IMG/VR virus record: IMGVR_UViG_2778261056_000004
Location: 1 to 42,285 of that record
Length of the DNA stretch: 42,285 nucleotides
From: a virus
Taxonomy: Duplodnaviria > Heunggongvirae > Uroviricota > Caudoviricetes
Reading direction: 5' to 3' (one strand)
Positions within the stretch are counted from its first letter, which is position 1. Every line of letters begins with the position of its first letter. The position numbers were made by a program, and so were the translations under genes. The notes under the pieces are model-generated. The model was given only the letters and a program-made list of their open reading frames with translations. It ran no database searches and had not been told where the DNA came from. Positions 1 to 42,285 of the stretch are shown here, one piece after another.

Positions 1-9412: not shown

Positions 9413-12105
9413 TATCGTGCCTTCCTTTTTGCGTACATGACATTAACCGCGTCATGAACTTTCCCCTGCCCTTTCGACAAGCTATTTACGACCATATTAA
9501 ATCCCTGGGTCGCCCCGCGTTTCACAGCCGCTTCCATCATCGCAATTGTCCGTGCATCAGGATCCCCATTAACCTGGATAGTTGGCGAATAGCTAAACTG
9601 GCCCTGAATGGCGTTATTTTCGCGTTGTTTCTGAATATCGGTGAGAGTCGCATCCAGTTTTGCTGAGGTATTAGACTTCACGACTCGCTCACCTTGCTGA
9701 AGCAACCAAGTCCCCGTCGCGGGAACCTTATCGAGACCATCGTGAGCCATACCCATTAGAGAGGCCGCTGATATTGCCGCAACCATTGGTGATGTTACTG
9801 CCGCAGCAGCAGCCATGGCGCCAGGAGCCAGCGCGGGTCCAACAATAGGGATCGCCGCAGTAGAAGCGTAGGCGTTTAATTGGGCCATTAATGCACTGGC
9901 CGTGGCATTGCTGGTCATGGCTGCCGCAGCGGATGCCTGCGTGCCTTTTCCTACCATCAGTTGAACGGCTTGATAAACCAACCATTGGGCTGCCATTTGC
10001 GTTAGGGTCTGAATTACCGCCTCACCCATGCCAACAAACATGTTGCTGAAGGCATCCCCAACGGATTGGGCCTGGGTAATAATGCCCGTGAAAGCATCAG
10101 CCATGGAATTTGTGGTTTGGTTCAGCAGGGTCGATGCTGAATTCGCTGCCGTTTGATTATAGTTTGAAGCCTCATCGGCGAAATTCGCCATGGATGTTAA
10201 TGCACCAGCTTGCCAGTTCTGCCTGATTGCGTCCTGCTGGCCATAATAATTTCTGAGTGCCGTTAGTTCATTCTGGTAGCCTTTATCGCTTTCATTGCCG
10301 CCCGCGTTTTTCCATCCCTGTAGGAGTTGAGCCTCCTCAAGACGGCGTTGCGCCTGGCGGCTGCTCATGCCAGCACTATCGGCAAGCGCGCTGGTTTTCT
10401 CACCCATCTGAGTCACATATTTCTGCGATGTGTCCTGCAGGCGATTGAGACGTTCCTGTATGACGATCTGATCACCCAATCTGGCATTAATTTCTGCCTG
10501 CGCGAGGACTTTATCTTTGCTGGCGAGTACAGATTTTTCATCATCAGTTAGGGTTCGCGTTTTCGCAGCTTGCTCGAGAACCGTAAATCTGGCCTGATCT
10601 TTCCACAATTGCTTGCGCTGCTGACTGATCTTGTCGTTGATTCCGGAGTGCTGCCGCAATACCTCCAGCTGAGCTTGCAACTCCAGAGACTGGGCACTGG
10701 TACTGTCGGTAAGTTTTGCGCCGACCGGCGTCGTGATTTTCGCTGGCTTCTTAAGCGAGTCCTCATATTCCTTTTTCGCTGCGGCCAAATTGATGTTGTA
10801 ATCAGCCTGGAGGATCCGGCCCTCTTTCAACGCTTTGTTCAGTTCGCTCTGACGAGCGGTGTACTTCTCCAGAGCCGTCTGCGTTTTACCGTAATTCGCC
10901 TGGGCCTGTTGCGCGTATTTGAGGCGATCGGCTTCTAATCCTGCTTCACGGGAAGCGTTTTCCTGGGCGAGTTGAGAATTTCTGGCCTGTTGCTGCGCCA
11001 TATCCAGCGCCTGGCGAGCGGTCTCACGGTCGTTCCAGAAACGTGCGCGCGCGTCATCGTTGACATAACGATCACCCTTTCGCAAATTCCAGATGTCATC
11101 CGCCCGCTTGAAAGCCGCCTCGGCCTTACTCAGCATTTCCTGAGAAGTATCAGGCCTGCCAATATCCAGTGCCGCATCCCACATGGATTTGAACGCATTT
11201 TTAAGGGAGTCTGCGGCCGATTCAATCGTCCCCATGTTGTCGCGGATGCTGGCAGTCTGCTTATTGAACCCGGCGGTTGCTGCTTCGTTTGCCGCCTGCA
11301 GTGCCCCTGCTTCATTTCCTGAGCGCTGCAGAGCGGCAACATATTCAACCTGCTCAGCCGTGACATTGTGAAACTGCTGCGCCATCGCCAGCAGCCCTGA
11401 CGCCGGGTCGTTGACCATGCGTCCAAATGCTTCAGCCACCTTATCGACCGGCAGACCGGATGCATCCGTAAATTTCGCGACCGAGATCGCAAGCTCTTCG
11501 AAGTTAGCACCCGCGCGAACGCCGGCATTAACAAGCGCAGTCAGTGCCTGGCTGGTCTGGTTGAAGGTAAGGCCCGCTTTCTCTCCGGCAGCTGCTATGG
11601 TCTGCATGCGAACAGCTGTGAGGCCAGCAGTATTGCCGGTCAATGTCAGCGTTTTATTAAATTCAGAGAGTGTGCTCGAGCCCTGATAATACGAATACAT
11701 CAGCGCCGCGGTGCCAGCAGATAACACGCCTACTCCGAGCATTACAGGGGAGATCGTTCCCAACAAAGCGCTGAACATAGGCCGCAGACCACCAAACTGG
11801 TCTTTAATTTGCCCGCCCTGCTGGAGCATGATCAGCCAGGGACTCTGCCCGCCGGCCAGCTGCGTCGCGATATCAGTGAACTGCGCCGGCAGGGTACGCA
11901 TCGCGGAAGAATACTGACCGACAGAAATCCCGGCTCGCTTTGCAGCCAGTTCCTGCTTCGAAAATGCTTGCTGAACCTGCAAGGCTGCATCATTTGCCGC
12001 TTTGCCTGTTCCCTTCAGCTGCTTATTTACATAGGTAACCTGCTCAGTAAATTTAGCCGAATCAACATCAAGGTTAACGATCAGATCACCCACTGACTGG
12101 GCCAT
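9412..12105 (-). CDS. tail tape measure protein
   Basis: 897 aa, long alpha-helical Ala/Gln-rich protein with C-terminal Gly/Ala-rich hydrophobic segment; strong RBS GGGAGGAG; follows G/GT chaperones. Confidence 0.8.
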   Translation of the reverse strand: MAQSVGDLIVNLDVDSAKFTEQVTYVNKQLKGTGKAANDAALQVQQAFSKQELAAKRAGISVGQYSSAMRTLPAQFTDIATQLAGGQSPWLIMLQQGGQIKDQFGGLRPMFSALLGTISPVMLGVGVLSAGTAALMYSYYQGSSTLSEFNKTLTLTGNTAGLTAVRMQTIAAAGEKAGLTFNQTSQALTALVNAGVRAGANFEELAISVAKFTDASGLPVDKVAEAFGRMVNDPASGLLAMAQQFHNVTAEQVEYVAALQRSGNEAGALQAANEAATAGFNKQTASIRDNMGTIESAADSLKNAFKSMWDAALDIGRPDTSQEMLSKAEAAFKRADDIWNLRKGDRYVNDDARARFWNDRETARQALDMAQQQARNSQLAQENASREAGLEADRLKYAQQAQANYGKTQTALEKYTARQSELNKALKEGRILQADYNINLAAAKKEYEDSLKKPAKITTPVGAKLTDSTSAQSLELQAQLEVLRQHSGINDKISQQRKQLWKDQARFTVLEQAAKTRTLTDDEKSVLASKDKVLAQAEINARLGDQIVIQERLNRLQDTSQKYVTQMGEKTSALADSAGMSSRQAQRRLEEAQLLQGWKNAGGNESDKGYQNELTALRNYYGQQDAIRQNWQAGALTSMANFADEASNYNQTAANSASTLLNQTTNSMADAFTGIITQAQSVGDAFSNMFVGMGEAVIQTLTQMAAQWLVYQAVQLMVGKGTQASAAAAMTSNATASALMAQLNAYASTAAIPIVGPALAPGAMAAAAAVTSPMVAAISAASLMGMAHDGLDKVPATGTWLLQQGERVVKSNTSAKLDATLTDIQKQRENNAIQGQFSYSPTIQVNGDPDARTIAMMEAAVKRGATQGFNMVVNSLSKGQGKVHDAVNVMYAKRKAR

Positions 12106-12394
12106 AGCGCACTCCTCCCAGGCTTTCCGCCACAGACATCATTACATCATCATCCATCGGCAAATCTTCCTGCTCTGGTGGGTTAAGCAGGCTGAAGTCA
12201 CGTGGGGTTAATTCGGTTTCTGTACACAGCATTGAGACAATAAGATGGCTGAGGCGGGAGAAATGGGTATCCAGAAGATCACCTTCAAAATACTGCTTTT
12301 GATAGTAGCGCCCCCATTCCGCCAGCTCACTTGATGACATGCCGGCAAGCATGACGCGCCAGTCCGGTCGCCGGAACTCCCGCGCCAGCTTCAT
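12086..12394 (-). CDS. tail assembly chaperone T-like reading frame (expressed as G-T fusion by -1 frameshift)
   Basis: ORF is in the -1 frame relative to the G-like ORF and is open across the G stop; lambda G/GT arrangement. Confidence 0.5.
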   Translation of the reverse strand: MKLAREFRRPDWRVMLAGMSSSELAEWGRYYQKQYFEGDLLDTHFSRLSHLIVSMLCTETELTPRDFSLLNPPEQEDLPMDDDVMMSVAESLGGVRYGPVSG

Positions 12395-12414
12395 TACAAA
12401 GCTCAGCTCACCGG

Positions 12415-12840
12415 CTAACGCTTTTCCGCGCTGATGGGCTCGTCTTCCACCACTACGTCTGTACTTTTATCCTCGTCTGCCGGTGCCGGTGCCGGTTTAG
12501 GTTCCGTTACAGGGATCATGTCAGACAGCGTTTTTACAAAGAGTTCGCCAGCGCCAATCATTCCCGGCGGCCAGCCGGAAAGCACCTCATGATGCAGTGA
12601 ATCAATATCTTTTGAGGTATCACCCTGCCAGAGCGACATTGCGATCAGTCGCGCCCCAACCCGGAGATTGCTGCTTACCCGGATCGTAAGATAATCCTCA
12701 TCACCTTCATCTTTCGGGAGCGATTTATCTTCCTTCGCCAGGTACTGCAGATGCTCAATACGTTGCAGGCCTGACAACTCAAATAACTGGATGGTGTTGC
12801 CGTTATAGGTGAACGGCTCAGATTTCAGAAAGCTCATGGA
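12415..12840 (-). CDS. tail assembly chaperone G-like (alternative start at 12918)
   Basis: Acidic C-terminus; lies between major tail and tape measure genes; ends GCG GAA AAG CGT TAG with potential slippery GGAAAAG. Confidence 0.55.
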   Translation of the reverse strand, partial: SMSFLKSEPFTYNGNTIQLFELSGLQRIEHLQYLAKEDKSLPKDEGDEDYLTIRVSSNLRVGARLIAMSLWQGDTSKDIDSLHHEVLSGWPPGMIGAGELFVKTLSDMIPVTEPKPAPAPADEDKSTDVVVEDEPISAEKR

Positions 12841-12877
12841 GTACCCCAGGAAAATGACGGGGCCAGCGCCCCGCCGG

Positions 12878-13615
12878 TCAGGAAACGGTGACTTTGCAGA
12901 TGGCGACTTTAAGACCATCGTTGGACATCACGATAATTTCAGCAGAGCCTGTGGCTACGCCGGTAATGGTCAGGACATCGCCGTTGGCGGTAACTGTCGC
13001 TTTCGCCGGATCAGAGGAGGCAACGCGGAAAGATTTGTCTGTAGCGCCAGCAGGGTTGACAGTGACGTTAACGGTGTCAGACGCACCGGCGGCAACAGTC
13101 AGGGTTGCTTTATCGAGCGATACCCCGGTAACCGGAACGACAGCAGCGCGGGTTTCCTCCGCCAGCGATGGCTTGCCGTTGTTGCTGATCTTCACGCTAC
13201 GGGTGATGACCTCCTTCGCCGGGATGGTTTTACCGAGGCTGCTGACCCAGCCCTTAAAGACGTCGATCGTCCCGTTCGGGTATTTAATTTTGTAGGCGCG
13301 CACATCGCCGCTGTAGAACCAGTCCACCAGAGATTGCTGCCCTGATTCCCCAGGTTTCCACGCCAGGGTGAAACTGGCTTCACCGGCTGACTTCTCGCCC
13401 TGTGCTGTATTTGCCCAGTCCGCGTTCGGATCGTCAAGGTAGGTGTCGTCATAGGACTCTGCTGTCAGTTCACCTGGCGTCAGGTCTTTGATTTTGGCCG
13501 TGCGGGTCCAGTCAGTATCGCTGGCCGGATTGGCATAGGGATCGCCAGTGCCGTTATAAAGCCAGAACGTTGTGCCTGCCCCTTTTACGGGTTCAAGCGG
13601 GCTTGGTGTTGGCAT
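12878..13615 (-). CDS. major tail protein with C-terminal bacterial Ig-like (Big_2-like) domain
   Basis: 245 aa; C-terminal VTGVSLDKATLTVAAGASDTVNVTVNPAGATDKSFRVASSD...TANGDVLTITGVATGSAEIIV is typical of Ig-like domains on lambda V-like tail tube proteins. Confidence 0.7.
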   Translation of the reverse strand: MPTPSPLEPVKGAGTTFWLYNGTGDPYANPASDTDWTRTAKIKDLTPGELTAESYDDTYLDDPNADWANTAQGEKSAGEASFTLAWKPGESGQQSLVDWFYSGDVRAYKIKYPNGTIDVFKGWVSSLGKTIPAKEVITRSVKISNNGKPSLAEETRAAVVPVTGVSLDKATLTVAAGASDTVNVTVNPAGATDKSFRVASSDPAKATVTANGDVLTITGVATGSAEIIVMSNDGLKVAICKVTVS

Positions 13616-13622
13616 GATTACC

Positions 13623-14021
13623 TCACATTACGTATGAAATTGAATATTTAAGATCGGCCGATCCCCACGTCGCCATTTCGTCATCGCGCTGATAGTCATA
13701 GCCCTGAGCAGACATGGTTTCGATTAAGGGGGTAAGGCCGGGGAGTGCATTGAGCTGGGGATAGATTTTGCTTTCCATCCAGGTATCGAGCGCGGTATCC
13801 GTTTCGCTCGCTTTCAGGAACACTTCAATGTGAAGCGTGGCGCGCCAGATATCTTCGTCGATGGATTCCTCCGTGGACTGCGCGTCAGTGATATAGACGG
13901 CGACAGCCGGGAGATCTTCGGACTCAAGTACAGCGGGACGGCCATCAGACCACGTTACAGGGTCAGTAATGCCCGCTTTCAGGGCAGCCAGCACCGCCTG
14001 GCGGATCAGGGGATGTTTCAT
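13623..14021 (-). CDS. tail terminator/tail completion protein
   Basis: 132 aa ORF between the gp10-like and major tail genes; start overlaps upstream stop (ATGA). Confidence 0.45.
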   Translation of the reverse strand: MKHPLIRQAVLAALKAGITDPVTWSDGRPAVLESEDLPAVAVYITDAQSTEESIDEDIWRATLHIEVFLKASETDTALDTWMESKIYPQLNALPGLTPLIETMSAQGYDYQRDDEMATWGSADLKYSISYVM

Positions 14022-14572
14022 TTGGTCAGAATTATCCTCAGTTGATTGCGTAAAGCCGCAGAGAGTTCTTTTGGAAGATCGGTAGCAGTCAGGCGGGTGC
14101 TTTCCTGCTTAAAGGCCTCAGTCAGTGGCGCTGCCAGAGGAATGCTCACTACCTCGAGCGGGTAGCGGCTTTTGGTGGTTCTCCGCAGGACATGCCAGCG
14201 CCCGTTTTTGAGCTGCTGAATGAATCCGCCCGGGAAGCGAAACCGCCCGATGACCAGAACGCTTCGGACACCGGCCTTGTCACGTTTTCGCCGGGAGAGC
14301 CGCACGCTGGCCACGCCCAGCTTGATCGCCGGGAGGTTGCCCCGGTTGACCCGAATAGTGGCCTGCGGTTTGCGTACCGTGGCTTTCTTCAGGCGTGCAC
14401 GCTGATTGACGAGTTTCCGCTGCACCCGGGTGTCCTTCGCAACCTGGCGGGTGCTGCGGGAGATCGCCCGGGTGGCCACGCGGTTCACCGCCTGAGAGGA
14501 TGCCCGAGGCACGGCGGTTTTGCTGATGCTTTCCAGGTTAGCGATCGCCTGTTCGAGCCCTTTGATGGACAT
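14018..14572 (-). CDS. HK97 gp10-like head-tail connector/tail component
   Basis: Start MSIKGLEQAIANLE at 14572; basic 185 aa protein in the neck gene position; the track N-terminal extension is unlikely to be translated. Confidence 0.5.
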   Translation of the reverse strand: MSIKGLEQAIANLESISKTAVPRASSQAVNRVATRAISRSTRQVAKDTRVQRKLVNQRARLKKATVRKPQATIRVNRGNLPAIKLGVASVRLSRRKRDKAGVRSVLVIGRFRFPGGFIQQLKNGRWHVLRRTTKSRYPLEVVSIPLAAPLTEAFKQESTRLTATDLPKELSAALRNQLRIILTK

Positions 14573-14582
14573 AGAGCCTCCA

Positions 14583-14858
14583 TTACTCAATCCAGATCTG
14601 TGGCTTACCGTTGAACAGCTGTTTGCGGGTAACGATGTAGTCCTGGCCCTTCCAGTGAATAGCATCGCCTTTACGCGGCGACACTGCCAGGGAGAACACC
14701 ACCAGTGACAGGCCATCTCCCACCAGCGGCCCCATTTCTGCGACAAACTGGCTTTCTACAGCATCAAAAATGACCCCGTTGATCGTGACCTTATCTGACA
14801 TCAGATTGACGGTGGCCGCGTCCATACGGGCAACCATCGCGTCGAAGAGGTTAGCCAT
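14583..14858 (-). CDS. head-tail joining/head closure protein
   Basis: About 91 aa from MANLFDAMVARMD...; position between decoration-like and gp10-like genes. Confidence 0.45.
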   Translation of the reverse strand: MANLFDAMVARMDAATVNLMSDKVTINGVIFDAVESQFVAEMGPLVGDGLSLVVFSLAVSPRKGDAIHWKGQDYIVTRKQLFNGKPQIWIE

Positions 14859-15174
14859 TGAGCTTAACCAGTACGGTGGTGGCGTTCGCAGCTGCAGCCT
14901 GCCAGGCTTTCCCTGCGGGTGTCGCGCCGGTGGCCTCCAGTTGCACTTTCCCGCTTTTGAAGTACAGGGTTTTGCCCTGGGCGATATCATCCGCCGCCAG
15001 CTTCGGCAACTGAACGACGCCACTGGTGAGGCCTGTACCGGTATCGCCGACGGCAATATCAGCGATAGCGATCGCCAGAACATCACCCACGGCAACCGGC
15101 GTGCCACTGGTGATCACCGCCGAACCCGAGTTGGTCAAATCAATAGTGTGACCATCCTGTACGAAATTCTTCAT
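14851..15174 (-). CDS. small head protein, DUF2190-like (putative decoration/cement protein)
   Basis: Start MKNFVQDGHT at 15174 with RBS GGAGAG; paralogue of ORF 21745..22086 (about 40% identity by eye). Confidence 0.45.
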   Translation of the reverse strand: MKNFVQDGHTIDLTNSGSAVITSGTPVAVGDVLAIAIADIAVGDTGTGLTSGVVQLPKLAADDIAQGKTLYFKSGKVQLEATGATPAGKAWQAAAANATTVLVKLNG

Positions 15175-15254
15175 GAGCTCTCCGTATGGCCCCTGCCGGG
15201 GCCATGTTGCAGATATAAAAAAAGCCCTTACGGGCCGGTTCAATGTCGGGGTGA

Positions 15255-17285
15255 TTACTTACCGGATGATTTCGCCAGACCGCGATAATCCAGCGGCGCC
15301 ACACCAGCATCGATGCGGACTTTCGTCGCAACACCATCAGTGGTGAAACCTTCCTGCTGGTCGATGTACGGGGCATCAATGCCATTGAGGTACGCCACTT
15401 CGATGGTATCGGTGCCCTGTGCGGCAGCCAGATACCAGGCCGCCGGATCGGCGTCATCCAGACGCGCTTCTGCGATCACTTCGGCAAAGTTCTGCAGCGG
15501 GTTAACCACGCCGGCATTGATATCAGCCCCTTTCACGCTTGCTGACTTAATGGTCTGGCTGGCTAATGTTTCCAGACCCACCGGAACCAGCATGTAGGCC
15601 GGACGAATGTTCAGGGCGCGCTCGCCCTCTTTCTGCTTGCGCATGTTCTGGCGGGCCTTATCCAGGCTGTCAACGCTGATGGCGCCAGCTGAAAGGTTGG
15701 CATGGTCAGCATGGAAGAGCGCCTTACCATCCGACAGTTTCCCGTTACCGGTCAGCACGGCATAGACCAGGTCACCGATTGTCGCTTTTGCAGCGCGCCC
15801 CATCTTCATCGGAACGTCTGTCAGCTGGTTCAGGTCATCGTTGATAATGGCCTGGCGGGTGATGGAGAAGATCTCACCGTAAGTAGCCAGCGCGATGGTT
15901 TCACCCTTATCCTGCGTGGTGATGTACTTATACTCCGCGCCCTCTCGCACCTGACGCAGGGAAGGGAAGCCGCCCATGCCGACGCGATGCGCCGTTTTGA
16001 AGTCAGACAGCTGGCCTTTTTTGGTCCAGAGTTCAAAGGTCTCTGCCGCTTCATCCCAGCCCTGCAACAGCGCTTTATTGGCGACATCGAGCAGGATATT
16101 GCCAAAATCGGAGGTGCTGTGCGTCAGCGCAAAACCAACCATCTGCATCGGGTTGTAACTGGAGACCCCGATGCCGCGCTCGGTCAGGGACATGCGGGCG
16201 TATTCGCGCAGCGTCATACCGTTATAGACGTTGTCGCGCTCAACATTTTCATAACCGGAACGCGCCATCAGCGCCTGGCGGATCCCGTCGCCAACAAAGT
16301 TACCGTTGCCGGCATACACATGGGCCTGACCCTGCGTAGTGGTGTTGGACGGCGTGGCATTTTTACCGAGCTCTGCCAGAAGAACATCTTTCGCCTGGCT
16401 GACCGAGCACTCTGGATCGGCAATACATTTAGCCTGCAGCTCCTGATGCTTTCCGCCGAACATGGCGAAGAGGTCCTGAATACCGTTCACGCGTGCCTTT
16501 TGCTCCGCAATAACCTGCGCACGGATATCTGTTTCGCTGGCACCTGCCGCCGGAGCTGGCTGGGTGGCAGTTGGCTGCTGTGTTTCGCGCGTAGCGGTAT
16601 TGCGCGGCGGGGTGACCATGTTGCGAATGCTGTTTGGCATCTTTTCAAATTCCTCAATACGTTTCGAATGGATGCAGGCCATTGCCTGCAAGGATGGTGT
16701 GACCTGGTCAGCGAAGCCCAGCTCCAGACATTCAGTGCCGGAGAGCCAGGTCTCTTCCTCCAGCATTGCCGCAATTTCTTCGGTGCTTTTTCCCGTCTTC
16801 TGCGCGTATGCCGGGATCAACACCGACTCCACTTTGTCGAGCAGGTCGGCGTAGTCGCGCATGTCATCAGCATCACCACCCGCAAAACCCCACGGCTTGT
16901 GGATCATCATCATGGTGTTTTCCGGCATGATGACCGGATTTCCTACCATGGCGATGACTGATGCCATTGAGGCAGCCAGACCGTCGATAAAAACGGTGAT
17001 CGCGGCGCCGTGGAATTTCAGGGCATTAAAAATGGCGATACCGTCAAAGACATCGCCACCAGGGGAGTTGATATGCAGTTTGATGTGAGTTACGTCGCCC
17101 AGCGCCTTAAGGTTTGCGACGAACTGCTTCGCCGTTACCCCCCAGTAGCCGATCTCGTCGTAGATGTAGATTTCGGCTTCGTTTTCCGAACTGGCCTGCA
17201 TACGGAACCAGCTATTTTTTGCCTGGGCTTTCGGGCGGTTCTTTACCCGGTTTTGCTTCCTGGACACGAGTGTCTCCTTTGTCAT
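15255..17285 (-). CDS. fused prohead protease (ClpP/S14-like)-scaffold-major capsid protein (HK97 fold); start ATG 17285, GTG 17270 or ATG 17201
   Basis: ClpP-like segment IYIYDEIG...HINSPGGDV...AASMASVIAMVG...MMIHKPW, then Pro/Thr/Gln linker and coiled-coil, then about 400 aa capsid-like region, all in one frame. Confidence 0.7.
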   Translation of the reverse strand: MTKETLVSRKQNRVKNRPKAQAKNSWFRMQASSENEAEIYIYDEIGYWGVTAKQFVANLKALGDVTHIKLHINSPGGDVFDGIAIFNALKFHGAAITVFIDGLAASMASVIAMVGNPVIMPENTMMMIHKPWGFAGGDADDMRDYADLLDKVESVLIPAYAQKTGKSTEEIAAMLEEETWLSGTECLELGFADQVTPSLQAMACIHSKRIEEFEKMPNSIRNMVTPPRNTATRETQQPTATQPAPAAGASETDIRAQVIAEQKARVNGIQDLFAMFGGKHQELQAKCIADPECSVSQAKDVLLAELGKNATPSNTTTQGQAHVYAGNGNFVGDGIRQALMARSGYENVERDNVYNGMTLREYARMSLTERGIGVSSYNPMQMVGFALTHSTSDFGNILLDVANKALLQGWDEAAETFELWTKKGQLSDFKTAHRVGMGGFPSLRQVREGAEYKYITTQDKGETIALATYGEIFSITRQAIINDDLNQLTDVPMKMGRAAKATIGDLVYAVLTGNGKLSDGKALFHADHANLSAGAISVDSLDKARQNMRKQKEGERALNIRPAYMLVPVGLETLASQTIKSASVKGADINAGVVNPLQNFAEVIAEARLDDADPAAWYLAAAQGTDTIEVAYLNGIDAPYIDQQEGFTTDGVATKVRIDAGVAPLDYRGLAKSSGK

Positions 17286-18714
17286 TTGCCGGGTCGGTAT
17301 CAAACACCAGCCCCTGTTTACGGTTCTCGTCAACCTCCGCCTTACGGCGGCGCTTAACATCATCAGGATTTGCGCCGCGGGCGCGCACCCATTCACTCTC
17401 TGTCGCAGCACCGCCACGCAGCAGAATTTTCCAGGCGTTCGCCTCTTTGACCGGGTCAATCCATGGCATAACGGGCCCGGAGAACACGGCGCTAAAGAGC
17501 GTGGCTTTATCGACATTTTTCGGGACCGTGATCTCGCCTGAAGCAATCGCCATCCTGAGCCACGCCCGGTACATAGGTCGGGTGATCGCCGCGATGAATG
17601 CGTCCTGAAGAATGAAATAGCCTTCGGTTGACTCCACCAGCTCCTGGCGCTGCGCGCTGTATGTTCCGTCGTAGTTACGGGCGATACTTGAAAAGCTACC
17701 GCGCGAACCAGCGGCCACAGCACGTAGCTGGCCATTACGGAAAGTTTCGAGGTTAGGGTTGGGTCGGTCTGACTTGATCATGCCGATGTCTTCACCCGGG
17801 CGGAGATCGTCAAACAGCATGCCTGGCTCGATGTTTAGCTCCCTTTGACCGCTGCTGCCTTCGTCATAAGTCTGGCCATCACCTTTTTTAATGAACATGC
17901 CCAGTGCCGCAGCAATGCGGGCAGCGGTCAGCTCAGCGTCCTCGTACTCCTTCAGCGCCGAAAGACGCATCAGCACCCCGGCAAGCAGTGAGTTACCCCG
18001 GATTTGATGCAGGCGGCGCATAAACTTCAGGTGAAGCATGTTCTCCGCCTGAATATCCTTGGTATCTCCCTGGCGCATACCTTCTGCCGGCAGGTTTTTG
18101 TAGACCATGTATCGGGTCGGGCGGCCCCAGTCATTCAGGTAAATGCCCTGGCACAACTTCTGACCCGGCTCTGTCCGCTCCATCGGCACAAAATCCGGTT
18201 CCAGCGCCTCAATCCAGAAAGGAATGTCTGCCACAGGCGACAGACCGTTCCCGGTGCCACTGACCAGCTGCGCGAACACCTCGCCGTCACGTAACCAGGT
18301 CCGGCACATCAGGCGCTCAAGCACTGGTCGGGTGAACTGCCCGGTAACATCGGGAGAAACGGACCACTCCGCCCATTTGGCGCGGATCTGTGTAGCAAGG
18401 TCAGTAGCGATGCCCCCGTTACTCATCAGGGGCTGCGGCTCCACGATGATGCCTTTTGCCCCCACAATGCGCTCTTCGAGTTTATCAAGGATGCCGATCA
18501 CCAGATCGTGGTTACAGTCGAGCCACCGGGCTTGTTCGCGCAGCGATCGCCCGCCGAATTGCGTCAGCTGATTCGCGGAGCGGTTTTCGCGTTTTGCCCG
18601 GTGCGTCCGGGTAGGAATGACAGCCTCATATGCCTGGATCATCAGGCGCGACTTCAGGCGCTCCGCTTTCCAGCCCGGGGAAAACATGCCTATCAGATTA
18701 TCCAGGGCGCTCAT
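17212..18714 (-). CDS. portal protein (lambda gpB-like)
   Basis: 500 aa ORF between W-like and protease genes; acidic/basic C-terminal tail; lambda-type gene order. Confidence 0.8.
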   Translation of the reverse strand: MSALDNLIGMFSPGWKAERLKSRLMIQAYEAVIPTRTHRAKRENRSANQLTQFGGRSLREQARWLDCNHDLVIGILDKLEERIVGAKGIIVEPQPLMSNGGIATDLATQIRAKWAEWSVSPDVTGQFTRPVLERLMCRTWLRDGEVFAQLVSGTGNGLSPVADIPFWIEALEPDFVPMERTEPGQKLCQGIYLNDWGRPTRYMVYKNLPAEGMRQGDTKDIQAENMLHLKFMRRLHQIRGNSLLAGVLMRLSALKEYEDAELTAARIAAALGMFIKKGDGQTYDEGSSGQRELNIEPGMLFDDLRPGEDIGMIKSDRPNPNLETFRNGQLRAVAAGSRGSFSSIARNYDGTYSAQRQELVESTEGYFILQDAFIAAITRPMYRAWLRMAIASGEITVPKNVDKATLFSAVFSGPVMPWIDPVKEANAWKILLRGGAATESEWVRARGANPDDVKRRRKAEVDENRKQGLVFDTDPANDKGDTRVQEAKPGKEPPESPGKK

Positions 18715-18959
18715 CGCGGGAACCTCGCCAGTTTAAAGGAGCCACCCCTGCCCGTTGCGGCAGCCACGGCAGCAGCCTCTTTTCGCTCCCACTCCTGGCG
18801 GCCCTTCCGGATTTCACTCAGGTTCTCCATGGTCATCTGCTGACCATTAAACGTGATGGACTTGCCCTGCAGGACCGCCATTTCCGCTTCGGTATAACGG
18901 CGGACCATGTCCTGAATATCATTGAGATTCACACCCAGCCTCCTGATGATGATGACCAT
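18711..18959 (-). CDS. head-tail joining protein W-like
   Basis: 82 aa; located between terminase large subunit and portal as lambda gpW; overlaps portal start. Confidence 0.5.
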   Translation of the reverse strand: MVIIIRRLGVNLNDIQDMVRRYTEAEMAVLQGKSITFNGQQMTMENLSEIRKGRQEWERKEAAAVAAATGRGGSFKLARFPR

Positions 18960-19870
18960 GCCGATTCACGGGCTGGCTTCGTAGCCTTTGGCTCTGATAC
19001 TGGCGGTTTTGCAACCGGCGGCGGTGCCACTGGAGGCGCGTCTGGCGATGGCTCAACCACCAGATAACTCTCCCGGCGCGCCCACTCAGGCGCATCAGGC
19101 CACTTAATTTTTTCGTAACCATGAAGAATGACCAGGGCATGCGCGTAAACCATAAGGTCAAATGCTTCGTTAGCCCCCTTACCAGGCTTCGTCCATTTCC
19201 CATCAGCTGATCGCTCCTCATAGGTCAGTTCGTCGTAAAACCACCCTCCCAGCCAGTCAGGGAAATGCACGTAGTTCGGCCCCGGCACATCGCGCCACAG
19301 CGCGTTATTGATCCGGTCTTTCAGTGCGTTGGTCTGGAGAAGGTAGAGAGGGACATCACCGGCCGCCTTCGCGCGCCGGGCAGAACGCCCGGTGTTATCC
19401 GGGTAGGTTTTGGTAATCAGCTTCGCCCGGGTCTGGCTGTCACCCTTGAAAAGCCAGACTTTGCGCTGCAGACCGTCACGGCGACAGCGCCGCCAGAACT
19501 CATAGGCATTGTCGGTAACGCCATCTTCACCACCGGAGTCGACGGCCATGGCCAGGAGGCTCATTCGCTTGCCCGGTTCGCCATCAAGCGCCCAGGTTTT
19601 CTCCAGCACATCGGTGCGCAGCAGATCCCAGTCCTCCGGGTAGCTGGCAGGATCGATGTGGTAGCTTTCACCATCTGGCGTGGTGCGCATCGACTGCATG
19701 ATGTTGTACCGGTCAACCACCCACCGCTCGCCGTGGGCGCCGTAGCCAACAACCTGCACCACAAATCGCCGGTTTTTACCGCCCTGAACATCGACGGTCG
19801 CCAGCAGGCACGCGCCGCCGTTCAACCGGTTCGGCGCGCTGCAGCAGTTCGTCACCTTTGCGTTGCTCAA
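18929..19870 (-). CDS. terminase large subunit, C-terminal (nuclease) fragment; frameshifted relative to the N-terminal fragment
   Basis: LLATVDVQGGKNRRFVVQVVGYGAHGERWVVDRYNI aligns with lambda gpA AYLTAGIDSQLDRYEMRVWGWGPGEESWLIDRQII; N-terminal 20 aa of the track ORF are out-of-frame read-through. Confidence 0.6.
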   Translation of the reverse strand: MSNAKVTNCCSAPNRLNGGACLLATVDVQGGKNRRFVVQVVGYGAHGERWVVDRYNIMQSMRTTPDGESYHIDPASYPEDWDLLRTDVLEKTWALDGEPGKRMSLLAMAVDSGGEDGVTDNAYEFWRRCRRDGLQRKVWLFKGDSQTRAKLITKTYPDNTGRSARRAKAAGDVPLYLLQTNALKDRINNALWRDVPGPNYVHFPDWLGGWFYDELTYEERSADGKWTKPGKGANEAFDLMVYAHALVILHGYEKIKWPDAPEWARRESYLVVEPSPDAPPVAPPPVAKPPVSEPKATKPARESAWSSSSGGWV

Positions 19871-21014
19871 TACTTGAGCGCGGGAGATACGGGAGTCCCC
19901 AGTCGGTGTTAATGACCGTCTTCAGCGTTTCTTCGCTGCCGGTCGCTTCGTACTCCTGTTCAGCGGTCAGCAGTTTGTAAACCAGTTGGGCCCAGGTCTG
20001 ATATGCAGCTGCCGGGCCTTCCATCCAGAACGATGCGATACGCGACCGCCGCCCGGCGCCCGTTATTGTTCCGCTGCTGTCGATCTGCTGATCCTCACGC
20101 AGCCAGACACCTTTCATATTCAAAGCGCGTTTCTGACCGGCGGTGATCACCCCGGAGCAGGAAGGGCAATGGATGCAGGCCGCTTCGCTGGCCTTTACCG
20201 GATCGCTGATTTCCCGGTAACCGGTCATCGCCGTCATCTCAGGCTGGAAAAACTCACCACAATGCGGACATGGCCAGTACCAGCGCCTGCGGTCGCCGCG
20301 GTTGTACAGTGACAGAATGCCGGTTGTTGGCGGGGCTTCATGCGCCGAGCTCCGGCGCCACTTCGTATCGCGGATGTCCCGGCCTGGGGAACTCTCCACC
20401 AGCGTCATGCCGGACGACATAAACGTGGTGGTACGCTTGGAGGCCAGGGAAAATGCATCACCTTCCCCGTCGATATCCTCCGGGAAGCGGTCATAATCGG
20501 TCAGGGCGACGCACTTGTAATCCGACGAGGACATGATATTGACCGACGGCCAGCCTATCTTGAGATAGTTACCCGCCCTGAATGTCCTGTCGTAAACGTT
20601 ATTATCGTTCCTGCGGGGACTCAGGCGGGTTGCCACTTCCGGACTGCAACGGAACGTGCGATCCAGTCGTTTCTTCGAGTGCTCGCGGGCCTTTTCCTCT
20701 GTCATCTGAATGATCAGCATGTCAGACGGGTCGCAGACCACGTTATAAACCACCCACCCATCAATCAGGCCAATCGTCTTCCCGGTTCGCGCCGGGCCGA
20801 CAAACACCACTGCGTCATACTCGCGCGACGCCAGGCAGTTCATTGGCTCGAGTACATACGGAGCCAGGTTCGGATCCCAGGGAACGGAGTTACCGGCACC
20901 CATTGGCACGCGCATAAATTTACTGACTGCATCGGCCACCAGCATGCGGCGTGGGGCACGAAGTATTCCAGGGACATCCTTTCGGATCCCCCGGGCAGAT
21001 GCCCGCTTCGCCAT
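19776..21014 (-). CDS. terminase large subunit, N-terminal (ATPase) fragment
   Basis: Walker A-like GPARTGKT; WPCPHCGEFF matches lambda gpA ACPHCGEE; last 15-20 aa are frameshift read-through ending at TAA 19776. Confidence 0.65.
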   Translation of the reverse strand: MAKRASARGIRKDVPGILRAPRRMLVADAVSKFMRVPMGAGNSVPWDPNLAPYVLEPMNCLASREYDAVVFVGPARTGKTIGLIDGWVVYNVVCDPSDMLIIQMTEEKAREHSKKRLDRTFRCSPEVATRLSPRRNDNNVYDRTFRAGNYLKIGWPSVNIMSSSDYKCVALTDYDRFPEDIDGEGDAFSLASKRTTTFMSSGMTLVESSPGRDIRDTKWRRSSAHEAPPTTGILSLYNRGDRRRWYWPCPHCGEFFQPEMTAMTGYREISDPVKASEAACIHCPSCSGVITAGQKRALNMKGVWLREDQQIDSSGTITGAGRRSRIASFWMEGPAAAYQTWAQLVYKLLTAEQEYEATGSEETLKTVINTDWGLPYLPRSSIEQRKGDELLQRAEPVERRRVPAGDRRCSGR

Positions 21015-21514
21015 CAGTCCTCCTCTGGCTCATCCTCCTCCGGTTCTGCGTCCAGCACGCGCTGCGCAATCTGGTCGCGAAGATCGTCAATCACACTCTG
21101 TACGCGGCTGACAGCTGCGGGGTTCAGCGCGCAGTCACGCTCCAGAATGTCCGGTAACGTTTCCAGCACCTGCACCACAGCTTTCGCCATGACAGAAAAT
21201 TCACGGGCCACCTCATCAGCCGGGATTAACTGGCCGGTGTCCTGCTCGAATTTGAGCCGCTCGTTTTCCGCTTTCCAGTGGGCGAGCCTGTCCGAAGGCG
21301 TCATATCGTCGGCGCTGGACGCGACGACGGGTGCCATCAGCTCGGTAAGCACATCGGTGATGAGATAGAGTTTGAGTTTGTTGTTGCTGCCCGGTGCAGG
21401 CTCGACTTGCTTAAGCCTGGCGGCAACGGTCTGGCGATGAACGCCGGTGATCCCTGCCAGCTGATTGATGTTCAGCTTCAGGGTGGAGAGCTCCTGGTCC
21501 ATGATGGTGAACAC
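21014..21514 (-). CDS. terminase small subunit (Nu1-like)
   Basis: N-terminal HTH LKLNINQLAGITGVHRQTVAARLK; acidic C-terminus; stop overlaps terminase large subunit start. Confidence 0.7.
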   Translation of the reverse strand: MFTIMDQELSTLKLNINQLAGITGVHRQTVAARLKQVEPAPGSNNKLKLYLITDVLTELMAPVVASSADDMTPSDRLAHWKAENERLKFEQDTGQLIPADEVAREFSVMAKAVVQVLETLPDILERDCALNPAAVSRVQSVIDDLRDQIAQRVLDAEPEEDEPEED

Positions 21515-21599
21515 TTTTTGAACGATTCGACATCATTGCAAAATGGCATTGATAAAAATCATACAGTTATGCACATGATGATGATGACCCTGGATCACG

Positions 21600-21650
21600 A
21601 AAACTAGCCGTTTTCCGCGTGCCCGCCGCCTCGTGGTAGGCCGCCCCTCC
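21600..21650. other. putative cos site (cosN-like GC-rich element)
   Basis: CGTGCCCGCCGCCTCGTGG resembles lambda cosN core GGGCGGCGACCT (reverse strand), about 100 bp upstream of the Nu1-like start. Confidence 0.3.
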
Positions 21651-21744
21651 GGGAGGACCCGCTCAATCGAGAATGATTGTCATTTGCATGATATTCAGGA
21701 GGGGTTGGCCGCCTTGAGAGCCTGCATGAGGCCAGTGGTACGGG

Positions 21745-22086
21745 TCAGAAGCCGAGGCGGACACGTCCCTCTGGTTCGTTGGCATTGGTCGTGATCCATG
21801 CAGTACCAGCCACAGCGTTATCATCCGTACCATCCTTAGCGTTGGCGCTCAGCTTGCCGTCTTTCGTCAGCCAGAGGCGAGCACCGCGCTGCCAGGTTTC
21901 GGCTGCAACCTTCGGCAGCACAAACACCCCGGTCATCATCAGCACACCATCACTGCCGGCGGGGATATCATGCTGAGCGATACCAGAAATCGCACCAACG
22001 ATCACCGGCTGGCCAGATGACACATCTTTTGTGGTCCCGTTGTGCCAGTCCATGGTATTGCCGTCCTGGTAGTAGTTTTTAGCCAT
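21745..22086 (-). CDS. DUF2190-like small protein, paralogue of the head-module gene 14851..15174
   Basis: MAKNYYQDGNTMD...SGQPVIVG...GVFVLPKVAAE parallels MKNFVQDGHTID...SGTPVAVG...GVVQLPKLAAD. Confidence 0.5.
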   Translation of the reverse strand: MAKNYYQDGNTMDWHNGTTKDVSSGQPVIVGAISGIAQHDIPAGSDGVLMMTGVFVLPKVAAETWQRGARLWLTKDGKLSANAKDGTDDNAVAGTAWITTNANEPEGRVRLGF

Positions 22087-22240
22087 ATTTAGCCTCTGGT
22101 TATGCCTGCAAGGCAGATCAAATGAATGAGTCTTACGTTAGGTGCGCTGGGTGCGCAGAGGGGATAATTGACATGAGCATGTGCCTTCACATGATGATGT
22201 TAATTAAAGGCCCCGCTGTAGCGAGGCCTGGTGATACATT

Positions 22241-22540
22241 CTACGGCTTTGTGGTGCTCACGATATACGAGTCCACCACGCCATCCTTGTTTACTTTGAC
22301 CACCAGCGATTTACCCTGCCCTACGCTGAATGCAGTTGCGTGAGCGTAGGTCCAGCCATAGATTTTATTCCCTTCGGAATCGGCGGTTATTGAGGTTGGC
22401 TTACCAAACTTCTGCAGAACAGTTTGCTCTGTCGTGACCCCTTTTTGGATTGAGGCGACATCTGCCTCCGAAAAATCTTTACCAACTGTCGCGCAACCTA
22501 CAAGGCCTAAAGCAATGATGCCTAGAATTGTCTTTCTCAT
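22241..22540 (-). CDS. lipoprotein, moron-like
   Basis: Signal peptide with lipobox LVGC (MRKTILGIIALGLVGCATV); RBS AAGGGA; terminator-like hairpin downstream. Confidence 0.55.
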   Translation of the reverse strand: MRKTILGIIALGLVGCATVGKDFSEADVASIQKGVTTEQTVLQKFGKPTSITADSEGNKIYGWTYAHATAFSVGQGKSLVVKVNKDGVVDSYIVSTTKP

Positions 22541-22769
22541 TGATATATCCCTTATTTCAAAAAGGACAATCCTACCACCGAGCTATCTGAAGCGCGAAAA
22601 TTACATGGCCTGCGATAAAACCTTTGTGATCAGTGCAGAGCGTAAAGTGTCTGTGGTTGCCGCACAGCAGCCGCGAACACGAGAAGTCTTTGGTGTGCGT
22701 GGCGGCATATCTACCCCAAAAACACAGGCGAATACACGTGTGCCAAGTTTTCATTAGCAACATAAATGT

Positions 22770-23264
22770 TTAATTAGGTTTAAATTTATACGCACCAGAA
22801 ATGAATGGCTTAGAAATAAATGGGATGAGCAATTCGGCTATCTTTTCTCGATGCACTTGCCCTTGCATGTATTCGCCATGCCTGTTGTAAAGCGCATGAA
22901 ATTGCTGCCCTATTTCGTTCGTGTCAAACGTAACCTCCATTAATGTTACATAGAGATAAATTTGATTCATCGCGTCTTGAAGTAGCAAGGCGGGCTGACG
23001 GCAGTTTGGGTCTGATGGTTCAAGAGTTTCTGGCATCATAATAAGCAAATTACGATAATTAATCAGGGCAGCCTTTAACGCTTTTTTTTCGTTGTGCTTC
23101 TCTTGCTGCTTCCACGTATGCAGGGCTCGAAAAGCTACGCAGGCAGCTACCAACGTAATAATCCCTGAAAACCATGTTCCCAACACGGACCATAGCGCCC
23201 AATCAGCAGCCTCTCTACTGGCGACAAGCGCCTCATACGCAATATAATTGGCGTCCATTACCAC
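22770..23264 (-). CDS. hypothetical single-pass membrane protein
   Basis: One hydrophobic helix WALWSVLGTWFSGIITLVAACVAF then a soluble domain; AT-rich island. Confidence 0.4.
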   Translation of the reverse strand: MVMDANYIAYEALVASREAADWALWSVLGTWFSGIITLVAACVAFRALHTWKQQEKHNEKKALKAALINYRNLLIMMPETLEPSDPNCRQPALLLQDAMNQIYLYVTLMEVTFDTNEIGQQFHALYNRHGEYMQGQVHREKIAELLIPFISKPFISGAYKFKPN

Positions 23265-23354
23265 CTCGCAATATTCATTGCGGTGATTGTAGCCAAAAAT
23301 ACAATCACAGGCACTCGATGAATACCTGCTCTACTGCCGCACCATGATGGCAAT

Positions 23355-23377
23355 AAAAAACCGCCCGGAGGCGGTTT
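23355..23377 (-). terminator. rho-independent terminator (minus-strand orientation)
   Basis: Minus strand AAACCGCCTCCGGGCGGTTTTTTATTG: stem AACCGCC/GGCGGTT plus T tract. Confidence 0.45.
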
Positions 23378-23465
23378 GAGATACATGAAAATATTTCATG
23401 TTGAATTAAGAATTTTCGCACCAATATCAGATTTGCCCAATCCTAGATAACCTCTGGAAAATCCT

Positions 23466-24017
23466 ATGATTCATACTGTTCATTTTTTATGCCCAGTTTC
23501 TCCAAGTACAGTGAGCTTGCTTCAAAACAATATTTTGTCAGCAATATCTCAAGGGGCAACCCGAATCAACCTGCACATTTCGAGTTCTGGCGGCGACGTA
23601 ACATCCGGCTTTACCGCTTATAATTTTATTAAAACCCTACCCATTCCCGTTCATTGCTTCAACATCAGCAATATCGATTCAATTGCTAATGCAATTTTTC
23701 TCGCCGGAACTAAGCGGTTTGCAAATCACGGAGCAAGATTTTTGTTGCATCCTTTCCAGTGGAACTTCGGGGGAATGCAAAGCGTCGATCACGAACGAAT
23801 GCGCGAATGGGTATCTAGCTTAGATCACGATCTTGACCGTCTCGTTTCTATCTTTAACGAGGAAACTGTTTCCGCTGGAGAACTCACTGACTGGCGTGAG
23901 TTGATCAGAACCTCTTCCATTTTGAACCCTGAAAGAGCTGCCACTCTCGGCCTTATTGAAGGTATTCAGGAGGCTAGCATCGTTGAACCCAATGCTACCT
24001 GGTGGATAAATTGTTGA
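23466..24017 (+). CDS. stand-alone ClpP/S14-like serine protease homologue
   Basis: INLHISSSGGDVTSGFTAYNFIK resembles ClpP and the prohead protease HINSPGGDVFDGIAIFNALK; candidate Ser (DSIANAIFLAG) and His (FLLHPF). Confidence 0.55.
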   Translation: MIHTVHFLCPVSPSTVSLLQNNILSAISQGATRINLHISSSGGDVTSGFTAYNFIKTLPIPVHCFNISNIDSIANAIFLAGTKRFANHGARFLLHPFQWNFGGMQSVDHERMREWVSSLDHDLDRLVSIFNEETVSAGELTDWRELIRTSSILNPERAATLGLIEGIQEASIVEPNATWWINC

Positions 24018-24150
24018 CATGAAGTAACCTCTTTGCCCGATTATTTTTAAGATTATAGTCGGGCTTAATCATTCCGATTGTCAAATCAATGTTTAATTAA
24101 GAATCTATTTCTTGCAATTGATATCCCACGCCTTGTGATGTGCCAAGATG

Positions 24151-24390
24151 TCATTTCACAGCGTTGTACCAGGCTTGCCAACGATATTTATCGAGGCGCA
24201 GCTGCTGAAGGCATTGCGCAGTTTCGATATCAGCCTGCAGATCATCATCGCTATTGGTGCCAGCGTTACTTCCCCTGCACGGCTCCTGCATCAAATCCGC
24301 TGATGGAGTTGGCAGCGTCGATTGCACGCTGGCGCAGCTGCACAGCAGCATCGTCAAACTGGCACACAGTACGATCCGGAGACTGAACAT
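24151..24390 (-). CDS. Rz1-like outer-membrane spanin (overlapped frame)
   Basis: ORF in alternate frame overlapping the 3' end of the Rz-like gene; hydrophobic N-terminus with Cys (MLLCSCAS), Pro-containing mature region. Confidence 0.4.
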   Translation of the reverse strand: MFSLRIVLCASLTMLLCSCASVQSTLPTPSADLMQEPCRGSNAGTNSDDDLQADIETAQCLQQLRLDKYRWQAWYNAVK

Positions 24391-24616
24391 ATTTCACCAC
24401 GTCGCGGGTAATGGTTCGGTAAATCACTTTGCCCTCGATGGTCGCTGCAGCGGCTTTTACTTCAACCGGCTGGATGACCTTCTCGGCGTTCTCTTTCTTC
24501 TTTGCTGCCAGCGCGTTGATATGGTCAGCGTGCGCGCTCCAGCCAGAACGCCAGGCGATTGCACCAGTGACAGAGATGGCGACCACCAGCGCCAGCAGAA
24601 CGTAACGCAGCCTCAT
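24266..24616 (-). CDS. Rz-like inner-membrane spanin
   Basis: N-terminal TM helix LLALVVAISVTGAIAW, then charged periplasmic region; start overlaps endolysin stop. Confidence 0.55.
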   Translation of the reverse strand: MRLRYVLLALVVAISVTGAIAWRSGWSAHADHINALAAKKKENAEKVIQPVEVKAAAATIEGKVIYRTITRDVVKYVQSPDRTVCQFDDAAVQLRQRAIDAANSISGFDAGAVQGK

Positions 24617-25227
24617 GACAGCGCCGCCTGCGCCCGGCTGTAACGCACCTTACGGTCAGCCAGCCCATTCTGCCCACCGTTGATGATCTGGGTGACACGC
24701 ACTATATCGCCGGAATACAGCAGGCAACCGCGTAATGCGAAGAACCAGGCAGCCGACCGGGCAGCGTGTAGCTCCTGCTCCAGCAACTCGGGCGTGCTCA
24801 CCAGATCCAGCTTCAGCGCTGCACCGCATTTGGTGTAGTTCTCACGCCCGGTGATCTGCAGCAGGCCACGGCCACGATATTTCCAGCCGTCGCCCTCGGC
24901 GATGTTGCCCATGCGGCTGCCGTATACCAGGTTGGCGATCTGCGGCTGGTGGGCGGTCTGCTTATTGTCGACACGGCCCAGCATCTCGCACTGGTACGGC
25001 GTCAGGCGCTTACCGAAAGTTTTCTTCAGGCCGTCTACCGAATAGTTGAAGTTCTCCACCAGCGAGGTAAAGCCTGCCGACTCGTGGCCCACCTGCGCGA
25101 TGAACATGGCCTGATCGTTAACTGCGGTGATGCCGAACTCTTTCATTGCTGCGTCGATATGCGGATACCAGCGCGCAGCTAATTCGGCGCTTACCACAGC
25201 CGCCTTCTGAAATTGTGCCTGATTCAT
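24613..25227 (-). CDS. endolysin, glycoside hydrolase family 19 (chitinase-like)
   Basis: FIAQVGHESAGF, YRGRGLLQITGRENY motifs; start MNQAQFQK at 25227 with RBS AAGGAA; track N-terminal extension overlaps the holin. Confidence 0.8.
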   Translation of the reverse strand: MNQAQFQKAAVVSAELAARWYPHIDAAMKEFGITAVNDQAMFIAQVGHESAGFTSLVENFNYSVDGLKKTFGKRLTPYQCEMLGRVDNKQTAHQPQIANLVYGSRMGNIAEGDGWKYRGRGLLQITGRENYTKCGAALKLDLVSTPELLEQELHAARSAAWFFALRGCLLYSGDIVRVTQIINGGQNGLADRKVRYSRAQAALS

Positions 25228-25235
25228 AGAGTTCC

Positions 25236-25571
25236 TTACTTGGTGTCGCCACCAAAGCGGACGTTGATAACTCGGTTTGCTACAGAACGGACCTGTTCGA
25301 CGCCGACAAAGCCCAGCGCCCCGCCGATTGCAATGGAGAGGGATTGAGGAAGGTTGACGTAATCCAGGGCGGATACAGCTGTTAACGTCATGGCGCCGCA
25401 CATCAGGCCTTCCAGCAACATCTTTCGCCAGCCACCGCCGACGTAGGCTATCCGCAATACCGCCATCGCTACGGAAAGCAGAACAGCGCCAATAGGCGTA
25501 TCACCGCGCCACCAGCCGTGGAGCAGATCAAGGAACTCCGTCCAGGAGTGCGGGTCATTGTTCATTTTCAT
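25236..25571 (-). CDS. holin, lambda S-like
   Basis: Dual-start MKM; AVLRIAYVGGGWRKMLLEGLMCGAM resembles lambda S [24 protein letters not shown]. Confidence 0.7.
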   Translation of the reverse strand: MKMNNDPHSWTEFLDLLHGWWRGDTPIGAVLLSVAMAVLRIAYVGGGWRKMLLEGLMCGAMTLTAVSALDYVNLPQSLSIAIGGALGFVGVEQVRSVANRVINVRFGGDTK

Positions 25572-25639
25572 GGTCTCTCACCTCGCTCTGTGCGGGTGTT
25601 ATTGAGGTAATAAAAAAGGCCGCTATCGCGACCTCACGT

Positions 25640-26692
25640 TTATTCCCCTGCCAACGCCCGTATTTCCCCCAACGTCTGATTAAACCTTTCCTCTTCGAGT
25701 TCAACGCCAATAGCCTGGCGGCCAAGTTCCAGCGCGACTTTCACGGTCGAACCGGACCCCATAAAGAAATCAGCCACCACATCACCAGGCTTACTGCTGG
25801 CGTTGATGATCTGCCGCAACATGTCAGCGGGTTTTTCGCATGGGTGTTTACCTGGATAAAACTGAACGGGTTTATGTGTCCAGACGTCGGTATAAGGAAC
25901 GGATACGGAAACAGAGAAATGTCGCCGAAGTGATTTGTACTCTTCGAGCAGCTCTGAATACTTGCGATTCAACGAATGCCACATAGCCACCAGCTGGTGG
26001 TGTGGTGTTGCCAGTTCGCCGTTCTGGTTCTTTTCGTTGGCTACCTGCGTGAAAAGGGACTGAAGCTTCCGGTAGTCTGATTCATTCGGTAATTGCCACT
26101 GGCTACCGCTGAACCAGTGAGACACCATGTTCTTCTTTCCAGTCGCATCGGCTATTTGTTTTGAGGATATGCCAAGCGCTTCACGTGCATCCCGGAAATA
26201 AGAAATTAGGGGAGTCATTACATGCTGCTTCAGCTCGCTTCCCTTCTCAGCGTACCCATCGCTCTTTGGTTTATACGGCCCTTGGTAATGCTCAGCGAAA
26301 AGGATGCGCTCTGTTGCAGGGAAGTAAGAACGCAGGCTCTCTTTATTACAGCCATTCCAGCGGCCCGACGGTTTAGCCCAGATGATATGGTTCAGGACGT
26401 TGAACCGCTCACGCATCATGATCTCAATGTCTGCTGCCAGACGGTGACCGGAGAAAAGATAAAGACTGCCGGCAGGTTTAAGCACTCGCCAGAATTGTGC
26501 GAGGCACATATCAAGCCAGCGAAGATAATCCTCATCCCCTTTCCACTGATTGTCCCAGCCGTTGGGTTTCACTTTGAAGTACGGCGGATCCGTGACTATC
26601 AGGTCAATGGAGTTATCAGGGAGAGTGGCGATGTATTGCAGGCTATCAGCGTTGACTAACTCAACACTGTTTATATTTACAGTATTTTTCAT
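25640..26692 (-). CDS. DNA methyltransferase (N6-adenine/N4-cytosine, DPPY type), orphan
   Basis: Motif IV TDPPY near N-terminus and motif I FFMGSGST near C-terminus; no adjacent restriction enzyme gene. Confidence 0.8.
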   Translation of the reverse strand: MKNTVNINSVELVNADSLQYIATLPDNSIDLIVTDPPYFKVKPNGWDNQWKGDEDYLRWLDMCLAQFWRVLKPAGSLYLFSGHRLAADIEIMMRERFNVLNHIIWAKPSGRWNGCNKESLRSYFPATERILFAEHYQGPYKPKSDGYAEKGSELKQHVMTPLISYFRDAREALGISSKQIADATGKKNMVSHWFSGSQWQLPNESDYRKLQSLFTQVANEKNQNGELATPHHQLVAMWHSLNRKYSELLEEYKSLRRHFSVSVSVPYTDVWTHKPVQFYPGKHPCEKPADMLRQIINASSKPGDVVADFFMGSGSTVKVALELGRQAIGVELEEERFNQTLGEIRALAGE

Positions 26693-26862
26693 AGATCAAT
26701 AAGCGTAACTCTGATAGGCTCTCTTTGCTTTTGCGCTAAAGCAATGGGCCTTGGTTAGCTTGTGACCTGAAAGCATGAGCTGATGGCTGGTGGGTGCTCC
26801 AACATCCACCAGCCGCCCATTTTCACAGCAAAATACCTCCGAAATGGAGGTGCGAAGGCATA

Positions 26863-26886
26863 AAAAAACCCCGCTTAAGCGAGGTT
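26863..26886 (-). terminator. rho-independent terminator after the two-gene cassette
   Basis: Minus strand CCTCGCTTAAGCGGGGTTTTTTTAT. Confidence 0.5.
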
Positions 26887-26901
26887 ATTTCGAATAGATA
26901 A

Positions 26902-27306
26902 TCAAGCAGCAGGTTCGGATGGATAAACCTGCTCATACATCTGCTGAAGGGTGTCAATAGCTTTGTTAGCCATTATCAATATAGCTTCCGCATCAGCCTT
27001 ACTTAAAGTTCTATCAAGCTCGTAATCTGCCCATTTACGTCGGGTATGCAAATGTCTCAGCATTGTTCCCATAGAAATGAGTTTCATTTTTTCAAACGGC
27101 TCATTTCCTTTTAACCATGCATCATTTGTAAGATAGTCGCGAACAGCTTGGTGTGACGACTTGTTTGGGCATTTCTCAAGCTTATCAAGCGTTTCATGAT
27201 AAACTCCATAATACGCTCGACCAATGGCGTTTCTGTAACCGATTTCATCGTTGTGAGAAATGCATTTACCAGCAAAAACAATAAAATCTTTCCCCGATAC
27301 GCTCAT
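26902..27306 (-). CDS. hypothetical protein, 134 aa (weak HEPN-like R-x6-H motif)
   Basis: AT-rich, translationally coupled (ATGA) to upstream ORF; IGRAYYGVYHE motif; no family recognised. Confidence 0.4.
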   Translation of the reverse strand: MSVSGKDFIVFAGKCISHNDEIGYRNAIGRAYYGVYHETLDKLEKCPNKSSHQAVRDYLTNDAWLKGNEPFEKMKLISMGTMLRHLHTRRKWADYELDRTLSKADAEAILIMANKAIDTLQQMYEQVYPSEPAA

Positions 27307-28082
27307 CAGTAAATCCCTCTTTTTTCATCGCTTTGAAACCAGGATGTAAAAGGGCTGTTCCGATAACTATCATCTGAGAGCAAAACCAACAGTTCCATGT
27401 TCATTTCAGCTAAAACCTGCGGATCAGCAGTTTGGGCTCTAACGATGAATGCATTGTCATCATCTCCACCAAGATAATAGCTAACACTTGAACAGTTAAT
27501 ACCGCGCTTGTTCGCAATCTCTTCAGCTTGATCGCAAAGGGCTTCTAGTTCTCGAGAAGAAAGACGGGTAGCGTTTTTGAAATCAACAATCTGTTCAGCC
27601 ATATAATTTCCCTGATTGATTATATCCTCTCGCTCTTGGCCATCATAAAGAGCAGCCATTTTGAGGGAGAACTTTTTAACCAACTTGTCGTTGCCGATAC
27701 AAAATGCAGCGTTTCTTGCTACAAGCCTCAGTTCATGTGAAGGGAAAAGCTCAACTATTCTAAACAACTCAACGCGATGCTCATAGTTATGAGCCGAACG
27801 AGAAAGATACGCCAAGTAGTTTTGTGCGATCGTTGGACTCCCAGAGCTCATCGCGTCTTTGAATAAACGTACTGCATCAGAGTGACGCCCGAGAGTTCCA
27901 TTAAGCCATGCATACGCATGTGCGCGCTCACTTATTGGAAGTTTAGCAATGTCGCGCTCAATTTCCGCAATAGTGTCTGTATCCGGGACTTCTCCCTTCT
28001 GGAAGTAATCGAGGATTGTTGCAAGCAGTTCTTGTTCTTTTGACTCAGGCTGTCCTGACATAATTTTCCCGAAGAAAACCAA
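27306..28082 (-). CDS. hypothetical alpha-helical protein, 258 aa (start may be the second ATG, MSGQPESK)
   Basis: AT-rich ORF downstream of the putative late promoter/terminator; no family recognised. Confidence 0.4.
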   Translation of the reverse strand: MVFFGKIMSGQPESKEQELLATILDYFQKGEVPDTDTIAEIERDIAKLPISERAHAYAWLNGTLGRHSDAVRLFKDAMSSGSPTIAQNYLAYLSRSAHNYEHRVELFRIVELFPSHELRLVARNAAFCIGNDKLVKKFSLKMAALYDGQEREDIINQGNYMAEQIVDFKNATRLSSRELEALCDQAEEIANKRGINCSSVSYYLGGDDDNAFIVRAQTADPQVLAEMNMELLVLLSDDSYRNSPFTSWFQSDEKRGIY

Positions 28083-28412
28083 ATTCTGTATGTTTTCAAT
28101 AGCTTCACTGGATAGATTTTTATATTGCTGTCATCAGTATTGAAGCTTTTACGGGATTGTACAGGACCATCAGCGTTCTACTTGTGCATAAGAATTTAAT
28201 AAACCTACAGACTTATCCACAGAAAAAAGAGTTATCAACAAAAAAAGTTATTCACAACTTAACTAATAGCAAAATATTGTTGATAAGCTGTGCGTAATTA
28301 TCATATCCATCAAACTTACGCACATTAGAGCCTTGTGTTGCCTATCCATCGTTTTTTCCTATCAAAACGAAACGACATGCTTTTCTGCGATTAAAAAAGT
28401 ATTCCGCAAAAT

Positions 28413-28440
28413 TAAAAAACCCGCTCACTGGCGGGTTTAT
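28413..28440 (-). terminator. rho-independent terminator, candidate tR' downstream of a putative late promoter
   Basis: Minus strand AAACCCGCCAGTGAGCGGGTTTTTTAATTTT, about 45 nt after a -35/-10-like pair TTGCAA-N17-GATATT. Confidence 0.45.
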
Positions 28441-28530
28441 ATACTGTTGGCAACATATCAAATTAGCTTCAAATATCGCTTATTTTGTTGCATTTTGCAA
28501 GCCTGATTGAAGACGTTAGTGAAATTTACT

Positions 28531-29223
28531 TCACATTTCTACCACTTTCACTTCTTCATACTCTTCGTACCGCGCCAGGCTTTCACGTAACGCCAGGCTG
28601 TCCATTTCCACGAAAGCTGCTTTAAATGCTGCCCAGTGAGCAGCGTATACCCTGAGCCAGGTTGAACGCTCCACGCTCACCATGCGGGCCAGTGCCGCCC
28701 CCGCATATTCCTGGTACGTATCGTTATTGCGTGATGCTGCAACTTCCTGGGCCGCGAGCCAGACAAGCCCCACTAATTTTTTTGTGACTCTGTCCTGGAG
28801 CTTCTTACGGCCCTGCTGATGCTGAAACTGTGCCCAAACGTACTGGCACATCAACGTCTGGTACCGGAAAGACAGATCATATCCATAGCAATACCTGACC
28901 CACGCCTGCAGATGCTCTCCAAGGCCATTTACCGAGCGGCGCCACGCAGAACTCGCAAACTCGGCATCCTTCATAGGGGGTAATGGGCGTCGACGGCTTC
29001 TTGTCTCCAGAACATAAAGCGGAGTGGCCAGAGTTTTTACAACCTTCGATCCACAACCTTCCCCACCCTCCATGACGATTTCAGGATGGTGCCGAGGGTA
29101 TTTATTCTTATCTGCTGGTGGATGCTCACTGAACGCCTGCAGCTGTCCTTTTGTCGATCCTGATAAATCCGCCAGCGCGCGGCGCAGTTCAATCCGCGTA
29201 TATTCCAGTTCTTGTAAATTCAT
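28531..29223 (-). CDS. putative late-gene antitermination protein (Q-like)
   Basis: Position immediately upstream of the promoter/terminator pair and late genes; Cys/His-containing 230 aa protein; first ATG at 29223 (track start is TTG). Confidence 0.4.
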   Translation of the reverse strand: MNLQELEYTRIELRRALADLSGSTKGQLQAFSEHPPADKNKYPRHHPEIVMEGGEGCGSKVVKTLATPLYVLETRSRRRPLPPMKDAEFASSAWRRSVNGLGEHLQAWVRYCYGYDLSFRYQTLMCQYVWAQFQHQQGRKKLQDRVTKKLVGLVWLAAQEVAASRNNDTYQEYAGAALARMVSVERSTWLRVYAAHWAAFKAAFVEMDSLALRESLARYEEYEEVKVVEM

Positions 29224-29244
29224 TATGCTCAGCGCTCCATACAA

Positions 29245-30306
29245 TTACGCTTTTGTTATTACGCCGATCGCCAGCGCTCGATTCATAAACCGGAATAGCA
29301 GCTCCAGCTGGGTACCGTGTTTTTTCTCGAACGCTGCAACATCAGCATGTAATTTGTCGTGACACTCTCTGCACAGAGGGATCACAAACAAATCGTGGGC
29401 TTTAGTGGCGGTACCGCCCATGCCGTGACCAATGACATGGTGTGGATCATCCGCTGGCCGCCGGCAACCTTCACAGGGCTGGGTTTTAACCCACCGGGTA
29501 TAGTCCTCATTCACCCACCTGCGGTGTTTTGGGCGCAACATGAAGGATTCAGGGGATTCAGGATCCGCATGCAGAGCCAAAACCTGTGGCTGGTCATAGG
29601 CCACTTCCTGATTTGTTCCATGCTTTAATTGCGCAGCCGTGACCGCAGGGGTGACCTTCTTCTGCAAAATGCTTTTTGCCGGGGGCATCGGCACAATGTC
29701 ACTTTCGCGATAAACGGATAAAAACGGCTCATCCGGTAAGCGAAGCGCATGCTGGGCCATCCTTTCCGTGATTGCATCAGCAATGCCTGAGTAAACGGCC
29801 CACCAGCACAATTCACCGAGGGATAGTTCACGCTCGTTGTTGTAGCCAAGCGAAGACAGGATGGAACTGATCAGCCAGCTAATGAGATTACGGCGGGCCA
29901 GTTCTGCCAGCGCCGCGGTGGTTTGCTCGCGCAGCTGGTTATCGCAATGCCAACAGAGCAACATTGATCCGGGGGGATGTCGCATTGTTACCAGCTCAGG
30001 ATGGTGATAATCAGTGTGCGGGTACTGGCATTCCTTCACGTTACGCTCTAACCAGGATTCCAACCCGGACAAACCGCCTGCTGCACGAATAACTCTCTCG
30101 TCGGTGAAGAATTCCTCGAGGGACTTATCTTCTGCCAGCGGCTGCCTGGCATCAGGGACGAGCCCTGACGGAAGCCCAGCCATGCTTTTTGGCTGAGGCT
30201 CCACCAGCACACGCCCCTGTTGAAACAGAGACATCAGTTCGCTACCCGGCTTTAACACCACAAGCCCCAGGCGCGGAACAGTCTCAGCTGTAAACAGTCC
30301 TCTCAC
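29245..30306 (-). CDS. DUF968-like protein with C-terminal HNH-like Cys/His motif
   Basis: C-terminal CEGCRRPADDPHHVIGHGMGGTATKAHDLFVIPLCRECHDKLH; position typical for lambdoid nin-region genes. Confidence 0.55.
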   Translation of the reverse strand: MRGLFTAETVPRLGLVVLKPGSELMSLFQQGRVLVEPQPKSMAGLPSGLVPDARQPLAEDKSLEEFFTDERVIRAAGGLSGLESWLERNVKECQYPHTDYHHPELVTMRHPPGSMLLCWHCDNQLREQTTAALAELARRNLISWLISSILSSLGYNNERELSLGELCWWAVYSGIADAITERMAQHALRLPDEPFLSVYRESDIVPMPPAKSILQKKVTPAVTAAQLKHGTNQEVAYDQPQVLALHADPESPESFMLRPKHRRWVNEDYTRWVKTQPCEGCRRPADDPHHVIGHGMGGTATKAHDLFVIPLCRECHDKLHADVAAFEKKHGTQLELLFRFMNRALAIGVITKA

Positions 30307-30995
30307 GCGGCATGCCCCTTAGCGATGTGTGCCGTCCAAAGGCCGCCGATCCACTCGATGCCTTTGGGTGTAAAACGTGCCTGGCTAAAGGCGTAGTTTG
30401 TTTCGCTCGTGGTGCCAGTTTTCACTTCAAACCGCCCGGCAGCTATGTGCTGGTGCCGCGGTGTCAGCACTCCACTGAGCCGGTATAAAATGCCGCTCTC
30501 AATGAGGAACAAGCGGAAATCCGTCTCTTTGGCCTGCAACAGCTTTGCCACCTGGCGAAAAGACATTGAGCCTTTAGCAGTACAATACCGATCGACAAAC
30601 TCAACTTTCGGCGCGGCAGCGGCTAACTGCTGGGCCAGTTGTTCTTTCTGCTCGGCCAGATCCGCGGCTAGACGTAATGCCTCCGGCAATGTTTGCGGGA
30701 CACTTACGGCCTGACTGTTCTCCAGCTCTTGCCAGCGATCGACAACAGCGGCGGTAAATTCTGGCGACAGCCTGGCGACGATCACCAGAGAATCACGTTT
30801 GTTGAACCAATACTCCTCGTAGGTTTGCCCGTTTTGAGGGTGTGTGTAGGGGGTGTGCGCCAACGGCGCGGTTAAAATACCAGCAGATGCAAGGCGCTCA
30901 GCTGAGCGCTTCACATCACCATGTTTGCTCTGCACCAGCCTGGCAATTTCACGGCTGGACATTGTCACAACACCCTTTGCGGTTAACTGATTCAT
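30303..30995 (-). CDS. phage antirepressor, Rha-like N-terminus with KilA-C-like C-terminus
   Basis: MSSREIARLVQSKHGDVKRSAERL resembles Rha family N-terminal region; RBS GGAGAA 5 nt before ATG at 30995. Confidence 0.6.
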   Translation of the reverse strand: MNQLTAKGVVTMSSREIARLVQSKHGDVKRSAERLASAGILTAPLAHTPYTHPQNGQTYEEYWFNKRDSLVIVARLSPEFTAAVVDRWQELENSQAVSVPQTLPEALRLAADLAEQKEQLAQQLAAAAPKVEFVDRYCTAKGSMSFRQVAKLLQAKETDFRLFLIESGILYRLSGVLTPRHQHIAAGRFEVKTGTTSETNYAFSQARFTPKGIEWIGGLWTAHIAKGHAA

Positions 30996-31098
30996 GCTAT
31001 TTCTCCATATCAGGCGGCTGCACCCGCCTTTTGATTTGCACATAATTCAGAAAGATTTGCCTCTACCAGCGCCACCAGCATAGTTATCAACGATAATT

Positions 31099-32433
31099 TC
31101 ACGCATTGACGGCCCCCAGCATGCTGTTGAAGAGACCACCAGCGGTCGTGATAATTTCACTCGTCGGCATACGTTCGAGCCACAGCTGGTTGATATTGGC
31201 TTTCAGCTTGTTCTGTTGTGAAACAGGTAGAGCGTCAGCCCCTTCAATCTGGTTAAACACCAGGCCAACCTCAAGAGGCCAAACGCGCGATTCGTTTAAC
31301 GCCTTGTCCTTTGATTCCTGCGTCTCACGGACATGGGCGCGGATCCCCCGAATATTTGACCATTTGGCTTTATCCAGGCTTTCCATGGTCGCGATGAATT
31401 CACTGTGGTTAATGCCGTATTCTTTCGCAGACTCAACGGCAACCGTGCGTAACCGCTCTGACATGTCTTGTTTCACGTCATCGCTATCAAAGGGCAATGT
31501 TTCCAGCCATGCATTAACACCCACCAGGATGCTCTCGCTGATCAGCTTTTTCGCTCTGTCGATCGTCAGCGGTGAAACATTGGTAAATTCAGGGTTCTCC
31601 AAAGAGTCGGCAGCCCAGGTATGACCAAACTTTGACTCGCTGAAGGTGTACTCATCTTTCTCGCCGAACGCCGCGACAACACAGGCCCAAGCCTCTACAC
31701 CACTGGTATCCAGAATGGCTTTTTGGGTTAATGGCAGTTCTGCCTCTGATTTCTCCGGCACTACCTCAGCGTCCAGCTCCGGCGCCGCATCAGTTTGCTT
31801 TCTTCCCACTGCAAACTGGGCCAGCGACATCGAAGCACGGCCTTTGGCCTCCAGGTCGGTGCGGTTGATGTAACTGAAACGTTCACCCCGCCATGTTTTG
31901 TCGAAGACCACGATAGCGCCAGCAAAAAATGCGCTGGTGGGTTGCTGCTTTTCGTCTTTCGGCACGAACCATGTAGGAAGATCGAAACCAATTCGGCCAC
32001 GGATGAATGTGACGTGATCTGCTTCTTCCGGCCACCACGTCTCACTCGTCGCAGACTTAATGAGAAAAACGTACCGACCACCCTTTTCTCGCATTGCCAT
32101 AGCGTGGTTAATGATGTGGGTCATTCCGGTAACGGCCTGCTTGTCGTGGTACTGAGAGCGGCTGTAAGGCGGGTTGCCAAACCCGGCACCACCGAGCTCT
32201 GCCAGACGCTCTGACCAATCCTGCGTCAGGGCATTATCTTCAGCCGTGTACCATGCTGGGCACTTCGCGTTACTGTCGTCGGCAAAAAGGTCCAACACCA
32301 GAGGGCCGAACATCGCATTGATACCCCAAAACAACAGATCCGGAGTACGCCATTGATCGCCGACCTCTTTCAACTCGTGGGCTGGTCTTGAACGCAGTTC
32401 AGCCAACGCCCGGCAGTATTTATTTTCATTCAT
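31099..32433 (-). CDS. phage Dam-like N6-adenine DNA methyltransferase with long C-terminal extension of unknown function
   Basis: GFGNPPYSR motif in an N-terminal domain of about 200 aa; further 240 aa without recognised motifs; start overlaps O-like stop. Confidence 0.7.
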   Translation of the reverse strand: MNENKYCRALAELRSRPAHELKEVGDQWRTPDLLFWGINAMFGPLVLDLFADDSNAKCPAWYTAEDNALTQDWSERLAELGGAGFGNPPYSRSQYHDKQAVTGMTHIINHAMAMREKGGRYVFLIKSATSETWWPEEADHVTFIRGRIGFDLPTWFVPKDEKQQPTSAFFAGAIVVFDKTWRGERFSYINRTDLEAKGRASMSLAQFAVGRKQTDAAPELDAEVVPEKSEAELPLTQKAILDTSGVEAWACVVAAFGEKDEYTFSESKFGHTWAADSLENPEFTNVSPLTIDRAKKLISESILVGVNAWLETLPFDSDDVKQDMSERLRTVAVESAKEYGINHSEFIATMESLDKAKWSNIRGIRAHVRETQESKDKALNESRVWPLEVGLVFNQIEGADALPVSQQNKLKANINQLWLERMPTSEIITTAGGLFNSMLGAVNA

Positions 32434-33284
32434 CCTCTGAACCCCTCTGGAATCTTGGTATCAACCGGACCGAACTTCATCGGATCGTGTTTCTTTTCAC
32501 CCCAGCTTTCACGCGGTGGACGCCCCTTCTTGTCCCAACGGATCCCGCTTTGCAGATAACCCTCAAACTTTTTCGGGCCAAATAGCGTTTCAGGGCGCAT
32601 GTACTGGTACTGCACGTCATTGCCGTTCCAGTGCTCATGCTTAAGGTCAATCACCAGCTGTAACTCGCCAACGGTGTAACCTTCACGCAAACGAGCACGG
32701 ATGTTTTCCAGAGAAGTTTTTGATTTTTGGTATCGTGAGCCGCTAACCAGGTTCAGATGATTCAGAACCAGGATGGCGTTATCGGTGATCGTCACTTCAA
32801 GGTCTGGTTGCTGCGCAACCGGACAAGAAGGTTTTTTAACTGATGGATCAGTAGTTGTATTTACTGACGGATCCCCCCCAGATTCTGACGGGTGAAAACT
32901 GCCTTTCTCATCGTTTTTTGATGCCTCAGATTTTGACGCGTCGGTTTTTGAGGCATCAGATTTTGATGCGTCAGAATCTGACAGGTGAGAAAAGGCAGCA
33001 GCCTGCAATTTCGCAACATTGAGCTGGTAAACGTTCGATGCATTTCGGTTGCCTTTACGGCGCTGCTGGCGGGTTAACCAACCATCTTTTTCCAGCTGAG
33101 ATATGGCTGTGCGAACCGTGCTCTCACCAGCACCAATCTGGCGCGCGATGGTAGCGATGGAAGGCCAGCTAACCCCTTCATCACTGCTGAAGTCTGCCAG
33201 ACGCGCCATGATGGCAACGCTGGATAGCTTCATGCCAGAAGCGGCACAAGCATCCCAAACGTAACCCGTTAATTTAGTGCTCAT
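32430..33284 (-). CDS. replication initiation protein (O-like; N-terminal HTH, conserved phage C-terminal domain)
   Basis: N-terminal YVWDA...SWPSIATIARQIGAGESTVRTAISQLEKDGWL winged-helix pattern; central acidic DASK repeats; C-terminal LNHLN...YMRPETLFG; RBS AAAGGA. Confidence 0.6.
   Translation of the reverse strand: MSTKLTGYVWDACAASGMKLSSVAIMARLADFSSDEGVSWPSIATIARQIGAGESTVRTAISQLEKDGWLTRQQRRKGNRNASNVYQLNVAKLQAAAFSHLSDSDASKSDASKTDASKSEASKNDEKGSFHPSESGGDPSVNTTTDPSVKKPSCPVAQQPDLEVTITDNAILVLNHLNLVSGSRYQKSKTSLENIRARLREGYTVGELQLVIDLKHEHWNGNDVQYQYMRPETLFGPKKFEGYLQSGIRWDKKGRPPRESWGEKKHDPMKFGPVDTKIPEGFRG
32880..32990. repeat. tandem about 15-bp iteron-like repeats inside the replication initiator gene (candidate origin)
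   Basis: About five imperfect copies of TCAGATTTTGACGCG (plus strand), encoding SDASK repeats; lambda ori iterons also lie within O. Confidence 0.45.
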
Positions 33285-33293
33285 GGTCGTCCT

Positions 33294-33620
33294 TTAACTC
33301 TGTAAACTTGCGCTTGAATTGTTCGAGCGGGCTGAAACATTCGTGGTCATATCCATCCCGCAGGTAGATAACTCGTTGAGTCTCTGGTTCCCACCTGATA
33401 ACCCGAACGGGGATCCCTCTGTGGTCTTTGAACCTTCGGTTAACTTCGCGCATAAGCGTTTCGCCTTCCTGTAGTAAACCCCCACAATTGCGACCGCCCG
33501 ACTGTGGTTACATGGCACCCAGCGGTTTGCTATTCTGCGTTCATACCGAAACAACGGAGCGCCCGGTACCGGGATCATCCTGAGTTGCGGTAAACGGTTA
33601 AAAGCCGTTAAACTGGTCAT
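33294..33620 (-). CDS. questionable small ORF between the CII-like and O-like genes
   Basis: ATG at 33620 with GGAGAA 9 nt upstream; low-complexity Arg/Ser-rich product; could be non-coding. Confidence 0.2.
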   Translation of the reverse strand: MTSLTAFNRLPQLRMIPVPGAPLFRYERRIANRWVPCNHSRAVAIVGVYYRKAKRLCAKLTEGSKTTEGSPFGLSGGNQRLNELSTCGMDMTTNVSARSNNSSASLQS

Positions 33621-33625
33621 GCGGA

Positions 33626-34231
33626 TTACTTCTCCATACAAGATTTGTCTGCCACGACGCCCGGAGCTGCACACTCGCGGGCGTCACCTTTTTCCGGCGC
33701 ACAAAACACACGGAAAAGCAGCGTCAAATGTTCCTGCCACTTAGCCATCACCTGATAGCTGTTCTCTTCGATCTGGGCGCGTTCCTGAGCATCAATAACG
33801 CCGTCAGCGGTAGCTTTACGAACGTATTGCGAATGCCTGCCGATCCACTCAACTGACTCCATGAGACGCTGGTTGATATCGCCGTTCTCAATATCTTCAA
33901 CATCAGCCAATGGCACAAACACACCGTTCGAGTGACGTGCAATAGCATTCGCTATGTGGTTTGAACCACCAGCACGCTGAAGCACCATCGCCCAACCGAG
34001 CGGGAAGATCTGATCACCATCGGTACGCAGCCGGTTAAACAGCGCGTTCTCGGTCACACCCAACCACTCAGCAGCTTCGGAATACCCGCCAGGAAGCTCG
34101 GTGATCGTTTTTTTGATTGCGGCCACCAGCCAGGCTGGCTGCTTATCTACTTTCCATTCAGGTTCTATACCCACGGCTAGGTCCTCCCTTCTGTGGTTAT
34201 TTCTGATCGTTAGGCGCTGTATTCTTGCCAT
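33626..34231 (-). CDS. CII/YdaT-like HTH regulator (start uncertain, 34258 or 34231)
   Basis: Internal HTH-like segment ELPGGYSEAAEWLGVTENALFNRLR; position directly downstream of the Cro-like gene. Confidence 0.35.
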   Translation of the reverse strand: MARIQRLTIRNNHRREDLAVGIEPEWKVDKQPAWLVAAIKKTITELPGGYSEAAEWLGVTENALFNRLRTDGDQIFPLGWAMVLQRAGGSNHIANAIARHSNGVFVPLADVEDIENGDINQRLMESVEWIGRHSQYVRKATADGVIDAQERAQIEENSYQVMAKWQEHLTLLFRVFCAPEKGDARECAAPGVVADKSCMEK

Positions 34232-34412
34232 AACGTTCTGGGTTGAATTCCAGTTCACCAGCAGTTCGATACGCAGCTTCAGCAGCTCGTCCTTTAGGGA
34301 TTAAGCGTCCGGGGCGATTACGCCACTGGTAAACGGCCTCACTGGTGATGCCAAAAAATTCGGCAACTTTCTCAGTGCTGCCGAAATGTTGTTCAATCTC
34401 GTCGGTTGTCAT
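34197..34412 (-). CDS. Cro-like HTH repressor
   Basis: 71 aa, HTH EKVAEFFGITSEAVYQWRN; strong RBS TAAGGAGG; divergent from cI. Confidence 0.65.
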   Translation of the reverse strand: MTTDEIEQHFGSTEKVAEFFGITSEAVYQWRNRPGRLIPKGRAAEAAYRTAGELEFNPERYGKNTAPNDQK

Positions 34413-34420
34413 GAAGCCTC

Positions 34421-34505
34421 CTTAGCTAAGTTTGGTTAGATATTAATAACCAATCTAACTTTGGTCAATAAAAACTAAGATTACTTAGTCTTTTTTAAAT
34501 TTGGT
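34421..34505. promoter_or_regulatory. OR-like operator/promoter region between cro-like and cI
   Basis: Palindromes CTTAGCTAAG, CTAAGTTTGGTTAG, ACTAAGATTACTTAGT sharing half-site CTAAG/CTTAG. Confidence 0.45.
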
Positions 34506-34511
34506 GCTTTC

Positions 34512-35138
34512 ATGGAAACAGTTGGTCAGCGCATTAAAGCCCTACGCAGGGTTACAAAAACCTCTCAAAAAGAACTGGGTAAGTTCTGCGGAGTGAGTGA
34601 CGTAGCGGTGGGTTATTGGGAAAAGGATGTGAATATCCCAAACGGAGAATCGCTGGTTAAGCTGGCTAAATTCTTCAATACATCAATAGATTACATTCTT
34701 TACGGCACTGAATTTGAAGGGACCCTCATAACTAAAATGAGGCGTGTGCCCGTGATTTCTTGGGTTCAAGCTGGGCAGTTTACGGAATGTAAGGCCGCTG
34801 ATTTATTCAGTGATGTCGATAAATGGGTTGAAACCTCACTACGTATTGGGGATAGCTCGTTCGCTTTAGAGGTCAAAGGGGATTCAATGACCAATCCAAA
34901 TGGCCTCCCAACAATTCCTGAAGGGGCAACCGTTATTGTCGATCCAGATGCCGAACCCCTTCATGGCAAGATTGTTGTTGCGCGTATTGATGGCACTAAC
35001 GAAGCGACTGTTAAAAAACTGGTCATTGATGGCCCACAAAAATTTTTAGTCCCACTAAATCCTCGCTACCCCAACATCCCGATCAATGGTAACTGCCTCA
35101 TTATTGGAGTAGTTAAAGGCGTTCAATACGAACTCTAA
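34512..35138 (+). CDS. CI-like prophage repressor, LexA-like (HTH plus peptidase S24 autocleavage domain)
   Basis: N-terminal HTH QKELGKFCGVSDVAVGYWE; Ala-Gly site (QAGQF), GDSM Ser and VKKL Lys as in LexA/lambda CI. Confidence 0.85.
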   Translation: METVGQRIKALRRVTKTSQKELGKFCGVSDVAVGYWEKDVNIPNGESLVKLAKFFNTSIDYILYGTEFEGTLITKMRRVPVISWVQAGQFTECKAADLFSDVDKWVETSLRIGDSSFALEVKGDSMTNPNGLPTIPEGATVIVDPDAEPLHGKIVVARIDGTNEATVKKLVIDGPQKFLVPLNPRYPNIPINGNCLIIGVVKGVQYEL

Positions 35139-35159
35139 TCCCTTTCCGCTCTTCCTCTA

Positions 35160-35215
35160 AGCATCAAGCTAAGTTTAGTTTGATGTTTCGCTTGACCAAC
35201 AAACTAAGTTAAGTT
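35160..35215. promoter_or_regulatory. OL-like operator cluster downstream of cI
   Basis: Same CTAAG-containing motifs: AAGCTAAGTTTAGTTTG and AAACTAAGTTAAGTTAG. Confidence 0.35.
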
Positions 35216-35571
35216 AGATTTTTTCTGTCGACACCAAACCACCGCGCCTGATGTGGTTAAAAGCAGGCCAAAGCAATAAGAAGTGATCCCTGTTCTGGCT
35301 GCTCACTTTCCCCTGAGGGTGACAGCCAGCTTTTTAAGGGCACAACGTGAAAGCGCACTCCTTCTCTCTTTCACTGCGGGGGCAGGTTTGTTACCGAAGT
35401 AGTGCGCTTCCAGTTGTGGTAATGCGGCTCTGCGCACGTGACGAGGCCAACAAGTTTTTATTTCAACATTTGAAATGAATACGTTTCTTGAGGTGTAGCG
35501 TCGCCGGTTCTGGCCGGTCCGGCAGGTGGAGGCACCACCGCCACAACAAAATCATTGCTGTGTGTAGTCTT

Positions 35572-35600
35572 TGCCCATCACATCGATGGGCACCTTTTTT
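35572..35600 (+). terminator. rho-independent terminator in the early-left leader
   Basis: GCCCATCACATCGATGGGC hairpin followed by ACCTTTTTTA. Confidence 0.4.
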
Positions 35601-35763
35601 ACACAAGAGACAAGGGCATCACCGGGCGACGGGCTCATTCCCCAATCCACCCGGGCGCTATGGAAATGGACCTCCTACCCATAGCCGAAGCGCAGGTGCC
35701 CTTTTCTGTTGTGTATGGAGAAGTTCCACTGGCGGTGGCAGCCGCCTCACAGAGGGTTAAACC

Positions 35764-36135
35764 ATGAGTAATGACCGCATGACCGTAGTGCCCGATTTCC
35801 TGGGCGAACTGGATGCCGGCGTGTTCATGAACAAGATCGCGGCAGCTTTAAACACTACCGCGCTTGGCGTTCTGAACAACGGTACCAAAGGCAAAGTAGT
35901 CCTCACCTTTGATATTGAGCGTATGGGTAACTCCGTCGAAGAGAAGCGCGTCAAGATCAAGCACAAGCTGAACTACGTCACCCCAACCCCGCGCGGTAAA
36001 GCCTCCGAAGAAGACACCACCGAAACACCAATGTGGGTTAACAAAGGAGGCAAGCTGACCATACTGCAGGAAGATCAGGGGCAGCTGTTCGGGATCAACG
36101 GCGGCGTTGACGGAAAGCTTAAAGCGGCACAGTGA
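35764..36135 (+). CDS. hypothetical early protein (YfdP-like by position and size)
   Basis: 123 aa, first gene of a plus-strand operon matching the yfdP-yfdQ-yfdR order of the E. coli CPS-53 prophage. Confidence 0.45.
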   Translation: MSNDRMTVVPDFLGELDAGVFMNKIAAALNTTALGVLNNGTKGKVVLTFDIERMGNSVEEKRVKIKHKLNYVTPTPRGKASEEDTTETPMWVNKGGKLTILQEDQGQLFGINGGVDGKLKAAQ

Positions 36136-36188
36136 TCCGCAGCAGACAAATCACTGACACCCATTTGATCACTTATTAAGGAAATTTT

Positions 36189-37019
36189 ATGTCCCAGATT
36201 TTAGACGGCAACGCCCTGCAGCAGGTGAAAGACCTGGTTCTTTCCGGTTATCACCTTACTGCAGTTAAAGAAACAGCATGCCCTACAGCCCTACTCCCTG
36301 ATGGCGTAAACGTAGAGAGCCTTGAGCGTTTCGATCTGGAGCGTTTTCGTTTCCGCGGTGCCATGACCACAACCAGCATTCCTGACTTTGTGCGTTATGC
36401 AGCTGGCTATGCCAACGAAGTTGAACCAGCGCGATGCTTTATCGATGCTGACAACATGACCGCACGCTCCGTGTTCAATATCGGTACGCTGGCTAACCCT
36501 GGCCATGCTGATAATGTCGCCTCAATCACCCTCAAAAAGACAGCGCCATTCCGAGCCCTACTTCAGGTAAATGGCGATCGACTGGGCCAGAAGGAAATTG
36601 CTGAATGGCTGGAGGACTGGGCCGACTTCCTGAGCGCATTTGATGCCGACGGGAATGTGTTGTCCATCGCGCAGGCAGCTGGTGCCGTTCGTCGCGTCAA
36701 TATCAAACAAGTCTCGGAAGCAGCTCATGAAGACGAAGATTTTGGCGGCAGAAAGTCCCTGATGCAGAGCGTTGAAGCCAGCAGTAAAGACGTGATGCCT
36801 GTCGCCTTCGAGTTCAAATGCGTGCCATATGAAGGCCTGGGCGAACGCCGCTTTAGCCTGCGTAACGGCCTGCTTAAAAGCGGGGAACCGGTGTTTGTAC
36901 TCCGCATCGTTCAACTGGAAGCCCAGGAAGAAGCTATCGCCAACGAGTTCCGGGACCTGCTGATCGAGAAGTTCACCGACAAGCCGGTTGAAACCTTTAT
37001 CGGTAACTTTAAAGCGTAA
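36189..37019 (+). CDS. YfdQ-like (DUF2303-like) phage protein
   Basis: 276 aa, followed by an HD-domain gene as in CPS-53 yfdQ-yfdR; recalled similarity, not searched. Confidence 0.45.
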   Translation: MSQILDGNALQQVKDLVLSGYHLTAVKETACPTALLPDGVNVESLERFDLERFRFRGAMTTTSIPDFVRYAAGYANEVEPARCFIDADNMTARSVFNIGTLANPGHADNVASITLKKTAPFRALLQVNGDRLGQKEIAEWLEDWADFLSAFDADGNVLSIAQAAGAVRRVNIKQVSEAAHEDEDFGGRKSLMQSVEASSKDVMPVAFEFKCVPYEGLGERRFSLRNGLLKSGEPVFVLRIVQLEAQEEAIANEFRDLLIEKFTDKPVETFIGNFKA

Positions 37020-37031
37020 TTTCTCTGCATT

Positions 37032-37058
37032 AAATCCCCGGCGCCGCGGGGATTTATT
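37032..37058 (+). terminator. terminator-like hairpin
   Basis: AAATCCCCGGCGCCGCGGGGATTTATT. Confidence 0.35.
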
Positions 37059-37154
37059 GAAGCGTAATTCCCTTTATTAATCGCCAATGGCGAGGGATTC
37101 GTACAACCCAAAACTGGCGCAGGTGCAGCTGCCAAATATGGAGAAGAAAATACG

Positions 37155-37694
37155 ATGAGTTATATCCAGACACTTTCAGGTAAGAAATTCGATTACCTCA
37201 ATTCAACCACTGACGACGTAGAGATCGAGGATATTGCGACCGCACTTTCCCACATCTGCCGCTTCAGTGGTCATCTGCCGGAATTTTACAGCGTGGCCCA
37301 GCACTCGGTACTGTGCAGCCAAATTGTGCCGCCAGAGTTTGCCTTTGAAGCCCTGATGCATGACGCAGCTGAAGCCTATTGCCAGGACATCCCTGCCCCC
37401 CTGAAAGCATTGCTTCCAGATTACCGTCGCATTGAAGATCGGGTAGAACAGCTGATCCGGGCCAAATTCAGCATCACCCCTGATATGTCAGCGGTAGTGA
37501 AATACGCCGATCTGGTGATGCTTGCCACGGAACGCCGCGATCTGGACATCGACGACGGCTCACTCTGGCCTTGCCTCGAAGGTATTCCGGCCAGCGACAT
37601 GATCCAGATCGTTCCTCTTCGCCCAGGCCAGGCATATGGCTTGTTCATTAACCGTTTCAATGAGCTTACGGAATCACGCGCATGCCTCGCATGA
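37155..37694 (+). CDS. HD-domain phosphohydrolase (YfdR/YfbR-like 5'-deoxynucleotidase family)
   Basis: HD motif: VAQHSV...EALMHDAAEAY; 179 aa. Confidence 0.65.
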   Translation: MSYIQTLSGKKFDYLNSTTDDVEIEDIATALSHICRFSGHLPEFYSVAQHSVLCSQIVPPEFAFEALMHDAAEAYCQDIPAPLKALLPDYRRIEDRVEQLIRAKFSITPDMSAVVKYADLVMLATERRDLDIDDGSLWPCLEGIPASDMIQIVPLRPGQAYGLFINRFNELTESRACLA

Positions 37695-37879
37695 AGATAA
37701 AAGAACTGGTAGCCGCAGCCCATGCTGCGGCGGGGAAACTGCCACCAGCAGAAGCCTCTCTGATGCGTGAGGTAGCCACTCGCCTGGACGTTACATTTGC
37801 CGCCTTGACGGAATCGATGGACCAGCGAATGAGCCTTGACGCCGAAATTAACCATCTTCGTCAGGAGTCCGTCCAATGA
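37682..37879 (+). CDS. hypothetical small protein
   Basis: 65 aa ORF overlapping neighbours by a few nt in an operon. Confidence 0.35.
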   Translation: MPRMKIKELVAAAHAAAGKLPPAEASLMREVATRLDVTFAALTESMDQRMSLDAEINHLRQESVQ

Positions 37880-38481
37880 CCACTAACAAATACGCGACTC
37901 TGCGCGGCACAATCGCCAGAGCTAAACGCAACGACTGCCAGAAGGTAGTGATGCGTGTGACGTTAGTTGAAGAACGCCTCCTTCGACTGTCAAACGCTGA
38001 GAAGCAGGTAGCTGCGCTGGCTGCGGAGAATGGTCAAATACTGCGCCTTCTGACAGACATTAGTGATAACCACGAAGAATACGTTAACCAGGACGAGTAC
38101 CTGTACGCCGGGGTGCCGATGGATTATGTATCTGAAATTAACGCATACGTTTCACGCGATGTAGAAGCAGAAAACCCATTCAAAGAGACAGACGCTTTCC
38201 TAGCTGAAGTGCGGGCCAGTGCTATTCCCGAAGGTTACGTGCTTGTTCCGCAGGAAATGCACCTGTCGTCAGAAGCTATGGAAGGGATTTGTTTCCACTG
38301 CGGGGACGGCGGTTTTGCCTTCGGTGAGTTTACAGACGGACTGCTGTTTGTTGGCGCTATTGACGATAGTGATGGGCAGAAAATTCACGGGCTCCACATC
38401 GCCACCGCTGATTATCCCGAAGAGGGCTGTGCAAACATCTGCGCATTTCTGCCAGCGCCAACTGAAGGAGCCGCCCAATGA
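37876..38481 (+). CDS. hypothetical protein
   Basis: 201 aa, start overlaps upstream stop. Confidence 0.45.
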   Translation: MTTNKYATLRGTIARAKRNDCQKVVMRVTLVEERLLRLSNAEKQVAALAAENGQILRLLTDISDNHEEYVNQDEYLYAGVPMDYVSEINAYVSRDVEAENPFKETDAFLAEVRASAIPEGYVLVPQEMHLSSEAMEGICFHCGDGGFAFGEFTDGLLFVGAIDDSDGQKIHGLHIATADYPEEGCANICAFLPAPTEGAAQ

Positions 38482-38762
38482 GCAACATCAACAAACAGGC
38501 TTACCGCGCTGACGGCGGTGATATCGGTACCGGTCGCCTGAGAGAGATAGCTGACAACCCGTACGGCGACGAGGAAAAGTGCTGGCTGGCGAAGCGCGTG
38601 CTGGCGCTGCTGGATGAGCTGGAGGCCGCAGAGAATAAGACTGTCGAAATGCCAACCTTCGACGGATATGTGCCAAACGTTGCGCGAGAACTTCAAGCGG
38701 CATTCCGCATTGCATGTGATAACGCTGGCATCAACATTGCCGCAGCCGGTAAAGGAGAGTGA
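38478..38762 (+). CDS. hypothetical protein
   Basis: 94 aa, ATGA-coupled. Confidence 0.4.
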   Translation: MSNINKQAYRADGGDIGTGRLREIADNPYGDEEKCWLAKRVLALLDELEAAENKTVEMPTFDGYVPNVARELQAAFRIACDNAGINIAAAGKGE

Positions 38763-38941
38763 GCATGAAATACGAAATACCGGAATCAGAAGATATTGAA
38801 TGGCAGCAGGATATGCTCCGTGAAATAGACTGCGCCCTTGACGTCTTGCGTGATGAGCATGAGCACGCAGTGGTGGTGCAGGAAATCATCAATGATATCA
38901 CCGCGAGAATAGCATCACTCCGCGCGTACTCTGGATATTGA
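38759..38941 (+). CDS. hypothetical small acidic protein
   Basis: 60 aa, coupled. Confidence 0.35.
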   Translation: MSMKYEIPESEDIEWQQDMLREIDCALDVLRDEHEHAVVVQEIINDITARIASLRAYSGY

Positions 38942-38951
38942 GGACTAACCC

Positions 38952-39851
38952 ATGAGCACTATTACCAAAGAATGGCTGCAGCAGAAAATTGCCGACATGG
39001 AAGCCATCCGCGATGATATCCCGTTCGGACTTGGCGAAGATGGAACCAATACACTGGCGGCGCTGCGTATCGCGCTGGCATCGCTCGAAGCGCAGGAGCC
39101 TGGGCGAAATCCCGTACTGGCCTATGCAGACAATTACCGCGATATGGCTAAGCATGGTGTTGAATCTATTCCGGTATGGAGCGTAATTACCGACCTGGAA
39201 AGAAATATAGCCCCGCTATACATCGCCCATCCAGCGCCGGTATCTGTGCCTGATATAGCGACAGTAGAAACGACATACCCAGACGTGCAGACAAACTGGC
39301 AGGACGCAAAGATGTACGCAGAAGGCTGGAACGCCTGCCGCTCCGTCATGCTTCAGGGTTCTGATGGTACCCTCACCAATGAATGTACCATACCAGCCAC
39401 GCAGTTTAAGCCGGTAGCAGACCTGTACGGCTTAACCTCACCAACTGGTGGTGAAACATCGTTCACTTTCGACGCTGTTGCAGCTCGTGATTTCATTGAT
39501 GGTGGTTGGTCATGCCAGGAGTACGTGGAGCTTGAACGCTTTCAGGAAGCGATAACCAACCATACCGAGGATAAGCTCGCTATGGTTGACCATTCCGGTG
39601 ACTCCAACAATATGGTTGAACCTGTAACGACGGCTTACAAGTTGCCAGAGGGGTGGGTGGCGGTGCCGGTTGAGCCGACAGAAGACATGATCGTCAATGG
39701 GTTCGAATCAGAGCCTGATGAGAGCTTTAGCGACGAGAGGGAATGGGAAGCGTACGACGCTATGAGTGGGTGTCAGCAGGCAGCGCACCGGGCAAAGCTA
39801 TGTTGGGCGGCGATGATTGCCGCGGCACCGCAGCAGGAGGTGAAGCTGTGA
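38952..39851 (+). CDS. hypothetical protein
   Basis: 299 aa acidic protein. Confidence 0.45.
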   Translation: MSTITKEWLQQKIADMEAIRDDIPFGLGEDGTNTLAALRIALASLEAQEPGRNPVLAYADNYRDMAKHGVESIPVWSVITDLERNIAPLYIAHPAPVSVPDIATVETTYPDVQTNWQDAKMYAEGWNACRSVMLQGSDGTLTNECTIPATQFKPVADLYGLTSPTGGETSFTFDAVAARDFIDGGWSCQEYVELERFQEAITNHTEDKLAMVDHSGDSNNMVEPVTTAYKLPEGWVAVPVEPTEDMIVNGFESEPDESFSDEREWEAYDAMSGCQQAAHRAKLCWAAMIAAAPQQEVKL

Positions 39852-40087
39852 CTAAATCAGAATTCCTCCAGAAGGTAGCGGTGCTGGCCGGTGAATGCCA
39901 TAAGTTGGCCTGTGAGCTTGACATAGGCGATGAGCGAATAGAGATGTTCGAGATTTATGAAGTGCTTCGCCGAATCCAGCGGAGTGGTGCAGCCGGTGAA
40001 ATGCTGGCTGCAACAAACCCTTTACTATCCCCTGGAATACCTGAGGACACTGAATGGGTAAATTTCCATAAAGAGGATGATGCCTGA
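39848..40087 (+). CDS. hypothetical small protein (GTG start)
   Basis: GTG overlapping upstream TGA with AGGAGG 8 nt upstream; the track ORF 39743..40087 is an N-terminally over-extended version. Confidence 0.35.
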   Translation: MTKSEFLQKVAVLAGECHKLACELDIGDERIEMFEIYEVLRRIQRSGAAGEMLAATNPLLSPGIPEDTEWVNFHKEDDA

Positions 40088-40266
40088 TGCCTAAGACAAT
40101 CATCATAACCATCGAAATTATTGATGTTCCGGATCACGCTACCGATAGCGACATATCAGATTGGGTAGACGTCGAGTACGGGCAGTGTGGTGGACAAAAA
40201 TTAGATAACCCCTGCCGTGGCGATGCCACTGAAGTAATAAACCATTCATGGAAATTTGAGAGCTAA
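40087..40266 (+). CDS. possible 59-aa ORF not in the ORF track
   Basis: ATGCCTAAGACAATCATC... translates MPKTIIITIEIIDVPDH... to a stop just before the exonuclease gene. Confidence 0.2.
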   Translation: MPKTIIITIEIIDVPDHATDSDISDWVDVEYGQCGGQKLDNPCRGDATEVINHSWKFES

Positions 40267-40268
40267 CG

Positions 40269-40841
40269 ATGAACGATTTAATGATTGACCTCGAATCAAT
40301 GGGCAAAAAGCCAAACGCGCCGATCGTTTCAATTGGTGCCGTCTTTTTTAACCCTCAAACAGGTGAACTTGGCCAAGAATTTTACACGGCCGTGTCGCTT
40401 GAAAGCGCAATGGCTCAAGGCGCGGTACCGGATGGAGATACAATTCTTTGGTGGCTAAAACAAAGCCCTGAAGCGCGCTCAGCTATTTGTGTTGATGATG
40501 CGATGCCTATCACTGATGCACTGTCGGAACTTAGCCATTTCATTCACCGGCATGCATATAATCTCAAATACATGAAGGTCTGGGGTAACGGGGCCACCTT
40601 TGACAATGTGATTCTGCGCGGAGCTTACGAACGCGCCGTGCGCATTTGCCCGTGGGAATTTTGGAACGATCATGATGTACGCACGATTGTTACCCTCGGT
40701 CGCAGTGTTGGTTTCGATCCGAAGCGTGACATGCCTTTCATTGGCGATGTTCACAACGCCCTGGCTGATGCGCGCCATCAGGCAAAATATGTGTCAGCAA
40801 TTTGGCAGAAACTTATCCCTGCCACCAGCACCAACGAGTAA
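40269..40841 (+). CDS. 3'-5' exonuclease, DEDD/DnaQ-like
   Basis: N-terminal MIDLESMG (DxE) and conserved acidic/His positions (HNALADA) typical of DEDDh exonucleases. Confidence 0.55.
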   Translation: MNDLMIDLESMGKKPNAPIVSIGAVFFNPQTGELGQEFYTAVSLESAMAQGAVPDGDTILWWLKQSPEARSAICVDDAMPITDALSELSHFIHRHAYNLKYMKVWGNGATFDNVILRGAYERAVRICPWEFWNDHDVRTIVTLGRSVGFDPKRDMPFIGDVHNALADARHQAKYVSAIWQKLIPATSTNE

Positions 40842-40885
40842 ACCACTCAGCCCGGGTGCAGCCGGGATTTATGGAGAAGGAAACC

Positions 40886-41095
40886 ATGGCAAAGCTAATG
40901 AAAGCGAGTCTCTGGAGTAAGCGCGAATTTACCAAAGACTCCATTCCTGACAACCGTACAATTAAACGTTGGGTCGAAAACGGATTACTCATGGGAAGGA
41001 TTGTAGATGGTTCAGTTTTTGTCTATGAAACCGAAAAGTGGGGAGTTGACTCAATTGTTAATCAGGCGGTACGTCAGTTAATAATTGAGGGTTGA
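40886..41095 (+). CDS. xis: excisionase
   Basis: Small basic protein directly upstream of and overlapping the integrase gene; RBS GGAGAAGGAAACC before ATG 40886. Confidence 0.55.
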   Translation: MAKLMKASLWSKREFTKDSIPDNRTIKRWVENGLLMGRIVDGSVFVYETEKWGVDSIVNQAVRQLIIEG

Positions 41096-41097
41096 CC

Positions 41098-42285
41098 ATG
41101 GCAGCAAGGCCACGAAAAAAAGAATACCGCCACCTTCCTGATTATCTTTTTTTTGATAAAGATCGTGGCGTGTATAAGTTCACGCTTATAACTGGCAAAA
41201 AGAAAACTCTCGGTTCGGATCGAGTAATGGCTATCGCCATCGCCCGAGAATATAACCTGAGGATGCGCCCAGAAAATACACCATCGATAGATTCATTAAT
41301 TCGGGAATCGGGAGGGATGAATGGTGAAGCCCACCCGTTTTCTGAACATGTTGATCGCATTATGGAGAGAGCGATCAAAGATGAGCAGCCGTCTAAAAGC
41401 ACACTTGACGATTGGAATAATGATGCCATCAGGGTTAAAGAATTTTTTAATAACATACCCGCATGCGACATTGAGCTTGAGCACGTAAATGCCTACATAC
41501 GAAATTACCATTCTGAATCGTCGGCCAATGTTCAGAACCGAAAAGTTAGCTTCCTGAAAAAGCTATTCTCTTATGCTGTGGATGAATCGCTAATGATGGA
41601 TAACCCTGCAACACGGAAAAAAATGCGGCGTGTCGATAAAAAGGTCCGCCGGCGACTTACTTTGGAACAGTTCCTGGCCATACATTCAGCTGCTGAACCT
41701 TGGCTGAAGACTGCAATGGACCTTGCAATACAAACTACACAAGCGCGCCTGGAAGTTTCCCGGATCCGGTACTCAATCAAGGAACCTAAAGAAGGGGTTT
41801 GCGGCTGTGTATGGTTCGATCAGGAAGAGGCTGGCATATTCGGAACGCTTTACATTCATCGGCAAAAAGTGCAGCACAAAGAGGCCTCACACGTTGCAAT
41901 TCCGATCGGCAGGGCCCTGAAAGAGATCATCGACAACAGCAGAGACAATGTGGCCAGTCCTTATGTTGTTCACCGACTTCTGGAAAAGAGAAGCAATCCG
42001 ATAAGCAAGGAAGTTAACCACCCAACACAGGTGGCCCCTGATTATTTGAGTAGGGCATTTTCAGAGCTGCGGGACCGGATAGGTGTAGCGGCAGAATTAC
42101 CTATCAAAGAAAGGCCAACTTTCCACGAGATTAGAGCGCTGGCGGCTCATATTTTCGAAAGACAGGGTATCGATCCGCAGGCAAGGATGGCCCATAGTGA
42201 TGCAAAATCGACAAAAATTTATACCCAGAACCATGTTGAATGGGTAGAAGTTCCTCATGCTGAAATTGTCCTTAAAGCCGGGTGA
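41098..42285 (+). CDS. int: tyrosine recombinase, phage integrase
   Basis: Conserved tyrosine recombinase C-terminal pattern (HEIRALAAHIF...HSDAKSTKIY); terminal gene of the prophage; stop at 42283-42285. Confidence 0.85.
   Translation: MAARPRKKEYRHLPDYLFFDKDRGVYKFTLITGKKKTLGSDRVMAIAIAREYNLRMRPENTPSIDSLIRESGGMNGEAHPFSEHVDRIMERAIKDEQPSKSTLDDWNNDAIRVKEFFNNIPACDIELEHVNAYIRNYHSESSANVQNRKVSFLKKLFSYAVDESLMMDNPATRKKMRRVDKKVRRRLTLEQFLAIHSAAEPWLKTAMDLAIQTTQARLEVSRIRYSIKEPKEGVCGCVWFDQEEAGIFGTLYIHRQKVQHKEASHVAIPIGRALKEIIDNSRDNVASPYVVHRLLEKRSNPISKEVNHPTQVAPDYLSRAFSELRDRIGVAAELPIKERPTFHEIRALAAHIFERQGIDPQARMAHSDAKSTKIYTQNHVEWVEVPHAEIVLKAG

What the first reader, a model, noticed from the sequence alone, without database searches (positions are those of the whole stretch)
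19776..19870. Terminase large subunit split into two overlapping ORFs by a +1 frameshift
Frame A (19776..21014) carries the ATPase part and frame B (18929..19870) the nuclease part. Homology to lambda gpA switches frame within GAACCGGTTGAACGGCGGCGCGTGCC; one extra nucleotide is present relative to an intact gene. This is either an inactivating mutation (packaging-defective, domesticated prophage) or an assembly error.
Basis: seen in the sequence. Interest (0 to 1): 0.5.

Follow-up and report, generated by a model that had tools for sequence, protein, structure and literature searches.

The report
Prophage terminase broken by 17-bp deletion
The large terminase gene of an otherwise complete lambda-like E. 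coli prophage was recently broken by a 17-base deletion between two short repeats, an ordinary first step of prophage decay that most likely stops the phage from packaging its DNA.

Summary
The split is real. Minus-strand ORFs 19776..21014 (412 aa; gpA ATPase plus the start of the nuclease domain) and 18929..19870 (rest of the nuclease domain) are two frames of one lambda-gpA-type terminase large subunit gene.

The lesion is not an extra base. Copies of the same prophage in other genomes match the window at all 2,086 nt of the gene and differ only by 17 extra nucleotides. The ancestral CCTGC-TGGCG-TCAACTTCCTGG-TGGCG-ACC has become CCTGC-TGGCG-ACC (retained repeat at window 19799-19803). This is a typical slipped-strand deletion between 5-bp direct repeats. 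It removes Gly405-Leu409 at the start of strand beta-1, which carries the invariant Asp, and shifts the frame.

- **Not an assembly error:** a second NCBI assembly (GCA_013365735.2) is identical over 21 kb, deletion included.
- **Not programmed recoding:** 162 of 163 related loci, and every near-identical prophage copy examined, read through in one frame.
- **No sign of domestication:** the 17 other late genes compared keep one reading frame, and the prophage carries no extra substitutions.

By analogy with T4 gp17 and lambda gpA, packaging is most likely lost; this is inferred, not tested. The finding is ordinary and of low interest.

The parts
18929..21014 (-). Whole terL (lambda gpA-type terminase large subunit) pseudogene: 2,086 nt where intact alleles have 2,103 nt (700 aa).
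   Evidence: Re-inserting the 17 nt restores a 700-aa ORF.
19776..21014 (-). ORF1, 412 aa (RefSeq WP_244568603.1). Residues 1-404 are authentic TerL: the TerS-proximal N-terminus, the ATPase with Walker A GPARTGKT at residue 73, and the region up to the nuclease beta-1 strand. These are followed by an 8-residue out-of-frame tail GDRRCSGR and a stop codon.
18929..19870 (-). ORF2 frame (313 aa from TTG at 19870; 308 aa from GTG at 19855 = WP_244568602.1; 298 aa from TTG at 19825 as called by the collection's gene caller). Authentic TerL sequence starts at ...ATVDVQ (from about window 19803 downward): the nuclease domain plus the C-terminal tail. No Shine-Dalgarno-like sequence is visible upstream of any candidate start.
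19799..19803 (-). Deletion junction: the single retained copy of the direct repeat TGGCG. The ancestor read CCTGC TGGCG TCAACTTCCTGG TGGCG ACC, and 17 nt (one repeat copy plus the 12-nt spacer) are missing.
21014..21502 (-). Small terminase (DUF1441 family, 162 aa). It aligns in a single frame with no gaps (residues 1-152 of 162, 94.7% identical to L081). Its stop overlaps the terL start.
17212..18714 (-). Portal protein (Phage_portal_2, 500 aa), intact. The identical allele sits next to an intact 700-aa TerL in all 10 other places shown.

Best explanation
The terminase large subunit gene (terL, lambda gpA family) of a lambdoid prophage in an E. coli genome (GCA_002229935.1, contig NLNX01000018.1) has a genuine, very recent 17-bp deletion. 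Replication slippage or microhomology-mediated joining between two copies of TGGCG lying 17 bp apart (9 of 10 matches when extended to CCTG[C/G]TGGCG) removed one repeat copy and the spacer. The deletion removes Gly405-Leu409, disrupts codons 404 and 410, and shifts the reading frame. Translation from the normal start therefore gives a 412-aa protein: the TerS-binding N-terminus and ATPase, then 8 out-of-frame residues and a stop. The nuclease domain and the C-terminal region are left in another frame with no evident ribosome-binding site. In lambda that C-terminal region binds the portal. Shown here: the lesion, its uniqueness, its recency and its reality. Inferred: the prophage can no longer cut and package its DNA, so induction would give lysis and empty proheads and tails but no infectious particles, unless an intact terminase is supplied in trans.
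For: Lesion: the single 17-nt gap is the only indel against nine intact 2,103-nt alleles. Copies in L177 (Logan SRR18134904) and L174 (GCA_012312645.1) show 0 mismatches over 2,086 nt apart from the gap. L168 shows 1 mismatch in about 9.4 kb, and L180 shows 0 in 12.1 kb. Mechanism: the ancestral sequence has TGGCG...TGGCG exactly 17 nt apart and the window keeps one copy. Reality: GCA_013365735.2 is 100% identical over 21,053 nt including the deletion, and the frameshift-specific product is on record in NCBI and Logan. Uniqueness: 162 of 163 related loci span the junction in one frame. In every prophage copy outside the window's own lineage that reached the junction, TerL reads through in one frame. 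These copies were found through the identical portal, moron or methylase alleles. All 145 full-length homologues keep the invariant spacing VP-x-GV-x-F-x-x-A-TVDVQ. Structure: in the AlphaFold model of the intact homologue the nuclease domain has pLDDT 80-94 and strand beta-1 spans residues 408-416 (FLVATVDVQ), so the deletion removes the start of that strand just before invariant D414. The fold matches the Sf6, E217, P22 and T4 TerL nuclease domains. Consequence, from the literature: splitting T4 gp17 at the linker keeps the ATPase and nuclease activities but abolishes DNA translocation (PMC3012670). Loss of only the last 5 residues of lambda gpA abolishes prohead binding and virus yield (PMC4856287).
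Against: Loss of function is inferred and was not tested. ORF2 retains nearly all of the nuclease domain: from TTG 19825 the product would begin MNGGACLLATVDVQ, which roughly re-creates strand beta-1. Low-level internal initiation and non-covalent association of the two halves therefore cannot be excluded from sequence alone. I could not see raw reads. I also could not establish whether the two NCBI assemblies are independent isolates or the same strain sequenced twice. The ATPase half of the structural model was poor (pLDDT below 50 for residues 1-241), so nothing structural is claimed for it.
Confidence: 0.9

Rival explanations
1. One reading: a single extra nucleotide (+1 insertion) in GAACCGGTTGAACGGCGGCGCGTGCC splits the gene.
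For: The downstream frame is displaced as if one base had been added, and the gene length is 2,086 = 3n+1.
Against: Alignment to alleles that are otherwise identical shows no inserted base, only a 17-nt gap. Removing one base gives a 694-aa protein lacking the invariant VP-x-GV-x-F segment, which no homologue lacks.
Confidence: 0.01
2. Sequencing or assembly artefact: the real genome has an intact terL.
For: Only one lineage carries the allele, and no reads could be inspected.
Against: The same deletion is present in a second NCBI assembly from a different WGS project with different contig ends (79,518 vs 79,394 bp), 100% identical over 21 kb. The frameshift-specific 412-aa and 298-aa products are also in Logan re-assemblies. 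From general knowledge, a 17-bp loss bounded by 5-bp repeats is a biological slippage signature. It is not a homopolymer-type base-calling error, and 5-10-bp repeats are too short to mislead k-mer assemblers.
Confidence: 0.03
3. Programmed +1 (or -2) ribosomal frameshifting, or another recoding event, produces a full-length TerL from the two frames.
For: The two ORFs overlap by 95 nt in the arrangement that recoding would require.
Against: The arrangement is absent from 162 of 163 related loci and from all near-identical prophage copies. It arose by a deletion on a background with zero other changes. Rfam finds no RNA element there. A shift at the ORF1 stop would replace ATVDVQ, including the invariant Asp, with DRRCSGR. 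Any recoded product would still lack residues 405-409.
Confidence: 0.01
4. The split gene still functions. The two halves might work as a two-piece terminase, or one half might be retained for a host-beneficial role (a domesticated prophage, for example one that interferes with related superinfecting phages).
For: The break falls almost exactly between the ATPase-containing part and strand beta-1 of the nuclease domain. Both halves are free of further stops or indels. T4 gp17 domains keep their individual enzymatic activities when separated (PMC3012670).
Against: The lack of further decay is explained by recency: there are zero substitutions against intact copies, so nothing can be said about selection since the event. 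The low dN/dS of 0.04 and 0.12 against L081 reflects history before the deletion. No Shine-Dalgarno-like sequence precedes any ORF2 start. Separated gp17 domains lose translocation completely. The allele occurs in a single lineage.
Confidence: 0.05

Closest known systems
Bacteriophage lambda gpA-family terminase large subunit (Pfam PF05876 GpA_ATPase + PF20454 GpA_nuclease), as in the lambdoid E. coli phages mEp043, mEp213, LLS and Ayreon
   Same: Same two-domain architecture, Walker A motif and invariant TVDVQ strand. Same gene order: DUF1441 small terminase, terL, 73-aa gene, portal, ClpP-capsid fusion. The restored protein's close intact relative P0001 is 78-80% identical at protein level to the TerL of these isolated phages.
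   Different: In all of those phages the gene is one continuous ~700-aa ORF. Here it is broken by a 17-bp deletion into 412-aa and ~300-aa pieces.
Intact copies of the same prophage in other enterobacterial genomes (e.g. GCA_049927835.2, Logan SRR18134904, ERR10615462, SRR35124530)
   Same: 0-4 mismatches over 8-21 kb, with the same genes in the same order.
   Different: They carry the 17 nt and encode a 700-aa TerL.
Slipped-strand (short direct repeat) deletions producing frameshift pseudogenes in decaying prophages
   Same: The deleted segment equals one repeat copy plus the spacer, one copy is retained, and the lesion disables an essential late gene. The same prophage lineage shows another decay route: a 14.3-kb capsid-to-tail deletion in GCA_012312645.1 and Logan SRR9686725.
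   Different: Nothing notable. This case is unusually young, with no secondary mutations.
Experimentally split T4 gp17 (ATPase and nuclease domains expressed separately)
   Same: The break lies between the ATPase-containing part and the nuclease domain.
   Different: That system is an engineered construct in a distantly related TerL family. It is used here only as a functional analogy: the separate activities are kept but translocation is lost (PMC3012670).

Membership tests
Lambda gpA-type terminase large subunit | N-terminal GpA_ATPase domain with a Walker A P-loop | tested here: met
   PF05876 E 8.6e-77 over ORF1 residues 41-304. GPARTGKT at residue 73.
Lambda gpA-type terminase large subunit | C-terminal GpA_nuclease (RNase H-like) domain with the conserved acidic residue on strand beta-1 | tested here: met
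   PF20454 positions 1-76 lie in ORF1 and 75-294 in ORF2. TVDVQ with invariant D414. The model's nuclease domain has pLDDT 80-94 and matches solved TerL nuclease domains. Catalytic activity was not tested.
Lambda gpA-type terminase large subunit | Both domains in one continuous polypeptide of about 700 aa | tested here: not met
   Two frames, 412 aa and ~300 aa. All homologues examined have 699-706 aa in one frame.
Lambda gpA-type terminase large subunit | Genomic context: small terminase immediately upstream, portal downstream | tested here: met
   DUF1441 TerS at 21014-21502 and portal at 17212-18714.
Frameshift pseudogene (disabled gene) | Homology to one protein continues in a second frame, and near-identical intact orthologues exist | tested here: met
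   (0 mismatches apart from the 17-nt gap).
Frameshift pseudogene (disabled gene) | The lesion is lineage-specific, not conserved | tested here: met
   It is present only in GCA_002229935.1 and GCA_013365735.2.
Frameshift pseudogene (disabled gene) | Loss of the encoded function (no DNA packaging) | not testable with these tools
   Inferred from T4 gp17 domain splitting and lambda Aam42.
Slipped-strand deletion between short direct repeats | The ancestor has direct repeats, deletion length equals repeat spacing, and one copy is retained | tested here: met
   TGGCG repeats 17 nt apart in L086, L164, L087, L188 and L191, with a single copy in the window.
Programmed ribosomal frameshift | Frameshift arrangement conserved among relatives | tested here: not met
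   162 of 163 loci read through in one frame.
Programmed ribosomal frameshift | Known recoding signal or RNA element at the shift site | tested here: not met
   No Rfam family at gathering score in the region, and no recognisable +1 shift site on reading the overlap. This is absence of evidence only.

The most novel reading that the evidence does not exclude
The break sits almost exactly at the boundary before the nuclease fold, so both pieces might be made and be stable. The 412-aa fragment keeps the small-terminase-binding N-terminus and the ATPase. It could then act as a dominant-negative decoy that poisons terminase assembly of related superinfecting or co-resident phages, giving the host a selectable benefit. 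Nothing here supports this beyond the position of the break, and the allele's single-lineage distribution and extreme youth argue for simple decay.
Probability: 0.03. Interest if true: 0.45.

Novelty: already known. Interest (0 to 1): 0.1.

Why it matters
There are three practical consequences.

- **Annotation:** RefSeq lists the two pieces as separate proteins, both named 'terminase gpA endonuclease subunit' (WP_244568603.1 and WP_244568602.1), although the first is mainly the ATPase. They should be a single frameshifted pseudogene.
- **Prophage calling:** tools that score this element by gene content would call it intact, while it is most likely unable to package DNA.
- **Prophage decay:** this is a clean, datable first hit. 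The same prophage exists base-for-base with an intact TerL, with this 17-bp deletion, and with a 14.3-kb capsid-to-tail deletion in different genomes.

No new biology is implied.

Tried and rejected
- **Distant homologues:** comparison with E. coli complete genomes and the phage collection gave only ~74-75% identical genes. They showed the window to be 17 nt shorter between conserved motifs, but could not separate one 17-nt deletion from a natural shorter linker plus a 1-nt insertion. Closer relatives were needed.
- **Deletion allele in metagenomes:** an exact search for the deleted junction found nothing.
- **P0126 lookup:** I got round this with IMG/VR loci, a gapped DNA pattern, and lookups of neighbouring window proteins.
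- **Tail protein lookup:** window:8466-8966 had no exact record, probably because the called start differs.
- **Solved structures:** a sequence search of the PDB with the intact homologue found nothing, so a model and a fold search were used. The ATPase half of the model is unreliable and was not used.
- **Repeat finder:** it did not report the 5-bp repeat because its minimum seed is 6. The repeat was read directly from the alignments.
- **Hypotheses rejected:** programmed frameshifting and a functional two-piece terminase were considered and rejected, as set out under the rival explanations.

Full report
**1. The observation**

On the minus strand, ORF 19776..21014 (412 aa, ATG start) and ORF 18929..19870 (313 aa from the first TTG) exist exactly as reported and overlap at 19776-19870. 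Pfam assigns the first ORF GpA_ATPase (E 8.6e-77, residues 41-304) plus positions 1-76 of GpA_nuclease. It assigns the second ORF positions 75-294 of GpA_nuclease (E 1.3e-63). One domain model is therefore cut at position 75/76 and continues in another frame. tblastn with two intact E. coli homologues (701 and 703 aa) aligns residues 1-405 in frame +1 and residues ~404-end in frame +2. The split terminase is real and far beyond chance.

**2. What the lesion is**

Between the conserved RAEP and TVDVQ motifs the window has 55 nt where the ~74%-identical homologues have 72 nt. That is 17 nt fewer, not 1 more.

A protein search found an intact 700-aa relative in Leclercia (P0001, 97% identical). 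Its DNA (L081, 95.4% identical) aligns to the window gene with one indel only, a contiguous 17-nt gap in the window. Closer copies from IMG/VR and metagenomes gave the same single gap: L086 with 15 mismatches, then L164 and L087.

I then looked up the window's exact portal protein, a neighbouring moron protein and a methylase, to find other genomes that carry this very prophage.
- L177 (Logan SRR18134904) and L174 (GCA_012312645.1) have terL with 0 mismatches over all 2,086 nt, plus the 17 nt.
- L168 has 1 mismatch in about 9.4 kb, L180 has 0 in 12.1 kb, and L188 and L191 have 3-4 in 18-21 kb.

The ancestral junction reads GTGCCTGC TGGCG TCAACTTCCTGG TGGCG ACC, and the window reads GTGCCTGC TGGCG ACC. 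The two TGGCG copies lie exactly 17 nt apart. Extended to CCTG[C/G]TGGCG they match at 9 of 10 positions. One copy is retained, at window 19799-19803. Re-inserting TGGCGTCAACTTCCTGG restores a 700-aa ORF with the junction PVERRRVPAGVNFLVATVDVQ.

This is the signature of slipped-strand or microhomology-mediated deletion.

**3. Real or artefact?**

The window is 100% identical to NCBI GCA_002229935.1 contig NLNX01000018.1. A second NCBI assembly from another WGS project, GCA_013365735.2 contig JABWMZ020000018.1, has a different contig length (79,518 vs 79,394 bp) and different ends. It is 100% identical to the window over 21,053 nt including the deletion, and no TerL protein is called there.

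The 412-aa product can exist only with this deletion, because of its out-of-frame tail. It is on record from NCBI and from Logan re-assemblies of raw reads. An assembly artefact is therefore very unlikely. I could not inspect reads, and I could not tell whether the two assemblies are independent isolates.

**4. Programmed or conserved?**

No. Of 163 related loci fetched from genomes, viral contigs and metagenomes, 162 span residues 385-430 in one frame. The exception (L063) is a gene that aligns only over residues 1-335. All 145 full-length homologues keep the same spacing, VP-x-GV-x-F-x-x-A-TVDVQ. Rfam finds nothing at the site. Shifting at the ORF1 stop would replace the invariant ATVDVQ by DRRCSGR.

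**5. Structural position and consequence**

An AlphaFold model of the intact homologue, built on a 42-sequence alignment, is poor for the ATPase half (pLDDT below 50 for residues 1-241) but good for residues ~400-660 (pLDDT 80-94). Strand beta-1 spans residues 408-416 (FLVATVDVQ). Foldseek matches the TerL nuclease domains of Sf6, E217, P22, T4 and HCMV. The deletion removes G405-L409, the start of beta-1 just upstream of invariant D414, and shifts the frame.

ORF1 therefore encodes the N-terminus and the ATPase (Walker A GPARTGKT at residue 73) followed by 8 out-of-frame residues. The nuclease domain and C-terminus lie in ORF2, whose candidate starts (TTG 19870, GTG 19855, TTG 19825) have no Shine-Dalgarno-like sequence upstream.

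The literature supports loss of packaging:
- Splitting T4 gp17 at the inter-domain linker keeps the ATPase and nuclease activities but abolishes translocation (PMC3012670).
- In lambda, loss of just the last five residues of gpA (Aam42) abolishes prohead docking and virus yield (PMC4856287).

Packaging deficiency is thus a strong inference, but it was not tested.

**6. State of the rest of the prophage**

Eighteen late genes of the Leclercia prophage were compared with the window: holin, endolysin, small terminase, terL, portal, ClpP-capsid fusion, decoration and head-tail proteins, Z, U, tube protein, G, T and tape measure, among others. terL alone is broken. The other 17 each align as a single HSP in one frame. 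Fifteen align over their full length; the small terminase and tape-measure alignments end 10 and 3 residues short of the C-terminus.

The early region is also present and is 100% identical to the sister assembly. It includes the CI-like repressor, Cro, a CII-like gene, replication genes, Dam, Q and the integrase. Against L081 the two halves have dN/dS of 0.04 and 0.12 and no further stops or indels. Against identical-background copies there are no substitutions at all.

The deletion is therefore a very recent, isolated first hit. There is no evidence for long-term domestication.

**7. Comparison with what is known, and verdict**

The gene belongs to the lambda gpA terminase family in every feature except continuity of the ORF. 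The closest isolated phages are the lambdoid E. coli phages mEp043, mEp213, LLS and Ayreon (78-80% protein identity to the intact relative P0001), and all have a single ORF.

The event is an ordinary frameshift pseudogenisation by short-repeat slippage in a prophage. Its main practical value is to correct the annotation: RefSeq lists two 'terminase gpA endonuclease subunit' proteins. It also flags this prophage as probably non-productive despite its complete gene content. Novelty: already known. Interest: low (0.1).

Noticed in passing
window ~500-2460 (-): Rfam RF02005 at 2228-2453, RT ORF at 636-2123: A group II intron lies at the left end of the prophage, just beyond the tail-fibre gene. 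It has a D1-D4 RNA match (186.6 bits, E 7.5e-55) and a 495-aa RVT_1 reverse transcriptase. Part of window 1-25000 matches 217 E. coli records at 99% identity or more, with 232 places on plasmids. The matching part was not identified; the mobile intron is the likeliest candidate. I did not determine the intron boundaries or whether it interrupts a gene.
   Followed up: partly
L174 (GCA_012312645.1) 5568/5569 and L180 (Logan SRR9686725) 12129/12130; window 17146 joined to 2859: The same prophage, with 0 mismatches and an intact TerL, occurs in other genomes with a 14.3-kb internal deletion. The deletion runs from inside the ClpP-capsid gene to the 3' part of the GDSL tail-fibre gene and removes the capsid and tail genes. 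It is a second, independent decay route in the same prophage lineage.
   Followed up: partly
window 18929-21014 (RefSeq WP_244568603.1, WP_244568602.1): RefSeq carries the two fragments as separate proteins, both named 'terminase gpA endonuclease subunit', although the 412-aa one is mainly the ATPase. In the sister assembly no TerL protein is called at all. The annotation of one allele is inconsistent.
   Followed up: yes
window 22241-24017: A low-GC insert (45.5% GC against about 55-59% in the flanking late region) lies between the lysis genes and the small terminase. It holds a 99-aa ORF (22241-22540, -), a 162-aa ORF with no Pfam match (22770-23258, -) and an oppositely oriented ClpP-like 183-aa ORF (23466-24017, +; PF00574 E 1.1e-12). 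It looks like a moron cassette. The Leclercia relative L081 lacks the ClpP-like gene and has a DUF2513 gene in that position instead.
   Followed up: no
L166 16382-20831 (beyond window 42285) and L174 8683-9503 (beyond window 1): The host flanks show where the prophage sits. Next to the integrase are an AIDA-type autotransporter, a response regulator (Response_reg + GerE) and CcmH. Beyond the intron end is a DUF3413/sulfatase gene. From my own knowledge of the E. coli K-12 map this resembles the yejM-proL-yejO-narP-ccmH region, which suggests integration near tRNA-Pro proL. The att sites were not examined.
   Followed up: no
window 12089-12837 (-): The tail assembly chaperone pair (Phage_TAC_2, 140 aa, followed by Phage_tail_T, 102 aa) is present and intact. 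In lambda-like phages this is where the genuine programmed -1 frameshift (G/GT) occurs. The slippery site was not examined here.
   Followed up: no
L063 (Enterobacter vonholyi NZ_VTUC01000017.1) 3001-4005: This is the only related locus in which TerL homology does not cross the junction region. The match ends at residue 335. It may be a different truncation or a mosaic.
   Followed up: no
window 15255-17735 (-): The mechanical 826-aa ORF is longer than the called 670-aa ClpP-protease/major-capsid fusion gene (window 15255-17267). Its first ~156 codons overlap the 3' end of the portal gene and are probably not translated.
   Followed up: partly

What the first reader, a model, noticed from the sequence alone, without database searches (positions are those of the whole stretch)
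22241..24017. AT-rich island next to the lysis cassette: stand-alone ClpP-like protease on the opposite strand, plus a single-pass membrane protein and a lipoprotein
The 183-aa plus-strand ORF is a paralogue-like copy of the prohead protease core, with candidate catalytic Ser and His retained. It is transcribed convergently into the end of the lysis operon and is flanked by a palindromic element (CATGAAAATATTTCATG, 23384-23400) and a minus-strand terminator. Adjacent minus-strand genes encode a membrane protein and a lipoprotein, each with its own signals. This looks like independently expressed lysogenic-conversion or exclusion cargo, not morphogenesis.
Basis: partly seen in the sequence, partly recalled or inferred. 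Interest (0 to 1): 0.6.

Follow-up and report, generated by a model that had tools for sequence, protein, structure and literature searches.

The report
Prophage cargo gene: a truncated ClpP
A lambda-like prophage carries, between its lysis and DNA-packaging genes, a swappable single-gene cassette for a shortened ClpP protease subunit; relatives of this gene ride on many enterobacterial prophages, always reading against the phage's lytic genes, which suggests that prophages adjust their host's protein-degradation machinery.

Summary
Window 22241-24100 is an AT-rich island (GC 0.42-0.49 against 0.56) between the spanin genes and the terminase genes of a lambdoid prophage. It contains a 183-aa ClpP-fold ORF on the opposite strand, a single-pass membrane protein and a lipoprotein.

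The ORF is not a copy of the phage's own prohead protease (28% identity over 108 aa). It belongs to the short ClpP clade typified by Pseudomonas plecoglossicida ClpP1 (PDB 9UXT: E 4e-36; model TM 0.92). That clade lacks the N-terminal gate and the catalytic Asp, and keeps an invariant Ser72/His95.

The gene sits on an 811-bp cassette (23345-24155) found in about 25 other phage loci. In 57 distinct phage contexts it lies antisense to the lytic genes. In P22-like phages it forms an operon with mnt, in the region that holds sieA in P22. dN/dS is 0.02-0.07.

The membrane protein and the lipoprotein never co-occur with it, so they are separate cargo.

Best reading: a gene expressed in the lysogen that supplies a second ClpP isoform, which probably co-assembles with host ClpP. 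This step is inferred from the 9UXT biochemistry. A role in exclusion or defence is possible but untested. This phage-borne use was not found in the searchable literature.

The parts
23345..24155 (+). Mobile single-gene cassette (moron) carrying the ClpP-like gene
   Evidence: This exact stretch recurs at 81-90% nucleotide identity in about 25 phage loci with different lysis and terminase modules. GC is 0.417 against 0.557 for the late genes. Sister phages L108-L112 carry other genes between the same flanks.
23466..24017 (+). 183-aa short ClpP (PpClpP1 type): Ser72 and His95 present, Ser150 in place of the triad Asp, N-terminal gating region absent
   Evidence: Pfam PF00574 E 1e-12. PDB 9UXT E 4.3e-36 over residues 3-179. 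AF2 model pLDDT 92.4; TM 0.92 and rmsd 1.4 A to 9UXT_A. Alignments. dN/dS 0.02-0.065.
23358..23377 (-). Rho-independent terminator hairpin at the left edge of the cassette; a slot boundary shared with sister phages that lack the ClpP gene
   Evidence: Terminator scan. Fold -14.2 kcal/mol, z -3.6. 97-100% identical copy just downstream of late-strand cargo ORFs in L108 and L112. L042 and L043 have a non-homologous A-run plus GC hairpin at the same place (read by eye, not folded or scanned).
23383..23401 (.). Dyad ACATGAAA-N3-TTTCATGT directly upstream of and abutting the TTGAAT motif; candidate regulator-binding site
   Evidence: The arms are conserved while the centre varies (ATA, ACA, AAC, AAA) across cassette relatives. 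The pattern is unique in the window.
23401..23427 (+). Candidate promoter of heat-shock (sigma-32) type, TTGAAT-N14-CCAATAT, 39 nt before the ATG; a lead only
   Evidence: It is the only match to the pattern in 42 kb (0.09 expected) and lies at the same position in 11 related loci. The pattern was written after seeing the sequence. No sigma-70 promoter was found here.
24035..24064 (+). Hairpin 18 nt after the stop codon, probably the terminator or 3' stabiliser of the ClpP-like transcript
   Evidence: -16.9 kcal/mol for the 24018-24085 stretch that contains it, z -3.4. Stem conserved with a compensatory change, CCCGAC/GTCGGG to CCCAAC/GTTGGG, in L040. The T-run is weak.
24093..24155 (-). Relic of the 3' end of a different phage's o-spanin gene, carried in with the cassette
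   Evidence: The minus strand reads NDILAHHKAWDINCKK*. The o-spanin of L026 ends KDILTHNRSWQVNCKKKILN* at the homologous place.
22770..23258 (-). Single-pass membrane protein (162 aa from the ATG), all-helical, unknown function; separate cargo
   Evidence: phrog_6169 E 1e-24. AF2 pLDDT 74, helices only. No significant fold match in BFVD. In L106/L107 it lies between the lysis and terminase genes of another phage with no ClpP-like hit in the locus.
22241..22540 (-). Small lipoprotein (signal peptide plus lipobox; outer-membrane location not tested) with weak BamE/SmpA-OmlA-like similarity; part of the lineage's conserved lipoprotein-(cement)-terS block
   Evidence: Lipobox LVGC invariant. Pfam BamE hit in 7 of 10 relatives, best E 8e-5, below the cut-off. 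phrog_3135 E 5e-20. Block conserved up to 22716 in L108-L112.
24151..24616 (-). Spanin pair (Rz 24266-24616, Rz1 24151-24390), the end of the lysis cassette
   Evidence: ORFs. 75-96% identical homologues next to the endolysin in L040, L041, L108 and L111. Holin family PF05106 and a GH19 endolysin lie upstream.

Best explanation
The 183-aa ORF is the cargo of a self-contained 811-bp moron cassette (23345-24155). The cassette was dropped by recombination into a hypervariable slot between the spanin genes and the terminase-side block of a lambdoid prophage.

The ORF encodes a catalytically competent member of the short ClpP clade (PpClpP1 type). It has a ClpP fold, a Ser72-His95 dyad, no N-terminal axial gate, no triad Asp, and none of the two Tyr residues of the ATPase-docking pocket.

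Because it reads against all lytic transcription, and in P22-like relatives is the second gene of the mnt operon, it is most likely made in the lysogen rather than during virion assembly.

Mechanism, inferred from the one characterised relative: it forms heptameric rings that stack with a ring of the host's housekeeping ClpP. The mixed tetradecamer still docks ClpX or ClpA through the host ring but has altered peptidase output. The prophage would thereby retune host ClpP-dependent proteolysis.

Which phenotype is selected is not known. Candidates are prophage stability or induction, stress tolerance, and interference with other phages.

Shown here: fold, catalytic residues, cassette boundaries, mobility, strand bias, purifying selection. 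Inferred: expression in the lysogen, oligomer state, mixing with host ClpP.
For: Fold and family:
- Pfam CLP_protease above cut-off.
- PDB 9UXT E 4.3e-36 over the full length, with the next hit at 5.6e-5.
- AF2 pLDDT 92.4, TM 0.92 to 9UXT_A.
- Ser72 and His95 invariant in 41 sequences, third triad position variable.
- EcClpP Tyr60 and Tyr62 align with Asn35 and His37.

Biochemistry of the relative (PMC12900304):
- Homo-tetradecamer with low peptidase activity.
- Ser and His are essential; the Pro at the third position is dispensable.
- No ClpX binding.
- Forms a stable hetero-tetradecamer with canonical ClpP that has higher activity.
- No protein degradation on its own.

Cargo status:
- Cassette boundaries recur in about 25 loci.
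- Sister phages carry other genes in the slot.
- A relic of a foreign o-spanin 3' end lies at the right edge.
- Low GC.

Expression logic:
- In 57 dereplicated phage contexts, 88% of flanking ORF capacity is on the opposite strand.
- The gene sits in five kinds of slot.
- A Mnt-like gene abuts its start in about 45 loci and in 128 of 5426 complete E. coli genomes.
- The P22 map places mnt, orf59a and sieA in that region.

Selection: dN/dS 0.02-0.065.
Against: - No expression data, and no convincing sigma-70 promoter upstream.
- Hetero-oligomerisation was shown only for a 39-40% identical Pseudomonas protein with its own ClpP, not with an enterobacterial ClpP.
- The reported gain in ClpX-dependent degradation by the mixed complex was slight, so the physiological effect could be small or different.
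- The phage clade has Ser or Ala, not Pro, at the third triad position.
- The prophage in the window has a frameshifted terL, so nothing can be said about a role in the lytic cycle of this particular copy.
Confidence: 0.55

Rival explanations
1. It is a superinfection-exclusion or anti-phage defence effector. It would be expressed in the lysogen and directly cleave or trap proteins of incoming phages, for example capsid, scaffold or ejection proteins, alone or after activation by infection.
For: In P22-like phages it lies directly after mnt, between mnt and gene 16, in the region where P22 carries orf59a and sieA. The slots it uses are cargo hotspots that also hold defence-like genes: an nSTAND/AAA NTPase beside it in L015, and Panacea-domain genes nearby in an E. 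coli prophage and in Pantoea. It is distantly related to prohead proteases, which act on capsid proteins.
Against: There was no hit to any of 5027 PADLOC models. There is no conserved partner or sensor gene; the neighbours differ in every context. The characterised relative degrades neither casein nor GFP-ssrA by itself. A large sister clade is chromosomal in Pseudomonas and Azotobacter, outside phage or defence contexts.
Confidence: 0.2
2. It works alone as a homo-tetradecameric, ungated peptidase. It would clear peptides or unfolded polypeptides under stress and give the lysogen a stress-tolerance benefit, without touching host ClpP.
For: The relative forms stable homo-tetradecamers with an open 42.7 A pore and measurable peptidase activity. 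The Pseudomonas and Azotobacter homologues lie near small genes with KGG and CsbD domains; that these are stress proteins is my reading of the domain names. The cassette has a candidate heat-shock-type promoter motif conserved in 11 loci.
Against: The homo-oligomer has about 13-fold lower activity than canonical ClpP, and activity rises on mixing. The promoter motif was defined post hoc. It is unclear why phages would repeatedly carry a weak peptidase.
Confidence: 0.15
3. The ClpP-like gene, the membrane protein and the lipoprotein form one three-gene functional system.
For: They are adjacent within one AT-rich island.
Against: None of the fetched loci that carry the ClpP-like gene holds a homologue of either of the other two within 4-8 kb. 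The membrane protein occurs in L106/L107 with no ClpP-like hit in the locus. The lipoprotein is linked instead to the cement and terS genes in 5-9 related phages. The three segments have different homology boundaries (22716, 23345, 24155).
Confidence: 0.03
4. It is a duplicated or spare prohead (head-maturation) protease that takes part in capsid assembly.
For: It shares the ClpP fold and gives weak hits to head-maturation protease profiles (phrog_94 E 7e-20; NF045542 49 bits).
Against: It scores below the NF045542 cut-off of 120 and is 28% identical over 108 aa to the resident protease. It is on the opposite strand and outside the head module. It is present in phages with Mu F/portal_3 or S78 head modules, inside a tail module and in immI. 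It is absent from sister phages that have the same head genes.
Confidence: 0.02

Closest known systems
PpClpP1 of Pseudomonas plecoglossicida (PDB 9UXT; PLoS Pathog 2026, PMC12900304)
   Same: Same length (183 aa). Alignable end to end (E 4.3e-36; 39-40% identity; model TM 0.92, rmsd 1.4 A). Same missing N-terminal gating region. Same essential Ser and His, and no Asp at the third triad position. The Tyr pair of the ATPase-docking pocket is not conserved in either.
   Different: The window protein has Ser150 where PpClpP1 has Pro151. PpClpP1 and its Pseudomonas and Azotobacter relatives are chromosomal genes in non-phage neighbourhoods, whereas the enterobacterial clade sampled here was found only in phage contexts (prophages and one circular phage-like replicon). 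Oligomer state and mixing with an enterobacterial ClpP are untested.
Canonical ClpP (E. coli ClpP, MEROPS S14)
   Same: Same fold (TM about 0.8 to many solved ClpPs). Conserved GG oxyanion-loop motif, catalytic Ser and His, and a handle region.
   Different: It lacks about 45 N-terminal residues of the E. coli ClpP precursor (about 30 of the mature protein), and so lacks the axial loops. It has no Asp171 equivalent and no Tyr60/Tyr62. It scores far below the ClpP equivalog cut-offs (18-40 bits against 228-361). It is not next to clpX.
Phage morons such as lambda bor, HK97 gp15 and P22 sieA (extra genes expressed from the prophage). The description of bor and gp15 is from my own knowledge; sieA is from the P22 record.
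   Same: A single extra gene, present or absent between otherwise similar phages. Atypical base composition. Flanked by hairpins. Located at the lysis/terminase junction, the Q/holin junction, immI, near cI, or in a tail module. Oriented so that it can be expressed without the lytic programme.
   Different: The known morons of this kind encode membrane proteins or lipoproteins that act at the envelope. This one encodes a cytoplasmic self-compartmentalising protease subunit. No phenotype is known.
ClpP-related prohead protease / major capsid fusion (NF045540, NF045542), present in this same prophage at about 15255-17200 (-)
   Same: ClpP fold with Ser and His. Phage-encoded.
   Different: 28% identity over 108 aa. 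The resident protease is fused to the capsid protein, sits in the head module on the late strand, and scores 991 bits to NF045540. The island ORF scores 48-49 bits, below the cut-offs.

Membership tests
ClpP / peptidase S14 fold (Pfam PF00574) | Profile match above the curated cut-off, and a ClpP fold | tested here: met
   48.6 bits against a cut-off of 20.2. AF2 model pLDDT 92.4 with TM 0.78-0.92 to solved ClpPs.
ClpP / peptidase S14 fold (Pfam PF00574) | Catalytic Ser and His | tested here: met
   Ser72 and His95 align with E. coli ClpP Ser97 and His122 (mature numbering) and are invariant in 41 relatives.
Canonical ATP-dependent ClpP (housekeeping type) | Third triad residue Asp171 | tested here: not met
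   Ser150 in the window protein; Ser, Ala or Pro in relatives.
Canonical ATP-dependent ClpP (housekeeping type) | N-terminal axial loop and gating region | tested here: not met
   The protein begins at the position of E. coli ClpP residue 42 or 43 of the precursor. No family member has the region.
Canonical ATP-dependent ClpP (housekeeping type) | Hydrophobic docking pocket for the IGF/IGL loops of ClpX/ClpA (Tyr60, Tyr62; the role of these residues is from established ClpP structural work) | tested here: not met
   The aligned residues are Asn35 and His37. The relative PpClpP1 does not pull down ClpX.
Canonical ATP-dependent ClpP (housekeeping type) | NCBIfam ClpP equivalog scores | tested here: not met
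   18-40 bits against cut-offs of 228-361.
Short ClpP, PpClpP1 type (9UXT) | Full-length sequence and structure similarity, with the same truncated length | tested here: met
   E 4.3e-36 over residues 3-179 of 183. TM 0.92, rmsd 1.4 A over 180 columns.
Short ClpP, PpClpP1 type (9UXT) | Ser-His-Pro arrangement | tested here: inconclusive
   Ser and His are present, and Pro is replaced by Ser150. The paper shows that the Pro is dispensable: the P151A and P151D mutants keep about 60% of wild-type activity. The position may therefore not define the family.
Short ClpP, PpClpP1 type (9UXT) | Homo-tetradecamer, and hetero-tetradecamer with housekeeping ClpP | not testable with these tools
   Only monomer prediction is available. 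This is inferred from PMC12900304.
ClpP-related head-maturation protease (NF045542) | Profile score above the cut-off, and a position in the head module beside portal and capsid genes on the late strand | tested here: not met
   49 bits against a cut-off of 120. Opposite strand, between the spanin and terminase genes. Present in phages with other head modules.
   No S49, SDH or NfeD family appears among the Pfam or NCBIfam hits of the ORF.
Moron (extra gene unit in a phage genome, in the sense of Hendrix and colleagues; definition from my own knowledge) | Present in some, and absent from otherwise closely related, phages at the same place | tested here: met
   L108-L112 share both flanks (89-94% identity) but carry other genes in between. 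The cassette recurs in unrelated phage backgrounds.
Moron (extra gene unit in a phage genome, in the sense of Hendrix and colleagues; definition from my own knowledge) | Atypical nucleotide composition | tested here: met
   GC 0.417 against 0.557.
Moron (extra gene unit in a phage genome, in the sense of Hendrix and colleagues; definition from my own knowledge) | Own promoter and terminator | tested here: inconclusive
   The downstream hairpin is conserved with a compensatory change. The upstream 120 nt are conserved, with a dyad and a TTGAA motif. The sigma-70 scan found no promoter, and there is only a post hoc sigma-32-like match.
Moron (extra gene unit in a phage genome, in the sense of Hendrix and colleagues; definition from my own knowledge) | Expressed from the repressed prophage | not testable with these tools
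   Inferred from antisense orientation in 57 contexts and from the mnt operon in the P22-like clade.
Known anti-phage defence systems (PADLOC-DB v2) | Match to any defence-protein model | tested here: not met
   No hit at E <= 0.1 for any of the three island proteins.
BamE / SmpA-OmlA domain (for the 99-aa lipoprotein) | Pfam PF04355 above the cut-off | tested here: inconclusive
   15 bits against a cut-off of 23.2 for the window protein. Seven of 10 relatives hit, best E 8e-5. A profile against PDB gave nothing.

The most novel reading that the evidence does not exclude
Temperate phages of Enterobacterales carry a dedicated accessory ClpP ring that hybridises with the host's only ClpP. This reprograms ClpXP/ClpAP in the lysogen. 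It would be a single-gene, proteostasis-based form of lysogenic conversion whose selected effect is either exclusion of competing phages (for example by changing turnover of replication or ejection proteins) or control of the prophage's own induction switch. The published 'ClpP1' of pseudomonads would then be the chromosomal cousin of a widespread phage tool.
Probability: 0.25. Interest if true: 0.75.

Novelty: new variant of a known kind. Interest (0 to 1): 0.5.

Why it matters
Enterobacteria have a single ClpP, and it controls the turnover of regulators and phage proteins. From my own knowledge these include RpoS, LexA fragments, lambda O and the Mu repressor.

A second, gate-less ClpP isoform delivered by prophages would be a new way for a phage to alter its host. 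The prophage would change the composition of a central protease instead of adding an envelope protein or a nuclease. The mnt-linked variant is in 128 of 5426 complete E. coli genomes, and other variants are in Enterobacter, Klebsiella, Leclercia, Rahnella, Pectobacterium, Proteus and Pantoea.

The hypothesis is directly testable, because a solved structure and assays exist for a 39-40% identical relative.

It also adds context to the 2026 PpClpP1 work. That protein family has a large phage-borne branch which the paper does not mention.

The locus also shows how cargo is exchanged at the lysis/terminase junction: between the end of the spanin genes and a shared terminator hairpin.

Tried and rejected
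- Megablast of the island against 50,697 phage records and 5,426 E. coli genomes gave no match. The island is not a known sequence at the DNA level.
- PADLOC gave no hit for any of the three proteins.
- The genome-contig scan with the single protein returned only one locus, in Rahnella rivi. The wider picture came from the protein database, the contig look-ups and IMG/VR instead.
- The sigma-70 promoter scan found nothing on the + strand upstream of the ClpP-like gene and nothing on the - strand for the other two genes.
- Rfam found nothing in the island except a sub-threshold STnc130 hit that is just the terminator hairpin.
- The 5' UTR fold is not better than shuffled sequence (z -0.5), so I make no claim of a structured leader.
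- The palindrome is not unusual by count: 16 similar inverted repeats occur in 2.4 kb. Only its conservation counts.
- Fold search of the membrane protein against BFVD gave no hit at E <= 0.001. The best was an uncharacterised HP1 protein, E 0.09, TM 0.43. The AFDB50 library was unavailable.
- A lipoprotein profile against PDB gave only chance-level hits.
- Five literature searches for phage-borne or prophage ClpP cargo found nothing relevant.
- I considered and rejected a recent duplication of the prohead protease, a three-gene system, and a decaying pseudogene (dN/dS 0.02-0.065).
- I did not use the representative-protein search. It gives no context or names and would not have changed the conclusions.
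Full report
**Setting.** The window is a lambdoid prophage with its late operon on the minus strand. In order it carries:
- Q antiterminator, 28531-29244;
- a DNA methylase, 25640-26692;
- an S-family holin, 25236-25571;
- a GH19 endolysin, 24613-25227;
- the spanins Rz (24266-24616) and Rz1 (24151-24390);
- the island;
- a Phage_cement_2 gene, 21745-22086;
- terS (DUF1441), 21014-21514;
- gpA-type terL, then portal;
- a ClpP-type prohead protease/major capsid fusion, about 15255-17200;
- the tail genes.

The head genes are about 75% identical at DNA level to E. coli phages of the mEp043/mEp213 type. The closest copies of the island's ClpP-like protein are from Enterobacter and Leclercia, so the host is probably in that group. 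That is an inference.

**Observation.**
- Composition: GC falls to 0.43-0.45 between 22501 and 24000, against 0.55-0.61 in the late genes.
- ORFs: the three ORFs are as described.
- Protease ORF: the 183-aa plus-strand ORF matches Pfam CLP_protease above its cut-off.
- Orientation: it is convergent with Rz1.
- Dyad: the palindrome is a dyad of 8-nt arms with a 3-nt centre at 23383-23401.
- Terminator: the minus-strand terminator at 23377-23358 is a strong hairpin followed by a T-run.
- Membrane protein: it most likely starts at the ATG at 23258, behind GAGGTG, like most of its homologues.
- Lipoprotein: it has an invariant LVG|C lipobox.
- Promoters: no sigma-70-type promoter was detected for any of the three genes.

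**What the ClpP-like protein is.**
- Closest solved relative: against all PDB sequences the top hit is 9UXT chain A, a 183-aa 'Clp protease', E 4.3e-36 over residues 3-179. The next hit is six orders of magnitude weaker by bit score (127.9 against 26.5 bits).
- What 9UXT is: 9UXT is ClpP1 of Pseudomonas plecoglossicida (PMC12900304). It is a divergent ClpP paralogue:
  - It lacks the N-terminal region and has Ser73-His96-Pro151 in place of Ser-His-Asp.
  - It forms a homo-tetradecamer with a 42.7 A pore and has about 13-fold lower peptidase activity than the housekeeping paralogue.
  - It does not bind ClpX and degrades neither GFP-ssrA nor casein alone.
  - It forms a stable hetero-tetradecamer with the housekeeping ClpP. 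That complex is more active and still works with ClpX.
- Model: an AlphaFold model of the window protein, built from 41 sequences, has pLDDT 92.4 and pTM 0.88. It superposes on 9UXT_A with TM 0.92 and rmsd 1.4 A, and on canonical ClpPs with TM about 0.8.
- Catalytic residues: Ser72 and His95 are invariant across 41 family members.
- Third triad position: it is Ser150 here and Ser, Ala or Pro elsewhere. This fits the paper's finding that this position is dispensable.
- Missing N-terminus: about 45 N-terminal residues of the E. coli ClpP precursor have no counterpart.
- Docking pocket: Tyr60 and Tyr62 of E. coli ClpP are part of the pocket that receives the IGF/IGL loops of ClpX and ClpA (established ClpP structural knowledge). 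They align with Asn35 and His37.

**It is not a copy of the prohead protease.**
- Identity to the window's own ClpP-type prohead protease is 28% over 108 residues.
- The head-maturation-protease model gives 49 bits against a cut-off of 120. The resident protease/capsid fusion gives 991 bits to its own model.
- The same gene occurs in phages whose head modules carry Mu F/portal_3 or S78 genes, inside a myovirus tail module, in immI and near cI.

**It is a mobile single-gene cassette.**
- Shared stretch: BLASTN of the island against all fetched loci shows one stretch, window 23345-24155. It recurs at 81-90% identity in about 25 loci whose lysis and terminase genes differ. More distant relatives share only the ORF plus 18-85 nt upstream.
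- Left edge: the terminator hairpin.
  - A 97-100% identical copy of this hairpin lies just downstream of unrelated late-strand cargo ORFs in sister phages L108 and L112, which lack the ClpP-like gene.
  - L042 and L043 have a non-homologous A-run plus GC-rich hairpin at the same spot (read by eye, not folded).
- Right edge: a fossil. The minus strand of 24093-24155 reads NDILAHHKAWDINCKK*, which is the C-terminal end of a different o-spanin family. The L026 o-spanin ends KDILTHNRSWQVNCKKKILN* at the homologous position. This abuts the stop codon of the window's own Rz1. The cassette therefore came in by recombination between the end of the spanin genes and the shared terminator.
- Sister phages: L108-L112 are 89-94% identical on both flanks. 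In the slot they carry a 285-aa protein, a trypsin-like 246-aa protein, a 169-aa protein or several small ORFs. The slot is a cargo hotspot.

**The three island genes are unlinked.**
- tblastn with the membrane protein and the lipoprotein found neither in any of the loci that carry a ClpP-like gene.
- The membrane protein recurs at 74% identity in L106/L107, between the lysis and terminase genes of another phage, with no ClpP-like hit in the locus.
- The lipoprotein is part of a block with the cement gene and terS. The block is conserved up to window 22716 in L108-L112, and the lipoprotein sits upstream of terS in several further relatives.
- The island is therefore three juxtaposed pieces with boundaries near 22716, 23345 and 24155.

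**Signals on the cassette.**
- Upstream region: the 120 nt upstream are conserved.
  - The dyad arms ATGAAA/TTTCAT are kept while the centre varies. That is the pattern expected of a protein-binding site.
  - A TTGAA motif follows directly.
  - TAACCTCTGG before the start codon is nearly invariant.
- Promoter: I could not assign a sigma-70 promoter. A pattern written after seeing the sequence, TTGAAW-N13-15-CCMATNT, resembles the sigma-32 consensus as I recall it. It matches once in the window, where 0.09 matches are expected, and at the same position in 11 loci. I treat this as a lead only.
- Downstream hairpin: the hairpin at 24035-24064 is conserved with a compensatory change in L040, but its T-run is weak.

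**Context survey.**
- Strand: 99 phage-context loci collapse to 57 distinct flank clusters. In these, 88% of the flanking ORF capacity (ORFs of at least 100 aa within 4 kb, crude calls) is on the strand opposite the ClpP-like gene.
- Slots used:
  - spanin/terminase junction (window; Rahnella; Leclercia/Enterobacter type);
  - Q/holin junction (Klebsiella michiganensis; L015);
  - immI (Pectobacterium; E. coli);
  - beside cI (Proteus);
  - between a 765-aa ORF (presumably the tape measure) and the baseplate genes (Pantoea).

- mnt linkage: in the immI clade a Mnt-like gene ends at the ClpP-like start codon in about 45 loci. The Mnt alleles range from 37% to 100% identity while the ClpP-like gene stays nearly constant.
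- P22 comparison: the P22 record shows mnt, orf59a and sieA in this region, on the strand opposite the late genes.
- Prevalence in E. coli: this variant is in 128 of 5426 complete E. coli genomes, always chromosomal. It is annotated only as 'ATP-dependent Clp protease proteolytic subunit' next to an 'Arc family DNA-binding protein'.
- Non-phage relatives: the 39-41% identical Pseudomonas and Azotobacter branch, to which PpClpP1 belongs, sits in ordinary chromosomal neighbourhoods.

**Selection.** Pairwise Nei-Gojobori estimates against ten relatives give dN/dS of 0.02-0.065. For three further relatives dS was saturated and no ratio could be computed. The gene is maintained as a working protein.

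**Mechanism.**
- Shown: a ClpP-fold protein with an intact Ser-His pair, under strong purifying selection, carried as an independent cassette antisense to lytic transcription.
- Inferred:
  - It is made in the lysogen. In the P22-like clade this follows from the operon with mnt, a lysogeny-maintenance repressor.
  - It forms heptameric rings.
  - Because it has neither a gate nor a docking pocket, it gains access to substrates by pairing with a ring of host ClpP, as PpClpP1 does with its partner.
- Unknown: the phenotype. Exclusion of other phages is plausible from position but has no direct support. PADLOC is silent, there is no conserved partner, and the characterised relative does not degrade proteins by itself.

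**The other two genes.**
- The membrane protein (phrog_6169) is predicted as one long helix that includes the transmembrane segment, followed by a three-helix bundle (pLDDT 74). It has no significant structural match in BFVD.
- The lipoprotein (phrog_3135) gives sub-threshold BamE/SmpA-OmlA hits in 7 of 10 relatives. Its distant homologues in Pseudomonas phages are annotated the same way.
- Both lie on the late strand with no detectable promoter. They may simply be read as part of the late operon once Q-modified polymerase passes the terminator. That is an inference.

**Novelty.** The protein family and the kind of element are both known. A short ClpP as prophage cargo was not found in five literature searches, and the 2026 paper on PpClpP1 does not mention phages. 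I rate it a new variant of a known kind, of moderate interest.

Noticed in passing
window 18929-21014 (deletion between 19803 and 19804): The large terminase gene is split into two overlapping ORFs (412 aa and 313 aa). The cause is a 17-bp deletion relative to sister phage L108, in a 250-bp stretch that is otherwise 100% identical. Relatives have one ORF of about 650-700 aa. The prophage is probably packaging-defective, unless this is an assembly error.
   Followed up: yes
window 2228-2453 (-) and ORF 636-2123 (-): There is a group II intron. The Rfam group-II-D1D4-6 hit scores 186.6 bits (E 7.5e-55), and it lies next to a 495-aa reverse-transcriptase ORF (RVT_1 E 5e-47), at the tail-fibre end of the prophage.
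   Followed up: partly
window 21745-22086 (-): A Phage_cement_2 (head decoration-type) gene lies upstream of terS, outside the head module. It is conserved there in sister phages L108-L112.
   Followed up: partly
window 22601-22708 (-): A short stretch matches the 5' end of HNH endonuclease genes that sit before terS in other phages (L017 4609-4668, also L033, L059 and L102). A 35-codon ORF here begins MPPR... This looks like a remnant of an HNH gene.
   Followed up: partly
L111 3024-3764; L009 3848-4663; L120 3951-4415: Other stand-alone proteases occupy the same cargo slot in related phages. L111 has a trypsin-like 246-aa protein with a GNSGGP motif. A Klebsiella phage has a Trypsin_2 271-aa gene. 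The Enterobacter phage-like replicon NZ_CP091500 has a retropepsin-like aspartic protease about 590 nt upstream of its ClpP-like gene, on the same strand. Proteases of three unrelated folds therefore recur as cargo at the lysis/terminase junction.
   Followed up: no
L002, L003, L013, L052-L096 (gene just upstream of the ClpP-like start): In the mnt-linked clade the Mnt-like alleles range from 37% to 100% identity to one another, while the ClpP-like gene downstream stays nearly identical. The repressor is exchanged independently of the protease gene even though the two abut with no gap.
   Followed up: partly
window 26900-28500: This is a second, more AT-rich island (GC 0.35-0.45), between Q and the methylase/holin genes. 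It holds two minus-strand ORFs (26902-27306 and 27306-28082) with no Pfam match.
   Followed up: no
window protein residues 179-183 (ORF 23466-24017): The C-terminus WW(I/V)(N/T)C is conserved through most of the phage-borne clade and is predicted as a terminal beta-strand. Canonical ClpP has nothing equivalent.
   Followed up: no
L121 5590-6457; L025 11301-11873; L015 6722-8113: Defence- or toxin-antitoxin-like genes sit near the ClpP-like gene in some hosts. An E. coli APEC prophage has a Panacea-domain gene plus a partner directly downstream. Pantoea has a SocA_Panacea gene about 4 kb away. L015 has an nSTAND/AAA NTPase adjacent.
   Followed up: no
window 22165-22206: A 19-nt imperfect inverted repeat (84% complementary) lies between the lipoprotein stop codon and the cement-gene start codon. 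It overlaps a plus-strand TTGACA-16-CATGAT promoter-like site.
   Followed up: no

Follow-up and report, generated by a model that had tools for sequence, protein, structure and literature searches.

Gene organization of the locus

The window (the whole stretch of 42,285 nucleotides analysed here) carries on its minus strand, in this order, the antitermination gene Q, a terminator, an AT-rich leader, two genes that we call A and B, a second terminator and a DNA methyltransferase gene, then the lysis genes for holin, endolysin and Rz (Table 1). An initial annotation made from the sequence had reported a pair of ORFs between 26902 and 28082, and both exist, on the minus strand. It had read A as a protein of 258 aa, which is the length of the ORF counted from a TTG codon. 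Counting from the ATG at 28061 gives 251 aa, in agreement with the RefSeq annotation (756 bp) and with the N-termini of all homologues, and this start was retained. The two genes had also been described as coupled through ATGA. The actual junction is TGATG (27304-27308), where the TGA stop and the ATG start overlap by 1 nt, an overlap of 4 nt being found in several homologues.

The segment is markedly AT-rich, as had been noted: the GC content is 0.38-0.46 in the two genes and 0.34 in the 300 nt upstream, against 0.50-0.63 in the flanking genes. Terminator-like sites were found 7 times for 1.6 expected. Both the terminator that had been proposed downstream of the pair and the Q-associated terminator upstream of it are real, and the cassette is inserted directly after the latter. 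The checks of genes, composition and terminators thus largely bear out the initial description, except for the ATGA junction, the length and supposedly all-helical nature of A, and the meaning given to an R-x6-H motif in B (see below).

Table 1. Features of the cassette and of its neighbourhood in the window.
Feature	Coordinates	Strand	Basis or remark
Inserted cargo segment, 1,557 bp (leader, gene A, gene B, terminator)	26854..28410	-	Homology breaks relative to Flotzy and ECONIH5
Gene A, 251-aa partner protein	27306..28061	-	
Gene B, 134-aa HEPN domain of predicted HEPN-T/UPF0332 type	26902..27306	-	
AT-rich non-coding leader (~350 nt, about 34% GC), presumed promoter/regulatory region	28062..28410	-	Blocks conserved with L016-L018
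Cassette's own intrinsic terminator (stem of 8 bp with 5 GC pairs, then a T-run)	26867..26886	-	Inside the inserted segment
Terminator downstream of Q, tR'-like, in the conserved flank	28417..28438	-	Cassette inserted directly after it
Antitermination protein Q gene	28531..29244	-	RefSeq annotation of the near-identical locus L001, and ORF
N4/N6 DNA methyltransferase	25640..26692	-	Annotation of L001, L002 and L003, and ORF

A variable insertion between Q and the methyltransferase

The limits of the inserted segment were placed by comparison with two relatives. In phage Flotzy (L002), homology to the window ends at 26853 and restarts at 28411, with 51 bp in place of the insert. In E. coli ECONIH5 (L003), homology breaks at 26840 and 28408 and the content between these points differs. 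Both flanks are 95-97% identical in Flotzy and ECONIH5, and the flank 28411-28800 is common to the two. At the insertion point of the cassette, ECONIH5 carries an unrelated, unannotated gene of 159 aa on the opposite strand (L003:3320-3799). The presence of a different gene at the identical point confirms that the site between Q and the methyltransferase gene is a cargo hotspot. The initial annotation had proposed that this interval would prove to be variable cargo among relatives, and so it does, the cassette being absent from Flotzy and another gene occupying its place in ECONIH5. The version of the cassette present in the window was found in 12 of 5,426 complete E. coli genomes, each time in a chromosomal prophage. 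Neither protein matched a structural or nin-type family, and PHROGs returned only two families of unknown function for the pair, one of them for B.

Expression signals in the leader

The leader shares conserved blocks with L016-L018, the last of these being a 75%-identical cassette in another phage. A conserved TACAAT is located at 28156-28161, and a cluster of DnaA boxes sits just upstream of it. Three sites match the DnaA-box consensus (TTATNCACA) perfectly, at 28183-28191 (minus strand), 28213-28221 (plus strand) and 28248-28256 (plus strand), and a site with one mismatch (TTATCAACA) lies between the two plus-strand boxes. Of the four TTATNCACA matches found in the window (42 kb), where 1.17 are expected in all, three thus lie in the leader. 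The cluster is kept in L011-L018 and is missing upstream of the other cassette lineages. It was therefore rejected as a general feature of the cassette; in the lineage of the window, to which it is confined, it may tie expression of the cassette to DnaA.

The dyad symmetries that had been reported upstream of the genes are present, and they are weak: the best one (28289-28324) has arms of 16 nt with 81% complementarity and has not been kept in L018, the 75%-identical cassette. The only tandem repeat in the cassette, of 19 bp in two copies, also lies in the leader. A search of the coding strand for a sigma-70 consensus promoter found none. The description of the locus as a moron in a classic cargo position holds for its presence or absence at a fixed site, its deviant composition and its own terminator; as to a promoter, the leader offers the conserved TACAAT and the DnaA boxes, with no consensus match.

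The two genes run in the direction of the late operon, and the cassette may therefore be expressed mainly in lytic growth. It could accordingly be imagined that the pair, under Q-antiterminated late expression, serves the lytic cycle itself, with a part in taking over the host or in counter-defence; host RNAs might be cut, for instance, or nucleotide signals bound or sequestered by way of the HEPN fold. The position directly downstream of the Q-associated terminator, the location within late structural operons in other phages and the lack of a sigma-70 promoter on the coding strand would agree with such a role. We nevertheless consider it unlikely: essential late genes would have no need of a separate leader and terminator such as the cassette carries, close relatives without the cassette are viable (Flotzy is an isolated phage), and the known morons stx and bor occupy a similar type of site.

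The stretch of about 70 nt that separates the end of Q from the first terminator (28433-28501) is 77-84% conserved in the otherwise unrelated Q-phages L005, L007, L019 and L033. This conservation fits a late promoter followed by a Q-utilisation leader. The same segment gave a weak match to the Rfam Trp_leader family, below threshold, which probably reflects the terminator hairpin.

Gene B encodes a HEPN domain with a non-canonical putative active site

Taken alone, the B protein of the window had no match in Pfam or NCBIfam. We built a family profile from 24 relatives and compared it with the PDB. The profile matched 9xbd, a 'HEPN domain-containing protein' (E=3e-5), and 9xbc (1e-4), with AF0298 (2hsb) also listed. 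Individually, 8 of the 24 relatives match PF05168 (best 1.5e-5), and relatives are named 'HEPN domain-containing' or 'UPF0332' in the source databases. The AlphaFold2 model of B (pLDDT 93.7) is a five-helix bundle whose best Foldseek matches are the HEPN structures 2hsb, 2q00, 1ufb, 3o10 and 1wol; these similarities are modest (TM about 0.5, E 0.06-0.8), and the truncated AbiV structure 9bj7 is among the weak fold matches. Profile comparison and predicted fold place B among the HEPN domains of the HEPN-T/UPF0332 type (PF05168, AF0298-like). The initial statement that neither protein matches a known family is thus correct for A, which is new, and not for B. The pair had further been put forward as a defence cassette to be checked against PADLOC. 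No known defence system was recovered there: A had no match, and B reached only the HEPN component PDC-M05B at a sub-threshold level (0.012). Eight relatives of B match PDC-M05B, likewise below threshold (best 8.7e-5), and three match HEPN_IX. PDC-M05 is a pair of nucleotidyltransferase and HEPN genes that is a candidate system, itself unvalidated (PMC12988326).

Eleven residues of B are invariant (E21, R25, R30, Y32, Y33, H37, H52, Y58, R90, D94 and Y95), and all of them remain so in relatives at 35-43% identity. R90 does not vary among 24 close and 13 diverse members, and its counterpart in the 9xbd alignment is the R of RNRSDY. The canonical Rx4-6H motif is absent: the sequence reads R90-K-W-A-D94-Y95, with no His, and D94-Y95 stand at the position of the canonical His. 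In the model, the loop 43-51 leads into a helix that H52 opens, and E21 begins the helix 21-42. The same features have been described for AF0298-like HEPN-T domains and AbiV, in which the His of Rx4-6H is missing, often replaced by D, and an alternative conserved His is provided by the segment between helices 2 and 3, an acidic residue of helix 2 being close to the site (Anantharaman et al., PMC3710099). We conclude that B keeps a non-canonical putative active site made of R90, D94, H52 as the relocated His and E21 as the acid of helix 2, and catalysis is predicted from this set of residues. B had first been called HEPN-like on account of an R-x6-H motif. The HEPN assignment was right, but R30-x6-H37, located in helix 2, is not the HEPN motif, since the equivalent of H37 in 9xbd is a Tyr; the relevant residues are R90, D94 and Y95 together with H52. 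We know of no experiment or structure that shows RNase activity for the HEPN subgroup of B.

As the canonical His is missing, with D94 in its place, B could be non-catalytic. B would then be a dead HEPN and A a scaffold, the two forming a complex that has a regulatory or nucleotide-binding function and lacks toxin activity. Some HEPN domains are indeed non-catalytic binders (Anantharaman et al., PMC3710099), and HepS is an example of a HEPN protein that is non-toxic by default (PMC13043305). A non-catalytic role of this kind nevertheless seems to us very improbable, given that the 11 polar or aromatic residues kept at 35-43% identity include the very trio put forward as a substitute active site, namely the Arg, the alternative His and the acidic residue, and that AbiV, for which the same alternative His has been described, acts as an RNase (bioRxiv 2024.05.05.592566).

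Gene A encodes a fast-evolving protein without enzymatic signature

The A protein had been presented as alpha-helical. Its AlphaFold2 model (pLDDT 86.8) ends in an alpha/beta domain with three beta strands, so that the protein is not purely helical: a TPR-like region (about residues 8-136) is followed by two long helices (141-184) and by a beta-beta-alpha-beta domain (190-244). The N-terminal half shows the stacked helix-turn-helix repeats and the TPR profile or fold similarity by which TPR regions are recognised. The C-terminal part includes a conserved helix and strand (D..L.DMN..L, AWF). An exhaustive profile search of 1.84 billion representatives with A returned 71 clusters only, nearly all of 250-260 aa and matching from end to end. 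Across 47 diverse members, the family has no invariant column (0), which argues for a binding partner and against an enzyme. No significant match to A was found in Pfam, NCBIfam or PADLOC, and none to nucleotidyltransferases; a comparison of the A profile with PDB sequences likewise gave nothing significant (best 3dto, E=0.07). A pattern search of genome contigs for A returned 0 confirmed loci, which reflects a limit of the pattern search, as NCBI genomes do carry homologues.

We also considered A as a degenerate nucleotidyltransferase. This was rejected, the GGDDDN loop lying in a beta-hairpin without an intervening helix, and the family showing neither MNT matches nor any residue invariant throughout.

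A and B form a mobile cargo cassette of temperate phages

All 54 loci examined with either gene (53 fetched loci and the window) carry both A and B. The two genes mostly overlap or lie a few nt apart, and the pairing persists at about 18-24% identity in A (L042, L043, L045 and L046). The profile-based search listed 336 clusters of the B family across Enterobacterales. The pair was found in prophages of Escherichia, Klebsiella, Enterobacter, Citrobacter, Salmonella, Yersinia, Serratia, Morganella, Erwinia/Pantoea and Vibrio, and also in Klebsiella phage vB_Kpn_Chronis (gp57/gp58) and a Vibrio P2-like phage. Its genomic positions vary. The cassette is located between Q and the lysis genes in Escherichia, Morganella and Enterobacter, and inside the baseplate/tail module of E217/Pam3-like myovirus prophages; the E. 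coli variant of B at the latter site is indexed in about 1,485 assembly blocks. Other sites are the head-tail junction, prophage ends adjoining tail fibres or smpB, and the nin region. Most loci examined have, within 70 nt after B, a hairpin that resembles a terminator and whose sequence is specific to the lineage, and the 300 nt upstream of A are AT-rich across the loci examined. The pair is therefore a mobile two-gene cargo cassette of temperate phages.

Throughout the family, A diverges faster than B, with identities to the window proteins of 25.9% (A) versus 46.3% (B) in L005 and 75.3% versus 89.5% in L018. Coupled genes with a faster-evolving partner upstream are consistent with a type II toxin-antitoxin arrangement; A is larger than B and built of repeats, which is atypical of a classical type II antitoxin. 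This gene structure, together with the movement of the cassette between unrelated sites and phages and the classification of HEPN/MNT modules as toxin-antitoxin systems (PMC7641770; PMC13000451), could suggest a plain addiction module, with B as the toxin and A as the antitoxin, which would stabilise the prophage or spread selfishly and have no anti-phage role. Such a restricted function appears improbable to us: the pair was found only in phages and prophages, at cargo sites, and not on plasmids or chromosomal islands, and many prophage toxin-antitoxin systems prove to be defensive.

Comparison with known HEPN systems

The closest resemblance is with the HEPN-T/MNT modules (PF05168 with a PF01909-type MNT; PDC-M05; UPF0332, AF0298, 2hsb). 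The HEPN protein of these modules resembles B in having R-x3-D-Y instead of Rx4-6H, a relocated His and a similar length, about 125-135 aa, and the gene order is the same, the partner preceding the HEPN gene and overlapping it. The partner in these modules is, in contrast, a nucleotidyltransferase, whereas A has no MNT or PDC-M05A match and a predicted TPR plus alpha/beta fold, and a motif of the GS-x10-DxD type is not conserved across the A family. Since A is not a nucleotidyltransferase, neutralisation of B by AMPylation, which is the mode of control of HepT/MntA (PMC13000451), is unlikely. HepT/MntA of type VII (DUF86 HEPN) is likewise a two-gene HEPN toxin module with a conserved Tyr beside its catalytic motif, as B has with the invariant Y95. 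It belongs to a different HEPN family, with R-phi-xxxHxY where B has RKWADY, and the Tyr is there modified by MntA, an enzyme that the cassette does not have.

AbiV of Lactococcus is an RNase and abortive-infection effector with an RNA antitoxin (bioRxiv 2024.05.05.592566). It shares the alternative conserved His with AF0298-like HEPN-T domains (Anantharaman et al., PMC3710099) but measures about 200 aa and is paired with that RNA, whereas the partner of B is a conserved protein of about 250 aa. An Rfam scan of the cassette for an AbiV-like RNA antitoxin gave no match at the family threshold.

Prophage-borne HEPN nucleases have been proven to act as abortive-infection effectors, and two of them resemble B as HEPN proteins carried as cargo by lambdoid or temperate phages: HepS of Gifsy-1, a solo prophage HEPN triggered by tail-tip proteins (PMC13043305), and Tha of S. 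aureus prophages, triggered by phage tail proteins (PMC11087260). In such cases, self-targeting by the late proteins of the carrier must be avoided. The present module often lies within late or structural operons and would therefore also need a built-in way to ignore the late proteins of its own carrier. HepS differs by its canonical Rx4-6H and by acting alone, while B always comes with a second protein and has a non-canonical site.

DS-28, a system of E. coli predicted by DefensePredictor and validated, likewise consists of two genes, encoding a small HEPN protein and a hypothetical protein of 252 aa. It has no sequence relationship to A or B (hhalign probability 0.1% for both proteins), its gene order is opposite to that of the cassette and its HEPN protein has a canonical motif, RNSVAH. 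The RefSeq accessions of A and B were not found in the parts of the DefensePredictor supplement that were searched, and a literature search for the PDB codes and for the WP accessions of A and B found no mention of them.

A possible toxin/immunity module controlled by protein binding

HEPN nucleases are recurrent effectors of bacterial immunity, and the way in which they are restrained and triggered is the informative part. We hold with moderate confidence that the segment 26854-28410 is a self-contained moron encoding a two-protein module of the toxin/immunity type, with B as HEPN effector and A as non-enzymatic partner. In such a module, B would be a small HEPN-T domain that probably dimerises into an RNase, with an active site formed by R90, the relocated H52 and the helix-2 acid E21 in place of the canonical Rx4-6H. 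A, translated just before B from one message, would be a TPR plus alpha/beta protein filling the place that the nucleotidyltransferase (MNT) antitoxin has in classical HEPN-T modules. If the cassette is expressed in the lysogen, A would bind B and hold it inactive. As A looks non-enzymatic, this control would be exerted by binding, through occlusion of the site or a block of HEPN dimerisation, and not by AMPylation as in HepT/MntA. The TPR surface of A is a natural candidate for the sensor of a phage product. If A were lost, or if an infecting phage made a product that engages this surface, B would be released and could then cut RNA, so that either the infection would be aborted or cells losing the prophage would be killed. 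We infer from these features that the cassette may have a role in defence or abortive infection.

More tentatively, A and B could represent a new prophage-borne immune family, in which a fast-evolving, non-enzymatic TPR sensor/antitoxin, instead of an AMPylating nucleotidyltransferase, is combined with a His-relocated HEPN-T RNase; we regard this broader proposal as possible but doubtful. B is a recognisable member of a known HEPN family, and as an effector class it is familiar. A and the A-B pairing are absent from Pfam, NCBIfam, PADLOC v2 and the papers searched, and the PHROGs entries have no annotated function. A type of HEPN usually paired with a nucleotidyltransferase is thus locked here to an undescribed TPR protein. 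Should the module be defensive, it would add a family missing from PADLOC-DB v2.0, provide a tractable case of a non-canonical HEPN site under protein-based rather than AMPylation-based control, and help to explain the cargo of the Q-to-lysis hotspot, which is also the home of Shiga toxin genes. Should it not be, it would still be a widespread and strictly paired accessory module of phages.

Cassette variants and mosaicism of the neighbouring lysis region

Two variants of the cassette deserve mention. That of the E. coli prophage L053 (L053:4237-5402) is present in none (0) of the complete E. coli genomes, and CRISPR spacers that match 33-36-nt pieces of it at 100% identity, corresponding to three protospacers, occur in 146 of the 5,426 genomes. 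Further CRISPR matches are located elsewhere in the L053 phage, so that the target appears to be the whole phage and not the cassette specifically. In Klebsiella phage ST405-OXA48phi1.3 (L054:2501-2896), the B homologue is annotated as two short ORFs (2553-2684 and 2681-2896) and the match to B covers residues 1-113 only, with the upstream A-like gene (1780-2517) intact. The HEPN gene of this phage may be frameshifted or inactivated.

The region adjoining the cassette in the window also varies between close relatives. The lysis region (24350-25100) is GC-rich (0.58-0.63), with the endolysin ORF at 24613-25401. The otherwise near-identical prophage of strain 1368KP (L001:3576-4872) has a set of lysozyme, holin and lysis-protein genes of different sizes, which suggests that the lysis module next to the cassette has been replaced by mosaic exchange.

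What the first reader, a model, noticed from the sequence alone, without database searches (positions are those of the whole stretch)
32880..32990. Iteron-like 15-bp tandem repeats inside the replication initiator gene
About five imperfect copies of TCAGATTTTGACGCG lie within the O-like gene and are translated as SDASK repeats. This mirrors lambda, where ori iterons lie inside O, and suggests the prophage origin and initiator binding sites are here. No helicase-loader gene follows; a Dam-like methyltransferase does.
Basis: seen in the sequence. Interest (0 to 1): 0.45.

Follow-up and report, generated by a model that had tools for sequence, protein, structure and literature searches.

The report
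Prophage replication origin inside initiator gene
The short repeats inside this prophage's replication-initiator gene are conserved as DNA rather than as protein and change together with the initiator's DNA-binding helix, so they are very probably the phage's replication origin: a lambda-style arrangement in an initiator family that has not been studied experimentally.

Summary
Five in-register 15-bp units (32911-32985) plus one outlying copy (32878-32888) lie in a 284-aa gene (32430-33284, minus strand; HTH_36 N-domain + Phg_2220_C C-domain) in a lambdoid cI-cro-cII replication module.

The conserved unit is an 11-bp near-palindrome, TCA(A/G)A(A/T)TCTG(A/G). It occurs nowhere else in the 42-kb window.

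Across 76 relatives the N-domain keeps its amino acids while synonymous codons drift. From codon 98 to 161 (32802-32993) the pattern reverses: amino acids change but codons are frozen (p about 1e-13).

In phiP27 the same DNA motif is read in two frames. Nine lineages each carry their own dyad-symmetric array at this position, and the motif tracks the recognition helix. In two of them (PP9W2, Vibrio K75) some spacings are not multiples of 3.

The least stable DNA of the gene abuts the array, and the mosaic junction to exchangeable C-domains follows it.

It is a new member of a known kind. No helicase or loader gene is present. The protein ends in the same tail as host DnaT (IP.GFRG), which is a lead for host helicase recruitment.

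The parts
32430..33284 (-). Initiator gene, 284 aa: HTH_36 winged-helix N-domain (aa 23-70 by Pfam), low-complexity linker, Phg_2220_C C-domain (aa 173-245)
   Evidence: ORF. Pfam PF13730 E=1.7e-9 and PF09524 E=5e-22. PHROG 11896/428/391 'primosomal / replication initiation / O-like'. It sits after cI-cro-cII-DUF4222.
32994..33284 (-). Coding region of the N-terminal DNA-binding domain (aa 1-97), including the presumed recognition helix ESTVRTAISQLE and the wing RRKGNRNASN
   Evidence: Amino acids are nearly invariant in 76 relatives while synonymous codons vary freely (mean entropy 0.93 bit). The helix is identical or near-identical in YeP1 and phiP27, which share the motif.
32802..32993 (.). 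Block under DNA-level constraint (codons 98-161): the proposed origin as a whole
   Evidence: 34 of 56 codons show no synonymous variation although amino acids change more than in the N-domain. The nucleotide alignment shows near-invariance up to CAACC.GAC, after which relatives diverge into different C-domains.
32971..32981 (.). Site 1: TCAGATTCTGA (minus strand), perfect 5+1+5 palindrome, preceded by CACCTG
   Evidence: CAC CTG TCA is invariant in 75-76 of 76 relatives.
32956..32966 (.). Site 2: TCAAAATCTGA
   Evidence: unit profile.
32941..32951 (.). Degenerate unit TCAAAAACCGA (right arm lost)
   Evidence: looser pattern.
32926..32936 (.). Site 3: TCAAAATCTGA
32911..32921 (.). Degenerate unit TCAAAAAACGA
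   Evidence: it is the fifth unit of the array found by TRF and the repeat finder.
32878..32888 (.). Site 4: TCAGAATCTGG, preceded by TTTCACCCG; a direct repeat of the site 1 context (CACCYGTCAGAWTCTG), 93 nt downstream of it
   Evidence: The codons TTT, TCA, GAA and TCT are invariant or nearly invariant (75-76 of 76), CCG is in 72 of 76, and CAC alternates with a D codon (49 H / 27 D).
32840..32873 (.). Two copies of GATCC(G/A)TCAG, 24 nt apart, each followed by A/T-rich sequence (GATCCGTCAGTAAATACAACTACT / GATCCATCAGTTAAAAAACC). Both contain GATC.
   Evidence: GAT CCG TCA GTA is invariant in 75-76 of 76 relatives. phiP27 has three GATCC copies.
32825..32865 (.). Least stable duplex segment of the gene (candidate unwinding element)
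   Evidence: Nearest-neighbour free energy: least stable 30- and 40-nt windows of the gene; 99.3rd percentile of the whole window.
32433..32462 (-). C-terminal tail DTKIPEGFRG, matching the C-terminal tail of E. coli DnaT (DSQIPPGFRG)
   Evidence: A GFR-type tail (GFRG, GFRS/T or GFRV, up to six residues from the end) is present in 79 of 80 close relatives, including an unrelated C-domain type, and in mEp460/ST64B.
31099..32433 (-). Dam-type N6-adenine methyltransferase gene; its start overlaps the initiator stop (ATGA)
   Evidence: PF05869 E=2e-43, aa 19-199 of 444. Relatives carry PF05869, PF02086 or PF05063 methyltransferases at this position.

Best explanation
The repeat zone is the phage's origin of replication, embedded in the gene of its own initiator as in lambda.

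Proposed mechanism. The N-terminal winged-helix domain of the 284-aa protein recognises the 11-bp near-palindrome TCA(A/G)A(A/T)TCTG(A/G). There are four good copies and two degenerate ones at spacings of 15, 30 and 48 bp (32878-32981). Several initiator molecules (probably dimers, given the dyad symmetry) assemble on the array. The adjoining, least stable stretch (32825-32865), which carries two conserved GATC-containing repeats, is opened. The C-terminal part of the protein then brings in the host replicative helicase, because the phage encodes no helicase, loader or primase.

Because the sites lie in the part of the gene that codes for the flexible linker, they are also translated, giving the SDASK repeats. 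The peptide repeat is a by-product of the DNA repeat.

Shown: the repeat anatomy; uniqueness in the window; DNA-level purifying selection; independence from reading frame; co-variation of motif with recognition helix; adjacency of the least stable DNA; co-inheritance of N-domain and repeats while C-domains are exchanged; absence of phage helicase genes.

Inferred: that the protein binds these sites, that replication starts here, and how the helicase is recruited.
For: (1) Real, unique array.

(2) DNA-level constraint. In 76 relatives, synonymous entropy is 0.93 bit in the N-domain and 0.24 bit in codons 98-168, with 34 of 56 codons frozen (Mann-Whitney p = 1e-13). Amino-acid conservation is lower in the linker (p = 1e-7). 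Pairwise, synonymous differences are 47/79 vs 5/40 (p = 6e-7), while amino-acid differences are 8/92 vs 16/56.

(3) Within units, positions 1-11 are conserved and three of the four spacer positions (12, 13 and 15) vary, regardless of codon position. The K-to-N changes (AAA to AAT) fall on the centre of the palindrome.

(4) Frame independence. phiP27 reads TTTGACCCTTCAGAWTCTGG as FDPSDSG and as VLTLQNLDP. Arrays in PP9W2 (spacings 16, 17, 23, 22) and Vibrio K75 (21, 23) are not peptide repeats.

(5) Co-variation. WIN, YeP1 and phiP27 share the helix ESTVRTA.. and the motif. Six other helices go with five other dyad-symmetric motifs at the same gene position, with no cross-occurrence.

(6) Layout. 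The least stable DNA of the gene directly follows the array. The frozen block ends where relatives switch C-domain type.

(7) Replication context. The gene follows cI-cro-cII. Relatives are followed by DnaC-like + DnaB (phiP27), primase-helicase (SI5, Stx2a_F451) or DnaB (PP9W2).

(8) Precedent. Lambda, Stx phages, P22 and L have different iterons within the initiator gene (PMC7466680; PMC8022706).

(9) The isolated phage Flotzy, with a 99.3%-identical gene, has no helicase, loader or primase among its 64 CDS.
Against: There is no experimental evidence for binding or origin activity in this protein family, and I found no paper on it.

The A+T-rich element is modest: about 68% A+T over 37 nt, and the intergenic regions of the window are less stable.

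A 15-bp spacing is out of helical phase, unlike many plasmid iteron arrays.

Two of the six units are degenerate.

The codon-freeze test rests on one lineage; a second lineage was too shallow to test.

The sequences are phylogenetically related, so the p-values overstate independence.

The structure model was too poor to support any claim about dimerisation.
Confidence: 0.8

Rival explanations
1. The sites are real binding sites of the gene's own product but serve regulation rather than initiation. Examples would be autorepression by a transcriptional roadblock inside the gene, or copy-number control by pairing of arrays. The true start site would then lie elsewhere.
For: The evidence for DNA-level constraint and helix/motif co-variation shows binding-site behaviour, not origin firing. 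Databases call the protein a GntR-family regulator. In plasmids, iterons serve both initiation and control (established knowledge).
Against: No other repeat array exists in the early region. The only other origin-like feature, a DnaA-box cluster at 28183-28286, belongs to a cargo cassette that is absent from phage Flotzy and is found next to a different N-domain type. The least stable DNA abuts the array. Relatives are followed by helicase genes. The layout matches the proven lambda origin.
Confidence: 0.1
2. The conserved DNA is a module-boundary sequence. A stretch kept similar among mosaic lambdoid phages, or recently spread among them, because it is where N- and C-terminal modules recombine, with no role as a binding site.
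For: The frozen block ends exactly at the mosaic junction to different C-domain types. Low divergence could in principle reflect recent exchange.
Against: Variation inside the block is not uniformly low. It is concentrated in the 4-nt spacers and in copy number (4-8 units), while the 11-bp cores stay fixed. The motif persists in YeP1 and phiP27, where the surrounding DNA has diverged (64-77% amino-acid identity), in phiP27 in a second frame. Unrelated lineages have different dyad-symmetric arrays at the same place, which a recombination linker does not predict.
Confidence: 0.05
3. The repeats are only a low-complexity, flexible protein linker (SDASK repeats) that arose by slippage. Any DNA regularity is a by-product of coding, or of an overlapping gene or RNA element.
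For: The stretch is predicted to be unstructured (pLDDT about 30, aa 104-160). All units in the window are in frame, and copy number varies as in slippage-prone repeats.
Against: Codon choice is frozen while amino acids vary. The same motif is read in another frame in phiP27, and arrays are non-periodic with respect to codons in PP9W2 and Vibrio K75. No alternative frame stays open across relatives: 0 of 63 for four of the five alternative frames and 6 of 63 for the fifth. No Rfam family reaches threshold and there is no promoter-like site.
Confidence: 0.03

Closest known systems
Bacteriophage lambda ori within gene O (and the Stx-phage variants with six iterons)
   Same: The origin lies in the middle of the initiator gene, in the part that codes for the linker between an N-terminal origin-binding domain and a C-terminal partner-binding domain. 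It has several imperfect repeats with dyad symmetry followed, in the direction of transcription, by easily melted DNA. Extra repeats add residues to the protein. N-domain and repeats are inherited together while the C-terminal part is exchangeable (PMC7466680).
   Different: The protein is not in the lambda O Pfam family: no PF04492 hit, HTH_36 instead. The repeats are 11-bp cores on a 15-bp tandem period rather than ~19-20-bp iterons with spacers. The A+T-rich tract is weaker. No P-type loader gene follows; the neighbour is a methyltransferase.
P22 gene 18 and phage L gene 18 (in-gene repeats proposed as origins)
   Same: These are distantly related or unrelated initiators of lambdoid phages that each carry their own repeat inside the coding region. 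Phage L has six imprecise copies of an 11-bp sequence, read as the probable origin on sequence grounds alone (PMC8022706).
   Different: The motif differs (TGTCCAACGGA in L). Those phages encode a DnaB-type helicase (gene 12) next to the initiator; this one encodes none.
SPP1 G38P / DnaD-like 'replisome organiser' with oriL inside gene 38 (from my own knowledge, not checked here)
   Same: An origin-binding protein whose binding repeats and adjacent A+T-rich DNA lie within its own gene. There are weak matches of this protein to DnaD_N (24.7 bits, below the 27-bit cut-off) and to PHROGs named DnaD-like helicase loader.
   Different: SPP1 encodes its own loader and helicase (G39P, G40P). The DnaD-type C-domain is not detected here. 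The similarity is sub-threshold.
E. coli DnaT (primosomal protein I)
   Same: The extreme C-terminal ten residues match: DnaT DSQIPPGFRG versus DTKIPEGFRG here and SQIPAGFRG in mEp460. This probably underlies the 'primosomal protein' annotations of relatives.
   Different: Nothing else is shared. The DnaT DNA-binding domain PF17948 is not detected. DnaT acts in PriA-dependent restart, not at an origin.

Membership tests
Lambda-type origin embedded in the initiator gene | Several copies of a repeated motif inside the initiator ORF, between the DNA-binding domain and the C-terminal domain | tested here: met
   Four good and two degenerate copies at gene nt 304-407, after the wHTH domain (aa 1-97) and before Phg_2220_C (aa 173-245).
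Lambda-type origin embedded in the initiator gene | The repeats are constrained as DNA, not merely as coding sequence | tested here: met
   Frozen codons with variable amino acids. Copies in other reading frames in relatives.
Lambda-type origin embedded in the initiator gene | Repeat specificity is matched to the initiator's N-terminal domain | tested here: met
   Nine lineages: the same helix goes with the same motif, different helices go with different motifs, and there is no cross-occurrence. This is correlative only.
Lambda-type origin embedded in the initiator gene | A+T-rich, easily unwound tract next to the repeats | tested here: inconclusive
   32825-32865 is the least stable part of the gene and is at the 99.3rd percentile of the window, but it is only about 68% A+T and less extreme than intergenic regions.
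Lambda-type origin embedded in the initiator gene | The initiator binds the repeats and replication starts there | not testable with these tools
   Needs EMSA or footprinting and origin mapping.
Lambda O protein family (Pfam PF04492, Phage_rep_O) with partner P | N-terminal domain matches Phage_rep_O | tested here: not met
   No PF04492 hit at E <= 0.01. The best hits are HTH_36, GntR and PaaX. Only the PHROG names say 'O-like'.
Lambda O protein family (Pfam PF04492, Phage_rep_O) with partner P | A P-type or DnaC-type loader gene immediately downstream | tested here: not met
   The downstream gene is a Dam-type methyltransferase. There is no helicase or loader in the window's early region or in the whole genome of phage Flotzy.
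HTH_36 + Phg_2220_C prophage proteins (TIGR02220) | PF13730 N-terminal and PF09524/TIGR02220 C-terminal domains above the curated cut-offs | tested here: met
   PF13730 37.8 bits (cut-off 25); PF09524 78.2 bits (cut-off 27); TIGR02220 68.8 bits (cut-off 66.65). 2444 relatives at E <= 1e-5.
Plasmid-type iteron origins (RepA/pi class) | Direct repeats of about 17-22 bp spaced in helical phase (multiples of about 11 bp), usually intergenic | tested here: not met
   11-bp dyad-symmetric cores on a 15-bp period, inside a coding region.
DnaD-like replisome organisers | DnaD_N winged helix and DnaB_2-type C-domain above threshold | tested here: inconclusive
   DnaD_N 24.7 bits, below the 27-bit cut-off. 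No DnaB_2 hit. PHROG 186/1701 'DnaD-like helicase loader' at E = 3e-7 and 2e-6. The structure model was too poor for a fold search, and there was no PDB profile hit.
DnaT (primosomal protein I) | DnaT DNA-binding three-helix domain (PF17948) | tested here: not met
   Not detected in any of the three C-domain types at E <= 1. Only the last ~10 residues match.

The most novel reading that the evidence does not exclude
This widespread class of enterobacterial prophage initiators dispenses with any phage-encoded helicase or loader because its conserved C-terminal tail (IP.GFRG) mimics the C-terminal tail of host DnaT. The tail would plug the origin-bound initiator directly into the host primosome / DnaB-DnaC loading machinery. 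The conserved GATC repeats in the unwinding zone, together with the adenine methyltransferase that is almost always encoded next to the initiator (three unrelated enzyme families), would couple origin firing to methylation state.
Probability: 0.25. Interest if true: 0.7.

Novelty: new member of a known kind. Interest (0 to 1): 0.42.

Why it matters
It gives a specific, testable origin (32802-32993) and initiator-site pair for a prophage replication module that is common in Escherichia, Enterobacter, Klebsiella, Salmonella and Citrobacter. Databases label the protein only as 'conserved phage C-terminal domain-containing protein', 'GntR family regulator' or 'primosomal protein'.

It shows that the lambda solution, binding sites written into the linker-coding part of the initiator's own gene, recurs across many specificities of an initiator family that Pfam does not place with lambda O. 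Each specificity has its own palindromic site.

It provides a clean example of a coding region where selection acts on the DNA and the peptide repeat is a passenger. That matters for annotation, for dN/dS scans and for engineering: recoding this gene would kill the origin.

The helicase-less design and the DnaT-like tail point to an unexplored route of host helicase recruitment.

Tried and rejected
**Overlapping gene.** Rejected. Four of the five alternative frames are closed in all 63 linker variants, and the fifth is open in only 6 of 63.

**RNA element or internal promoter.** Nothing at Rfam gathering level; the best hit is E = 0.21 and below threshold. No sigma-70-like site.

**DnaA-box cluster at 28183-28286 as the real origin.** Rejected for this module. 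The stretch is absent from phage Flotzy, which has the same initiator. It belongs to a cargo cassette that is also found beside a different N-domain type.

**GATC enrichment.** There is no strong local excess over the window (202 sites against 174 expected in the whole window). Only the conservation of the two sites is notable.

**Structure prediction of the protein.** Mean pLDDT was 48.5 with a shallow alignment, so no fold search was run.

**Profile of ten C-domain variants against PDB sequences.** Only chance-level hits.

**Single-sequence PDB search.** Only weak wHTH regulators.

**Replicating the frozen-codon test in the mEp460/ST64B lineage.** The 80 loci fetched were 99-100% identical in the N-domain (21 variable sites in 264 nt), so the test was uninformative.

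**DnaT similarity beyond the tail.** None.

**Literature.**
- No paper found on the origin of this family.
- The Eru paper on non-lambdoid Stx phages does not discuss origins.
- The DnaT papers read do not assign a partner to residues 154-179.

Full report
**1. The observation**

The repeat is there. Tandem Repeats Finder reports 32916-32975 (period 15, 4 copies, 77% matches) and the same array at period 30 (32911-32972, 87%). The repeat finder gives four overlapping 30-nt copies at 15-nt spacing, 32911-32985. This is the only direct-repeat array in the whole early region 28000-35300.

They lie in a minus-strand ORF, 32430-33284, 284 aa, and are translated SDASK-SDASK-TDASK-SEASK-NDEK.

**2. 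The gene and its setting**

- The protein has an HTH_36 winged-helix domain (aa 23-70, E = 1.7e-9) and a Phg_2220_C domain (aa 173-245, E = 5e-22).
- It has no hit to the lambda O family PF04492. PHROG families name it primosomal / replication initiation / O-like.
- On the minus strand the order is cro, a cII-like gene, DUF4222, this gene, a Dam-type methyltransferase (31099-32433, PF05869), Ant/Rha, DUF968-HNH and a Q-like antiterminator. A cI-like repressor is transcribed divergently.
- An integrase lies at 41092-42285, so this is an integrating lambdoid prophage.
- The gene is 96-99% identical to those of the isolated phages Flotzy, Eeyore and LLS. It has 2444 relatives at E <= 1e-5 in Enterobacterales, mostly named 'conserved phage C-terminal domain-containing protein' or 'GntR family regulator'.

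**3. Anatomy on the coding strand**

CACCTG-TCAGATTCTGA-CGCA | TCAAAATCTGA-TGCC | TCAAAAACCGA-CGCG | TCAAAATCTGA-GGCA | TCAAAAAACGA..., then 20 nt further on, TTTCACCCG-TCAGAATCTGG, then GGGGGATCCGTCAGTAAATACAACTACTGATCCATCAGTTAAAAAACC.

The recurring element is an 11-bp near-palindrome, TCA(A/G)A(A/T)TCTG(A/G). The pattern TCARAWTYTGR has four sites (7 strand-matches), all within 32878-32981, against 0.57 matches expected in the whole 42-kb window (0 of 100 shuffles reach 7).

**4. Is it DNA or protein that is conserved?**

I fetched 80 loci whose N-domain is 89-100% identical and built a codon alignment of 76 distinct sequences.

| | Codons 6-97 (N-domain) | Codons 98-168 (linker) |
|---|---|---|
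| Mean majority-residue fraction | 0.95 | 0.84 |
| Mean synonymous entropy | 0.93 bit | 0.24 bit |
| Codons with no synonymous variant | 3 of 87 | 34 of 56 |

The entropy difference gives Mann-Whitney p = 1e-13.

Pairwise, window against L048: 47 of 79 same-residue codons differ in the N-domain against 5 of 40 in the linker (Fisher p = 6e-7). Amino-acid differences go the other way, 8/92 against 16/56 (p = 0.002).

Within the units, positions 1-11 are conserved whatever their codon position, and three of the four spacer positions (12, 13 and 15) vary. The recurrent Lys-to-Asn change (AAA to AAT) falls on the central, asymmetric base of the palindrome, whereas the synonymous AAG is almost never seen. 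Copy number ranges from 4 to 8 units.

The frozen block runs from codon 98 to about codon 161 (32802-32993). It includes the non-repetitive flanks, so alignment of repeats cannot explain it.

**5. Frame independence and co-variation**

phiP27 has 64% N-domain identity and the same helix, ESTVRTAISELE. It has five copies of the same motif at spacings of 15, 15, 33 and 32 nt. The 20-nt sequence TTTGACCCTTCAGAWTCTGG is read once as FDPSDSG and once, in another frame, as VLTLQNLDP. YeP1 (77% identity) also keeps the motif.

Lineages with other recognition helices have other dyad-symmetric arrays at the same place (gene nt ~250-460):

| Lineage | Repeat | Copies / spacing |
|---|---|---|
| SI5, Stx2a_F451 | GGGGCAGGAGCTG(A/C)CC | x2-3 |
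| mEp460, ST64B | GTGCAGGAGWTTCAC | x4-5 |
| Pseudomonas PP9W2 | CGGCAYNNNRTGCC | x5; spacings 16, 17, 23, 22 |
| Vibrio K75 | GGGGTGTCAGAG | x3; spacings 21, 23 |
| Vibrio D67 | GTGAYNNNNTGTCAC | x3 |

No motif occurs in another lineage's gene. Arrays whose spacing is not a multiple of three cannot be peptide repeats. This is the behaviour expected of an initiator and its cognate sites.

**6. The flank and the mosaic junction**

The least stable 30- and 40-nt windows of the gene are at 32825-32865, directly downstream of the array in the direction of transcription. They sit at the 99.3rd percentile of the whole window, although at about 68% A+T this is a modest unwinding element.

This stretch contains two copies of GATCC(G/A)TCAG 24 nt apart, invariant in relatives. 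phiP27 has three. Other lineages have GAACCAGTCA x2-3 here, again in two reading frames.

The frozen block ends at CAACC.GAC. Beyond it, relatives carry several variants of Phg_2220_C or an unrelated C-domain. N-domain and repeats thus travel together while the C-domain is exchangeable, as for lambda O, ori and the P-binding domain.

**7. Partners**

- With other C-termini, the gene is followed by DnaC-like + DnaB (phiP27), a primase-helicase (SI5, Stx2a_F451) or DnaB (PP9W2). This supports an initiator role.
- The window type, YeP1, mEp460 and ST64B have no helicase gene.
- The complete genome of the isolated phage Flotzy has none among its 64 CDS. Host factors must therefore suffice.

**8. 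Rivals**

- An overlapping ORF is excluded.
- No Rfam family or promoter-like site is found.
- A recombination-linker explanation does not account for core-versus-spacer conservation, for the second frame in phiP27, or for lineage-specific palindromes.
- A purely regulatory role for real binding sites cannot be excluded without experiments. However, no alternative origin is evident. The DnaA-box cluster at 28183-28286 is cargo that does not travel with the module.

**9. Comparison with what is known**

In lambda and Stx phages the origin lies in the middle of O, with four or six iterons and an A+T-rich tract, and extra iterons add residues to O (PMC7466680). P22 gene 18 has four ~20-bp repeats. 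Phage L gene 18 has six imprecise 11-bp repeats, proposed as its origin (PMC8022706).

The present case has the same design in a different, uncharacterised initiator family (HTH_36 + Phg_2220_C). It differs in three ways: a compact 15-bp tandem period, a weak A+T tract, and no phage helicase or loader.

I found no publication on the origin of this family. I therefore rate it a new member of a known kind.

**10. A lead on helicase recruitment**

Seventy-nine of 80 close relatives, across unrelated C-domain types, and mEp460/ST64B carry a GFR-type tail (...IP.GFRG or LPENSGFR(S/T)) at or within a few residues of the C-terminus. E. coli DnaT ends ...DSQIPPGFRG, and the window protein ends ...DTKIPEGFRG.

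The tail is absent from the four relatives that have their own helicase genes, but also from YeP1 and Vibrio D67. Nothing else of DnaT is shared. The papers I read do not define a partner for DnaT residues 154-179. This is a hypothesis only.

**Verdict.** I put the probability that this is the replication origin at about 0.8. Binding and firing remain to be shown.

Noticed in passing
window 32433-32462 (minus strand); L090 2479-3018 (E. coli dnaT): The initiator ends in DTKIPEGFRG, matching the extreme C-terminus of host DnaT (DSQIPPGFRG). A GFR-type tail is kept on three unrelated C-terminal domain types (Phg_2220_C variants, the 322-aa type ending LPENSGFRT, and mEp460/ST64B ending IPAGFRG / IPTGFRG). 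It is missing from relatives that encode their own helicase.
   Followed up: partly
window 31099-32433; L001 3861-4760; L024 4337-5029; L060 3879-4700; L061 3981-4789: The slot beside the initiator is filled by adenine DNA methyltransferases of three unrelated Pfam families in close relatives (PF05869 Dam, PF05063 MT-A70, PF02086 D12 class). YeP1, mEp460, ST64B and Vibrio K75 also have a methyltransferase one to three genes downstream. Together with the invariant GATC sites in the presumed unwinding zone, this hints at a functional link.
   Followed up: partly
window 28183-28286: Cluster of five DnaA-box-like sites (one perfect TTATCCACA, four with one mismatch) within 104 bp of very A+T-rich intergenic DNA, downstream of the Q-like gene and a terminator-like hairpin and upstream of ORF 27306-28082. 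Poisson P is about 2e-9. The stretch is absent from phage Flotzy and belongs to a cassette (DNA methyltransferase 25640-26692 plus two hypothetical genes) found in 12 E. coli genomes.
   Followed up: partly
L085 2811-2850; L086 2311-2350; L089 2269-2295; L083 2792-2801; L084 2813-2822: A second conserved motif, GAACCAGTCA (1-3 copies), follows the lineage-specific arrays in E. coli, Salmonella and Vibrio phages with otherwise different sites. It occurs in two reading frames (PRTSHS and EPVKEP). It occupies the place of GATCC(G/A)TCAG in the window and may be a shared origin element, such as an unwinding or host-factor site.
   Followed up: partly
L001-L080, codons ~104-140 of the initiator: The number of 15-bp units varies from 4 to 8 among close relatives, so the protein linker varies by multiples of five residues. 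This parallels the 4-versus-6 iteron difference between lambda and Stx phages.
   Followed up: yes
window 31099-32433: The Dam-type methyltransferase has a ~245-residue C-terminal extension (aa 200-444) with no Pfam domain. The homologue in L001 is 299 aa and in L058 439 aa, so the extension is variable. PHROG annotation transfers the misleading name 'phosphoadenosine phosphosulfate reductase' to it.
   Followed up: no
L061 3981-4421 and 4409-4789: In this relative the D12-class methyltransferase gene is split into two overlapping ORFs (a frameshift or a sequencing error). It is intact in L060.
   Followed up: no
window 32430-33284 and homologues: Public records name this protein 'GntR family transcriptional regulator', 'conserved phage C-terminal domain-containing protein', 'primosomal protein' or 'replication protein O'. 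None of these reflects a tested function, and the GntR and lambda O labels are not supported by domain membership.
   Followed up: yes

What the first reader, a model, noticed from the sequence alone, without database searches (positions are those of the whole stretch)
33285..33625. Unusually long interval between the CII-like and O-like genes
About 340 bp separate the two genes, containing only a questionable Arg/Ser-rich ORF with a GGAGAA RBS. It may be a regulatory/terminator region or a small gene.
Basis: seen in the sequence. Interest (0 to 1): 0.25.

Follow-up and report, generated by a model that had tools for sequence, protein, structure and literature searches.

The report
Two overlapping small genes, not a gap
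The supposed 340-bp gap between the phage's CII-like and O-like genes holds two small protein genes read in different frames of the same DNA, a relative of the e14 prophage cell-division inhibitor YmfM and a DUF4222 protein, plus the promoter of a small antisense RNA; all three have known counterparts in E. coli K-12.

Summary
The coordinates are right: 341 bp (33285-33625) lie between the CII/YmfL-like stop and the O-like ATG, all on the minus strand. The interval is not intergenic.

- **ORF A (33294-33620, 108 aa).** It is a positional homologue of e14 YmfM, a distant one by sequence. Its first ~55 codons are under purifying selection (dN/dS 0.24) and fold confidently. Its tail is disordered and shows no amino-acid constraint.
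- **ORF B (33274-33453, 59 aa).** It matches Pfam DUF4222 (E 2.7e-18) and has dN/dS 0.10. It lies in the -1 frame inside ORF A's tail.
- **Overlap.** Frame A is open across DUF4222 in all 110 overlapped loci. About 9% per sequence would be expected by chance, and 0 of 23 stand-alone DUF4222 genes have it open. Frame A nearly always stops 9 nt before the O-like ATG.
- **Antisense RNA.** The CII-proximal edge carries the conserved candidate promoter of a ~76-nt plus-strand RNA (33618-33693). Its terminator shows compensatory changes. It matches e14 ECS003, which has been seen on Northern blots.

Verdict: ordinary members of known families. The side interest is a conserved, undescribed dual-coding overlap, which leaves open which product causes the published ymfM (SfiC) filamentation.

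The parts
33626..34174 (-). CII-like / YmfL-family regulator gene. It is the upstream flank of the interval, with a GTG start preceded by GGGAGG.
   Evidence: NCBIfam NF041471 YmfL E 6.7e-56; Pfam Phage_CP76 E 1.6e-9; phrog_101 'CII-like transcriptional activator' E 1.6e-60. Coordinates checked.
33630..33635 (-). Shine-Dalgarno GGAGAA of ORF A, inside the 3' end of the YmfL-like gene and 9 nt from the ATG.
   Evidence: Sequence read.
33294..33620 (-). ORF A, YmfM-like, 108 aa.
   Evidence: phrog_1170 E 2.2e-16. Annotated as a 108-112 aa CDS in phages Eeyore, LLS, 720R4 ('YmfM'), mEp390 and SfIV. 32 protein clusters of homologues. Same position and frame relation as e14 ymfM.
33456..33620 (-). 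ORF A codons 1-55, the conserved folded N-domain (three strands plus a helix).
   Evidence: dN/dS 0.24 in frame A against 0.98 and 1.32 in the other frames, on 24 sequences under 97% identity. AlphaFold pLDDT 86-91 for residues ~9-62. Stand-alone proteins of 58-63 aa in L036, L037, L040, L234 and L235. 33% identity to the e14 YmfM N-half, pairwise E 5e-6.
33294..33455 (-). ORF A tail (codons 56-108 plus the stop), read in the +1 frame across DUF4222. It is disordered and its sequence is unconstrained, but the frame is kept open.
   Evidence: Frame A dN/dS is 1.9, about the same as the third frame at 2.1. pLDDT is about 40. The frame is open in 110 of 110 overlapped loci against an expected 0.089 per sequence. 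No GTR Val codon among 102 placed before an A-starting codon, against 18 of 65 before C/T (Fisher 8e-9). In 36 of 42 representative loci the stop lies 9 nt before the next gene's start.
33464..33469 (-). Shine-Dalgarno GGAAGG of DUF4222 (GGAGG in most relatives), 10 nt from its ATG.
33274..33453 (-). ORF B, DUF4222 protein, 59 aa, in the -1 frame relative to ORF A. Its stop lies 8 nt inside the O-like gene.
   Evidence: Pfam PF13973 E 2.7e-18, 65.7 bits against cut-off 27; phrog_1343 E 4.5e-33. dN/dS 0.10 with dS 1.14. PGAP annotates the homologous place as 'DUF4222 domain-containing protein' in E. coli, including K-12 e14; matches were found in 2084 genomes. AlphaFold pLDDT 82.8, a small beta-barrel.
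32430..33284 (-). O-like replication initiator gene. It is the downstream flank and lies in the same reading frame as ORF A.
   Evidence: Pfam Phg_2220_C E 5.1e-22, HTH_36, DnaD_N; phrog_428 and phrog_391 'replication initiation'. Frame relation.
33585..33614 (+). Candidate promoter of the antisense RNA: -35 TTGCGG (33585-33590), 18-nt spacer, -10 TAAACT (33609-33614).
   Evidence: Only 7 of 12 consensus matches, so the scanner did not call it. The hexamers are frozen at synonymous sites of ORF A: CCG-CAA in 23 of 23 and AGT-TTA in 20 of 20 sequences, while the adjacent Leu13 and Arg14 codons vary freely. The same elements occur in e14. The e14 ECS003 reads begin at the homologous CATGCG.
33618..33693 (+). 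Predicted ~76-nt cis-antisense RNA, the counterpart of e14 ECS003 and placed like lambda oop. It is complementary to ORF A's start codon and SD and to the last 68 nt of the YmfL-like gene.
   Evidence: Global alignment to the published ECS003 sequence gives z 12.7 against shuffles. MFE -27.3 kcal/mol, z -4.4. ECS003 gave a Northern band of about 70 nt in E. coli K-12 (PMC3175480).
33656..33685 (+). Terminator hairpin of the antisense RNA (11 bp with one bulge), followed by ACCTTTTTCC.
   Evidence: 100% of 572 cells are paired across 52 distinct sequences. Five pairs carry compensatory double changes; 0 of 500 shuffles reach this and the slid controls show almost none. There are 25 G.U cells (22 at one pair, 3 at another) on the plus strand, which would be C.A mismatches on the sense strand.

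Best explanation
The interval is a densely packed part of the prophage's early rightward operon: PR at 34468-34440, then cro-like, YmfL/CII-like, ORF A with ORF B nested in it, and the O-like gene.

**Shown here**
1. ORF A (YmfM-like) starts 5 nt after the YmfL-like stop. Its first ~55 codons encode a conserved, folded small domain.
2. ORF B (DUF4222) starts 167 nt into ORF A, in the -1 frame, with its own SD. It is the frame under strong purifying selection over the shared 160 nt.
3. ORF A's frame is nevertheless kept free of stop codons across DUF4222. It ends 9 nt before the O-like ATG, within or next to that gene's likely ribosome-binding region, and DUF4222 ends 8 nt after that ATG.
4. 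A terminator hairpin with covariation on the opposite strand marks a ~76-nt antisense RNA. A promoter-like pair of hexamers frozen at synonymous sites lies upstream of it. The RNA covers ORF A's ribosome-binding site and the 3' end of the YmfL-like gene.

**Inferred**
- The genes are expressed when the S24-peptidase CI-like repressor is cleaved during SOS.
- By homology with e14 ymfM (SfiC), the locus blocks FtsZ-ring formation and causes filamentation on induction.
- The antisense RNA, abundant in uninduced K-12 as ECS003, keeps the toxic ORF A silent in lysogens by masking its RBS. As lambda oop does for cII, it may also lower CII-like expression.
- ORF A's tail is selected for being translated, not for its sequence. 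It would deliver ribosomes to the O-like start, or provide a disordered appendage.
For: **Gene content**
- Pfam, PHROG and NCBIfam hits.
- Frame-specific dN/dS.
- AlphaFold: ORF A residues 9-62 at pLDDT 86-91 with a tail near 40; DUF4222 at 82.8.

**Two separate genes**
- In L036, L037, L234 and L235 a 58-63 aa YmfM-N gene and a 57-59 aa DUF4222 gene are separated by an antirepressor gene.

**Frame kept open**
- All 110 overlapped loci are open, including 30 of 30 complete loci in the unbiased genome set.
- Synonymous resampling gives a mean P(open) of 0.089. The product over 7 clusters under 75% nucleotide identity is 10^-7.5.
- All 23 stand-alone DUF4222 genes have 1-7 stops in that frame.
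- Codon avoidance is specific to the risky contexts.
- Other N-domain subtypes (mEp390, Klebsiella phages, e14) show the same layout.
- The position of the frame-A stop is conserved.

**Antisense RNA**
- Covariation in the terminator, the fold, frozen synonymous sites at the two hexamers, the e14 sequence, and the published ECS003 sequence and Northern blot.

**Function**
- Ansari et al. (bioRxiv 10.1101/2020.11.19.390815) found that pBAD-ymfM causes filamentation and loss of Z rings, and that ymfM contributes to SOS filamentation.
- Expression-library screens in K-12 and UTI89 pick out the same locus.
- The CI-like repressor carries a Peptidase_S24 domain.
Against: - No expression data exist for this window, so translation of either frame and transcription of the antisense RNA are inferred.
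- The N-domain is only 33% identical to e14 YmfM. Against PHROG profiles it is marginal when searched alone (E 0.0023 and 0.1). Most of the phrog_1170 score comes from the tail, which is conserved at the DNA level because of DUF4222.
- RefSeq/PGAP does not annotate ORF A at all.
- The published ymfM constructs also carry 53 of the 59 DUF4222 codons. This is my inference from the coordinates. The phenotype is therefore not unambiguously assigned to ORF A.
- The candidate antisense promoter matches the sigma-70 consensus poorly (7 of 12). The -10 lies only 3-4 nt from the first base of the ECS003 reads.
- Some other ORF A codons are also frozen, so frozen synonymous sites are not unique to the promoter hexamers.
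- Why frame A must stay open is not explained by any test made here.
Confidence: 0.8

Rival explanations
1. Only DUF4222 is a gene, as RefSeq/PGAP annotates. ORF A would be a spurious long ORF, and the 170 bp upstream of DUF4222 would be non-coding DNA conserved for nucleic-acid reasons such as the antisense promoter.
For: PGAP annotates only DUF4222 at the homologous place in E. coli, leaving about 175 bp unannotated in K-12. ORF A has no Pfam or NCBIfam family. Part of the upstream stretch does carry nucleotide-level constraints.
Against: dN/dS is 0.24 in frame A only. Amino-acid replacements are conservative, and 58-63 aa stand-alone homologues are called as genes elsewhere. AlphaFold predicts the fold confidently from a 31-sequence alignment. 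ORF A has its own SD, and its start sits 5 nt after, or overlaps, the YmfL stop. The frame is kept open for another 53 codons against expectation.
Confidence: 0.06
2. Both genes are real, but the active cell-division inhibitor of ymfM-type loci (SfiC) is the DUF4222 protein, or needs it, rather than the annotated YmfM polypeptide.
For: The cloned ymfM ORF contains the DUF4222 start and 53 of its 59 codons, and a ymfM deletion removes most of DUF4222; both points are inferred from the coordinates. The paper never mentions the second frame. DUF4222 is far better conserved than the YmfM N-half: 80% identity between this window and e14 against 33%. It has a compact protein-binding type of fold.
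Against: In pBAD24, ORF A is driven by the vector's strong SD and ATG. The internal e14 DUF4222 start is TTG with a weak SD, and the product would be C-terminally altered (sequence; inference). DUF4222 is always coupled to the replication gene, even when separated from YmfM-N. That suggests a replication- or transcription-linked role.
Confidence: 0.2
3. ORF A works only as its ~56-aa N-domain. The long open tail would be a historical accident of joining the YmfL/YmfM module to the DUF4222/O module, without selective value.
For: The tail shows no amino-acid constraint and is predicted disordered. Stand-alone forms lack it.
Against: Synonymous sites of DUF4222 are close to saturated (dS 1.14), yet no stop has arisen in frame A in any of 110 loci. 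Codon choice avoids stops only in the risky contexts. Stand-alone DUF4222 genes carry 1-7 stops in that frame. The frame-A stop is held at a fixed distance from the next start by rare NTA codons.
Confidence: 0.1
4. The interval is a non-coding regulatory or terminator spacer on the sense strand.
For: It is much longer than the 32-bp cII-O spacer of lambda.
Against: Two frames are under purifying selection. The scan found no terminator-like site on the minus strand inside the interval. There is no Rfam match and no notable repeats.
Confidence: 0.02
5. A programmed -1 ribosomal frameshift fuses the YmfM N-domain to DUF4222.
For: DUF4222 lies in the -1 frame of ORF A. Fused proteins exist in databases (P0005, P0144).
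Against: No conserved X XXY YYZ heptamer is present in frame A. The DUF4222 frame has a stop 57 nt upstream of its ATG (48, 18 or 9 nt in four of 23 representatives). DUF4222 has its own conserved SD and start. The database fusions join at different points, as expected of indels or sequencing errors.
Confidence: 0.02

Closest known systems
ymfM (b1148, SfiC) of the E. coli K-12 e14 prophage
   Same: It holds the same place, directly after ymfL and before the replication gene in the early operon. It has about the same length (112 against 108 aa) and the same nested DUF4222 in the -1 frame. The N-terminal halves align at 33% identity, and both match phrog_1170. The e14 gene causes SOS-linked filamentation and loss of Z rings.
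   Different: The N-domain belongs to a different, distantly related subtype: 'RLPQLRMIPVPG..FRYERR..NRWVPCNHSRA' here against 'RRSQLIALPVPG..VEYCYAV..THSFAEW' in e14. The DUF4222 start is ATG with a good SD here, but TTG in e14. Function in this phage is untested.
DUF4222 (Pfam PF13973) small prophage proteins
   Same: ORF B matches the full length of the model well above the gathering score. It is 80% identical to the e14 copy WP_001250269.1. As elsewhere, its stop overlaps the start of the replication gene.
ECS003, a cis-antisense sRNA of e14 (Shinhara et al. 2011, PMC3175480)
   Same: The position is homologous, the hairpin is identical (GACGCCCGGAGCTGCACACTCGCGGGCGTC), the 5' end is the same (CATGCG) and the size is similar (76 nt predicted here, ~70-nt Northern band there).
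   Different: The 35 nt between the 5' end and the hairpin differ. The U-tract is better here (CCTTTTT against TTACTTTCT). Expression was not measured for this phage.
oop RNA of phage lambda
   Same: Both are short antisense RNAs that start at the 5' edge of the gene following cII and end at an intrinsic terminator inside the 3' end of the cII-type gene. The sizes are similar (77 against ~76 nt).
   Different: Sequence similarity is not convincing (alignment z 3.3). The gene after the cII-type gene is O in lambda and a YmfM-like gene here. This RNA also covers that gene's SD and AUG, as type I antitoxin RNAs such as SymR do (from my own knowledge), whereas oop ends short of O's start.
Small prophage cell-division inhibitors (lambda Kil, Rac KilR, Qin DicB)
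   Same: They are small early-operon proteins that block division on induction, as listed.

Membership tests
YmfM / SfiC (e14) family | Gene lies directly downstream of a YmfL-family gene and upstream of the replication gene in the early operon of a lambdoid prophage | tested here: met
   The upstream YmfL-family gene has NCBIfam E 6.7e-56 and the downstream gene is O-like. The order is the same in e14.
YmfM / SfiC (e14) family | Sequence similarity to e14 YmfM outside the part that is conserved merely because DUF4222 overlaps it | tested here: met
   N-halves: 33% identity over 63 aa, pairwise BLASTP E 5e-6. The support is weak: phrog_20047 E 0.0023 and phrog_1170 E 0.1 with the N-half alone.
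YmfM / SfiC (e14) family | Expression causes filamentation through loss of FtsZ rings, independent of SulA, SlmA and MinC | not testable with these tools
   Known only for e14, and there the construct also carries most of DUF4222.
YmfM / SfiC (e14) family | SOS-inducible through the prophage's own repressor | not testable with these tools
   Consistent: the CI-like repressor at 34512-35138 has HTH_3 and Peptidase_S24 domains, and a PR-like promoter lies at 34468-34440.
DUF4222 (PF13973) | Score above Pfam's gathering threshold over the full model | tested here: met
   65.7 bits against cut-off 27, model positions 4-52 of 53.
ECS003-type antisense RNA | Sequence homologous to the published ECS003 RNA at the homologous position | tested here: met
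   Alignment z 12.7 against shuffles, with an identical 30-nt hairpin and the same 5' hexamer.
ECS003-type antisense RNA | Intrinsic terminator that works on the antisense strand | tested here: met
   An 11-bp stem, 100% paired in 52 sequences, with 5 covarying pairs. Its G.U pairs are valid only on the plus strand, and a U-tract follows.
ECS003-type antisense RNA | Sigma-70 promoter just upstream of the 5' end | tested here: inconclusive
   TTGCGG-18-TAAACT matches only 7 of 12 consensus positions and was not called by the scanner. Both hexamers are invariant at synonymous positions.
ECS003-type antisense RNA | The RNA accumulates in cells | not testable with these tools
   A Northern band of ~70 nt was reported for e14 only.
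lambda oop RNA | Sequence homology to lambda oop | tested here: not met
   Global alignment z is 3.3, explained by the shared GC-rich stem plus T-run layout. The resemblance is one of layout, not of family membership.
Programmed -1 frameshift cassette | Conserved slippery heptamer X XXY YYZ in the upstream frame, with the downstream frame open from that point | tested here: not met
   No conserved heptamer. The DUF4222 frame has a stop 57 nt upstream of its ATG in 19 of 23 representatives, and 9-48 nt upstream in the other four.
Sense-strand intrinsic terminator or non-coding spacer | GC-rich hairpin plus T-run on the minus strand within 33285-33625, and no coding signal | tested here: not met
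   No such site in the scan. Two frames are under purifying selection.
Anti-phage defence systems (PADLOC) | Match to a PADLOC model | tested here: not met
   No family matched either protein at E up to 1.

The most novel reading that the evidence does not exclude
The YmfM/DUF4222 overlap may be a functional dual-coding device conserved across Enterobacterales prophages, e14 included. The division-inhibitor ORF would be kept open for ~53 codons in the +1 frame of DUF4222 because it has to be translated right up to the replication gene's ribosome-binding site, not for the peptide it encodes. That could set the relative output of YmfM, DUF4222 and the O-like protein, with the ECS003-like antisense RNA on ORF A's RBS acting as the switch. 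As a corollary, the product responsible for the classical SfiC phenotype has not actually been assigned, because every published ymfM construct and deletion also affects DUF4222.
Probability: 0.35. Interest if true: 0.6.

Novelty: new member of a known kind. Interest (0 to 1): 0.38.

Why it matters
- **For this window.** The result removes an apparent anomaly. The 'gap' is two small genes plus an antisense-RNA promoter, all with counterparts in E. coli K-12 e14.
- **Annotation conflict.** RefSeq/PGAP calls only DUF4222, while phage annotation pipelines and the K-12 reference call only the 108-112 aa ORF. The selection data indicate that both are real.
- **Consequence for published work.** Work on ymfM (SfiC), which is now also used as a tool to make filamentous uropathogenic E. 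coli, has not separated the two reading frames.
- **Overlapping genes.** This is a clean natural case of a long out-of-frame overlap in which one frame is constrained for its sequence and the other only for staying open. Such cases are rarely documented in bacteria and phages with comparable statistical support.

Tried and rejected
- **Rfam.** The gathering search on the whole window and the permissive search on 33000-34000 found nothing in or near the interval.
- **Promoter/terminator scan.** It found nothing inside the interval. It also missed the antisense terminator (14 unpaired bases after the outer 8-bp stem, or a one-base bulge if three inner pairs are counted) and the weak promoter.
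- **Repeats.** Only two short two-copy chance matches in 33150-33750.
- **-1 frameshifting.** No slippery site.
- **PADLOC.** No hit for either protein.
- **PDB sequence search with the DUF4222 profile.** Nothing.
- **Literature.** 'DUF4222' occurs in 5 papers and never in a title or abstract; I did not open them. A search combining ymfM with 'overlapping' and 'small protein' turned up nothing describing the overlap. Mehta et al. 2004 on e14 is not held in the library.
- **e14-type loci from viral contigs.** They were too similar to one another to add independent lineages. They do show that closely related copies differ by changes that are silent in DUF4222 and alter the ORF A tail.
- **Sampling caveat.** The 80 viral loci were the best-scoring hits to the full-length ORF A and could favour open tails. 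The unbiased genome set (30 of 30 open) and the context-specific codon test do not share this bias.

Full report
**1. The observation**

All genes in this part of the window are on the minus strand.
- A CI-like repressor gene (34512-35138, plus strand; HTH_3 and Peptidase_S24 domains) faces the operon.
- A PR-like promoter lies at 34468-34440.
- The operon then runs: cro-like gene (34197-34412), CII-like gene of the YmfL family (33626-34174; NCBIfam E 6.7e-56), O-like replication gene (32430-33284).

In lambda the cII-O spacer is 32 bp.

**2. ORF B is a DUF4222 gene**

- It matches Pfam PF13973 at 65.7 bits (cut-off 27; E 2.7e-18) and phrog_1343 at E 4.5e-33.
- At least 127 protein clusters of homologues exist, many named DUF4222 by NCBI.
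- RefSeq annotates the homologous place as 'DUF4222 domain-containing protein' in E. coli, including the e14 prophage of K-12. Matches were found in 2084 genomes.
- On 24 related sequences under 97% identity, dN/dS in this frame is 0.10 with dS 1.14.
- It has its own SD (GGAAGG here, GGAGG in most relatives) 9-10 nt before an ATG or GTG.

**3. ORF A is also a gene, at least in its first half**

- Phage annotators call it in Eeyore (99% identical DNA), LLS, Flotzy, 720R4 ('YmfM'), mEp390 and SfIV.
- Homologues share a well-conserved N-terminal ~55 residues, with conservative replacements, and a poorly conserved tail.
- Over codons 1-55, dN/dS is 0.24 in frame A and 0.98 and 1.32 in the other two frames.
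- In some prophages the N-domain is a stand-alone gene of 58-63 aa. There it is followed by an antirepressor gene, a separate DUF4222 gene and then the O-like gene (L036, L037, L234, L235). It also occurs with no DUF4222 match in the short stretch of contig held downstream (L039-L041).
- The family is small: 22 clusters at 50% identity among 1.84 billion representatives, with lengths of either 53-66 or 104-113 aa, plus four outliers of 120, 137, 142 and 720 aa.

**4. The overlap**

I fetched 116 related loci. Wherever DUF4222 directly follows, the layout is the same:
- DUF4222 starts at nucleotide +167 of ORF A, in the -1 frame.
- ORF A runs on for about 53 more codons across it.

Within the overlap, frame A has dN/dS 1.9, the same as the non-coding third frame at 2.1. 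The tail therefore has no detectable amino-acid constraint. The third codon positions of DUF4222, which are the second positions of frame A, vary freely.

Even so, the frame never closes.
- I resampled synonymous codons of each DUF4222 gene using the codon usage of the neighbouring O-like gene. This leaves frame A open in 3-25% of trials, mean 8.9%.
- All 110 loci are open, including 30 of 30 complete loci in the genome set, whose retrieval did not depend on the tail. The joint probability over 7 clusters under 75% nucleotide identity is about 10^-7.5, assuming independence. Near-saturated synonymous sites make that assumption reasonable.
- All 23 distinct stand-alone DUF4222 genes carry 1-7 stops in that frame.
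- The avoidance depends on context. Val before an A-starting codon is never GTG or GTA (0 of 102), against 18 of 65 before C or T (Fisher 8e-9). Leu before A is never NTG or NTA (0 of 25), against 38 of 44 before C. The stand-alone genes show no such avoidance.
- Other N-domain subtypes (e14, mEp390, Klebsiella phages) have the same layout.
- Frame A ends 9 nt before the next gene's ATG in 36 of 42 representative loci, and 3-6 nt before it in 4 more. The stop is built from rare NTA codons of DUF4222, and ORF A is in the same frame as the O-like gene. DUF4222 ends 8 nt after that ATG.

Programmed frameshifting is excluded.

**5. The antisense RNA**

On the plus strand, a hairpin at 33656-33685 followed by ACCTTTTTCC lies inside the 3' end of the YmfL-like gene.
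- Across 52 distinct sequences all 11 pairs are always formed. Five pairs show compensatory double changes, and neither the shuffles nor the slid controls approach this.
- There are 25 G.U cells (22 at one pair, 3 at another) on the plus strand. They would be C.A mismatches on the sense strand, so the structure is selected on the antisense strand.
- Upstream, TTGCGG (33585-33590) and TAAACT (33609-33614) are separated by 18 nt. They coincide with ORF A codons 11-12 and 3-4, which are frozen at synonymous positions while the neighbouring codons vary. The consensus match is poor (7 of 12).
- The same elements are present in e14.
- Shinhara et al. 2011 found ECS003 there. It was the most abundant of their cis-antisense candidates with a predicted sigma-70 promoter, and gave a ~70-nt Northern band. 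Its sequence starts at the homologous CATGCG and contains the identical hairpin.

The window's counterpart would span about 33618-33693. It is complementary to ORF A's AUG and SD and to the last 68 nt of the YmfL-like gene. Its placement resembles lambda oop, but the sequences are not convincingly related.

**6. How it most likely works**

*Shown:* the gene content, the frame relations, the selection pattern and the antisense terminator.

*Inferred:*
- The operon is de-repressed when the S24-type repressor is cleaved.
- The YmfM-like product inhibits Z-ring formation, as reported for e14 ymfM. I put this at roughly 0.45 for this phage, because the N-domains are only 33% identical.
- The published ymfM ORF clone also contains 53 of the 59 DUF4222 codons (coordinates), and the paper does not consider that frame.
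- The antisense RNA would keep ORF A untranslated in lysogens and might lower CII-like expression.
- Why frame A is kept open is unresolved. Its fixed stop, within or next to the likely ribosome-binding region of the O-like gene, favours translational coupling or control of ribosome traffic. A sequence-independent role for a disordered tail is the alternative.

**7. Comparison and novelty**

Each element belongs to a known kind: e14 ymfM/SfiC, Pfam DUF4222 and e14 ECS003. The 'long interval' is therefore explained and ordinary.

In the papers I could search, three points do not seem to have been described:
- the two genes form a conserved out-of-frame overlap;
- selection keeps the second frame open;
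- the annotation sources disagree about which gene exists.

I rate this a new member of a known kind, with moderate side interest.

Noticed in passing
window 2228-2453 (-), with ORF 636-2123 (-): A group II intron D1-D4-6 match (RF02005, 186.6 bits, E 7.5e-55) lies in this phage-like window. The adjacent 495-aa minus-strand ORF may be its reverse transcriptase/maturase.
   Followed up: no
window 32911-32975, inside the O-like gene: A tandem array with a 15/30-nt period (4 or 2 copies) encodes SDASKSDASKTDASKSEASK. It may be the origin iterons, by analogy with lambda ori inside O.
   Followed up: no
window 33282-33296; loci L006-L121: ORF A and the O-like gene are in the same reading frame, separated only by a stop and 3 codons. 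The stop is made from rare TTA or ATA codons of DUF4222 and sits 9 nt before the ATG in 36 of 42 representative loci.
   Followed up: partly
L241 (Escherichia phage 1720a-02): The A-type frame runs without a stop from a degenerate YmfM-like N-terminus across DUF4222 into the downstream antirepressor ORF, 387 aa in all.
   Followed up: no
P0005 (Enterobacter cloacae, 114 aa); P0144 (ENA metagenome, 102 aa): Database proteins fuse a YmfM-type N-part to a DUF4222 C-part at different junctions. They are most likely indels or sequencing errors rather than a regular product.
   Followed up: partly
L029 (Mangrovibacter plantisponsor); L227 (e14-type viral contig): DUF4222 is interrupted by a stop after 11 or 6 codons, while the overlapping YmfM-like frame stays intact at 113 or 112 aa.
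   Followed up: no
L033, L035 (Mangrovibacter phragmitis, Enterobacter pulveris): The two frames swap ends. DUF4222 stops early (...RVDA) and the YmfM-like frame takes over the '...HEH' C-terminus that overlaps the next gene's start.
   Followed up: no
window 33456-33620 (ORF A codons 24-26, 37-39, 46): Several further ORF A codons are frozen at synonymous positions (TTT-CGG-TAT, TGT-AAC-CAC, GTG in 22-23 of 23 sequences) without lying in the candidate antisense promoter. This is an unexplained nucleotide-level constraint.
   Followed up: no
L004 (E. coli K-12 e14), L003, L237-L240: Annotation sources disagree. PGAP and one Klebsiella phage record call only DUF4222. The K-12 reference (from my own knowledge; not checked here) and most phage records call only the 108-112 aa ORF. 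None annotates both.
   Followed up: yes

Follow-up and report, generated by a model that had tools for sequence, protein, structure and literature searches.

A non-coding early-left operon leader with a tRNA-like domain and an RprA-like tail in a lambdoid phage

The window, a stretch of 42,285 nucleotides of viral DNA (IMG/VR record IMGVR_UViG_2778261056_000004), contains a gap of about 540 bp after the phage repressor gene, and the question raised by this locus is what the gap does in a phage that has no gene N. No N-like arginine-rich protein was encoded as the first gene of the early-left (PL) operon; a yfdP-like gene of unknown function (start codon at position 35764) stood in that place and was followed by a DUF2303/YfdQ gene. 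In phage LLS, which is 95% identical, no N homologue was reported either (PMC12315714). The initial annotation described the gap as a structured non-coding leader without an N-like ORF, and offered an HK022 put-like antitermination element, a regulatory leader, or a small RNA as its possible function.

The non-coding leader and its modules

The phage is lambdoid, of the LLS/ST64B/SfV type, and the gap forms the non-coding leader of its PL operon, consisting of a chain of folded RNA modules, each of which is exchangeable independently. The folding energy of the leader (35221–35763) was –215.9 kcal/mol, compared with –181.5 ± 7.1 kcal/mol for shuffled sequences (z = –4.85), and none of 100 shuffles equaled it. 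No ORF was conserved across 58 unique homologous leaders, in which open stretches ranged from 3 to 462 nt and lengths differed by non-multiples of 3. Candidate ORFs had TTG starts and read through a terminator, a Pfam search of the leader ORFs gave no match, and neither the LLS record nor PGAP has a CDS over the leader. A search of the whole window with Rfam at gathering thresholds gave a single match, a group II intron located elsewhere than the leader. Phages LLS and Flotzy shared the leader at approximately 95% conservation, and from position 35238 onward it was also conserved in Eeyore, whose repressor differs; it was thus kept across immunity types. The description as a structured leader lacking an N-like ORF was borne out by these results: it folded beyond shuffles, its homologues showed covariation of the RNA type (described below), and they shared no small protein-coding gene.

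All features described below are on the + strand. A promoter scan predicted a PL-like sigma-70 promoter (35192–35220; TTGACC-17-TAGATT) overlapping operator repeats at 35167–35187 and 35202–35222, whose families (D2/D7) are common to the cro/cI intergenic region (34424–34495). A consensus scan for a promoter inside the leader, which would permit independent transcription of an sRNA, found none, although this is weak evidence. The first module was a candidate H-type pseudoknot (35238–35269) read from the sequence, in which S1 was formed by CCAC (35239–35242) and GUGG (35253–35256), and S2 by GCCUG (35246–35250) and CAGGC (35264–35268), the two being joined by an A-rich linker, UUAAAAG. In phages of other immunity types, the motif was found again immediately behind early promoters and operators. 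Support by covariation was weak, a compensatory change being present in one variant only (L050; GCCGGG/CCCGGC), and the nested fold of this element alone was no better than that of shuffles. Identity with the PreQ1-I riboswitch, which has a similar topology, was rejected because there was no Rfam match at E ≤ 10.

The pseudoknot is followed by a terminator-like hairpin, T1 (35296–35336), identified by folding, in which a 14-bp hairpin, CUGGCUG...CAGCCAG (35296–35328; ΔG = –21.6 kcal/mol, z = –2.24), precedes CUUUUUAA. T1 hardly varied among LLS, Eeyore, and EC09. It was missed by the terminator scan because the folded T1 lies outside the pattern of an uninterrupted stem with a loop of 3–8 nt. 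Folding and the inverted-repeat list then gave a long variable hairpin (35341–35418; ΔG = –35.1, z = –3.58) closed by CACAAC (35341–35346) and GUUGUG (35413–35418) and holding the arms AAGCGCAC and GTGCGCTT. Its 3' strand also serves helix P1 of the adjoining domain, and the two pairings are therefore mutually exclusive. In Eeyore, GAGAGCAUUGC...CAGUGCUCUC replaced AAAGCGCACUCC...AGUGCGCUU in a compensatory manner, and EC09 had a 330-bp insertion at this hairpin. The inverted repeats and the terminator listed in the initial annotation were all present, with some coordinates off by approximately 15 nt: the CTGGCTG/CAGCCAG repeat was at 35295–35301 and 35323–35329, as annotated, and the second repeat, which had been placed at 35365–35425, was in fact formed by AAGCGCAC at 35351–35358 and GTGCGCTT at 35402–35409.

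At the 3' end of the leader, covariation revealed a structured 5'UTR domain of the yfdP-like gene (35596–35719). A closing helix of approximately 22 bp (35596–35620 with 35695–35719) surrounded a conserved hairpin (35622–35654) and a second hairpin (35655–35693) whose length varied from 16 to 40 nt among relatives. Compensatory changes were present in 7 of its 42 pairs, for example in columns 16/113 (GC exchanged with CG), 17/112 (AU with GC), and 22/107 (GC with AU). The segment 35593–35657 was common to SfV, mEp460, and Stx2 phages. The inverted-repeat list and the covariation alignment further identified a small invariant hairpin, GGCGGU-GGCA-GCCGCC (35731–35746); a Shine-Dalgarno-like GAGGG came after it, ahead of the yfdP-like start codon (element as a whole, 35731–35763).

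The cloverleaf-like domain and STnc100

The least variable portion of the leader, always upstream of yfdP in the leaders, was a cloverleaf-like (tRNA-like) RNA domain of 135 nt (35413–35547), defined by alignment A2 and RNAalifold. It consisted of an 8-bp acceptor-like helix (P1, GUUGUGGU/GCCACAAC), a D-like arm (P2), an expanded "anticodon" arm with an inner hairpin at 35460–35476 (P3), a variable-arm-like hairpin (P5), and a T-like arm, GGUGG-AGGCA-CCACC (P7). A pseudoknot (P4) was formed by GGCC at 35446–35449 and GGCC at 35510–35513, and co-varied among relatives as AGCC/GGCU, GACC/GGUC, and GGCA/UGCC. Across 27 sequences, 98.3% of the cells were paired compared with 87.5% in shuffles, none of 500 shuffles being as high, and 16 of the 28 pairs were altered on both sides, with compensatory changes in all five helices; these counts are biased upward, as the alignment (A5) was fitted to the model. 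A covariance model built from the cloverleaf family of the window (R1) matched the window at 130.7 bits, as a single copy on the + strand only. Among 125 cloverleaf loci, approximately 60 were preceded on the same strand by a CI-like repressor (33–100% identity) and followed by yfdP/yfdQ.

The domain was rejected as a canonical tRNA: its T-like loop has 5 nt rather than 7, an insert of approximately 65 nt occupies the place of the anticodon arm, and no tRNA gene was predicted by ARAGORN, whether in the window or among 123 related contexts. Among its relatives, canonical T-loops (UUCGAUU and GUCGAGU) were found, and at two loci (L130 and L145) copies of the cloverleaf were interspersed among true tRNA genes. 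Klebsiella phage ZX1 had a copy just upstream of tRNA-Arg. In Lastavirus phages, copies were located next to the integrase gene, and a tRNA, rather than the tail described below, came after them.

The Rfam model of STnc100 (RF02076; gathering threshold, 47 bits) gave no match over 34900–36000 at E ≤ 10. In the reverse direction, R1 aligned full-length to the STnc100 of phage 933W with 26.4 bits (E = 1e-6), and the latter scored 207.7 bits with the Rfam model. The SfV leader was matched by both models, with 53.4 bits for R1 and 39.5 bits for Rfam STnc100. These reciprocal, partial covariance-model matches indicated that the cloverleaf is a divergent homologue of STnc100. The cloverleaf and the tail together had the STnc100 architecture, namely a multi-helix core closed by 8 bp, a T-like hairpin with GGAGGCACC, and a terminator hairpin. 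Like STnc100 and its structural relative PasD, the domain combined an 8-bp closing helix with a D-like arm, a variable-arm-like hairpin, and a T-like hairpin in which the GGAGGCACC loop region is invariant. The order of core, single-stranded linker, and terminator hairpin was also shared with STnc100, as was the prophage location (Salmonella and E. coli, Fels-1, Stx phages). Unlike STnc100, the window copy was not detected by the Rfam model. Its helices differed in a compensatory manner (GUUGUGGU/GCCACAAC versus GCAUGGUG/CACCAUGC, and GGUGG/CCACC versus CCGGG/CCCGG), and its linker carried an RprA core that is absent from true STnc100. The window copy was in a PL leader upstream of yfdP, whereas STnc100 is in the late region downstream of stx2B, where it overlaps EcOnc27, an Hfq-bound sRNA (PMC12711010).

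The RprA-like tail and competing readings

The segment following the cloverleaf (35548–35600) resembled the 3' end of the host sRNA RprA, both in the Rfam RprA search and in an alignment with rprA. This tail consisted of single-stranded AAAAUC-AUUGCUGUGUGUAGUCUUU, containing a conserved core (35554–35572), a terminator stem (35572–35592), a 2-nt spacer (CC), and U6 (35595–35600). A terminator had been annotated at about 35572–35600, and the stem and T6 run coincided with it (z = –5.1). The Rfam RprA model (RF00034) gave 46.5 bits for the tail (E = 2e-4), which is below the gathering score of 70. Positions 35554–35603 showed 84% identity with the 3' end of annotated E. coli rprA (L208), and TGCTGTGTGTAGTC was invariant in the alignment of native rprA with the phage copies. 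RprAproc, the last 47 nt of RprA, is active alone (PMC9262595); the elements of its 3' domain, AUUGCUGUGUGUAGUCUUU, a GC-rich terminator, and a U-run, were all found in the tail. At least 119 viral contigs of IMG/VR contained the exact 21-mer of the core, with several contexts represented. Where terminator stems were swapped for unrelated ones, the core GCUGUGUGUAGUCUU was kept, which argues for selection on the single strand. The spacer between stem and U-run was 1–3 nt in all 41 leader-type copies scored, a rough count, as 37 further copies were unscorable. Three relatives (L151, L165, and L188) lacked the tail and had the cloverleaf directly followed by yfdP; the leader can therefore do without the tail.

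The likeness to RprA comprised the core TGCTGTGTGTAGTC and the following GCCCAUC...GAUGGGC terminator with its U-run. Unlike RprA, the tail lacked the 5' stem-loop, the main seed CCCCUGAG (nt ~31–45), and the region of nt ~30–70 (CCCCUGAG...AACGAAUU) that pairs with rpoS, csgD, hdeD, and narP. In alignment A6, the 3' strand of the cloverleaf and AAAAUC stood in the window where the RprA seed stands. The window element also differed in its location, which is not the ydiK-ydiL locus, in the tRNA-like domain preceding it, and in the 2-nt spacer before the U-run. Since the main seed and the rpoS-pairing region were missing, it cannot be presumed that the tail shares the targets of RprA. Among the remaining phage copies, several, including L036 and L021, retained CCCCUGA and scored 50–55 bits with the RprA model. 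A search within the phage for sites complementary to the RprA-like seed returned only the seed itself. The tail had the features expected of an Hfq-type sRNA, a U-rich single strand followed by a terminator and a U-run, and may be a ligand of Hfq. The searchable literature, including searches with the sequence as text, contained RprA papers only and no description of a phage-borne RprA-like sRNA.

From these results, we consider it probable that the core of the leader is a composite sRNA, in which a tRNA-derived STnc100-type cloverleaf (35413–35547) is joined to an RprAproc-like tail (35548–35600), and that transcription partially terminates at the tail and otherwise reads through. Of the functions offered by the initial annotation, a small RNA or regulatory leader thus gained support, as the non-coding, structured region contains both the terminator-ended RprA-like tail and the STnc100-like domain.

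A different division of the same elements would make the cloverleaf the functional unit. It would act as a tRNA mimic, that is, a decoy or substrate for tRNA-binding enzymes or anticodon-nuclease defenses, or as a processing signal, and the tail would be a borrowed terminator with no role in trans. The layout resembles a class II tRNA, with the 8-bp acceptor-like helix contiguous with a 5-bp T-like arm and accompanied by the D-like arm and variable-arm-like hairpin; the relatives with canonical T-loops, the copies among true tRNA genes, the leaders with a cloverleaf and no tail, and the Lastavirus copies with a tRNA in place of the tail are in keeping with it. A plain terminator, however, would not need the core, which was kept as a single strand even beside an unrelated replacement hairpin and also occurred without the cloverleaf in many other phage contexts. 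Together with the rejection of the domain by ARAGORN and its 5-nt T-like loop, this makes a mimic without an active tail unlikely.

The phage has no N homologue, and a put analogue was also suggested by the authors of the LLS genome paper (PMC12315714). In such a reading, the 5' pseudoknot (35238–35269) or the cloverleaf (35413–35547) would bind the elongating RNA polymerase in cis and replace N, a role to which we assign a low probability; it is similarly improbable that the polymerase is thereby made resistant to T1, the RprA-like terminator, and terminators downstream. The leader does have two terminator-like hairpins before the first gene, its 5' element begins approximately 11 nt past the predicted PL start and is also present behind early promoters belonging to other immunity types, and the cloverleaf is its most constant part and is always upstream of yfdP. 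As in HK022 and HK639, a structured RNA immediately after PL, ahead of terminators, is thus found in a phage without N. HK022-type put is a two-stem-loop RNA of approximately 70 nt that suppresses terminators in cis via the beta' zinc-binding domain of RNA polymerase, and such sites are paired, one after PL and one after PR. Unlike these sites, the leader showed no common sequence or structure with put: the motifs GAACGGCGCG..UAAACCAUGCGUCGG and GGCGGGYUCAGGAWGARCGGCAAU had no match in the window at ≤3 mismatches. A put covariance model (R2) built from HK022 putL and putR and HK639 putL, which recovered these training sequences at 71–99 bits, gave nothing in the leader and at best 9.6 bits (E ~1) elsewhere in the window. 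No second copy of the 5' element or the cloverleaf was found on the PR side or elsewhere in the window. The annotation as HK022 put-like, taken as family membership, was therefore abandoned. A functional analogue is further opposed by the position of T1 upstream of the cloverleaf, which leaves the cloverleaf unable to act on it, by covariation of the 5' pseudoknot in a single variant, and by members of the cloverleaf family in tRNA arrays, next to the Lastavirus integrase gene, and downstream of stx2B, where a cis antiterminator is unexpected. Antitermination of the lambda N/nut type was rejected: there was no N-like first gene, and no boxA-like YGCTCTTWA was found in the leader, where boxB-like hairpins were inspected by eye only.

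A small protein encoded at 35488–35760 or 35555–35767, or belonging to PHROG 33599 (62 aa, unknown function), is very improbable. This family matched the translated region with E = 4.9e-6, some phages are annotated with a hypothetical protein over the homologous stretch, and the ATGA at the end of one frame overlaps the yfdP start codon. The PHROG match, however, was split between two frames of the window (35595–35657 and 35689–35757), and the central part is a hairpin exchanged wholesale for alternatives of 16–40 nt with compensated pairing. The variation of the frames among the 58 leaders, their TTG starts and passage through the terminator, and the lack of a gene call by PGAP and by the LLS authors likewise speak against it. 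Finally, although 3' ends of sRNA and tRNA genes are often found in phage attP and LLS relatives carry the ssrA 3' end there (PMC12315714), we rejected on sequence context, as having almost no probability, that the RprA similarity is a recombination scar from an attP core or host rprA-locus DNA without phage function, because the segment lies between repressor and yfdP and not by the integrase gene in approximately 80 loci, the surroundings of native rprA are not recognizable in any of the 27 sequence contexts, the terminator stems have changed relative to the native gene in a compensatory manner with the single strand kept, and LLS-type phages integrate at ssrA.

The proposed composite RNA and known systems

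If the leader core is a composite sRNA, derepression would allow RNA polymerase to start near 35227 and transcribe the leader modules. Part of the transcripts would end at the terminator (35592–35600), giving a structured RNA of approximately 375 nt. Cleavage of this RNA, whether by RNase P/Z at the tRNA-like domain or through RNase E, may yield a tail of approximately 50 nt mimicking RprAproc, and the released tail would bind Hfq and act in trans on host RNAs. The remaining polymerases would read through the terminator, whose stem and U-run in the leader context are always 1–3 nt apart, and produce the yfdP-yfdQ-yfdR mRNA with the long-helix domain in its 5'UTR.

A broader proposal, which we regard as possible but speculative, is that a modular "tRNA-sRNA" cassette exists in temperate enterobacterial phages. 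The cloverleaf would be a processing handle for the tRNA-maturation enzymes of the host, freeing a copy of RprAproc at the start of the lytic program and so taking over part of the RprA regulon, i.e., envelope stress, biofilm, RpoS, and the nitrate response. Murine gammaherpesvirus 68 makes tRNA-miRNA transcripts, of which such a cassette would be the bacterial counterpart. Should the tail act like RprAproc, phage induction would directly change envelope-stress and biofilm regulation in the host. For LLS/ST64B/SfV-type phages, the published and repeated guess of "no N, perhaps put-like" is replaced by a concrete anatomy open to testing with LLS on E. coli K-12, a phage that is available. This anatomy joins three subjects treated separately in the literature, namely STnc100, a prophage sRNA that is poorly understood, the tRNA arrays of phages, and RprA, a regulator of the core genome, and copies of the active 3' part of RprA are widespread in phages.

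A precedent for an sRNA of this kind is lambda PreS (LPR1), an Hfq sRNA generated at the terminator tL2a in the early-left operon (bioRxiv 10.1101/2024.10.31.621285). As in PreS and StxS, which are expressed in the lytic program and depend on Hfq (bioRxiv 10.1101/2024.10.31.621285; PMC7547250), the 3' end of the predicted sRNA would be an operon-internal intrinsic terminator. Unlike them, the leader RNA has an unrelated sequence, a terminator located before the first gene, a tRNA-like domain, and a host-sRNA-like seed. The anti-sRNAs AgvB and AsxR of EHEC prophages likewise form a modular family of prophage sRNAs in which the 3' scaffold is conserved and the 5' part varies (PMC4104026), and in 933W, AsxR is convergent with STnc100. 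The Rfam models of AgvB and AsxR had no match in the window. AgvB and AsxR mimic target sites and sponge host sRNAs, whereas the element in the window copies the host sRNA itself.

Setting and coding status of the leader

The window contains a lambdoid immunity region with a CI-like repressor gene (34512–35138, +), a Cro-like gene (34197–34412, −) and a CII-like gene (33626–34258, −), and operator-like repeats were found at two places, between cro and cI and at 35167–35222. The latter repeats overlap a promoter-like site, TTGACC-17-TAGATT (35192–35220, +). Because this promoter and its operators precede the interval 35221–35763, and the next gene on the same strand is a yfdP-like gene starting at 35764 (PHROG 204, unknown function), the interval is the leader of the early-left operon; DUF2303/YfdQ and a YfdR-like 5′-nucleotidase follow in that order. 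Four TCRGWTTTTGAYGCG-like repeats with 15-bp spacing lie within the O-like replication gene (32911–32985) and are probably origin iterons. The window also carries a minus-strand group II intron at 636–2453 (D1-D4-6 domain at 2228–2453, 186.6 bits), which includes a 495-aa reverse-transcriptase-like ORF (636–2123, −) and adjoins a large tail-fibre-like ORF (2563–4971).

As described in the initial annotation, the leader had no N-like ORF. A Pfam search of the leader ORFs gave no match, and neither PGAP nor the authors of the LLS genome called a gene over it. Across 58 non-identical homologous leaders, the two candidate frames stayed open for anything from 3 to 462 nt and the leader lengths differed by non-multiples of three, so that the conserved small protein gene which would speak against a non-coding leader was not found. 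PHROG 33599 (62 aa, unknown function) matched the window in two different frames (35595–35657 and 35689–35757), and the matched region showed RNA-type covariation; this family was probably made from spurious ORF calls over the conserved non-coding leader.

Folding of the 543-nt leader was 4.85 SD better than that of dinucleotide shuffles. The predicted CTGGCTG/CAGCCAG inverted repeat was present as a hairpin at 35296–35328 followed by CUUUUUAA, and the predicted terminator as a stem at 35572–35592 followed by U6. The arms of a second repeat, AAGCGCAC and GTGCGCTT, were located in a long hairpin (35341–35418), with their positions corrected to 35351–58 and 35402–09. Leader identity was approximately 95% in Escherichia phages LLS and Flotzy; in Eeyore, whose repressor and operators differ from those of the window, the leader was 89% identical from 35238 onward. 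The leader is a mosaic, with stretches matching separately prophages of E. coli Nissle, Klebsiella prophages and Klebsiella Lastavirus phages, and further stretches matching many SfV, mEp460 and Stx2 phages.

At the leader 5′ end, 35238–35269 is graded only as a candidate H-type pseudoknot, since a single variant gives a compensatory change; the motif recurs right behind early promoters of other immunity types. At 35596–35719, a closing helix of approximately 22 bp, in which compensatory changes occur, surrounds two hairpins, of which one is conserved and the other is exchanged for 16–40-nt versions; a small hairpin just 5′ of the RBS of the yfdP-like gene is invariant. This hairpin (GGCGGKKGCAGCCGCC, 35731–35747, +) recurs in nearly identical form at 31012–31028 (−), where it precedes the RBS of a different gene. 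CACAAC/GUUGUG motifs mark the borders of every leader module (35341–46, 35413–18, 35542–47, 35601–07 and 35698–35704), and the GUUGUG at 35413–18 therefore has two alternative partners, whose mutually exclusive helices close the variable hairpin and the cloverleaf described below, respectively. These motifs may be a switch, or just joints of module exchange. The deletion variants L151, L165 and L188 look like joins between such motifs. The E. coli EC09 prophage (L003, 3046–3390) has a 330-bp insertion in the variable-hairpin region, which brings in an extra copy of the AAAGCGCA hairpin, together with a second element of the GUUGUGAUGAAUUGCAGCC... type that resembles the L062 and L183 variants.

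A cloverleaf domain related to STnc100

A conserved module of 135 nt (35413–35547) lies 5′ of the terminator-bearing tail. From 22 diverse sequences, RNAalifold predicted five helices: an 8-bp closing helix (GUUGUGGU/GCCACAAC), a D-like hairpin, a 4-bp helix around a variable insert of approximately 65 nt, a variable-arm-like hairpin, and a T-like hairpin (GGUGG-AGGCA-CCACC), the 3′ strand of which leads directly into the closing helix. The predicted layout is that of a class II tRNA; ARAGORN did not call the cloverleaf as a tRNA. GGCC at 35446–49 forms a co-varying pseudoknot with GGCC at 35510–13 (variants AGCC/GGCU, GACC/GGUC and GGCA/UGCC). The covariance analysis suggested with the initial annotation was run on 27 homologous sequences, and in this alignment, which was fitted to the model, 98.3% of cells were paired compared with 87.5% in shuffles, 16 of 28 pairs had changed on both sides, and every helix contained compensatory pairs; shifted registers gave 28–54%.

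A covariance model built from the cloverleaf family (R1) detected a single plus-strand copy in the window and none on the minus strand; the Rfam STnc100 model did not detect this copy. At the same position in SfV, R1 scored 53.4 bits, and the Rfam STnc100 model reached 39.5 bits against its gathering score of 47. In phage 933W, the bona fide STnc100 located 3′ of stx2B, which scores 207.7 bits against Rfam, was matched by R1 over its full length (26.4 bits, E 1e-6); its GGAGGCACC loop region is identical to that of the module, and compensatory changes distinguish the helices of the two RNAs. STnc100, a prophage sRNA of unknown function, overlaps Hfq-bound EcOnc27/sRNA103 and is a structural relative of PasD (PMC12711010; PMC12370729; bioRxiv 10.64898/2026.05.13.724894). 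In 933W (L207, 1778–2037), STnc100 (+) and AsxR (−) are convergent and abutting downstream of stx2B, with a common terminator region.

In Klebsiella phage ZX1, the module (1513–1641) is closely followed by a genuine tRNA-Arg(UCU) gene (1645–1721). Three STnc100-like cloverleaf copies (55–118 bits) lie among tRNA genes, on the same strand, in phage contigs L130 (3475–5847) and L145 (1912–4766), whose arrays comprise Arg, Tyr, Thr, Ser and Met. Approximately 60 of 125 module loci had a CI-like repressor (33–100% identity) upstream together with yfdP/yfdQ downstream, and at three loci without the tail, yfdP lay within approximately 80 nt 3′ of the module. Among species-representative genomes, the T-like arm sequence was found mainly in Enterobacteriaceae.

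An RprA-like tail

When Rfam was searched permissively, a single match stood out, to RprA at 35465–35601; its 46.5 bits (E 2e-4) fall short of the gathering score, 70. Most of the similarity lies at the 3′ end, where 35554–35603 showed 84% identity with annotated E. coli rprA, and TGCTGTGTGTAGTC was invariant among the window, native rprA and phage copies. The tail (35548–35600) corresponds to RprAproc, the last 47 nt of RprA, which accumulates in vivo and represses narP by itself (PMC9262595); the window copy lacks the principal seed of RprA, at about nt 31–45 (PMC5861431).

The exact 21-mer TGCTGTGTGTAGTCTTTGCCC was present in at least 119 IMG/VR contigs and 27 upstream contexts, none of which resembled the native rprA locus. 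Many of these copies sit directly after stop codons, retain CCCCUGA and score 50–55 bits against Rfam RprA. Such 'mini-RprA' copies, consisting of CCCCUGA and the RprA 3′ end, occur in other phages right behind the stop codons of unrelated genes (L036 3454–3547; L021 11599–11708, −; L032 7584–7691; L016 6787–6915; 50–55 bits). Behind them lie a GAAAGCGCA...UGCGCUCCC hairpin and two genes conserved as a pair, whose products are a membrane protein of 49 aa (MKPEHLHRLTGRDVL...) and a protein of roughly 300 aa. L016 also has an sRNA-Xcc1 match above the Rfam threshold (12230–12318, 68.3 bits), with no relation to the leader.

In homologues gathered through the neighbouring module, and thus without bias towards the tail, the core GCUGUGUGUAGUCUU was kept, while the terminator hairpin was often unrelated and longer. 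This combination suggests that the single-stranded core is under selection. We found no description of phage-borne RprA-like RNAs in the searchable literature.

Antitermination and the proposed transcripts

A put-like antiterminator of the HK022 type had been suggested as one possibility in the initial annotation and likewise by the authors of the LLS genome (PMC12315714). HK022 putL and putR, read from the genome record, and HK639 putL, annotated in its own record, served as references. A search of the window that allowed up to three mismatches found none of the motifs common to these sequences. Their covariance model, which recovered its training sequences at 71–99 bits, did not exceed 9.6 bits (E about 1) in the whole window and gave nothing in the leader and no match in LLS, Eeyore, SfV or phiNP. 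Since there was also no PR-side twin of any leader element in the window and no boxA in the leader, membership in the put family was rejected; that the leader acts like put while standing outside this family is unlikely. Upstream of the cloverleaf in L133, L175, L183 and L130, hairpins with boxB-like purine-rich loops (e.g. GCCGG-GAAAGA-CCGGC and CCUCG-GAAGAGA-CGAGG) precede CACAAC; in the window, the 35296–35328 hairpin occupies this position.

The analysis shows the anatomy, covariation, homologies and conserved position of the leader, and the small RNA and regulatory leader readings of the initial annotation are retained. In the proposed mechanism, some PL transcripts would stop at 35600 as a structured RNA whose 3′ end is of the Hfq type, and processing at the tRNA-like domain may shorten this RNA to an RprAproc-like tail of approximately 50 nt; read-through past 35600 would yield the yfdPQR mRNA. 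By a rough measure, a 1–3-nt spacer separates the stem and the U-run in all 41 scorable leader-type copies, and five of eight copies behind ORFs have no spacer; such a spacer would fit a leaky terminator.

On sequence comparison, the leader element is a variant of two known RNAs, STnc100 and RprA, and it uncovers a phage-borne, widely distributed copy of the active end of a core regulator, joined to a tRNA-derived domain. The nearest precedent for the proposed sRNA from an early-left leader terminator is lambda PreS, which arises at tL2a of the early-left operon (bioRxiv 10.1101/2024.10.31.621285).

What the first reader, a model, noticed from the sequence alone, without database searches (positions are those of the whole stretch)
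40087..40266. Possible 59-aa ORF missing from the ORF track
An ATG-initiated frame (MPKTIIITIEIIDVPDH...) fills the gap upstream of the exonuclease gene; it is below the track length cutoff.
Basis: seen in the sequence. Interest (0 to 1): 0.2.

Follow-up and report, generated by a model that had tools for sequence, protein, structure and literature searches.

The report
Small acidic prophage gene, function unknown
The 59-codon reading frame is a real, conserved but ordinary prophage gene for a tiny acidic protein of unknown function; public databases already list it as a "hypothetical protein", and the track missed it only because it is one codon short of the length cutoff.

Summary
The ORF at 40087-40266 (+) exists exactly as described and is a genuine protein-coding gene. 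It matches phage family phrog_8773 (E = 4e-23). The exact 59-aa sequence is already in NCBI as "hypothetical protein [Escherichia coli]". RefSeq annotates its 58-aa orthologue in the 4 related E. coli prophage records I opened that were reported with four hypothetical proteins, but not in a fifth where the frame is intact. Against the Pseudocitrobacter orthologue, 27 of 36 nucleotide differences fall at codon position 3 (pS 0.76, pN 0.07). Only this frame has phage-like codon usage, and a Shine-Dalgarno sequence precedes the ATG. About 75 relatives of 56-62 aa occur in lambdoid, Mu-like, T5-like and plasmid-like elements of Enterobacterales, always among small early accessory genes. All are acidic (median pI 4.3). 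A confident model (pLDDT 95.7) gives a strand-helix-loop-strand fold with no significant structural relative. No Pfam, NCBIfam, PADLOC or literature match exists. Members at least 79% identical always sit 2 nt upstream of the Rv2179c-like exonuclease gene; more distant members do not. The function is inferred only: most likely a dispensable early protein that binds another protein. This is ordinary and already known, so interest is low.

The parts
40087..40266 (+). CDS (59 aa plus TAA) of a small acidic phage protein, family phrog_8773
   Evidence: ORF confirmed. phrog_8773 at E = 4e-23. Homologues. pN/pS about 0.1. Codon-usage score +11.5 bits in this frame against negative scores in the other five. 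Orthologues are annotated by PGAP. The exact protein is in NCBI.
40071..40077 (+). Shine-Dalgarno-like AAGAGGA upstream of the ATG, lying inside the 3' end of the upstream gene
   Evidence: Read directly from the sequence. Most homologues carry a comparable GAGG/AGGAG/GGAGG motif before their start codon.
40085..40089 (+). TGATG junction: the stop codon of the upstream 79-aa gene overlaps the ATG by 1 nt, an arrangement that suggests translational coupling
   Evidence: Sequence. The same junction is annotated in E. coli ECONIH5 and ECONIH4.
40117..40122 (+). ATTATT: an in-frame 3-nt tandem duplication that adds an extra Ile (residue 11 or 12). It is absent from all 75 other family members aligned.
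   Evidence: Protein alignments; DNA alignment. Apart from this duplication the ORF is nucleotide-identical to that of ECONIH5. This exact allele is found on 11 public contigs.
40249..40266 (+). 3' end of the ORF, TGGAAATTTGAGAGCTAA. It is invariant at nucleotide level even in the Pseudocitrobacter and Izhakiella orthologues and contains the GAGAG Shine-Dalgarno (40258-40262) of the exonuclease gene.
   Evidence: DNA alignment. The 2-nt spacer to the exonuclease ATG is conserved in 27 of 27 loci of this clade.
40269..40841 (+). Downstream neighbour: Rv2179c-like (DEDDh) 3'-5' exonuclease gene
   Evidence: PF16473 at E = 6e-72; phrog_255; PGAP product name '3'-5' exonuclease'.
39848..40087 (+). 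Upstream neighbour: 79-aa gene of unknown function (phrog_4220) starting at GTG 39848
   Evidence: phrog_4220 at E = 1.4e-29. The orthologue is annotated as 240 nt. The ORF lister extends this frame back to ATG 39743.

Best explanation
This is a genuine protein-coding gene in the early-left operon of a lambdoid E. coli prophage. The gene order there is cI-like repressor, accessory genes, this gene, exonuclease, excisionase-like gene, integrase. It encodes a 59-aa, strongly acidic (net charge -8, pI about 4.2), single-domain protein with a strand-helix-long loop-strand fold, belonging to phage family phrog_8773. That much is shown. It is presumably translated from the polycistronic early transcript: its start overlaps the upstream stop, and its last codons carry the ribosome-binding site of the exonuclease gene. 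Expression is inferred from this layout and was not measured. The mechanism is also inferred: a dispensable accessory ('moron-like') early protein that works stoichiometrically. It would bind another protein through its conserved acidic helix and loop, most probably a host factor or host defence component, rather than acting as an enzyme or a DNA binder. I give about 0.97 to 'real gene' and about 0.35 to this mechanism. The confidence of 0.85 entered below is for the gene call and family placement only, not for the mechanism.
For: Gene reality:
- Full-length match to phrog_8773 at E = 4e-23.
- 9, then 74, homologues of 56-62 aa in the 5.8-billion-protein collection, and 17 representatives at 50% clustering.
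- Window against Pseudocitrobacter: 36 differences, 27 at codon position 3, pS 0.76 against pN 0.07. Window against Izhakiella: omega about 0.06.
- Codon-usage log-odds of +11.5 bits in this frame and -15 to -53 bits in the other five.
- Shine-Dalgarno motifs before the starts.
- PGAP annotates the orthologues, and the exact sequence is in NCBI.
- The AlphaFold model of the 58-aa allele has pLDDT 95.7.

Accessory-protein reading:
- The family occurs in lambdoid early-left regions and in the region after the O/P replication genes of Stx-type phages.
- It also occurs in the Mu-like early region between Gam and GemA/Mor, in T5-like early gene arrays and in a 107-kb plasmid-like element.
- It has at least 15 different downstream neighbours.
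- Every member is acidic: median pI 4.3, median net charge -7.
- No catalytic or DNA-binding family matches.
- The abstract of Silas et al. [quoted passage not shown]
Against: Nothing argues against the gene being real. Against the proposed mechanism:
- There is no experimental datum and no homologue of known function.
- There is no PADLOC hit.
- The family is absent from the supplementary tables of two accessory-gene screens.
- Acidity and location are weak, generic indicators.
- The strict linkage to the exonuclease in the closest clade (27 of 27 loci) could point to a different role.
- The window allele carries a unique extra Ile in strand 1, and its effect on folding is unknown. The model of the window sequence reached only pLDDT 67, although that run used a shallower alignment.
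Confidence: 0.85

Rival explanations
1. The small protein is a dedicated partner of the adjacent Rv2179c-like 3'-5' exonuclease (regulator, inhibitor or specificity subunit). The two would be made in fixed ratio by translational coupling.
For: All 27 loci whose small protein is at least 79% identical to the window's have the exonuclease gene exactly 2 nt downstream. This holds although the upstream gene, the excisionase and the integrase differ between them. One 67%-identity member has the exonuclease 483 nt downstream (L052). The junction sequence is invariant. In these pairs the small protein (79-88% identity) is better conserved than the exonuclease (70-75%).
Against: Of the 42 loci whose member is 73% identical or less, 41 have no such exonuclease within the flanks held, and their downstream genes fall into at least 15 unrelated groups. 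Conversely, the same exonuclease (98-99% identical) occurs in phage Flotzy and in the E. coli CX strains behind an unrelated 73-aa gene, with the similarity breaking exactly at the exonuclease start. Each gene therefore exists without the other. The adjacency is explained by common descent of one clade, plus the nucleotide constraint of the exonuclease Shine-Dalgarno embedded in the ORF's end.
Confidence: 0.15
2. The ORF matters mainly as a translated leader. Ribosomes reading it would deliver translation to the exonuclease start, and the peptide itself would have no function.
For: There is a 1-nt overlap with the upstream stop and a 2-nt spacer to the exonuclease ATG. The exonuclease Shine-Dalgarno lies inside the last codons, which are invariant at nucleotide level.
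Against: The amino-acid sequence is under strong purifying selection along its whole length, with pN far below pS. The family is conserved down to 40-45% identity in phages where it is followed by unrelated genes, or by 100-230 nt gaps. It is predicted to fold with high confidence.
Confidence: 0.03
3. It is a chance open frame in an intergenic or regulatory stretch and not a gene.
For: It is short, and many chance ORFs of similar length occur nearby. PGAP left the intact orthologue in E. coli SZQ1 unannotated. Pantoea phage G19 and phage IME392 also leave their copies unannotated.
Against: All the conservation, substitution-pattern, codon-usage and family evidence above argues against it. No Rfam family matches, and promoter-like and terminator-like sites are not more frequent than in shuffled sequence.
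Confidence: 0.02

Closest known systems
phrog_8773 (PHROGs v4, unknown function); RefSeq WP_016240148.1 and WP_001515616.1, 'hypothetical protein'
   Same: Full-length HMM match (residues 3-56 against profile positions 2-54 of 61, E = 4e-23). Same length class. Same position upstream of the 3'-5' exonuclease in E. coli prophages integrated next to ppx. The window ORF is nucleotide-identical to that of ECONIH5 apart from one codon.
   Different: The window allele has one extra Ile codon (ATT duplication), giving 59 rather than 58 aa.
Non-essential accessory ORFs of the lambda/P22 early-left region (the ea/Ead-Ea22 type genes between the recombination genes and xis-int). This comparison rests on my own knowledge of lambdoid genome organisation.
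   Same: Same kind of location: a delayed-early leftward operon just upstream of xis-int. The genes are small, mosaic and exchangeable, with function mostly unknown. Ead/Ea22-like and DUF551 genes are neighbours in related loci.
   Different: No sequence relationship to any of them was found, since there was no Pfam hit at all. The resemblance is positional only.
Small acidic phage inhibitor proteins that act by binding a host protein, some as DNA mimics (Ocr, ArdA, Ugi, phi29 p56, T7 Gp2). Named from my own knowledge as a functional analogy.
   Same: Size of about 60 aa, strongly acidic (pI about 4.2), early expression context, and no enzymatic motifs.
   Different: No detectable sequence or fold similarity to any solved structure. 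No target is known. This is an analogy, not membership.

Membership tests
phrog_8773 (small phage protein, unknown function) | Significant full-length match to the family HMM | tested here: met
   E = 4e-23, 82.4 bits, residues 3-56 against profile positions 2-54 of 61.
phrog_8773 (small phage protein, unknown function) | Near-invariant residues of the family (P14, D21, I22, D24, N40, E48, W54 in 58-aa numbering) | tested here: met
   All are present in the window protein as P15, D22, I23, D25, N41, E49 and W55.
phrog_8773 (small phage protein, unknown function) | Length of about 56-62 aa, a single domain, and acidic composition | tested here: met
   The window protein is 59 aa with net charge -8 and pI 4.2. 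The family median is 58 aa with pI 4.3. The fold was modelled at pLDDT 95.7 for the 58-aa allele.
Any curated Pfam, NCBIfam or PADLOC family | A hit above or near the curated threshold | tested here: not met
   No hits at E up to 0.1 (Pfam and NCBIfam) or up to 1 (PADLOC).
DNA-mimic / small acidic inhibitor proteins (Ocr, ArdA, Ugi, p56) | Strongly negative surface charge in a small early phage protein | tested here: met
   Net charge -8 over 59 aa. The whole family is acidic.
DNA-mimic / small acidic inhibitor proteins (Ocr, ArdA, Ugi, p56) | Sequence or fold similarity to a known member | tested here: not met
DNA-mimic / small acidic inhibitor proteins (Ocr, ArdA, Ugi, p56) | Binds and inhibits a DNA-binding host enzyme | not testable with these tools
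   This needs pull-down or inhibition assays.
Accessory subunit of the Rv2179c-like exonuclease | Co-occurrence with the exonuclease across the whole family | tested here: not met
   27 of 27 loci in the clade at least 79% identical have it 2 nt downstream. None of the 42 more distant loci has it adjacent, and only one (L052) has it within the flank, 483 nt away. The exonuclease also occurs without the small gene.
Accessory subunit of the Rv2179c-like exonuclease | Physical interaction with the exonuclease | not testable with these tools

The most novel reading that the evidence does not exclude
The phrog_8773 proteins could be a previously unrecognised family of small acidic phage inhibitors with a new strand-helix-loop-strand fold. 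They would neutralise a host defence or housekeeping protein. Alternatively, in the clade that includes this window, they would modulate the adjacent DEDDh exonuclease. The family has spread by mosaic exchange among lambdoid, Mu-like, T5-like and plasmid-like elements of Enterobacterales.
Probability: 0.3. Interest if true: 0.45.

Novelty: already known. Interest (0 to 1): 0.1.

Why it matters
It matters little on its own. The finding corrects a length-cutoff omission in the ORF track, and the gene is already in RefSeq and PHROGs as a hypothetical protein. It has modest value as a well-delimited family: about 75 clusters, acidic, confidently modelled, with no structural relatives. That family recurs in the early accessory regions of four very different kinds of enterobacterial mobile element, which makes it a reasonable low-cost candidate for screens of anti-defence or host-takeover genes. 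It also illustrates that PGAP and phage annotators call this gene inconsistently.

Tried and rejected
- Function by sequence: Pfam, NCBIfam and PADLOC scans gave nothing for the small protein. A profile search of PDB sequences gave only a chance hit at E = 1.7.
- Function by structure: the first AlphaFold run used the window sequence with 23 aligned sequences and was poor (pLDDT 67). I did not use it for fold searching.
- Non-coding alternatives: Rfam found no match at E up to 1. The promoter and terminator scans were not above the shuffled expectation.
- Literature: searches for the PHROG id, the RefSeq and GenBank accessions, peptide motifs, and 'Rv2179c' with 'prophage' all returned zero papers. 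The peptide motifs are absent from the supplementary files of two phage accessory-gene screens.
- Exonuclease partnership: I considered it and rated it low because each gene occurs without the other.
- Metal or disulphide site from the two cysteines: I considered this and did not pursue it. Cys33 is present in only 45 of 76 members and Cys42 in 67 of 76.

Full report
**Observation**

The window carries an ATG at 40087 that opens a 59-codon frame ending at TAA 40264-40266. It translates to MPKTIIITIEIIDVPDHATDSDISDWVDVEYGQCGGQKLDNPCRGDATEVINHSWKFES. The ATG shares its A with the TGA stop of the upstream gene (TGATG, 40085-40089). The stop lies 2 nt before the ATG (40269) of the Rv2179c-like 3'-5' exonuclease gene (PF16473, E = 6e-72). 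A Shine-Dalgarno-like AAGAGGA sits at 40071-40077. Length alone is not evidence, because the same 4 kb holds dozens of chance ORFs of 25-100 aa.

**Is it a gene?**

Yes, on five independent lines of evidence.

1. Family membership. It matches PHROG family phrog_8773 (unknown function) over its full length at E = 4e-23.
2. Homologues.
   - Nine clusters at 78-95% identity turned up in the 5.8-billion-protein collection.
   - Seventeen representatives turned up in the 50%-clustered library.
   - A profile search gave 74 clusters. Nearly all are 56-62 aa, and all those that carry a name are called 'hypothetical protein' from Escherichia, Salmonella, Klebsiella, Enterobacter, Citrobacter, Pantoea or Izhakiella.
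3. Substitution pattern.
   - Against the Pseudocitrobacter faecalis orthologue there are 36 nucleotide differences, 27 of them at codon position 3 (pS 0.76, pN 0.07).
   - Against Izhakiella, omega is about 0.06.
   - Pseudocitrobacter against Izhakiella gives omega 0.12.
   - The only length difference among close relatives is an in-frame codon.
4. Codon usage. A codon-usage log-odds score trained on the window's 28 long ORFs is +11.5 bits for this frame and -15 to -53 bits for the other five.
5. Existing annotation.
   - RefSeq/PGAP annotates the 58-aa orthologue (WP_016240148.1, WP_001515616.1) in the four records I opened that were reported with four hypothetical proteins.
   - The exact 59-aa window sequence is in NCBI as 'hypothetical protein [Escherichia coli]' on 11 contigs.
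   - One 58-aa member of the neighbouring cluster is found on 755 contigs.

No Rfam family matches the region. Promoter-like and terminator-like sites are not enriched.

**Context**

The gene lies in a tightly packed array of + strand genes:
- a cI/LexA-type repressor (34512-35138, phrog_4);
- several unknowns, including a deoxyribonucleoside 5'-monophosphate phosphatase homologue (37155-37694);
- a 299-aa mosaic protein and a 79-aa phrog_4220 protein;
- this gene, then the exonuclease;
- a 69-aa excisionase-like gene (40886-41095) and the integrase, which ends at the last base of the window.

This is the organisation of a lambdoid early-left operon. In E. coli ECONIH5 the same module abuts ppx.

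**Distribution of the family**

I examined 69 loci in all: 5 E. coli chromosomal loci, 3 phage records, 2 from the species-genome collection, 14 from exact-protein look-ups and 45 IMG/VR viral contigs. The frame is present and intact in every one. The settings are diverse:
- lambdoid early-left regions;
- the region after the O/P replication genes and an Ead/Ea22 gene in Stx-type phages;
- the early region between Gam and GemA/Mor of Mu-like prophages of Salmonella and Klebsiella;
- an array of small early ORFs in the 111-kb phage EP_H11;
- a 107-kb Klebsiella plasmid-like element;
- Pantoea phage G19, where it is not annotated.

The downstream gene falls into at least 15 unrelated groups.

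**Link to the exonuclease**

All 27 loci whose protein is at least 79% identical to the window's have the Rv2179c-like exonuclease gene exactly 2 nt downstream. This holds even where the upstream gene, the excisionase and the integrase differ (Izhakiella, Enterobacter cloacae). None of the 42 loci at 73% identity or less has it adjacent. One of them (L052) has it 483 nt away.

The converse also holds. Phage Flotzy, related phages and the E. coli CX strains carry a 98-99% identical exonuclease-xis-int block. Their similarity to the window begins exactly at the exonuclease start, and a different 73-aa gene precedes it.

The last 18 nt of the ORF (TGGAAATTTGAGAGCTAA, 40249-40266) are invariant at nucleotide level across E. 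coli, Pseudocitrobacter and Izhakiella, and they contain the exonuclease's GAGAG Shine-Dalgarno. The pairing is therefore best read as one clade inheriting a two-gene cassette whose junction is constrained by an embedded ribosome-binding site. It does not show a family-wide functional partnership.

**The protein**

The family is uniformly acidic (median pI 4.3, median net charge -7; the window protein is -8, pI 4.2). The near-invariant positions are P14, D21, I22, D24, N40, E48 and W54 in 58-aa numbering, and the window protein has all of them.

AlphaFold2 with a 76-sequence alignment models the 58-aa allele at pLDDT 95.7 and pTM 0.76. The fold is strand 5-12, helix 19-29, a long ordered loop carrying the G-x-C...K-x-D-N-P-C motif, and strand 48-56. 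A first run on the window sequence with only 23 aligned sequences was poor (pLDDT 67). I cannot separate the effect of the shallower alignment from that of the extra Ile.

**Mechanism**

What is shown:
- it is a conserved coding gene;
- its layout in the operon (overlapping start, embedded downstream Shine-Dalgarno) is the kind that gives translational coupling;
- the product is small, acidic and predicted to be well folded;
- the gene moves by mosaic exchange among the early accessory regions of unrelated phage types.

Transcription and translation themselves were not measured.

What is inferred: such genes are typically dispensable for growth in laboratory hosts and act on host physiology or defences. 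The abstract of Silas et al. (10.1101/2023.04.06.535777, seen) states this expectation for uncharacterised phage accessory genes. A 59-aa acidic protein without catalytic motifs most plausibly works by binding and blocking or modulating another protein. I put about 0.35 on that reading, about 0.15 on a specific role with the neighbouring exonuclease, and a few per cent on a pure leader-peptide role or a non-gene.

**Literature**

No paper in the held library mentions the PHROG id, the accessions or the peptide motifs. None combines 'Rv2179c' with 'prophage'. The motifs are absent from the supplements of two accessory-gene screens.

**Verdict**

The feature is an ordinary small phage gene of unknown function that is already annotated. 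Novelty: already known. Interest: low.

Noticed in passing
window 40117-40122: The window allele has an in-frame ATT duplication (IEIID instead of IEID) inside predicted strand 1. None of the 75 other aligned family members has it. Otherwise the ORF is nucleotide-identical to that of E. coli ECONIH5. The exact 59-aa allele is found on 11 public contigs, against 755 for one 58-aa allele of the neighbouring cluster.
   Followed up: partly
L002 1788-1964 (E. coli SZQ1, NZ_CP173996.1); L003 2459-2641 (Pantoea phage G19); hit H19 (phage vB_EcoM_IME392): Intact family members are left unannotated in these records. PGAP annotates the same gene in the four other E. coli records I opened, so small-gene calling is inconsistent. 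The SZQ1 copy differs from the ECONIH4 allele only by Gly35Arg.
   Followed up: partly
window 40269-40270; L008 about 2000 (phage Flotzy); hits H8-H12 and H14-H16: There is a mosaic breakpoint exactly at the exonuclease start codon. Flotzy, Eeyore, LLS and five E. coli CX strains share the exonuclease-xis-int block at 90-98% identity, but they carry an unrelated 73-aa gene (MPSKLKQRRLRRLK...) in place of this ORF.
   Followed up: yes
window 40249-40266: The last six codons, stop included, are invariant at nucleotide level even where synonymous sites elsewhere are saturated. This is apparently because they hold the exonuclease Shine-Dalgarno (GAGAG). In the exonuclease-linked clade the C-terminus is almost always WKFES, whereas it varies elsewhere in the family.
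   Followed up: partly
window 39743-40087; L044 downstream ORF: The ORF lister extends the upstream gene to ATG 39743 (114 aa). Orthologues are annotated from GTG 39848 (79 aa, phrog_4220), which overlaps the stop of the 299-aa gene (GTGA). In IMG/VR locus L044 a homologue of this 79-aa protein lies downstream, not upstream, of the small-gene homologue, so the gene order is permuted.
   Followed up: no
window 40886-41095: The 69-aa gene between the exonuclease and the integrase is in the position of an excisionase. It has no PHROG or NCBIfam match, only a sub-threshold Pfam helix-turn-helix hit (DUF4817, E = 0.015). RefSeq calls it a hypothetical protein (WP_001515618.1).
   Followed up: no
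window 38952-39851; L052 downstream ORF; L006 2117-3001: The 299-aa protein upstream is a mosaic. Its C-terminal about 70 residues (...PTEDMIVNGFE...KLCWAAMIAAAPQQE) recur in a 157-aa protein of L052. Its N-terminus and the 'LYAAPPAPV'-type linker recur in other accessory proteins, which is typical domain shuffling of Ead/Ea22-like and DUF551-like phage proteins.
   Followed up: no
cluster of P0001: One UniRef entry in the same 90% cluster is named 'Cellulose binding domain protein' (Siphoviridae sp. ct5lU19). Nothing in the sequence or the model supports that name, so it looks like a propagated mis-annotation.
   Followed up: no
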